Origin: an uncultured archaeon
GTDB taxonomy: Archaea; Asgardarchaeota; Lokiarchaeia; Sigyniarchaeales; SOKP01
Assembly (NCBI GenBank): GCA_964632315.1
Contig: CAZWEM010000055.1
Location: 1 to 25,883, forward strand
DNA: 25,883 nt
Reading direction: 5' to 3'
Shown: positions 1 through 25,883 of the stretch, piece after piece
Position numbering within the stretch: the stretch's first letter is position 1
Layout: every line of letters begins with the position of its first letter
The notes under the pieces: generated by a model
Database searches by the model: none
Told to the model about the DNA's origin: nothing
The model's input: only the letters and a program-made list of their open reading frames with translations
Position numbers and translations under genes: made by a program

Positions 1-1
1 A

Positions 2-268
2 GTTAAATGTGAAAATTTTTCTTTAATTGGTTCAGAGTTCGGTGCTATTGGTCTATTACGTTCCAGAAATTGTCTGGTTGAGGATTGTCAACTTACCAAT
101 GCTATTGAAATCTTTAAATCAATCAATATAATTGTCCAAAATTGTAAGATTGGAACATTGAAGTTGAATAAAGCTCATAATAATAAGATCACAAATAATG
201 AAATTCAAACCTTAATTATTAAGAAATCGTCTGGTAATGTGCTGAAATCTAATGAAGTAAGTGAATAA
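2..268 (+). CDS. 5'-truncated parallel beta-helix (NosD/CASH-like) repeat protein; possibly continues by frameshift to 585
   Basis: Frame 2 is open from the window edge: VKCENFSLIGSEFGAIGLLRSRNCLVEDCQLTNAIEIFKSINIIVQNCKIGTLKLNKAHNNKITNNEIQTLIIKKSSGNVLKSNEVSE*, TAA at 266-268. It has Asn/Cys/Ile-rich beta-helix periodicity and resembles 24983..25639. Absent from the ORF track because it has no start. Confidence 0.65.
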   Translation, partial: VKCENFSLIGSEFGAIGLLRSRNCLVEDCQLTNAIEIFKSINIIVQNCKIGTLKLNKAHNNKITNNEIQTLIIKKSSGNVLKSNEVSE

Positions 269-568
269 TCCAGCCTAAATTTAGAGATGAACTCAATGTT
301 TATATTTATTTTAACTTAAACAATCCTGAGTATCATAATTATAAAAACCTATACTTTGTATTTTGGGTATTTATCATAGAAAATTTTGGGATAAACTTTC
401 TAGGCGGACTATTTGATATATTCATCTTTTTCTTTAAGGAATTCTTAGCAATATCATCTCTAGAAATTAGAAATGTGAACATTTCTGGTATTGGTTTTAT
501 CAAAATAGATGATTGTTCTATTATAACTCTAAGAAAGGAATTAAATAACAATAACTTAATGATTACAA

Positions 569-859
569 ATGAGAGAGATAAGTAAATTTTTACATCCCTC
601 GAATCTTAATAGATTTAAGAAGTATCCTGTTCATTTTTATTTTTGCTATTATAGGAAGCGGTATCAAGAGAATAACGATCTAAAAAAAATTTATGGTGTA
701 CAGTTCCGATTTGAATTTTTACCCGAAGAGAGTAATAAAGAGGATGAAGGAGACTTTGAGACTGTAAGAATAAAAAAATATAGAGAGTTGATTTCTTCAA
801 TCTTGAGAATCTCCAATTTAGAGCTCACAATTGAAAAAAAGAAGGTGGTATTGGTTTAA
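569..859 (+). CDS. hypothetical protein or gene remnant
   Basis: 96-aa ATG ORF with no recognisable motif, in a region that looks decayed. Confidence 0.25.
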   Translation: MREISKFLHPSNLNRFKKYPVHFYFCYYRKRYQENNDLKKIYGVQFRFEFLPEESNKEDEGDFETVRIKKYRELISSILRISNLELTIEKKKVVLV

Positions 860-1054
860 TGTTTTTTGCGTATCTTTTTTTCACAAATCGGTATTCTAAT
901 TGTATCATATCGCTATATAAAAAAATTTTTTCTTGAGAGAGATTGGATTGATAAAGTTAAAGAACTCGCAAGCAAAAATAATGATGATTAATTATAATAA
1001 GGAAGATGACATCAGTTATCTTGGGTTTAGAAAAAAGTTTACTAAAAGTGAGAT

Positions 1055-1699
1055 TTGATGAGATTTGTTGAAAAAAAAGTTAATGAAGCTATAAACAATT
1101 ATTTTAGAAATCAGCAAATTATATTTCAAGTAAAAAGTAGAGTATCACGGTTTTACTCGTTGTTTATTGTATTTTATATCGGTGTTTTGATTTTCTCTTA
1201 TGTCTTTATTATAGTTAGATCGATTATGATGATTTTGTCATTTGATGATTTTCTATGGACTATCTCCCTCACTATATTTTTCGTACCATCATTTTATTTT
1301 TTTCATATTGATTACAACAATTTTTATTTTACCGAGGATCGAATTGTCAGAGTAAGGAGGGTTAACATATTGATCAAAAGAACAGCCCATTTTGAGCAGA
1401 TTGAATATAAAAGTATTAACTTTATTAAGCTTAAGAAAAATCAACATAGTTTAAAACGTCTAACAATTTACCAGCAAGCTGAAAGTTTTTCAAATCTAAA
1501 TGACGATAATAAAAAACTCAAATGGGAATTGCAGTTGCGTGAAGGAAATTTAAATGCTTTTTCTATAAAGTTTAAGCCCAAAAAAGATGCAGAAATTACT
1601 AATAAAATTTTTGTGTATTTAATCCACAGGGCTTCTCTTACAATGCATCCGATATTGAAAGATGTGTACTATTCAAAAACATATGGCTTAATTTCATAG
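1055..1699 (+). CDS. membrane protein, 2 TM helices plus a soluble C-terminal (possibly PH-like) domain
   Basis: Two hydrophobic segments (FYSLFIVFYIGVLIFSYVFIIV; FLWTISLTIFFVPSFYFF), then FYFTEDRIVRV...IEYKSINFIKL, a pattern typical of bacterial-PH-like domains. Confidence 0.6.
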   Translation: MMRFVEKKVNEAINNYFRNQQIIFQVKSRVSRFYSLFIVFYIGVLIFSYVFIIVRSIMMILSFDDFLWTISLTIFFVPSFYFFHIDYNNFYFTEDRIVRVRRVNILIKRTAHFEQIEYKSINFIKLKKNQHSLKRLTIYQQAESFSNLNDDNKKLKWELQLREGNLNAFSIKFKPKKDAEITNKIFVYLIHRASLTMHPILKDVYYSKTYGLIS

Positions 1700-1860
1700 T
1701 ATAATATTTAGGATAGCATGTTTAAACTTTCATTTACCGCGTTTATTTTATAATAAGTTAATGGAGTTGAATGCATTTTAAGACCTAAATGAAAGGATAT
1801 ATTTTTATATGAATGAGGACAGAAAATGATCACAACAAAAATAAATAGAAGGTGAGAGAT

Positions 1861-2319
1861 ATGAAAGTGCTTATTGTCTATGAAACGAAATATGGCAACA
1901 CCCAAAAATGTGCTGAAGCAATTGGAGAGGTTCTTGAAGGTGCGGGTAATGAAGTTACTGTGAACAAGGTTGATACTGTCCAGATGGATAGCATAAAAGA
2001 TTATGGGGCTATCGTGGTAGGTTCTCCCACGTATGCGAGCAGTCCGGCTAGAAGTATTAAGAAATTTATTTCTTCCTTGAAAGTGGAACCAGGTACAAAA
2101 GTAGTTGTTTTTGACACGCATTCCGGAGATGGTGTCTCTACTGGAGGAGCCATGAGGAAATCGATGGAAAAGATGGAAAAGCAAATTGCGAAGAATGCCA
2201 ACTTAACCAAAATTATGACTGGATTGAAGATTGCCGTCAATGGTATAAAGGGGCCTTTAGTAGAAGGGGAACTTGAAAAATGTAAGGCTTTTGCGAAGGA
2301 AATCGCGGAAAAATTATAG
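1861..2319 (+). CDS. flavodoxin family protein
   Basis: MKVLIVYETKYGNTQKCAEAI (FMN phosphate loop), IVVGSPTY, VVVFDT. GAAGGTGA RBS at ~1848-1855 favours ATG 1861 over GTG 1852. Confidence 0.9.
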   Translation: MKVLIVYETKYGNTQKCAEAIGEVLEGAGNEVTVNKVDTVQMDSIKDYGAIVVGSPTYASSPARSIKKFISSLKVEPGTKVVVFDTHSGDGVSTGGAMRKSMEKMEKQIAKNANLTKIMTGLKIAVNGIKGPLVEGELEKCKAFAKEIAEKL

Positions 2320-2407
2320 GGCTGGCTAATACATTTCCTGCCACTTTAATGGACGCGATGGTTCACTTTATGATGATATCAATCTAAAAAGTTAGAATGG
2401 TTAGGAT

Positions 2408-2662
2408 TTACTGATGAATGATGAACATCACAATAAAAATGATGAAAAAGAAGATAAAAACTAGGGTGCTGAATAAACTCCCCTTTGCAGTTCCTTCTTC
2501 TTCCATCATCCTCCTATCATGATAATATTCATCCCATTCATCCCAATCATTCCATTCTTCCCAATCTTGTAATTCCTCGTTAAACTCAACTTGATTATCA
2601 TCAATATAATCTATTTGATCTTCGTCATTTGGTTTGTCCCTAACTGGTTCTTCCATAACCAT
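2408..2662 (-). CDS. small acidic low-complexity protein with a C-terminal TM anchor
   Basis: D/E/W-rich N-terminal region (EELQDWEEWNDWDEWDEYY) and a C-terminal hydrophobic helix (LFSTLVFIFFFIIFIVMFII). GGAGGG just upstream favours ATG 2662/2656 over the track's TTG at 2704. Confidence 0.6.
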   Translation of the reverse strand: MVMEEPVRDKPNDEDQIDYIDDNQVEFNEELQDWEEWNDWDEWDEYYHDRRMMEEEGTAKGSLFSTLVFIFFFIIFIVMFIIHQ

Positions 2663-3027
2663 ATTATCTACCCTCCATAGATTTCTATGGAATAAATATT
2701 TCAATTAAACATTTATACTTTTGCCTAATAAAAAAAGATTGCAATGGTGTGGGCAAATATATTGAATGGCTTTAAAAGCCTATTAACTTTTGTTTCCGCG
2801 TCTATAATAGACATATTGAACGGCTATAGGATAATTTATCAAAAAGCAATGTAAAATGATACAAGGTTAACTGAAAAGAGAGTTAATTTCAAATCTAGTC
2901 ATAAAATAGATAAAATTAAGAGCTTTATCAAAGAAGCAGATAAAATGCAAAAAAAAATTAATGAGAAATACAAATATAAAATCGATAATATTATTTTAAT
3001 ATTTTAAAAAGTGGAGAGGAATTAATA

Positions 3028-3355
3028 ATAGTAAAAGAAACTTTATCAGAAAAAGAAAAATTAAACTTGGAAGTTTTTGAGACTTGGGTCAAGTGTTGGA
3101 ATATTCCTGGTTTAGGAGCAGAAAATATAGTTGATGAACTTTATGCAGAAAATGTGTAAGATAGATATAGTGTGGAAAATTGTGAAAGGCAATACAATTA
3201 TTCTGGAAGCTAAAACTTACTTCATCATAATTAATGGTGAGGAGAGACATCGAGGATTTGTAGCAATTCTTACATTTGAAAATGGCAAGATAATAAGAGA
3301 CCATACATACTTGAGAGATGTATATCCACTTACCTCAAAGACCAAAAGTCAATAA
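3028..3355 (+). pseudogene. SnoaL/NTF2-like protein, frameshifted and apparently internally deleted
   Basis: Frame 1 (3028-3159) gives IVKETLSEKEKLNLEVFETWVKCWNIPGLGAENIVDELYAENV*, a SnoaL-like N-terminus with no in-frame ATG. Frame 2 continues KIDIVWKIVKGNTIILEAK...GFVAILTFENGKIIRDHTY, a SnoaL-like C-terminus. Confidence 0.65.
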
Positions 3356-3439
3356 AATTAAGAGATTATATAAATCAGTCTAATTCTTAATAATTGAATA
3401 AAAAATAGATTAAAGCTAATTTGAAAGTGATAAGTAATA

Positions 3440-4669
3440 ATGAATGAAGATAAGAATGTTAAAAAACTGAAGAAGGTTGGATTACTCAACCAAAAAAAGC
3501 CAATTTTTAGCAGTCCAATTGAGCACGTCCATACAGCTAGTCTCATAATTGCTGGTTGTGCTTGGATAGAAACTACTGAGGGAGTTGTTTTGATTGATAC
3601 ATTACTTAATGAGGCCGCTGGGAAGGAAGTTTTCAAGAAAATTCAAGGTAAAATTAAATACATCATATATACTCATGGTCATGGGGATCATGTGGGAGGG
3701 GCAAGAGCGTTCATATCTGATAACCCCAAAATAATAGCAAATAAATACCTTATCGATCGATTTGAAAAATATAATATGCTTGCACCATATAGAGGACATA
3801 TTACTGCTGTTCAATTTAACATACCAGAATCTCCTCGAGAAGCTAATTATGTTCGCCCTACTGAAACTTTTTTGGGCGAAATGAAGATAAATTTAGGGGA
3901 TAAAACCTTCGAATTATATACTGAACGAGCGGAAACTGATGATGTTACATGGGTATATGTCCCCGAATTAAACGCAGCTTTTATTGGTGATTTGCTGATT
4001 GGGAGTTTTCCAAATATTGGTAATCCTTGGAAACCTACTAGATTTGCATTAGATTGGGCAAAAGCTTTGGAAAAAGTAAGAGCAAAAGAACCCTATCATG
4101 TGTTTTATAATGGAGCAGGTAACCATTATAAAGGTAAAAGAGCATTAGCTGCGTTAGATACAAATATCGAATTAATAAGATCATTGCATGATCAAGTTGT
4201 GAAATATATTAACGAGGGAATGCATATCTCAGAGATGATTCATGCTGTCAAGGTTCCGGAGCACCTTGATAAAAATCCTTATTTAAAAAAATTATATTCT
4301 AGACCAGAATTCTTTGTTTACAATGTATATCGATGGTATCATGGATATTTTGATGACAATCCTGCACACCTCATTCCACAACCAGAAAAAGAAGTGATGA
4401 ATGAAATTTTTAACCTAATAGGAAGTGAAGAAAAGGTAATTGATAAATCAAAAGAACTGTATGATGATAAAAAATTTCAACTTTCATTACAAATACTAGA
4501 TATTCTCCTCCAAGTTAATCCCGAGCATATTCAAGCGAGGAAATTAAGAATAAAGCTACTTCAAAAACTAAGCGCGATGGACTACTGTTACATGTCAAGA
4601 AATGCGTGGATATATTATGCTGATAGAGATAGAGATTTTTTAAAAAATAAAGGGATCCATTTTCCATAA
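3440..4669 (+). CDS. alkyl/aryl-sulfatase-like metallo-beta-lactamase-fold hydrolase with dimerisation domain
   Basis: GVVLIDT, YTHGHGDH (HxHxDH), AETDD, FIGDL, FPNIGNP, and YRWYHGYFDDNPAHL typical of the SdsA1-type dimerisation region. Confidence 0.85.
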   Translation: MNEDKNVKKLKKVGLLNQKKPIFSSPIEHVHTASLIIAGCAWIETTEGVVLIDTLLNEAAGKEVFKKIQGKIKYIIYTHGHGDHVGGARAFISDNPKIIANKYLIDRFEKYNMLAPYRGHITAVQFNIPESPREANYVRPTETFLGEMKINLGDKTFELYTERAETDDVTWVYVPELNAAFIGDLLIGSFPNIGNPWKPTRFALDWAKALEKVRAKEPYHVFYNGAGNHYKGKRALAALDTNIELIRSLHDQVVKYINEGMHISEMIHAVKVPEHLDKNPYLKKLYSRPEFFVYNVYRWYHGYFDDNPAHLIPQPEKEVMNEIFNLIGSEEKVIDKSKELYDDKKFQLSLQILDILLQVNPEHIQARKLRIKLLQKLSAMDYCYMSRNAWIYYADRDRDFLKNKGIHFP

Positions 4670-4825
4670 TAAAAAAGAATCTATTGTTTACTTTTTTCAA
4701 TTTTCCCGTAATTTGGAGAATTTTTCCATTATCAATTAATCCGAATAATCTTACCTTGTTAATCGATTAATTCTTTCATCAATAAAGAGAATTTAAACTT
4801 GAAAGAATTTGAAAGAAGGTTTAAT

Positions 4826-5341
4826 TTAGATTTTATTTCCACATGAATGGCAGGTAATTTCTCCTTTTGAAAGTGGGCTTCCACAATATTTGCAATAGGG
4901 AAATTTCTCTTCATAACTATTAACGATGTGTTCTATCCTAGCTGTGATCCCAACACCTCCGGCATCTCCATCTGGAGGTTTAAAATCAAAAGGAAAGGGA
5001 AGTCCTCCTTCCTTAAAATCCTGCATTGAGTCAAGCCGGACTTCTGAAGTGGTGGAAACCATTAATACGGTCCTTTTTCCAGTATCCTTTGCTAAGATAT
5101 AGCCATTCTTTCCTTTAAGATATAATTGTTCAAAGGTTCCCTTAGCCATTTCATCAGCGGCAAGTTTTGAAATGGCAACTAATGACGCGATCATTGGTGC
5201 GGCTTTAATATCATCAAGATCATATCGAAATTTAGAGGCAACAGGAAATCCTGTAGCAGAAATAAACGCTGCTCCATTGATTTCTGGATAAGTTTCAAAA
5301 ATTTCATTAAGAATGTTTTCAAAATCGTCTAATTTAACCAT
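4826..5341 (-). CDS. Roadblock/LC7 domain protein with C-terminal zinc ribbon
   Basis: INGAAFISATGFPVAS...AAPMIASLVAISKLAADEMAKGTFEQLYLKGKNGYIL matches the Roadblock/MglB pattern. The C-terminus carries CKYCG-x9-CHSCG. Confidence 0.88.
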   Translation of the reverse strand: MVKLDDFENILNEIFETYPEINGAAFISATGFPVASKFRYDLDDIKAAPMIASLVAISKLAADEMAKGTFEQLYLKGKNGYILAKDTGKRTVLMVSTTSEVRLDSMQDFKEGGLPFPFDFKPPDGDAGGVGITARIEHIVNSYEEKFPYCKYCGSPLSKGEITCHSCGNKI

Positions 5342-5609
5342 CTTATTGTCACTTAACCAAATTTATCATTTAATTTTTTCAATTGGGATAAATTGACTAA
5401 TTACCTATCTAATATAAACGCTGAATATTTCTCAATATTTACTATCAATAGGGATCTGTCCCAGATAGTTCGGTTAGAATTGCTGGAAATAATGTAAAAT
5501 TTTCGTTTCTACTGATAAATATGTCAAGCTTTTTTATCAACTTATCTATCAATTTAGGTATATTCTTAGAAATAAACTGAGATTTTATGAATAAAAAAAA
5601 GAAAAAAAG

Positions 5610-6491
5610 TTAATCTCGTCCTAATGGATCCACCAATTTTCCAGTAATTCCGAATTTTTCAGCCCACTTTTTCACGAACTTATTACGCCTCTCATAAGTA
5701 TAGTCTTGAAGTATTACCATTGGTACCATAAATAAAGCGACGATAAAGGGCATTATTGGCCATAGAAGAAGGTTAACAAGATATATCATAGCCCCAAAGT
5801 CTTGAATTGAGCCGAGATAATTAGAGATTAGCAGAATAATGCTAATGATGATCGAAATCCCTGCGTATCCTTTAAGGAAGTACAAATAGTATCCTCCCAT
5901 AGATCTAAGTTCAATTGGAAAAGCTCCCCTCTTGACTTTTTTTTGTTCTTTATTAGTATACTCAATCCCAGAATCGATTATGAAGAAGGTCGCTGAAAAG
6001 ACACCAATACCAATTGCGGAGGTTACGGGAAGAAGAATAAAAAGAGTAAGGATTTGTTTCACCACTCCAGTTGTACCACTTATAAAAGCCTCAGAAAATA
6101 TGAAATCATGAACCATCGGTTCATCACTTAAAAGAATTGCAACATTCATAGCCATGAGAGCTGGAAAAAGAGAATATAGGAACGCCCCTTTAAACTCATT
6201 AGGCCTCGTCCTCTCAGTGATGCCGTATATAAAACTCCTTCCAACTGTTTTTTTATGAAGATAAATTAAAAAGGGAGTTAGGAGATATCCTCCCAAAAAA
6301 TAGGCCACAATGGAGAAAATTGGAATTAACAAGAAGATCAAAATGGTATCAGCGAAATGATTGTGTGTTAAAATAGTATATATGCTAAAAGAGCCAATAG
6401 TTTGTGAACTTATTACAAACAAAGATCCCAGAGCAACTAGAAAAATTATCCAGATTATTATCCAAGTTCTATATCTTTTTAAAGAATTCAA
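5610..6491 (-). CDS. polytopic membrane protein (~6 TM), function unknown
   Basis: 293-aa ORF with about six long hydrophobic segments separated by charged loops. Confidence 0.75.
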   Translation of the reverse strand: MNSLKRYRTWIIIWIIFLVALGSLFVISSQTIGSFSIYTILTHNHFADTILIFLLIPIFSIVAYFLGGYLLTPFLIYLHKKTVGRSFIYGITERTRPNEFKGAFLYSLFPALMAMNVAILLSDEPMVHDFIFSEAFISGTTGVVKQILTLFILLPVTSAIGIGVFSATFFIIDSGIEYTNKEQKKVKRGAFPIELRSMGGYYLYFLKGYAGISIIISIILLISNYLGSIQDFGAMIYLVNLLLWPIMPFIVALFMVPMVILQDYTYERRNKFVKKWAEKFGITGKLVDPLGRD

Positions 6492-6602
6492 TTTGGTATC
6501 AAATTTTCATATATCATTTTAATGATACATTTTTAGTTCCCAATGAATTTAAAAGTTCAATATTGGCTGGACTAAATTGTAAAAAAGAGAAATTAAGAAA
6601 AA

Positions 6603-8891
6603 TTACTTCATATATTCTTGCTTTTCTAGAGGGACAAATATCCCTTTCTTGATTAATTGAAGAGTGACTTGGTAATCTCTTGGTTTGCACGCATTTTCGG
6701 GGATAAGATAGAGAAAATAGAAATAGGGAAAGTTATTTTCATTCATGAATTTCTTTGCTTTTTTAACCATATCTTTCTCGTCTTGAGTGAGTTTCATGTC
6801 CTTTTTGAGTGAAATAGTAAGTGGATAGAGTAAACTAATGTTTAGATCACTTTCGACTAACTTTCCCATACCTCTGAACGGTTTCAAATTTCCCTTAAAA
6901 TTATCAATGAGCTTTCCATAATACTTGTATATGTGATATGCTAATGATTCAATTGCATAAAAGAAGTTTTCAGAAGGATGTTGATTCATAATTATGATTA
7001 AACGTAAATTGATAAACTCTGTCATTATGATAATGGAATCTTTATATTCAACTTTAACAGTCTTAGAATTTTTTGCTCCAGCAATGACTTCTACTCCAAA
7101 ATTGTGAATTGCATGAAGAAACCCAGAAATAAGGGTTGGTTCCAGTTCCTTTTTCTCAAAAGATTTTGAATAGAGATCAATTCCCGTCTTTATATCCAGA
7201 ACTATAATGTGTCTTACATTCATTATATCATTGCATTGTTCTAAAATTCTTTGGAGTTTATCTTTACGTTTAGATTCAACCTTTCTAATTGTCACATAAC
7301 TTGAACCTCCAATAATTACAGCTCCAGCAATAATAAATCCTAGGATGTAGAAGAAAGAAAAATCTTGTCCCGGATTAGTTGTAGCACTTTTGGATATGAA
7401 AAAGCTTTGAGAAACCATTCCTGCGTCGGTTTCATTATTCCAGAGTATATAAGCTTTATAAACGCCTTCAAGTGAATGTGATGGAATTTCATAGGTGAAT
7501 AATTTGGAATCTGAAGGAATCTGTCTGACAGTCCTATATTTCTCGAGACCAATTGGATCTAGTAAAACCCACGTGTAGTTACCGGGCAATACTTTAGATA
7601 CTGAAAATCTTAACTCTTGACCAACGTCAAAATCTGTCTTAGGAACGGTAAGGTTAAAATTCACTGTAGGTGAATTTGCTAATATCTCCCATTGTGCTCC
7701 ATTTTCAATTAAAGTGCTTGGAATTGTAATAGAATGATTCAATGAATAAAAAATTACATTTGTACTAACATCTTGTTGATTTTTATAAACTTTTAGGTTA
7801 GACCAGCTACTTGGATATGTAAAGTGTATTTGTTGGTCATCTGAAAGCTTGATAAAATTTGGAGTGATACTCCATTCATTAGATTCATTTATCTTTGATC
7901 GTAATAAACCTGGAGCAGCAAAATGATTAAAAATTGTAAATTTATAATTAAAATCGAATTTTAGTTGATTGGTACTATTATTTTTAACTTCAATTAAAAC
8001 CTTATTTTTATTTGCTTTAAAATTAATATTCTGTCGTTTTAAATATCCTTTCCCATGTGTATTGCCATTTAAGACATGATATGATTTACCATCAAGTTCA
8101 GCAGTCATATTTATTTCTTCAGGATATATCGAAGTATTGAATTTTTGAATCAATTTATGGAGAAATGGCGCTCCCGATGAACCAACAATCCATTCTGATG
8201 AATTGTATTCAGAAACATATAATTGACTATTAATCGGATCAATTGAGTTATACGCCCAATAAAACCCTGCTTCATTAATTATTGCATAGGTAGGAAGAGA
8301 AGTCCCATCAATTACTAAGGAATAGTTTCCAGGATATAAGAAAATTGGAGAACTAAAATTTTGTAATTGCCAACCTGGTGTAGAGTTAAAACTTAAATCA
8401 GTTGACAGATAGAGGTCTGCATTAGGTTTATTTTCCAAAGCATCAAATCCTCTAATTTGTAATTGTGGAATTCCAGGATGTGATAAATTATATCCATAAA
8501 GATATAGACCATATAAAAGCGTTGGAGTGTTAAATACCATTTGTACTGCTAATCCAAAAAGATGATGAGCGGGATTTTTATTATAAACTCTTTTATAAGT
8601 GTCGTGAGAAGAATCTCCTTCAATGTTTTTAATTTCGTGTTCGAATTCAATCTTTGAAAAATTTAATTCAATATCTTTTACTTCCCATCCTGCTGAGGGT
8701 AAATTTACATCTACATAATTAGAATTATTATAAAAACCTTCGGTTGTTGAATCTTCGCTAAATTGGAACCTTACAGGTGTAATTAAGGATAGATCATCCT
8801 CATTTGATTTCGTTATTTTGATTGGTATCAAAATTAAAAAAAGGCTTAAGATGCATAGAATCAATGATATTTTTCGTATTAGGGACTTCAT
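6603..8891 (-). CDS. single-pass membrane protein: signal peptide, large beta-rich ectodomain, TM helix, cytoplasmic longin-like domain
   Basis: N-terminal signal/anchor ISLILCILSLFLILIPI; ~480 aa rich in Asn/Ser/aromatics with many N-x-S/T sequons; TM FFYILGFIIAGAVIIGGSSYVTI; then RHIIVLDIKTGIDLYSKSF...PTLISGFLHAIHNFGVEV...VEYKDSIIIM...LRLIIIM, a longin-like pattern seen in Asgard proteins. Confidence 0.8.
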   Translation of the reverse strand: MKSLIRKISLILCILSLFLILIPIKITKSNEDDLSLITPVRFQFSEDSTTEGFYNNSNYVDVNLPSAGWEVKDIELNFSKIEFEHEIKNIEGDSSHDTYKRVYNKNPAHHLFGLAVQMVFNTPTLLYGLYLYGYNLSHPGIPQLQIRGFDALENKPNADLYLSTDLSFNSTPGWQLQNFSSPIFLYPGNYSLVIDGTSLPTYAIINEAGFYWAYNSIDPINSQLYVSEYNSSEWIVGSSGAPFLHKLIQKFNTSIYPEEINMTAELDGKSYHVLNGNTHGKGYLKRQNINFKANKNKVLIEVKNNSTNQLKFDFNYKFTIFNHFAAPGLLRSKINESNEWSITPNFIKLSDDQQIHFTYPSSWSNLKVYKNQQDVSTNVIFYSLNHSITIPSTLIENGAQWEILANSPTVNFNLTVPKTDFDVGQELRFSVSKVLPGNYTWVLLDPIGLEKYRTVRQIPSDSKLFTYEIPSHSLEGVYKAYILWNNETDAGMVSQSFFISKSATTNPGQDFSFFYILGFIIAGAVIIGGSSYVTIRKVESKRKDKLQRILEQCNDIMNVRHIIVLDIKTGIDLYSKSFEKKELEPTLISGFLHAIHNFGVEVIAGAKNSKTVKVEYKDSIIIMTEFINLRLIIIMNQHPSENFFYAIESLAYHIYKYYGKLIDNFKGNLKPFRGMGKLVESDLNISLLYPLTISLKKDMKLTQDEKDMVKKAKKFMNENNFPYFYFLYLIPENACKPRDYQVTLQLIKKGIFVPLEKQEYMK

Positions 8892-9088
8892 TTCAACTTT
8901 TTAGATTTCTTGTTTGGATCATTAAAATATGGACATGGCTAAAATATATAATTATTGGTTTTAGTCCAACAAAGAATTATCTAAAATTCGAGAATATGAT
9001 AAGCAGTTTTAATATTGAGCAGTATTTGACAAAAAAAGATTAATATTCTTAAACCAATACATAAAAAAAAAGAAATTATTTATTATTC

Positions 9089-10144
9089 TCAGAAATCATA
9101 CCCTTGATTGAACCTTTGGTTAATGACAGTCTGGAATTGGGCATTATAACGTGGTGAATTTTGCTGATGGGTACCCCCTCTCTTTGAAACTAGGTAAAAC
9201 TGTGCTATTTTATTTTCATAGATAAGTGTAATGCCCCTCCACTTAGATTCTGTTGAATTAAATTCTACAACTTTTCCTAATCCTACCCCATCTCTAGAAG
9301 TATATCTTAAATTTAATTTTCTCAACAATTCCAAAATCATTTTATGGTGATCCATTAGTTCATATTGATTATATTTTATATCTCTAAATCTTAATGCTTC
9401 AATGGCGAATGCCTTAAAGATATCTTCGCTCATTGATAACCAAGCATCTGAATTAGCATAAAATTCCATTCCGATAAATTCATTATTAATAAATACCGCT
9501 ATTCCGCATTGATTTCTTACTTTTCTAAAATTATTAACAATCTTTTCTGCTTCTTTTTGAGTGTTAACTGTCATATCTAAATAGCTTTGGGTAGGGGCAA
9601 TGTGTGAAGCATATTTCATTTCATTACGATAAGATTGTATCTCATTCCATACTGCACCTTGCCCAGCTGGTGATATAGCTTCAAAAGCTACATTTGGATG
9701 GATTCTCATATTTGAAGCTTTAAATCCCTTACTTTTGGTATAAGACCAACGAGATTGTTCAATACATTTTGCAGGGATGATAAAATCTCGTTTAATAGTT
9801 GATAGCGATTTCATAATAGTTTTACCATCACGAGCAGGTAGAAGAATTGGTTCCCAAATAGTTCTATCTTGTTTTCCACCATGAACTGTCATTCCAAAAG
9901 GAATCAAGACTTGTTTATCGCTCTTGCTAATTACTTTAAGTTGATTAACTGAATTAGATTCAACAATTTCTATTAGATCTTCCTCCTCTGCTTCCTTGAT
10001 CGTTATAAAATCCATGGATTTAGAATCTTGCATAATAATGGGAATAATAGTCATATTTTCATAAGTTTGAGAATTCCCTAATTGACAAACACCTAATGGA
10101 TTATTGAAAATTGATTTCACATACTCTATATATTCATTTTTCAT
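9089..10144 (-). CDS. DUF6569/ARPP-1-like domain protein
   Basis: SVNQLKVISKSDKQVLIPFGMTVHGGKQDRTI, IPAKCIEQSRW, QGAVWNEI and QCGIAVFINNEFIGMEFY match the family as I recall it (GGKQNR, CVExGRW, QxxVW). The start is probably ATG 10144 (MKNEY), overlapping the upstream stop, rather than TTG 10219. Confidence 0.7.
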   Translation of the reverse strand: MKNEYIEYVKSIFNNPLGVCQLGNSQTYENMTIIPIIMQDSKSMDFITIKEAEEEDLIEIVESNSVNQLKVISKSDKQVLIPFGMTVHGGKQDRTIWEPILLPARDGKTIMKSLSTIKRDFIIPAKCIEQSRWSYTKSKGFKASNMRIHPNVAFEAISPAGQGAVWNEIQSYRNEMKYASHIAPTQSYLDMTVNTQKEAEKIVNNFRKVRNQCGIAVFINNEFIGMEFYANSDAWLSMSEDIFKAFAIEALRFRDIKYNQYELMDHHKMILELLRKLNLRYTSRDGVGLGKVVEFNSTESKWRGITLIYENKIAQFYLVSKRGGTHQQNSPRYNAQFQTVINQRFNQGYDF

Positions 10145-10556
10145 TTTCTTCATCATTTTTTTCATTAATTGAATTTTTGATTTCATTATTATCGATATTT
10201 TTTTCGAAAAGTGGTTCAATGAATTGATTGGCTATGTTTTTTCCATTTTTAGTGAGTTCAACCCCAAAAGACACTTTAAGTTTACCATTTTTCGTTAATC
10301 CATTGATTCGAGTTCCTTTTTTGGAGGGAAAATTCACTTCGGATACTTCCTCAGAATGTGTTTTGATTAGTCCTCCTTTTTTCAATGCATTTAGATGATA
10401 ATTTAAGTTTTGTTTTTGTATTCCGATTTCTTGAGCAATATCTGAGGGTCTTTGAGGTTTTTCTGAAAGTTGGTGCATAATATCAGCTCTTAAAGGATTT
10501 CGAAACACAATACCGACTTTTTCAAAAATTGGCTTTTTTTTTTCTTTTTTTGCCAT
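10134..10556 (-). CDS. ArsR-like winged-helix transcription regulator
   Basis: FRNPLRADIMHQLSEKPQRPSDIAQEIGIQKQNLNYHLNALKKGGLI is a canonical ArsR/HTH_20 pattern. ATG 10556 (or GTG 10565). Confidence 0.85.
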   Translation of the reverse strand: MAKKEKKKPIFEKVGIVFRNPLRADIMHQLSEKPQRPSDIAQEIGIQKQNLNYHLNALKKGGLIKTHSEEVSEVNFPSKKGTRINGLTKNGKLKVSFGVELTKNGKNIANQFIEPLFEKNIDNNEIKNSINEKNDEENEK

Positions 10557-10693
10557 AAATTTCACATAGTGATTTTTTTAAAGTAAAAAATATTTTTACT
10601 GTAAAAACATAAATTGATATTACTATTTAAATATTTAGATCTGCTTGTTTTTCAGATATAGGAATTCTGAATCCTTAAAAGAATGAGAATACT

Positions 10694-11218
10694 ATGAAAA
10701 ACAAAACACAAAATAAGAAAAGATTTGAACTAAATATGAAAGTTTTAATAGTATATCTCTCAATGGGGGGACGAACTAAAAAAGTTGCAGAAAGGATTGC
10801 CAATAATCTTAATTCTGATGATGTTGATATTGAAGAGTTAAAATATCACGAAAAAGCGACAAAAATGCTATCAGTTCAAGAAAATATTATGAAAGGTGAT
10901 TTATCAGATTTTAGTTATGACAAGAAGATTGAAGATCTCGAGTCTTACGACTTGATTTTCTTTGGCACCCCAACATGGGGATCGCAACCTGTACCGGTAT
11001 TTTATGGATATATAGAAAAGGTTCACAATATAAGTGGAAAAAAATTTATTATTTTTAACACCTGCAGAATGATAGCTATAAAAACTCTTGAAAAAATGGA
11101 AGAGAAAATTGAAAGTAAAAAGGGAAATGTCGCTATAAAACGAACATTCAAGGGATTATTTCGGATTAAAATATCTAAAGTCGATAGTTTCATAAAAGAA
11201 ATTAACCAATGGCTTTAA
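10694..11218 (+). CDS. flavodoxin family protein
   Basis: MKVLIVYLSMGGRTKKVAERIA, YDLIFFGTPTWG, KKFIIFNTC. The real start may be the internal MKVLIV Met at ~10736. Confidence 0.88.
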   Translation: MKNKTQNKKRFELNMKVLIVYLSMGGRTKKVAERIANNLNSDDVDIEELKYHEKATKMLSVQENIMKGDLSDFSYDKKIEDLESYDLIFFGTPTWGSQPVPVFYGYIEKVHNISGKKFIIFNTCRMIAIKTLEKMEEKIESKKGNVAIKRTFKGLFRIKISKVDSFIKEINQWL

Positions 11219-11240
11219 ACAAATAACTTGGAATACGATA

Positions 11241-11648
11241 CTATAAATCACTCAAATTAAAATAAATCTCTAATTTGTTGTTTAAATCGTAAAAAAAGGA
11301 TACATCTCCATTCCAATTACGAATGTCATCAGAAGAATAAAGATTCTCAACAATTTCACCTATTACTTTAAAAAGCTTATTTATTCTTTTTTCTTTTATA
11401 GAAGGAGAGTTTCTGGAGATCAAAATCAAAAGATCATTACAGCAAGAAACACAAGTATACTTATCACTTCCCAGTTTAAAGGACTGCAGTTTATGATCTG
11501 AGAATTCCTTCATAATATTTTTTAACACAAGATAAAAATTACTCAATGGTTTGTCATTAGTTTGATTTTTTCCATTGTATTTAGCGATTACTTGAGCATC
11601 TTGAGTCAAAATCCATAATTCTTCAATTAGTGGAGAAATTATAATCAC
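11241..11648 (-). CDS. stand-alone longin-like domain protein (Asgard type)
   Basis: 135 aa: IEELWILTQDAQVIAKY...LSNFYLVLKNIMKEF...LQSFKLGSDKY...LLILIS...WNGDVSFF. This fits the beta-beta-alpha-beta-beta-beta-alpha-alpha longin layout with a W-x-G-D tail. Confidence 0.65.
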   Translation of the reverse strand: MIIISPLIEELWILTQDAQVIAKYNGKNQTNDKPLSNFYLVLKNIMKEFSDHKLQSFKLGSDKYTCVSCCNDLLILISRNSPSIKEKRINKLFKVIGEIVENLYSSDDIRNWNGDVSFFYDLNNKLEIYFNLSDL

Positions 11649-11780
11649 TTTATTTTTGCATTATAATTTTACTTATGAATGATATTAAAATCAATTTATA
11701 AGTCAATTAATTGGGTTAAAATTACTATATTCGAGGTAAAAAAAGATTTACTTAAATATATCTAATAGCATATTAAGATT

Positions 11781-12017
11781 TTATTCAGACAAAAATTTAA
11801 AGAATTTTTTAGTATCTATTCCTTCTTTCTCAAAAGCATAAACCATTAATTTTTTTTCCTCAATTGATAATACATCTTCAAGGAATTGCTGAATACCCTT
11901 TTTTTCATAAGTTAATGAACATATTGGGCAGTATATCTTATCATCGAGTTCCCAAATATTAGCACTTTTACATCTGGGGCAGAAATAAAAAGATATTTTA
12001 TTCTCTTTCATTATCAA
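11781..12017 (-). CDS. small zinc-ribbon protein
   Basis: CPRC-x13-CPIC in a 78-aa ORF, divergent from the his operon. Confidence 0.7.
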   Translation of the reverse strand: MIMKENKISFYFCPRCKSANIWELDDKIYCPICSLTYEKKGIQQFLEDVLSIEEKKLMVYAFEKEGIDTKKFFKFLSE

Positions 12018-12076
12018 TGATTTTATTAAAAATTATTTAAACTCATTTCTTATTCTGCAGCTATTGATCCCCGTGC

Positions 12077-12106
12077 TTATATACAAAGCTTTTTTAGGTG
12101 ACTCAC
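12077..12106 (+). promoter_or_regulatory. putative TATA box and adjacent palindrome upstream of the his leader
   Basis: TTATATA at 12077-12083 and GTGA-C-TCAC pseudo-palindrome at 12098-12106. Confidence 0.35.
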
Positions 12107-12156
12107 AATAAAATATGTAAGAATAGATATTAGATTTAGAATAATGTGATTGAAAC

Positions 12157-12303
12157 ATGAATTTTTCAAAATACAATGTTTTGAGCCATAATCACTTACT
12201 TCTTAACAGATTAAATTTCATTTTTGAAGATTTTAAAAAGCAAAATGCTAGTATGAGCCTATCTGATAAATTTTACTTGCATCATTGCCAACATCATTAT
12301 TAA
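12157..12303 (+). CDS. putative His-rich leader peptide (uORF) of the his operon
   Basis: MNFSKYNVLSHNHLLLNRLNFIFEDFKKQNASMSLSDKFYLHHCQHHY* (48 aa, 6 His). The in-frame ATG 12253 gives MSLSDKFYLHHCQHHY* (16 aa). Four CAT codons fall in the last 7 sense codons. A GTGAT RBS-like element precedes ATG 12157. Confidence 0.7.
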   Translation: MNFSKYNVLSHNHLLLNRLNFIFEDFKKQNASMSLSDKFYLHHCQHHY

Positions 12304-12383
12304 TTCCAGGATTTTATTTTGAATAGATGCTGGAATTAAATAAAACTGAATTCTAGTTCAGTTTTGGGGGATGTAATCATGAT
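12288..12383 (+). promoter_or_regulatory. putative attenuator: alternative hairpins between the leader ORF and the hisIE start
   Basis: Perfect 10-bp inverted repeat TTAATTCCAG (12300-12309)/CTGGAATTAA (12330-12339), and a 9-bp stem AAAACTGAA (12342-12350)/TTCAGTTTT (12357-12365) directly before the GGGGGA RBS and ATG 12379. Confidence 0.6.
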
Positions 12384-13281
12384 ATTATTAAAAATAGAAA
12401 ATAAAGATATGGAAAAATTTGGAGGTTTGGAGAGATTGATTAATGAGGTTGTCTATCCGAGAAATTGGGATCTCTTCATAACTTTAATCCTCGAAATAAA
12501 TAAGAATTGTATAATGAAAATGATTGAAGATGGAATTTTAAAAAGTGCGTGTGAGAAAGTTGACATCTGGATTCAATCTGATGATCGATCAGTGAGAAAG
12601 TTATTACTAAAAAACAGGGTAAAAGGAGTTAATTTCAATCTAAAAGAAGACGACATTATTCTGGAACTTAACACAACTATGAGTTTTCTGAGAATTGATA
12701 AAATCCTGATCGATATTCTTGATTTCAAGAAAATGAATGGTTTGATTCCCACTATAGTCCAAGATGAGTATGGAAATGTATTGATGCTTGCTTATTCTTC
12801 TGAAAAGTCACTTGAAGTTGCGATTTCGACTAGAAGAGGTACTTTTTTTAGTAGAACTCGAAATGAAATCTGGATAAAGGGAAAAGAATCGGGAAATTAT
12901 CAAACTCTTGAAAAAATTTATTATGATTGTGACAAAGATAGCTTGCTTTTTAGAGTGAAACAAAAAAATGTTGCATGTCATACAGGTTCTTATTCTTGTT
13001 TTCAAAATACTAACTTCTCGTTAAGATCATTGAATAAGATCTTGGTTGAGCGCAAAAATGATTCCTCAAATACAACATCCTATACTAAAAAACTATTAGA
13101 AAATAATGAGCTCTTGATTTCGAAAATTAAGGAAGAATGTAATGAAGTTGTTAATTTCACTGATCAAGAAAACCTAATATGGGAGATCGCAGATTTGACT
13201 TACTTTTTGCTTGTTTTAATGGTTCAAGAAGAAATATCCCTCAGTGATATAATAAATGAGTTAAGGAGTCGAAACGAATGA
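12379..13281 (+). CDS. hisIE: bifunctional phosphoribosyl-AMP cyclohydrolase / phosphoribosyl-ATP pyrophosphatase with N-terminal extension
   Basis: HisI motifs GLIPTIVQD, VLMLAY, FSRTRNEIWIKGKESGN, DCDKDSLL, ACHTGSYSCF. HisE motifs SYTKKLL, KIKEECNE, EIADLTYF. The GGGGGA RBS favours ATG 12379 over TTG 12364. Confidence 0.95.
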   Translation: MILLKIENKDMEKFGGLERLINEVVYPRNWDLFITLILEINKNCIMKMIEDGILKSACEKVDIWIQSDDRSVRKLLLKNRVKGVNFNLKEDDIILELNTTMSFLRIDKILIDILDFKKMNGLIPTIVQDEYGNVLMLAYSSEKSLEVAISTRRGTFFSRTRNEIWIKGKESGNYQTLEKIYYDCDKDSLLFRVKQKNVACHTGSYSCFQNTNFSLRSLNKILVERKNDSSNTTSYTKKLLENNELLISKIKEECNEVVNFTDQENLIWEIADLTYFLLVLMVQEEISLSDIINELRSRNE

Positions 13282-14297
13282 ATAGTGAGAAAATGCCCAT
13301 AGATTCTTATAAATCACGCCCTATAAGGCTTGGCATACCGTCTAAAGGAAGAATGGAAGTTGAGACTCAAAATTTTTTGAAAAATTGTGGATTTAGCCTT
13401 ATTAGGAAGAATAGGCAGTATATAGGATATATTCAAGGACCAACCTCGATTCAACTAGTATTTGAACATCAAGAGGATATCATCAGGAGTGTTAGAAATG
13501 GGACAATAGAACTAGGTATAGTTGGTTTTGATTTATTTAGAGAAAATATTCCTTCAGATGATGAGAAAGTGCTGTTAATTCACGATTCACTGAGCTTTGG
13601 GAAATGTAAACTTGAAATTGCTGTTCCAGAAATTTGGTCGGAAAAATGTATAAAAGAAATAAAAAAAAGAAAAAATTGTGTTTTAAAGGTTGCCACAAAG
13701 TTTCCAAAACTTACCACAGAATTTCTTACCGCTCAAAATATCTGTTTTGAAATCATAGAAGGAAGGGGATCTCTTGAAGTATATCCCGAATTAGGACGGA
13801 GTGATTTGATTGTTGATTTAGTGTCTACTGGACAAACTTTAAAAGATAACCGCTTAAAAATGGTTGAAGGAGGGACAATATTAAGTTCTCAAGCGGTTTT
13901 GATAGGAAATAGGAACGCATTAACGAATCCTTCCGTTTTAAAAATTACGCGAGAATTGATTGAATATATTGAAGCAACTTTGAGGGCTCAAAATTATGTC
14001 TCAGTATTCGTCAACATGCGGGGAGAAAATGAAGATGAGATAAGCCAATCAATTTTCGCAAAAGAAGGTCTTAGTGGCCTACAAGGTCCAACGATATCTC
14101 CTGTTTATAGTAAAAATGGAGAAAAAATGTTTGCTGTTCATGTTATAGTCGAAAAGGACAAATTACAACTAGCTATAAGAAATTTACGTGAAATAGGAGG
14201 TAGTGGGGTTGTTGTAGCTCAAACTTTGTACATATTTGAGGAAGAACCCTTGAGATATAAAAAATTAAAAGAAAAATTGGAGTTAGAAGATGATTAA
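13278..14297 (+). CDS. hisG: ATP phosphoribosyltransferase, long form
   Basis: IRLGIPSKGRM, GIVGFD, FGKCKLEIAVP, VATKFP, GSLEVYPELGRSDLIVDLVSTGQTLKDNRL, and a C-terminal regulatory domain with GPTISP. ATGA overlap with hisIE. Confidence 0.97.
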   Translation: MNSEKMPIDSYKSRPIRLGIPSKGRMEVETQNFLKNCGFSLIRKNRQYIGYIQGPTSIQLVFEHQEDIIRSVRNGTIELGIVGFDLFRENIPSDDEKVLLIHDSLSFGKCKLEIAVPEIWSEKCIKEIKKRKNCVLKVATKFPKLTTEFLTAQNICFEIIEGRGSLEVYPELGRSDLIVDLVSTGQTLKDNRLKMVEGGTILSSQAVLIGNRNALTNPSVLKITRELIEYIEATLRAQNYVSVFVNMRGENEDEISQSIFAKEGLSGLQGPTISPVYSKNGEKMFAVHVIVEKDKLQLAIRNLREIGGSGVVVAQTLYIFEEEPLRYKKLKEKLELEDD

Positions 14298-15636
14298 GAT
14301 ATATAGTAAAGAAGAGGCAAGTAAATCTATTCTATTAAGAAATTATTTTTCGAAGGAGAGACTACCACAGCGAGTTAAGGATTCAATTAAAAAAAATTTT
14401 GGTAAAGAATTCTCTCCACAAGAAGTCGTGAAGATAATAATTGAAGATGTTAAAAAGAGAAAGGATCGCGCACTCACAGACTGGACTCTTAAATTGGATA
14501 ATGTTTCAATCACTCAATTTGAATTAAAGGAGGATTTTACCAAATACCTTCCAATTATAAGTCCAAAATTAAGAAAAGCTCTTGAAGTTGCTTATTCGAG
14601 AATATTATCATTTCATAAATCACAACCTACGAGCTCATGGGTCAATAATGATTTAGGGGGAGTTTTAGGTCAAATTATTACTCCAATTCAAAAGGTTGGA
14701 ATTTATATCCCTGGAGGTAGTTTTCCTTTAATCTCCTCAGTTTTAATGACTGCTATACCTGCTATCGTGGCGGGTACAAAAGAAATTATTTTTACTTCAC
14801 CTCCTGATAAGAATGGAGAGATATCCCCTAAAATTTTAGCTTCTTGCGGCATGATTCAAAAAGCAGGAATTAAAATACGTATCTTTAAACTCGGAGGGGC
14901 TCAAGCGATTGCAGCATTAGCATTTGGAACTACTCAAGTTCCAAGAGTGGATAAGATTTTTGGTCCTGGAAATGTATTTGTGAATCTCGCCAAAAAGCAG
15001 GTTTTTGGGAACGTAGGGATTGATGGAATTTATGGTCCCACTGAGGCAATCATAATTGCTGATGAAAGTGCCAAACCTGAATTAATAGCTGCAGATCTCT
15101 TGGCTCAAGCAGAGCATGATCCCTTAGCTATTCCCATATTTCTTACTCATGTTAAAGAACTAATATCTCGTGTGCAAGAAGAAATAAATAAACAATTAAC
15201 TCAAGTAGATCGGAAAGATATAGCCGAAAAATCTCTGGAAAGCAATGGTGGAATTATTCAAACTAATTCACTCGAAGATTCAATTCAAATATCAAACGAT
15301 TTTGCACCAGAACATTTATCATTATTGATAAAAAATCCATTTGAAGTCATCCCTCAGATTAAAAATGCAGGGGCACTTTTTTTGGGTGAAGAATCATTTG
15401 AAGTACTCGGAGACTATATTGCAGGACCAAGCCATGTAATGCCCACTAATGGTTCTGCTCGATATTCTTCTCCATTATCTGTGATTGATTTTGTAAAAGC
15501 TATAAATCTTATCTACTTGACTAAGAATGAGTCAAAAAATCTTTCAGATTATGCCGAGATATTAGCTTTAAATGAAGGGTTAACCGGTCACGCCAATACA
15601 ATCAGTCAGCGTAGAAAATTTGATGGAGGACTCTAA
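14290..15636 (+). CDS. hisD: histidinol dehydrogenase
   Basis: VGIYIPGG, GGAQAIAALAFGT, KIFGPGN, GIDGIYGPTE, DLLAQAEHD, APEHL, GDYIAGPSHVMPT. Confidence 0.98.
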   Translation: MIKIYSKEEASKSILLRNYFSKERLPQRVKDSIKKNFGKEFSPQEVVKIIIEDVKKRKDRALTDWTLKLDNVSITQFELKEDFTKYLPIISPKLRKALEVAYSRILSFHKSQPTSSWVNNDLGGVLGQIITPIQKVGIYIPGGSFPLISSVLMTAIPAIVAGTKEIIFTSPPDKNGEISPKILASCGMIQKAGIKIRIFKLGGAQAIAALAFGTTQVPRVDKIFGPGNVFVNLAKKQVFGNVGIDGIYGPTEAIIIADESAKPELIAADLLAQAEHDPLAIPIFLTHVKELISRVQEEINKQLTQVDRKDIAEKSLESNGGIIQTNSLEDSIQISNDFAPEHLSLLIKNPFEVIPQIKNAGALFLGEESFEVLGDYIAGPSHVMPTNGSARYSSPLSVIDFVKAINLIYLTKNESKNLSDYAEILALNEGLTGHANTISQRRKFDGGL

Positions 15637-15637
15637 G

Positions 15638-16762
15638 ATGAAAAGTGGCAACACGTCGATTATTACCTCTAAAAGAGTTCAAAAGTATCTGAAACTTAAA
15701 AATACAATAAGTGAACGATCCAATGAGTCGCAAAGTGATGATATAGTTTATTTAGATAAAAATGAAAATCCATATTTTCCATCTTTCGATAGACTCCTTC
15801 CATCTAAGTTTCAGAAATTAATAACAAAGTATCCGGATCCGATGTCTCGGGTATTTTTAAGTCAAGTATCTAAAGAGATCGGATATCCCATCTCATTTAT
15901 TATGGCAGGCGCGGGATCTGATGAATTATTAGATTTAATTTGTAGAACGTTTTTAGATTGCAAAGATCGTATTCTTAGTGTAAAACCAACTTTTTCAATG
16001 TATAGAAAGTATGCTGAAATTAATGGAGCAAGCTATTTGTCATATCCTCTAAATTTAAAAATCAATAGATCAACCGGAATTGCAACCTATAGTTTAAATG
16101 AAACAGACTTTTTTGAACAGGCCAAGTCTTCAAGGATTTTAATTTTAGCACGTCCAAACAATCCTGATGGTAATGTAGTTTCAAAAAACTTCATAGAAAA
16201 ATTGCTTAATCTAAATATATTGACAATCATAGATGAGGCATACATTGAATTTAGTGAAGTGTCAAGCACTCTTGACTTGATAAGCAAATATGATAATCTC
16301 ATAATATTAAGAACGCTCAGCAAGTCTCATGCTCTTGCAGGAATAAGATTAGGTTATGCAGTGGCAAATCCCTCCATTATAGAGGTATTAAAAAAAGTAA
16401 AAAGTCCATATAACGTAAATGTACTCGCTGCTCAATTAGGAAGTTTGGTAATAGGCTCAGCTGAAATCTTAGAAAATATTATGAAAATCAAATATAGTAG
16501 AGATTTAATGGTTCAAAAATTATTGAAATTAAGAATGAGCACTAAGCAGTTCTACATCCACCTAAGTCAAGGAAATTTTATCTTGATTAGATTTTTAAAT
16601 TCTCAAATTACGAATTCAATCTACCAATTTCTTTTAAATTCTCAAATTAAAGTAAGAAAATTTGGCAATGAGCTTCCAAATTGTATCAGAATCTCTATTG
16701 GCACGAAAAACCAAATGGAAAAGTTATTAAAAAGTTTTAAAACATACTTCGAGGGGAATTAA
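15638..16762 (+). CDS. hisC: histidinol-phosphate aminotransferase
   Basis: LDKNENP, GSDELL, PTFSMY, PNNPDG, IDEAYIEF, RTLSKSHALAGIRLGY (PLP lysine), RISIGT. GGAGG at 15625-15629 favours ATG 15638 over the track's 15620. Confidence 0.96.
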   Translation: MKSGNTSIITSKRVQKYLKLKNTISERSNESQSDDIVYLDKNENPYFPSFDRLLPSKFQKLITKYPDPMSRVFLSQVSKEIGYPISFIMAGAGSDELLDLICRTFLDCKDRILSVKPTFSMYRKYAEINGASYLSYPLNLKINRSTGIATYSLNETDFFEQAKSSRILILARPNNPDGNVVSKNFIEKLLNLNILTIIDEAYIEFSEVSSTLDLISKYDNLIILRTLSKSHALAGIRLGYAVANPSIIEVLKKVKSPYNVNVLAAQLGSLVIGSAEILENIMKIKYSRDLMVQKLLKLRMSTKQFYIHLSQGNFILIRFLNSQITNSIYQFLLNSQIKVRKFGNELPNCIRISIGTKNQMEKLLKSFKTYFEGN

Positions 16763-16764
16763 AA

Positions 16765-17370
16765 TTGGAAAGAGAATCAGAATTACAAAGAAAGACTAAT
16801 GAAACGCAGATCAATATTAAAATTAACATAGATGGATCCGGCAATTCTAAGATTAACACTGAAATTCCTTTTTTAGACCACCTCCTCACGCAAATAGCAA
16901 TTCATGGATCTTTTGATTTAACAATAGAAGCTAAAGGAGATCTTGAAATAGATATACATCATCTAGTTGAAGATACCGGAATTCTCTTAGGGAAAGCATT
17001 TAAAAACGCATTGGGAGAAAAAAGAGGAATCAATCGTGTAGGACATTGCATTTTTCCTATGGATGAAGTATTAGTTTTAGTGGCAGTTGATTTATCTTCT
17101 AGACCGTTTTTTAACCCAGATATTAGATGGATTAATCCTTTCTTAGGTTCGAAAGAAGACTTCTTAATTCCTGTAGATTTAATAGAACATTTTCTTTACT
17201 CCTTTGCTATTAATGCTCAAATTACCCTTCATGTAAAATTATTAAATGGGAAGAATAATCATCACATTGCTGAAGGAATTTTTAAAGCGTTAGGAAAAGC
17301 ATTAGACAAAGCTTCAAGATTCAACTCAAAAAGATTAAATGTTATTCCATCGAGTAAAGGAGAATTGTGA
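16765..17370 (+). CDS. hisB: imidazoleglycerol-phosphate dehydratase (monofunctional)
   Basis: RKTNETQI, FLDHLL, GDLEIDIHHLVED, PMDE, NNHHIAEGIFKA, PSSKG. TTG start with GAGGGG RBS. Confidence 0.97.
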   Translation: MERESELQRKTNETQINIKINIDGSGNSKINTEIPFLDHLLTQIAIHGSFDLTIEAKGDLEIDIHHLVEDTGILLGKAFKNALGEKRGINRVGHCIFPMDEVLVLVAVDLSSRPFFNPDIRWINPFLGSKEDFLIPVDLIEHFLYSFAINAQITLHVKLLNGKNNHHIAEGIFKALGKALDKASRFNSKRLNVIPSSKGEL

Positions 17371-17978
17371 AAAAAATGATCGTTATTATTGATTACGGTT
17401 CTGGTAACTTACGTTCAATCCAGAAGAGCATTCGTAAATTCTATAGGGATGTTCGTATTACAGATGATTTGAATGTTATTGAAAAAGCTGATGCTCTTAT
17501 CCTTCCTGGTGTAGGCGCATTTGGAGATGCAGTTAACAAATTAATTGAAGACGGATTATTCGACTATCTAAAGCTTAAGATATTAAAAATGCCAACATTG
17601 GGAATATGTTTAGGAATGCAACTCTTATTTTCCTATTCTGAAGAAACTAATGGAGTTAACGGTTTAAATATAATTCCTGGTAAGGTTGTTAAATTAAAAA
17701 AACAATCCTCAATAAGGATACCGCACACTGGTTGGAATAGAATAATCCCAGTAACTCAACCCTACTTTTTCGGTTATGCATACTTCAATCATTCATTTTA
17801 TTGCATTCCTGAAGATCCTAAGATCATTGTTTCTTATGTTCACCATGGTTCATCCATTCCCGTAATAATCGTGAGGAATAACATTATTGGAACACAATTT
17901 CATCCAGAAAAGAGCAAGAATACTGGAAATGCTATATTGAAATATTTTGTTTCCCAAATTAGGAGGAATTTAATTTGA
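17367..17978 (+). CDS. hisH: imidazole glycerol phosphate synthase glutaminase subunit
   Basis: IIDYGSGNLRS, LPGVGAF, GICLGMQ (catalytic Cys), PHTGWN, QFHPEKS (His-x-Glu). Confidence 0.97.
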   Translation: MKKMIVIIDYGSGNLRSIQKSIRKFYRDVRITDDLNVIEKADALILPGVGAFGDAVNKLIEDGLFDYLKLKILKMPTLGICLGMQLLFSYSEETNGVNGLNIIPGKVVKLKKQSSIRIPHTGWNRIIPVTQPYFFGYAYFNHSFYCIPEDPKIIVSYVHHGSSIPVIIVRNNIIGTQFHPEKSKNTGNAILKYFVSQIRRNLI

Positions 17979-19477
17979 AAAAGATTATTCCAGCAATTGA
18001 TCTTTATAATAATAGAGTAGTAAGACTTATTCAAGGAGATTTTGAGCATTTAACTACTTATTCAATCGAACCCTTAAAAGTAATTAAAAATTTTCTACAT
18101 AAAGGTGTTTCAAATGTTCACATCGTAGATCTGAATGGGGCAAAGGAGGGTAATATTAAGAATAGCATAAATTTTGAAACAATTATCTCTTTAATTAAAG
18201 AATGCGATAAATGGGGGGTTGAATCACAGTTAGGAGGGGGAATTCGATCTAAAGAAATCATTGAAGGATTATTAAATATCGGTCTTGGCAAGATCATTTT
18301 AGGGTCCTTACCATTTGAAGAGAAGAAAATATTTGCCAAGATTATTCAAAATTTCGGAGAAAACATAATCGTAGCATTAGATGTGCTCAATAATAAAGTA
18401 AGGATTAAAGCTTGGGCTCAGAATACTGAGATTGATTTAAAAACCCAATTACGAGCGTTCGAAAATGAAGGAATTTCGAATTTTATAATAACTGATATCT
18501 CTCGTGATGGAACTTTAAATGGTCCAAACATCGAACTCTATGAGAAAATGAAGATTCTCAAAAAAGCTGAATCAGAAATAATTGCTTCTGGAGGTATTAG
18601 AAGCTTGAATGATGTTAAACACGTACTTAAATATGCGGATGGTGTAGTTATTGGCAAAGCATTATATGACAACAGGATAAGTGGTAATAATCTCGAATCT
18701 ATCGTTCTTAATTATAATCCGACTAATTTAATAAAGAGAATTATTCCATGTCTCGATGTTAAAGATGGAAGAGTGGTAAAAGGTGTAAATTTCAAAAATT
18801 TAAAAGATAGTGGAGATCCTGTAGAGCTTGCAAAATATTATAATTCTCAAGGAGCTGATGAATTAGTTTTCTTAGATATCTCTGCAACTTTAGAGGAGCG
18901 GGAGAGTATTTTAAAAGTGATACGAGAAGTTTCCGAAGAGGTATATATACCTTTCACTGTTGGAGGAGGAATAAAAAATGTAGAAGATATAACTAAAATA
19001 ATCAATGCAGGAGCTGAAAAAGTTTGCATAAACACTGCAGCAGTTATAAATCCCAAAATAATACAACTGGGTTCTCAGAAGTTCGGTTCTCAAAGTATCA
19101 TGGTAGCTATCGATGTAAAGAAAGTAAATAACAGCTGGGAAGTTTATATAAAATCAGGAACTGAAGCAACTGGCATCGATGCTTTATTTTGGGTACAAGA
19201 TGTAGTAAAAAGAGGAGCAGGAGAAATTCTCATCACGAGCATGGACAGAGATGGAACACAAACCGGATACGACTTAGATCTTATCCGGAGCATATCAAAA
19301 GCAGTTCCTGTACCTATCATAGCTTCTGGTGGTGCTGGAAATTACAATCATTTCTATCAAGCGATCAATAATGGGGCTGAAGCAGTTTTGGCAGCATCAT
19401 TATTTCATAAAAGAATGATAACAATTCGTGATTTAAAGTACTTTCTTCGAAATAAAAACATAAGGGTTAGGATCTAG
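17975..19477 (+). CDS. hisA-hisF: HisA-HisF fusion: ProFAR isomerase (N-terminal half) plus imidazole glycerol phosphate synthase cyclase (C-terminal half)
   Basis: N-half: IIPAIDL...[46 protein letters not shown]-half from ~18728: [64 protein letters not shown]. One open frame, no Met at the junction. Confidence 0.95.
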
Positions 19478-19479
19478 CA

Positions 19480-19572
19480 ATTGTTATAATTGGTATTGAA
19501 AATCTAAATTCAAGTCTGTAATGATCAAAATTAATATATGACTTTTTATTTTAATGATCAAATTATAACAAT
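19480..19572. promoter_or_regulatory. inverted and direct repeat element between the his operon and the Lrp gene
   Basis: 12-bp inverted repeat ATTGTTATAATT (19480-19491)/AATTATAACAAT (19561-19572) around two TAATGATCAAA copies (19519, 19552) 33 bp apart. Confidence 0.45.
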
Positions 19573-19668
19573 AATACGTAAACTTTTTTATTTAAACAAA
19601 GCAATATTATCAATAGAATCAAGTGAAAAAATCAATTTTACATTAAAAAATCAATAAAATGATTAAAA

Positions 19669-20088
19669 ATGGATGTTATTGATCTTAAAATTCTCGAAGA
19701 ATTGAAAGCGGACGGCAGAATGTCCTACAATAAGATAAGCAAACGCATAGGTAAAACGGAAGCAACTGTTAGAAGGCGCGTTCAAAGTTTAATTGAAGAT
19801 GGAGTGATCAAGCGTTTTACTATCGATTATGAAATGGATTCAAAGCCAAAAGTCAGTGCAACTATTAAAATAGAGCCCGATTTTAAGGATATTAAAAGAA
19901 TATTAACTGAATTAAAAGCAATTGGAGAAATTAGCGTTATTTGGCGTTTATCCGGAGATTGTGGCTTGTTAATGAAAGTTGATATTCCTTCAATTGAAGA
20001 ATTTAACCCCTTGATTGAAGATAAAATTTCACAAATTCAGGGAATTAAAATTGTAGAAACTTGTTTTATAACGGATGTAATTAAATAA
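19669..20088 (+). CDS. Lrp/AsnC family transcriptional regulator
   Basis: MDVIDLKILEELKADGRMSYNKISKRIGKTEATVRRRVQSLIEDGVIKRF HTH, plus a C-terminal RAM-like domain (VIWRLSGDCGLLMKV). Confidence 0.95.
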   Translation: MDVIDLKILEELKADGRMSYNKISKRIGKTEATVRRRVQSLIEDGVIKRFTIDYEMDSKPKVSATIKIEPDFKDIKRILTELKAIGEISVIWRLSGDCGLLMKVDIPSIEEFNPLIEDKISQIQGIKIVETCFITDVIK

Positions 20089-20111
20089 TAAACTCCAGAA
20101 GTAATAATATT

Positions 20112-20792
20112 CTAAGACAAGAGAAGAGTGGAATAAGTCATAATTAACCGAATAATGGTTTTAAATGCTTCCTCAACATTCTCCCCATTTTTTGCAGAAA
20201 CTTCCACATATCCATTTAATTTATTGGCTTTTGCGATACTAATGGCTTGTTGAGAGGAAACTTGACGTTGTTCTTCTAAATCTGTTTTATTACCAATTAA
20301 TAGGACAGGAAACTGATTTGGATTTGAAATCATAGTTCTCAAGGAACTAAACCATTTTTCGTAATTTTGTAGGGAGTGAATTTTTGTAATATCGAACATA
20401 AATATCGCAGCTACTGCTCCCTTCCCATAAGTTGAGAAAAACATTTGAAATCGTTCAAAATCTTTGAATCGCCATATTTGGAGTTGATACAACTTATCTT
20501 CTAAAACAATTAATTTAGAATGAAATCCTATTCCAAGCTCTTCGTTTAACGTGGGTTTTGAAATAACTTCTTTTGCATGATTTTTTAATATTGTTTGTTT
20601 ACCTACTTCAGAATTCCCAATTACAATTATCTTAAATGTTTTATCAAAAGTGGTTTTAACTGATCTTTTTGGGGTAGTTTTTGGGATCATTTTCTCTTTA
20701 TCACTGACTAAAATCGAAAATGGAGGACTTTTCACATTTTCAGGAATGCTCCGGAGATGCCTTTTTTTTTTCCAATCTTTATAATAGCGCAT
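20112..20792 (-). CDS. Rab-like small GTPase (Ras superfamily) with degenerate G3 motif
   Basis: FKIIVIGNSEVGKQT (G1), LQIWRFKDFERF (G3 position), MFDIT, LLIGNKTDL (G4), YVEVSAKNGENVEEAF (G5). No C-terminal Cys prenylation motif. Confidence 0.9.
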   Translation of the reverse strand: MRYYKDWKKKRHLRSIPENVKSPPFSILVSDKEKMIPKTTPKRSVKTTFDKTFKIIVIGNSEVGKQTILKNHAKEVISKPTLNEELGIGFHSKLIVLEDKLYQLQIWRFKDFERFQMFFSTYGKGAVAAIFMFDITKIHSLQNYEKWFSSLRTMISNPNQFPVLLIGNKTDLEEQRQVSSQQAISIAKANKLNGYVEVSAKNGENVEEAFKTIIRLIMTYSTLLLS

Positions 20793-21110
20793 GATAATTC
20801 TGATGAAACATTCTCGATAATTGCTAATTATTTCTGAATTTAAGCGTTTTTCCTTTAAACTTATGAATTTCGCTAGTTAGGTATCATTATTATAATGCAA
20901 ATAATTACTATTAAATCTTACTCTCGGTAAAGTATCAAAGTAGGTAATGAAATATTCGATCTTTGAACCAATGAGTTTTTTATCAATTCTTTTAGATTTG
21001 AAAATTAATAATCTTTCATTGCCTTTTATTTTTATAATTTTCTTACCTTATGTTACAACTAATAAAAATTAGCTTTAAAGTATTAATACGATAAAAAATT
21101 GAGTAGAATA

Positions 21111-21272
21111 ATGATCACAGATAATAAATTGGACTTGCTCGCGTGTCCTTTTTCTCACGTGTGCAATTTGCCTAAAAATCACAATACGTGTGGTTTTCCA
21201 GAATATAAAATGTGTCCAGAACATGACCAAAAATTATTTAAATTAAAGGCTTCTGCGAAGATCCTGCATTAA
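21111..21272 (+). CDS. small Cys-rich protein (53 aa), putative metal-binding
   Basis: MITDNKLDLLACPFSHVCNLPKNHNTCGFPEYKMCPEHDQKLFKLKASAKILH*, with C-x5-C-x8-C-x7-C. Shorter than any ORF in the supplied track. Confidence 0.65.
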   Translation: MITDNKLDLLACPFSHVCNLPKNHNTCGFPEYKMCPEHDQKLFKLKASAKILH

Positions 21273-21418
21273 TTTTAAAATTAATCTTTTTAAAAAGGAT
21301 AAAATGATTTTAGGCAGAAAGAGTTTAATTTACCATGTAAAATAGAAACTTTGAAAAATTTGAATAGGACCATCTATTCATAAGACTTTTATAAAATAAG
21401 AAATGTCATGAAAACTTT

Positions 21419-21700
21419 TTAAATATCTTTTTCAATACTTTCGACTAAACAATCATCGAGTGTAATATCTACTTCGACTTCCGAGGTCTGAATCTTCTTG
21501 GCGACTTTTCTCAGGCCGTAATCATTTACCAATAATTCAAGTAAGTTCTTATAGAGTCCTTCAAGATTTTCCAAGCCAGCATTGTGGTATAGCTCCTCGG
21601 AAACTCCTAAATTTAGCACATCATACAATCCTTTTATAGATTCCTTTATATTTTCAAAATTCTTCAGTGCCTTTTCTTCGACCTTATCTGAGAAGCTCAT
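21419..21700 (-). CDS. hypothetical helical protein (93 aa)
   Basis: A strong RBS (GAGGTGA) lies just upstream of ATG 21700 (MSFSDKVEEKALKNFENIK...). The track's extension to 21844 looks non-coding. Confidence 0.7.
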   Translation of the reverse strand: MSFSDKVEEKALKNFENIKESIKGLYDVLNLGVSEELYHNAGLENLEGLYKNLLELLVNDYGLRKVAKKIQTSEVEVDITLDDCLVESIEKDI

Positions 21701-22302
21701 TTTTTTCTTCACCTCTAAGTAACTCATAGTAACCAAAGTATTTAAATTGATCGTTTTCCTACATTTATGTGATCCCAAAACATATATAGGAGTATGCATA
21801 TCGAAAAAAATAATAGTTACATTTCCGACATTCACGAGAATCATATTATTGGATTGTTGAATTTGAGCATATTTCGGTGATCATTTTTCTACATTTCAAC
21901 GAAATCACGTGATAAAGTTTTAATTTTGATCATAAACGAAAAGACCTAAACTTAGGATTGAGGAATACTGACATTTTTACCCCTATCTTTAGGCAGTTAG
22001 AAAAGGATCTTAAGGATAATTTGTCAATATGGATAATAATGTAAGATTTGATGCAGAATCTCTGAGTTTTTTATGCTTATTGATAAAAATTGGTAGATTC
22101 ATTTACCTTATTCATATATTATTAATATATTCCTCTTTAATTCTTTACATAAATATATAAAAGAATAATCTATCACATATCAGACGATCAGTTTCAGAAA
22201 ACGCTTTTATAATGGACACCATTTTTTAAAGTAAATTGTAAAACATTTATTAAATAAAATCACTATATCAACATTAATTTGAAATTATTCAAGTGAAATT
22301 AC

Positions 22303-22770
22303 ATGGCAAGAAGTAAAAGTTATATCGCAGCATATTTTGCAGGTTTGATAGGAATTGTAGTTCTTCTTACACCAGTTGCTTATCATAATAGTTCATTAAT
22401 TGAATCTTACATATGGATGTGGGGATTATATACATGGAAACCTTTACTGGGGGATACTAGCTTTAATTTTACCGATGATTCGGGATATCTTACTTGGGGA
22501 TTAATATCAACTCTCTTAATCTTGGTTGCAACTCTAATTATAATTTCTACTGCACGAAAAGCAAGCAAAAAAGGCAGCAAATACGGATTTTTATGGTTTG
22601 TATGTGCAGTTTTATTCATTGCTGCTCCTCTTGTATTTTATTTCGGACTGAGTTCAGAACTACCTTCGTGGCTTAGCGATCTATTTTGGGATTTTTACAG
22701 CTTTCAGTTTGCTTTTTTTGGTTCATTCGCAGCAGGTCTGTTTTCATTAATTGCTGCTTTTGTAAAATAA
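22303..22770 (+). CDS. 4-TM membrane protein
   Basis: Four hydrophobic helices; the first loop contains YIWMWGLYTW; a T-rich tract follows the stop. Confidence 0.8.
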   Translation: MARSKSYIAAYFAGLIGIVVLLTPVAYHNSSLIESYIWMWGLYTWKPLLGDTSFNFTDDSGYLTWGLISTLLILVATLIIISTARKASKKGSKYGFLWFVCAVLFIAAPLVFYFGLSSELPSWLSDLFWDFYSFQFAFFGSFAAGLFSLIAAFVK

Positions 22771-23134
22771 ATCTTAAAATACCATATCATTTCTTTTTTT
22801 TAATTATCATTTTTGATCCATAATTTGAATGCGATGTTTCATAGTAAGAGAAGCAATTAATTGCCATGATCATACATAAATCTATGCATTCCTGCTTTTT
22901 GTGTCAAGCTTGAACGTTTCATTGATTTTAAATCTTGTTTAAATTGATTAATGAAAAAGCTTCATCAATGGATAAGTATCGAGTTTCGAAATGCATACCC
23001 CTTAAGATAAATTGGTATGAATTTTTTCTTTTGTTAACATTATCTAAATCGATTTTAACATCTAATAAACAACAACATTTAAATCTTCATAAAAAATATG
23101 TAAAAAATAATTCCTAATTAGAAGCTCTGAAAGA

Positions 23135-24055
23135 TCAACAAGCTATCGCAGTAGCTTCAACGGGCTTACTCGTACATTCAATTAAAAATTTCTTAAATGT
23201 AACGGGATCTCTTCCAAGCACTTTTCTTACATCATCTGTAATTTTTGCATTAAGACCTTTTCTAACAGGATAATACAATCCAAGAGTCATGTTTATAACT
23301 TCTTCGGGAATGCCTCCTGATTTGAGAGAATCTCTCATATCTTCTTCTGAAATTGGCTTATACGTGATTTCTTTTTCCCAAATTTCAGACATTATTGAAG
23401 CGATTTCATGATGATCAAGAGCTTCTGGACCCGTTAGAATATAGACTTGATTGATGTATATCTTATTGATAAGGATTTCTGCGATTACTGCCGCTATATC
23501 TCTGGTATCTATAAAACTAGTTTGTCCATCTCCAGCTGGGATAATTATTTCCCCATCGTTCTTGATCGAATCTGAGAGAAAGCCAGTAGTGAAGTTTTCC
23601 ATGAAGAAATTTGGTCTTATTATTGTGTATGGTATTCCAGAGTTTTTTACATGTAATTCTACTTTCCTTAAGGGTATCTCATCACTTTGCTCTACCCCAT
23701 AAGCTGATAGTACTACGATATGCTTTACTTCTTTCTCTATTGCATAATCTATTGCTGGTTTTAAAAGTTCAAACGCTTTAGGATCAAGTGGGGGCGCGAT
23801 AAATAACACCTTCTCGATATCCTCAAAAGTTTCTTCAAATGTCTCCGGTTTTGTGTAATCAAAATACGTTAAATCATCGATGTTTAATTCTAGGTCTTTT
23901 GCTTTATCAAAGTTTCTCACGGCTCCTCTGACATTCACGCTCTCATCTTCTAATATGTTAAATACCTTACTTCCGACGTGCCCCGTTGCTCCTGTTATCA
24001 ATATTTTACCTGAATGATCTCCTAAACCTATGTATCTTAAAATTCTGTTTTTCAT
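23135..24055 (-). CDS. NmrA-like / atypical SDR NAD(P)-binding oxidoreductase
   Basis: ILITGATGHVGS Rossmann motif, HIVVLS, YTIIRPNFFMEN, FIDTRDIAAV, LTGPEAL, VLGRDP. GGTGA RBS upstream. Confidence 0.9.
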   Translation of the reverse strand: MKNRILRYIGLGDHSGKILITGATGHVGSKVFNILEDESVNVRGAVRNFDKAKDLELNIDDLTYFDYTKPETFEETFEDIEKVLFIAPPLDPKAFELLKPAIDYAIEKEVKHIVVLSAYGVEQSDEIPLRKVELHVKNSGIPYTIIRPNFFMENFTTGFLSDSIKNDGEIIIPAGDGQTSFIDTRDIAAVIAEILINKIYINQVYILTGPEALDHHEIASIMSEIWEKEITYKPISEEDMRDSLKSGGIPEEVINMTLGLYYPVRKGLNAKITDDVRKVLGRDPVTFKKFLIECTSKPVEATAIAC

Positions 24056-24511
24056 TAAATCACCAACTTAATAATATCTAATACGTTACTGATAAATGAA
24101 TATAATAAATCTGGGGATTAACTCGGAAAGTAAGATATTAGGCTTAAATGATGATTTATAAGAGAAATATGAATTTAGGTTATCAAATATTTATGAATTC
24201 CAGCATGAATATCCCATTTAAAGCCCATTTTGGATGATCTTATCTTAAAATGAATTGAAAGTATAAATTCTCGCTTGGAAATTAATCTTAGAAAATTTTT
24301 CTTTCTAATAGTTAGGAAAAGTTATAAGTTGGATCGAAAAATCTTGATATTTTGATCTCAAAGAATTCATATATTTATTCTGTCGTTCAATGATATACAA
24401 ATAATTTAAGATCGCCGCATTTTAGAATTTCATCTCATTGGAAAGCACAACTATTTAATCATGAATTTCTATATTTAACATAAAGGCTTAATCGAAAAGG
24501 AGGGCTTTAAC

Positions 24512-24832
24512 TTGGAGACTGATAAATTTACAATTCAATGTGATGATTTAGAAAGTATAATCGCAGACATTAATCCTGAAGTTGATAATCTGTCAAGATA
24601 TACAGAAAACAGCGGAAAAGTCATTGTACTCATCGGTGAGAGGTATTATTTTAGAATCGAATCCAATCTCGCAGCGACAATTATTATCGATCGCATTAAT
24701 GCTAATGAATACCAGATCGTGATTGTTTCTGCAGGTGGTAAGAAAGGCTTGATGGGAGTCACTTAGGGTGCAGAAAAGTCAATGTTAAAGAGAATAAAGG
24801 ATGTATTTTTAAATCATATAGAAGTTTATTAA
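24512..24832 (+). pseudogene. DUF6054-like protein interrupted by an in-frame TAG at 24764-24766
   Basis: ERYYFRIESNLAATIII...IVSAGGKKGLMGVT-TAG-GAEKSMLKRIKDVFLNHIEVY*. The GAE motif I recall for this family lies after the TAG. GGAGG RBS before TTG 24512. Confidence 0.6.
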
Positions 24833-24982
24833 AGGGAAAAGAAAGATATAGTATTATTCTTAGGTCGATCCTAATATTAATCACCAAAATTGCTTTGAGT
24901 TTTTCTGGTATTATCCAGAATTAATCAACTCTAAAGGATTTAATGAATGTCAAAATTGTAATTATATAAAAGAGGTAAAATC

Positions 24983-25639
24983 GTGCCTGCAATTCCTACC
25001 ACTGAAGTGAATGGAAGTAAGTTATTGTCGCATATTAAGGGAGAAGTTCAAGGCAATGGAACTGAGGCTGATCCGTATCAAATTAGTAGTGAAAATGAAT
25101 TTCCTGAAGATGTAAAATTAGAAAAATGTGAAATGCATTTAATCTTTAAAGGGTTATATTTTCAAGGATTTGGTGTGATAGATTCAAAAAACATCTCATT
25201 TATTGATTGTTCCTTTATTGGCATTACTCTCCAACGTAGTGTAAATTTAAAGCTGATAAATTGCAAAACAATGAACCTTAGTTTAATGAACGGGAGGGAG
25301 TCTTATTTCAAAGGCTGTCAGATTAACATAATTCACAACTTTGGTAGTTCAGGAAACATTTTTGAGAATTGTGAAATTGGAAACCCGCAAGCCCTCAAGA
25401 AGGATATACTTGGAGCGATTGAGTTTCATAAAATCATTCTATATTTAATGTTGTTCCTCATCGCGACCCTATTTCCCGATGTTTACTTTTCAATCGTGTA
25501 TTGGAATAATTACTTTTCTATCATTGGCATTTCCATAGTATTCGAACGTGAAGAATCCTTAGCTAGAAGAAGCGACACCATTCTTACGCTTTCGGATGTT
25601 GGTGCTGAATTGCTCTATAGATACCAGACCATGATCTAA
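24983..25639 (+). CDS. parallel beta-helix repeat protein with C-terminal TM segments
   Basis: GNGTEADPYQI motif, common at the start of archaeal beta-helix surface proteins; S-x-N/I-x-x-C repeats; hydrophobic IILYLMLFLIATLF and YFSIIGISIVF. GAGGT RBS before GTG. Confidence 0.7.
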   Translation: MPAIPTTEVNGSKLLSHIKGEVQGNGTEADPYQISSENEFPEDVKLEKCEMHLIFKGLYFQGFGVIDSKNISFIDCSFIGITLQRSVNLKLINCKTMNLSLMNGRESYFKGCQINIIHNFGSSGNIFENCEIGNPQALKKDILGAIEFHKIILYLMLFLIATLFPDVYFSIVYWNNYFSIIGISIVFEREESLARRSDTILTLSDVGAELLYRYQTMI

Positions 25640-25883
25640 ATGCCTATACTTAAGTTATAGCTATTATTTATTCAAAGGTTTCCTCATGTGGCATTTGTGA
25701 TAATAATTCATCACAAAAAAGTATCCAAATCATATATTTTAATAATTTTAAGTCGGATCATAAATGTTTTTCGTTCTTCCCGACGAATTGAATATGTGTA
25801 AATCACGATTTATACCTATAACACTCCCAATATGATCAATTTTGTCTATTTTGCGATCCTTGATCACACTTTTCTAGCTAGTT

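Follow-up and report, generated by a model that had tools for sequence, protein, structure and literature searches.

A conserved histidine-tailed leader ORF upstream of the his operon in one family of Asgard archaea, a probable ribosome-stalling sensor of charged tRNA-His

A short open reading frame (ORF) that ends in a cluster of His codons lies directly upstream of the his operon in an uncultured Lokiarchaeia archaeon, and ORFs of the same kind stand at this position in 15 related genomes. We analyzed the ORF within a window of 25,883 nucleotides, the whole of the DNA stretch taken from contig CAZWEM010000055.1 (assembly GCA_964632315.1). The leader is real and conserved, and it is very probably regulatory. 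Judged from comparative sequence analysis, the 48-codon ORF is probably translated into a leader peptide and works in cis as a ribosome-stalling sensor of charged tRNA-His for the his operon.

When the sequence was re-read, the ORF proved to be as the preliminary description had it. The peptide terminates in HHCQHHY followed by a TAA stop codon, two additional His codons (within SHNH) lie N-terminal of the final cluster, and the hisIE ATG at position 12379 follows on the same strand, 75 nt past the stop. That description had also offered ATG 12253 as an alternative start, giving a 16-codon ORF. This codon has no SD-like motif, whereas ATG 12157 is preceded at 7–11 nt by GTGAT, which a genome-wide count places among the pentamers enriched 5′ of start codons in this genome. 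In metagenomes from other studies, independent contigs match positions 12129–12450 and 12208–12450 with zero differences, and therefore the leader is not an assembly artefact. The claim of a his operon directly downstream was borne out by Pfam assignments, which give the order hisIE, hisG (long form), hisD, hisC, hisB, hisH and a hisA-hisF fusion. In the fusion, hisA and hisF share one 500-aa frame (17975–19477) with two His_biosynth stretches. The Pfam PRA-CH and PRA-PH domains account for residues 141–304 of the 305-aa HisIE frame. All features are collected in Table 1.

Table 1. Positions of the leader ORF, its predicted RNA helices and the his genes in the window.
Feature	Position	Strand	Remarks
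Helix H0 (tentative in this genome)	12143–12197	+	5′ UTR including the SD (12143–12151) pairs with codons 12–14 (12190–12197)
SD-like motif GTGAT	12146–12150	+	6-nt spacer to the leader start codon
Leader ORF, 48 codons, ending HHCQHHY and stop	12157–12303	+	Same-position ORFs in 15 other genomes
Helix HA	12240–12289	+	Upstream leader codons (12240–12253) pair with the first His pair and flanks (12274–12289)
His-codon cluster CAT CAT TGC CAA CAT CAT	12280–12297	+	Presumed stalling site
Hairpin H1	12300–12339	+	5′ arm 12300–12309, including the TAA stop; 3′ arm 12330–12339
Hairpin H2	12342–12365	+	12342–12350 pairs with 12357–12365; U-run 12362–12365
SD of hisIE, GGGGGAT	12366–12372	+	Directly 3′ of H2
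hisIE, first gene of the operon	12379–13281	+	N-terminal extra domain of ~115 aa (Pfam)
hisG, hisD, hisC, hisB, hisH, hisA-hisF	13278–19477	+	Presumed regulated operon (Pfam)

Because the region has a G+C content of only ~29%, the contribution of chance needed to be measured. The CAT triplet is common at this composition and AT-rich DNA yields many spurious hairpins, so the ORF might be nothing but a chance product of an AT-rich promoter region. We counted ATG-started ORFs of 10–80 codons over the six frames of the whole genome (4.45 Mb) and found that 4 of 48,276 carry at least four His in their last eight residues; the other three have nothing related downstream. Among the 293 small ORFs that are preceded by an SD and lie upstream of genes, only the leader ORF has at least three His in its last ten residues. 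This rarity, together with the recurrence of the leader in 16 genomes against none of 66 control loci and the covariation of its helices, effectively refutes a chance origin, which we regard as barely credible. One further His-bearing frame in this genome is probably due to chance. It is a 64-codon ORF with an internal cluster of five His in eight residues, 166 nt upstream of a 4HBT thioesterase gene (L136, G000:C19:21577-22444). A search of the same genome for leaders specific to other amino acids returned nine best cluster-bearing small ORFs, which precede unrelated genes.

The preliminary description had proposed a check for His-rich upstream ORFs in related genomes, and such ORFs were found. 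The arrangement of His leader and hisIE occurs in 16 species-level genomes, which belong to two genera of a single Promethearchaeota (Lokiarchaeia) family. The 66 other hisIE loci were drawn from other Lokiarchaeia (including Lokiarchaeum ossiferum), other archaea and bacteria, and none has an upstream frame with at least four His in eight residues. A search of 42 same-genus genomes with HisIE identified eight, including this one, in which the protein has an extra N-terminal domain, and in all eight a short ORF with a C-terminal His cluster ends 75–90 nt from hisIE. We also built a covariance model on the region from the His codons to the hisIE start and ran it on 151 genomes of the order. The model produced a single match per genome in 15 genomes (8/42 in the same genus and 7/53 in the sister genus), each of them immediately upstream of hisIE. 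The sixteenth locus, L060, is more divergent and came from a protein-based scan; its leader terminates in eight consecutive His residues encoded by a mixture of CAT and CAC codons. A metagenome scan found only near-identical relatives of these genomes. Some same-genus species (L006–L009 and L027–L029) have a second type of HisIE, ~400 aa in length with a longer and different N-terminal region, and at L006–L009 no His-rich ORF was found in any frame within ~330 nt before the start.

The 16 leaders are 36–62 codons long and have 4–8 His among their last ten codons, so that 46% of the residues in this final stretch are His, compared to 1.2% elsewhere. Twelve leaders start with ATG and four with TTG. 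Nearly all relatives have a motif of the GTGAA/GTGAT/AGTGA type 6–9 nt upstream of the leader start, and pentamers of this type are among the most enriched before start codons in this genome. The distance from the leader stop to the hisIE ATG is 81–87 nt in 14 genomes, in addition to the 75 nt found here and ~92 nt in L060, and a U-run precedes the hisIE SD in all 16.

Conservation of an ORF could also mean that it encodes a functional small protein, such as a metal-binding peptide rich in His or one that partners the HisIE N-domain, with no sensor involved. Some conservation at the peptide level is seen inside subclades, and co-occurrence with the extra HisIE domain is strict, the two being found together in 16/16 genomes while the domain is missing from the 66 other HisIE loci. 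However, outside the His tail the peptide of this genome (G000) is only 16–29% identical to the others, which is about chance level, compared with ~50% for HisIE. The length of the peptide varies over the full range given above, and its conserved stretches coincide with RNA helices. The N-domain itself (HisIE residues 1 to ~117, positions 12379–12730) contains an invariant RNWD motif and was modelled from a 16-sequence alignment with AlphaFold2 as an alternating beta/alpha fold (pLDDT 88.5). This model resembles a generic alpha/beta fold and found no PDB match at E ≤ 0.001 and no Pfam or Atlas lead. Thus, a small-protein function appears very unlikely. The N-domain was considered separately as an RNA-binding partner and set aside, since the confident model yielded no such match or lead.

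A motif of the form [IF][RK]xxDV stands 12–20 residues N-terminal of the His cluster and persists in the most divergent leaders too (15 relatives, e.g. L003:1268–1414); its position matches that of the HA 5′ arm. Selection on this motif may act on the RNA or on the nascent peptide, which would lie in the exit tunnel at stalling.

The leader region is also predicted to be structured at the RNA level, and the fold of positions 12280–12381 scored z = –4.1 against shuffled sequences. Four helices were recognized. H0 encloses the leader start codon and pairs the 5′ UTR, SD region included, with codons ~8–17. This helix outperforms shuffled sequences in 10/16 genomes (p = 0.26 in this genome), and a U-G wobble in genome G106 favors RNA over DNA. 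Because H0 appears to be an RNA helix with such a wobble, transcription should start upstream of it and the leader should not be leaderless. HA, with a 5′ arm formed by codons ~20–25 before the stop, is present in 16/16 genomes and significant against dinucleotide shuffles (p ≤ 0.05) in 11; its register and sequence covary between clades. H1 is found in 15/16 genomes and shows compensatory and G-U changes that fit the + strand only. In an alignment of 15 sequences, 96% of the H1 and H2 cells are standard pairs, compared to 24–52% with slid partners, and five pairs are changed on both sides. Several G-U pairs in these hairpins would be C-A on the other strand, and therefore the structure belongs to the sense RNA.

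In three genomes, both sides of an H2 pair have changed, from G-C to A-U. It is missing from the subclade of G007, G094 and L060, so that 13/16 genomes have it, and in L060 another hairpin with a U-rich tract stands in its place. We rejected H2 as a DNA operator or repeated element, because it is single-copy in this genome and a G-U variant in metagenome strains argues for RNA. An internal promoter between H1 and H2 was likewise rejected, the spacer being TATA-like in only some genomes.

With the first His codons base-paired in the conserved HA and the conserved peptide motifs coinciding with the arms of H0 and HA, the region might instead be a structured untranslated 5′ leader RNA, for instance a protein-binding or other riboregulator. 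The CAU repeats would then simply be an arm of HA and the ORF would be incidental. We consider this unlikely. The frame, an SD-like motif at 6–9 nt and the start codon are kept in 16/16 genomes, and indels in the alignment of relatives are multiples of three. His residues are retained through synonymous CAT/CAC changes, the eight of L060 included, and the second His pair is conserved though it is not needed for HA. In addition, every Rfam family, T-box and other riboswitch families included, stayed below its gathering score throughout the window, and a relaxed Rfam scan of 12000–12450 gave only matches with E of at least 0.59, far below the gathering scores.

On comparison of these genomes, selection is shown to keep a translatable ORF, its C-terminal His cluster and a fixed structural context before the his operon. 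Because selection keeps a His-tailed ORF at this site, we infer that ribosome stalling under low His-tRNA would alter expression of the operon.

To model the effect of ribosome position, we used constrained folding in eight genomes with a 27-nt footprint set at one of four places, the His codons (first, middle or last) or the stop codon. A ribosome with the first His codons in its A site opens HA and lets H1 and H2 form. Once the A site has advanced to the last His codons or the stop, the footprint hides the 5′ arm of H1, and this hairpin is melted. H2 is intact at every ribosome position in the seven tested genomes that have it, G007 being the eighth, and no structure mutually exclusive with H2 was found at any modelled position. 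There is thus no classical antiterminator, because H2 folds in every state wherever it is present. A classical terminator/antiterminator switch was rejected on the same constrained folds and on a dot plot of conserved helices. The only conserved alternatives are 5-bp helices of A-U and G-U pairs, for example between the first His pair and GAUGA in the 5′ arm of H1. The preliminary description had proposed a ribosome-stalling switch that senses His-tRNA. Its sensor is supported by the 16 genomes, by the 0/66 controls and by the conserved helices, but the classical terminator/antiterminator output was not found.

H2 has a predicted stability of –9.5 kcal/mol and ends in U3–4, a short run that is partly paired within H2 itself, and a consensus terminator scan identified no terminator between leader and hisIE. 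Genes in this genome end in runs of T5 or more near the stop codon without preceding hairpins, in agreement with published archaeal Term-seq (PMC7515710). Given these gene ends, a hairpin with U3–4 is not the ordinary terminator of the organism. U-rich tracts serve as archaeal termination and pause signals and are used with aCPSF1 (PMC7515710). The genome encodes a beta-CASP protein in a 638-aa frame.

We propose the following mechanism for the output of the sensor. When His-tRNA is scarce, the first ribosome would stall on the first His pair, which forms part of the 3′ arm of HA and lies 20–27 nt before the stop, and the stop-codon hairpin H1 would then fold. When His-tRNA is plentiful, the ribosome would reach the stop and its footprint would cover the 5′ arm of H1, leaving the hairpin open as RNA polymerase arrives at the U-run just 5′ of the hisIE SD. 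The open H1 would expose ~45–50 nt of naked RNA and permit premature termination at the U-run, with H2 as a pause aid and with probable help from the archaeal cleavage/termination factor aCPSF1/FttA. Under starvation, folded H1 would hide the RNA between ribosome and polymerase, and the operon would be transcribed. Pairing of H0 with the leader's own SD region would limit sensing to the pioneer, transcription-coupled ribosome. We advance this complete chain, the sensor together with hairpin-gated premature termination at the U-run, tentatively and at somewhat short of an even chance; the role of a termination factor in the output is something that we purely infer. Several points count against it. 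Stalling on the last His codons, too, would open H1, and so would have the same effect as a ribosome that terminates at the stop. No modelled ribosome position gave a structure exclusive with H2. H2 is missing in 3/16 genomes, and the U-run is only 3–4 nt long and partly paired, whereas gene ends here have T5 or longer runs and no hairpins.

The same His-codon sensor may instead act on the finished mRNA, by controlling initiation of hisIE translation or mRNA stability (translational attenuation). In one route, sequences released by the opening of H1 would pair with the SD or start region; in another, the stalled ribosome or folded H1 would protect the message from decay. Several features are consistent with an output of this kind, including the direct junction of the SD with H2 and the fact that hairpin-type terminators are no feature of this genome. 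In two genomes (G056, p = 0.03; G086, p = 0.00), the H1 3′ arm and linker show significant complementarity to the 3′ arm of H2 together with the U-run and SD, and SD accessibility drops from 0.71 to 0.17 in G056 upon opening of H1. In G007, complementarity to the SD region is found in the codons that follow the His cluster. At the divergent locus (L060:300–640, CAZZIC010000016.1), the segment after the stop has two possible partners, the His codons and the region of the hisIE start codon, the latter over 10 bp. Yet accessibility of the hisIE SD is unaffected by ribosome position in 5/8 genomes, and the H1 3′ arm does not pair significantly with the hisIE start region in the majority of genomes; we rejected such pairing as a general device because it is inconsistent. 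Sequestration of the hisIE SD by the leader was also rejected, because the native SD is paired no more strongly than with shuffled leaders. Finally, the masking of the leader's own SD by H0 suits a one-shot co-transcriptional sensor better than steady-state control. An output on the finished mRNA is a possibility that carries some weight, though not one that we would call likely. A third output, in which frameshifting at hungry His codons would carry ribosomes through into hisIE, was rejected because both other frames stop within ~45 nt (G000 and G016).

The arrangement resembles that of enterobacterial hisL (RF00514), in which a short ORF with clustered C-terminal His codons also lies directly upstream of the first his gene and is also followed by consecutive hairpins, the last with a U-run just before the ribosome-binding site of the structural gene. 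There is, however, no homology in sequence or structure. The leaders described here have 36–62 codons compared to 16 in hisL, and their His codons are usually interrupted (4–6 of the last ten) rather than seven in a row. Also unlike hisL, the His codons reside in the 3′ arm of a helix, an antiterminator alternative was not found, and the host is an archaeon with normal terminators that have no hairpins. His-leader attenuators have also been predicted in three lineages of Firmicutes, namely the B. cereus group, Peptostreptococcaceae and Erysipelotrichales (PMC9413887). Those leaders are likewise lineage-specific, lie upstream of his operons and were found by comparative genomics; they have 3–5 His codons and, in contrast to the leaders here, possess terminator and antiterminator alternatives (PMC9413887). 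Because three Firmicutes lineages have predicted His leaders (PMC9413887), such leaders appear to arise repeatedly.

The preliminary description had raised the possibility that the element is a co-transferred bacterial attenuator, a suggestion that fared poorly. The Rfam His_leader model RF00514 scored 17.6 bits (E = 1.7) against a gathering score of 49, among chance-level matches, and a His leader is lacking at the nearest HisIE loci of bacteria and of other archaea. In particular, co-transfer is unsupported because the two Clostridiales loci nearest to this HisIE lack one. Only the clade with the lineage-specific N-terminal domain of HisIE has the leader, and on these comparisons it therefore looks as though the leader arose inside this archaeal family and was not co-transferred from bacteria.

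Ribosome position can control termination without any antiterminator. In the Rho-dependent tnaC-tnaA system of E. coli, a ribosome at the end of the leader ORF decides whether the termination factor gains access past the stop. There the stalled ribosome itself masks the site, and it responds to free Trp. Our proposal differs in that the stop-codon hairpin would do the masking and the factor would presumably be aCPSF1/FttA, not Rho. The leaders also have features in common with the mycobacterial polycysteine leaderless uORFs (bioRxiv 10.1101/834739) and with ermC, in that a uORF devoted to one amino acid acts through ribosome stalling with no classical terminator. Unlike those systems, relief of SD masking by stalling is inconsistent here, and the leader has its own SD and 5′ UTR.

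By analogy with these systems, the leader seems to resemble a known bacterial kind functionally, a kind not known to have been described from Archaea. In bacteria, attenuation by leader peptides is a textbook mechanism, and it needs coupled transcription and translation. We found no report of a leader-peptide attenuator in Archaea in the open-access full-text literature, where absence is no proof. It is a doubtful but specific suggestion that the locus is an Asgard-native ribosome-mediated attenuator which has no terminator/antiterminator pair and in which the stop-codon hairpin gates access of aCPSF1/FttA, a eukaryote-like factor, to the nascent RNA at a U-run pause. If true, the locus would provide the first documented case of leader-peptide attenuation from Archaea, with an output mechanism that is new. 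Finding a conserved His leader in these archaea, the closest prokaryotic relatives of eukaryotes, would mean that ribosome-based amino-acid sensing evolved in archaea too. As no antiterminator was found, the system may reveal another way in which ribosome position is converted into gene expression. The locus would offer a concrete, mutable site at which the coupling of transcription to translation and factor-dependent termination could be examined in Asgard archaea. The annotation of these genomes also gains four RNA helices and small ORFs that had been unannotated.

The archaeal, Asgard-like origin that had been suspected from the sequence was confirmed. The genome is archaeal, because it contains a TBP gene, which among the control genomes is found in archaea only. 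Its public HisIE relatives are assigned to Promethearchaeota/Promethearchaeia, the NCBI names for the Lokiarchaeia-type Asgard phylum, and the window also encodes a Ras-family GTPase and Roadblock proteins. The sequence is found in salt-marsh metagenomes, and no RNA run was found to contain it. No TrpE (chorismate-binding) family protein was found in this 99.5%-complete genome, and therefore tryptophan synthesis from chorismate may be missing.

Upstream of the leader, a divergent gene (11781–12017, – strand) encodes a 78-aa C4 zinc-ribbon protein with a weak match to zf-RRPl_C4, just under the Pfam cut-off. The 139-nt gap between this gene and the leader start must hold both promoters. At ~19541–19595, 3′ of the operon, T5AT4 and T6AT3 runs are likely archaeal terminators. 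They are followed by a gene for an AsnC/Lrp-family regulator (19669–20088, Pfam), whose product could add a second layer of control over amino-acid genes, exerted by a protein.

Follow-up and report, generated by a model that had tools for sequence, protein, structure and literature searches.

The window, i.e. the whole stretch of 25,883 nucleotides analysed here, lies on contig C55 within a 4.4-Mb assembly (G000). It is AT-rich (GC about 30 %), carries a Ras-family gene and contains a run of seven abutting his genes. The first of these is hisIE (12379..13281, +; PF01502 and PF01503, with NF002747 above its cut-off), which is followed by hisG, hisD, hisC, hisB, hisH and a hisA-hisF fusion (13278..19477, +) whose starts and stops overlap or abut. 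Upstream of hisIE, predicted to be the first regulated gene, lies a 730-nt gap that holds a short leader ORF and two RNA hairpins. A public sequencing run yields a 328-nt contig identical to positions 12129-12456; since this run may be the source sample, the match argues only against an assembly error. Named relatives that share this type of hisIE are mostly MAGs of Promethearchaeota (Lokiarchaeia), and among the best 120 HisG matches every named source is Asgard.

The hisA-hisF fusion is a single 500-aa ORF at 17975-19477 with two PF00977 stretches. HisIE has an N-terminal extension of about 110 aa (12379-12720) that gave no match in a Pfam search and has longer counterparts of 190-230 aa in relatives. 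Because the N-terminal part of HisIE at locus L211 is a HisA/HisF barrel (PF00977), this extension may be a decayed barrel. The best solved structure for HisG (13278-14297) is 6czl, with 237 bits versus 120 bits for 2vd3; we take the former to be the plant HisG enzyme and the latter that of a methanogen. Genomes G095 and G103 contain two HisG matches each. Elsewhere in the assembly, contigs C74, C80, C105, C108 and C109 encode Ala/Arg/Gly-rich, actinobacterial-looking proteins and are probably contamination of the bin, for which 8.6 % is reported.

The leader ORF (12157..12303, +) comprises 48 codons and ends in HHCQHHY-stop. Its ATG/GTG start is kept and is preceded by a Shine-Dalgarno-like GUGA (12146..12149, +) that is invariant in five close relatives, while GUGA/GGU-type motifs stand upstream of the aligned leader start in most loci. 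A putative BRE/TATA-like promoter element (12085..12097, +) is likewise kept in five close relatives, and a T-rich element resembling it was found upstream of loci L029-L034. The sole indel in the leader alignment of the close relatives is in frame; the peptide itself gave no match in a Pfam search. A 16-codon leader starting at the ATG at 12253 was rejected, as this codon has no Shine-Dalgarno sequence and aligns to TTG in relatives. In L024-L034, L038 and L042, a conserved ACUCAA upstream of the leader Shine-Dalgarno sequence and a UUGAGU inside the leader could form a helix enclosing the leader start codon; the pair is missing from the window and its closest relatives.

A leader ORF with a His run is present in all 16 genomes with an orthologous hisIE and in all 22 distinct loci compared (these genomes, two further metagenome loci and four close relatives); the loci are related by descent, so that such counts overstate their independence. 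The most conserved sensor codons are those of the first His pair (12280..12285, +), located at codons -7 and -6 before the stop, which encode His in 20/22 and 22/22 loci, respectively. The second pair (12292..12297, +; codons -3 and -2) is His in 18 and 20 of the 22 loci; L036 lacks it at both positions and has no His after codon -6. CAU accounts for 97 of the 102 His codons in the leaders, compared with 75 % genome-wide. In the 16 genomes with this hisIE type the ORF ends 78-95 nt upstream of hisIE. Leader length varies from 36 to about 55 codons and the peptide body drifts, while the spacing between His codons, stop codon and hairpin stays fixed. Leaders with His runs also precede hisIE in two Asgard genomes of other classes (L193 and L205). 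No His leader was found at his operons of the same genus whose HisIE is longer and of different derivation (L006-L009, L011 and L020), and the element is thus not obligatory. When the genome was scanned for upstream frames ending in an amino-acid run, two other His runs reached the cut-off among 5807 frames, one being the antisense of a small ORF rich in Asp, the other lying on a contig with foreign-looking codon usage.

Two hairpins fill most of the space between the leader and hisIE. Hairpin A (12300..12339, +) has its foot on the leader stop codon, and hairpin B (12341..12366, +) reaches the G-run Shine-Dalgarno sequence of hisIE (12366..12370, +), which is aligned in all loci. The complementarity given for them in a preliminary description made from the DNA alone is present as written (10/10 pairs in A and 9/9 in B); A gains four inner pairs (12311-14 with 12325-28), and B extends to 11 pairs, including the first G of the G-run. 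A GGGGG occurs upstream of just 17 of the 3679 ORFs in the genome, and the 16S rRNA is absent from the assembly. The region 12288-12383 folds at -26.7 kcal/mol, compared with -15.6 +/- 2.8 for dinucleotide shuffles (z -3.94; 0/200 as good). From the leader stop to the hisIE start, folding gives z values of -3.5 to -6.9 in main-type loci and of -2.8, -1.7 and -1.0 in three divergent loci. Across an alignment of 16 Promethearchaeota genomes, 89.5 % of the cells of A and B are paired and 13 of 23 pairs covary; because the structure was derived from these very sequences, the paired fraction is inflated, whereas the double-sided changes are unaffected. None of 500 shuffles reaches this degree of pairing, and slid controls give 27-50 %. 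For A, 92 % of the cells are paired and 9/14 pairs show double-sided changes; the corresponding figures for B are 86 % and 4/9. Among the compensatory changes is one of the stop codon from UAA to UAG, matched by its partner. Hairpin B pairs the sole conserved U4 tract (12362-65; U4 in 18/22 loci) and adjoins the Shine-Dalgarno sequence; in L035 and L036 a small hairpin covering the latter takes its place. Like the His leader, the two hairpins are real and conserved.

The same description had held A and B to be mutually exclusive. This has to be given up, since the minimum-energy folds, both of the window and of the remaining main-type loci, contain the two side by side, and B is paired in all modelled ribosome states. 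It had also named two alternative pairings. One of them, between the His codons (12288-12295) and the 3' arm of A (12326-12333), does have 7/8 complementarity in the window, but across the 16 genomes 39 % of its cells are paired, just as in shuffles; in the alignment, the partner in close relatives is GAUACUGG, with which the pairing looks weaker. The other (12293-12307 with 12369-12383) has 12/15 complementarity in the window, but its 68 % paired cells equal both shuffles and a slide by three columns. Its core arises because the His codon CAU forcibly matches the start codon. A further helix, of the His-His-Trp codons with the 5' arm of A, was rejected as a switch: 79 % of its cells are paired, it shows no covariation and it is poor in the window, though it may be a fold of the untranslated RNA. 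More generally, when terminators and RBS sequestrators were considered as a conserved OFF state formed by mutually exclusive pairing, no candidate beat the controls.

How the position of a ribosome would affect the hairpins was modelled by masked folding, in which the RNA was cut 9 nt downstream of the A-site codon's first base and the remainder folded. The 9-nt edge of the ribosome helicase is assumed from bacterial work. With His codons -7, -6, -3 and -2 in the A site, hairpin A retains on average 11.5, 11.5, 12 and 9.1 modelled pairs, whereas 5.1 are left at codon -1 and 0.6 at the stop. Melting at the stop follows in part from the mask itself and from the assumed edge, and the informative part is the conserved position: the conserved helix overlaps the ribosome footprint at the stop and not at the stall site, as far as this edge holds. 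The Haloferax ribosome has a footprint of 15-16 nt from the P site (PMC7261190); with this value even a stall at His -2 would be enough to melt the window's shorter A, which blurs the result for this codon. The modelled pairing of hairpin B averages 0.80-0.88 over all ribosome states across loci and is 0.94-0.98 at every position in the window. In these models B is constitutive and would not act as a switch, while A stays intact at the His stalls and is lost at the stop, so that A would be the starvation (ON) fold, like the bacterial antiterminator. It had been proposed that the ribosome's position on the His codons or on the stop decides which structure forms; masked folding agrees for A, while the alternative pairings thought to be involved fail the conservation and shuffle tests.

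The layout is not restricted to histidine. In the same genome scan, Leu runs were found upstream of leuS and leuA. In 18/18 loci of archaeal-type leuS and 29/30 of leuA, the exception being cut by a contig end, the gene is preceded by an ORF with a Leu run, and a long hairpin lies no more than a few nucleotides behind this ORF. Four Trp codons, with a conserved hairpin over the last Trp and the stop, are found at seven trp operons, these being the ones where a leader was found; most other trpE loci end short of the operon start. The other aminoacyl-tRNA synthetase and biosynthetic genes of the genome showed no convincing leaders. The preliminary description had seen an attenuator architecture in the window, a reading that the conserved short ORF, with its cluster of cognate codons upstream of the pathway operon and a covarying hairpin at its stop, bears out. 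Given the His leaders, the covarying hairpins and the Leu and Trp counterparts, in which the enriched residue tracks the pathway, sensing of histidine by the ribosome is very likely.

These other leaders have features of their own. The leuS leader (G000:C37:1420-4314 (+), L071; relatives L105-L122) has 27 codons, and the loop of its hairpin carries a conserved U-rich tract able to pair with a downstream GAAAGAGAU, possibly as a pseudoknot or an alternative helix. The leuA leader (G000:C2:154559-156175 (+), L072; relatives L075-L104) has 36 codons, and its true start is probably not the first ATG matched but a position about 12 codons further upstream. Its last Leu codon is often 9-10 nt upstream of the hairpin base, and a UAGGU motif stands about 25-30 nt after this base. 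Trp leaders are found upstream of operon-first trpE or trpA (L147, L149, L156, L160, L162, L163 and L164), and there a U-rich hairpin farther downstream offers a loop with which the 3' arm of the leader hairpin can pair. Among the His leaders compared, mutually exclusive folding is clearest in L205:2390-2530 (G236, another Asgard class), a leader with four His codons and a short stop hairpin that competes with a much longer helix (about -33 kcal/mol). Finally, on G000:C11, a GC-rich structured stretch (-18 kcal/mol), possibly a Cys leader or else some unrelated RNA, lies 80-180 nt upstream of a cysS-like ORF (67796-69241, -) and overlaps a frame of 21 codons, three of which encode Cys.

From the ORF, the His positions, the hairpins, their covariation and spacing and the presence of an aCPSF1 gene, all established with sequence tools, we infer translation of the leader, regulation and an output step as follows. 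The leader would be translated while being transcribed. When His-tRNA is scarce, the ribosome would halt at the His codons before reaching hairpin A. About 66 of the 75 untranslated nucleotides would then be folded into A and B, and RNA polymerase would reach hisIE (ON). With plentiful histidine the ribosome would arrive at the stop codon and unwind the 5' arm of A, leaving about 30 nt of nascent RNA single-stranded in the window and up to about 40 nt in relatives, while B would keep the remainder of the gap, with its U4 tract, folded. The RNA thus exposed behind a polymerase that lacks a coupled ribosome could be loaded by aCPSF1/FttA, which would cleave it and terminate transcription (OFF). 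Taken as a whole, with hairpin A formed or melted as the switch and aCPSF1 as the output, this mechanism is a tentative proposal, quite possible although somewhat short of probable.

The output is probably either factor-dependent termination or translational. As the preliminary description had pointed out, a GC-rich terminator with a long U tract is lacking: 0 terminator-like sites were found, and B is AU-rich and pairs its own U3-U4. B together with its UUUU was rejected as an intrinsic terminator, being under the scan threshold and unswitched in masked folding. Frameshifting into hisIE, as in hungry-codon frameshift leaders, or read-through into it was also rejected, as the stops lie 31-101 nt upstream of hisIE in 20/22 loci with a variable frame offset. 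A hairpin that is conserved when no partner helix is suggests that the signal is read by a factor gaining access to the RNA and not through an alternative helix. aCPSF1/FttA is encoded in the assembly (TIGR03675, 882 bits vs a cut-off of 580; G000:C59). FttA prefers U-rich RNA. Several observations count against it here: the strand released in the His leaders is not U-rich on average (U 0.36; U4 in 8/22 loci, with two in the window), the conserved U4 in the 3' arm of B is paired in both states, and in the leuA leaders the hairpin begins 3-7 nt past the stop, so that a ribosome there should open the base only. In the leuS leaders, the count for U4 is 15/17. FttA contacts RNA positions -1 to -36 (PMC11616081), termination in vivo by an aCPSF1 of lokiarchaeal origin has been shown in M. 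maripaludis (PMC7515710), and mutual exclusion of ribosome and aCPSF1/FttA has been put forward as a hypothesis (PMC11616081, PMC8116511).

The same sensor could instead have a translational output, in which the inner arm or the 3' arm released from A pairs with the G-run and start codon of hisIE, B folds the gap between them, and the lack of hisIE translation silences the operon by way of coupling and polarity. Occlusion of the RBS, already considered in the preliminary description, is indeed seen in the window, where opening positions -14 to +6 costs 3.6 kcal/mol with the ribosome stalled at His -6 and 7.2 kcal/mol with it at the stop. A long anti-RBS helix in L032 (-14.6 kcal/mol, z -3.9), a helix of 11 bp over the Shine-Dalgarno sequence in L203 (1/25 shuffles as strong) and the long alternative helix of L205 point the same way, and a G-run, rare in this genome, pairs readily with U/C-rich strands. 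However, across loci the native strand does no better than shuffled ones (mean -0.12 kcal/mol; 9/21 positive), 8/25 shuffles match the effect in the window, cognate and swapped pairings hardly differ (p=0.15), and the register of the partner varies between loci. In L035 and L036 the freed arm could, as judged by eye, open the Shine-Dalgarno sequence instead, and the leuA and leuS start sites show no consistent switch. We consider this output rather unlikely, though by no means far-fetched; the two can also combine, because an untranslated hisIE would itself invite termination. The pairing of the His codons themselves with the 3' arm of A or with the Shine-Dalgarno sequence and start codon, blocked by a stalled ribosome, as the preliminary description had it, is distinctly improbable. 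The complementarities exist in the window, where in the fold of the free RNA the first His pair and the Shine-Dalgarno spacer close a junction, but they are not conserved across genomes, and native tails occlude the RBS less than shuffled ones (1.4 vs 2.8 kcal/mol; native higher in 3/18). The leuA codons were rejected as partners of the RBS in the same shuffle test (native above the shuffle mean in 7/29).

A switch of opposite sign, as in ermC, would have a long stall on the last His pair melt A, the freed strand opening B or the Shine-Dalgarno sequence (ON), with B and its U4, or B on the Shine-Dalgarno sequence, as the OFF form. His is kept at -3 and -2 in 18 and 20 of the 22 loci, a longer footprint would let a stall at -2 cover the base of A, and B adjoins the Shine-Dalgarno sequence and ends in UUUU. 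Yet in the models melting of A leaves B closed (mean pairing 0.80 vs 0.85) and makes the RBS slightly harder to open, the last His of L036 (-6) is too far away to touch A, and B is a weak terminator, which makes this sign improbable. Ribosome position might also be read through mRNA stability, a stalled ribosome and A guarding a 5' end, or through a polymerase pause at A. Such outputs require no partner helix, and enzymes of the aCPSF1 family have 5'-3' exonuclease activity (PMC11616081, PMC7515710); even so, we give them little chance. Least of all do we expect the element to be non-regulatory, i.e. a gene for a small His-rich protein followed by stability hairpins. With 36-55 codons the leader is long and could encode a small protein or a metal tag, but the His positions are fixed relative to hairpin A while the peptide body is poorly conserved, and the enriched residue becomes Leu or Trp upstream of leu and trp genes.

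Regulation by leader-peptide attenuation is textbook knowledge for bacteria. Our literature search, the coverage of which is incomplete and does not prove absence, found no description of it for an archaeal biosynthetic operon. If real, the element would imply either functional coupling of transcription and translation in Asgard archaea or a translational switch of this type in these organisms. That attenuation of His, Leu and Trp genes in Asgard archaea works by a ribosome melting a stop-codon hairpin and thereby gating cleavage and termination by aCPSF1/FttA, the homologue of eukaryotic CPSF73, is an idea we advance with considerable reserve; if true, a bacterial-type sensor would be wired to a eukaryote-type termination nuclease. 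The leader of about 230 nt offers a test of the exclusion between ribosome and aCPSF1/FttA. Since the same layout stands upstream of archaeal-type leuS and leuA, it has not just travelled along with a transferred his operon.

In how histidine is sensed, the element would resemble the enterobacterial hisL (RF00514, His_leader), likewise a short ORF preceding the his operon, in which the cluster of His codons comes to an end 1-2 codons ahead of the stop codon; in both, the 5' arm of a hairpin (in hisL that of the antiterminator) is covered only once the ribosome finishes the leader. In contrast to hisL, with its leader of about 16 codons, the leaders described here have 36-55 codons, an archaeal host and a TATA-type promoter, and there is neither a GC-rich terminator with a U tract nor a conserved chain of mutually exclusive helices. 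RF00514 scores 17.6 bits, compared with a gathering score of 49 (E 3.2), an Rfam search of eight related loci gave no match, and T-box and metabolite riboswitches had no Rfam match at the window or related loci. The archaeal trpY leader dipeptide of Methanothermobacter is reportedly an upstream ORF in which the cognate codon was proposed to sense the amino acid; it is said to comprise two codons and to act on translation of a repressor, unlike the covarying hairpin pair upstream of a biosynthetic operon found here. Attenuators resembling hisL have been predicted in Firmicutes (PMC9413887). The mycobacterial polycysteine sORFs, which are leaderless, likewise end a short ORF upstream of a pathway operon in a run of one amino acid (10.1101/834739). 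Pairing between leader codons and the RBS failed the shuffle test in the Asgard leaders. The polycysteine sORFs differ in this respect, for they are said to act through pairing of leader codons with downstream RNA. Salmonella mgtL-mgtA is a leader-peptide attenuator that depends on Rho. Conditional termination by uORFs and Rho is also reported for M. tuberculosis (10.1101/2022.06.01.494293). As in such Rho-dependent leaders, the position of the ribosome would set a hairpin that hides RNA from a termination factor, with no need for an intrinsic terminator, although the factor would here be the nuclease aCPSF1/FttA and not the helicase Rho. In its logic, the Asgard element is closer to these Rho-dependent leader attenuators than to hisL.
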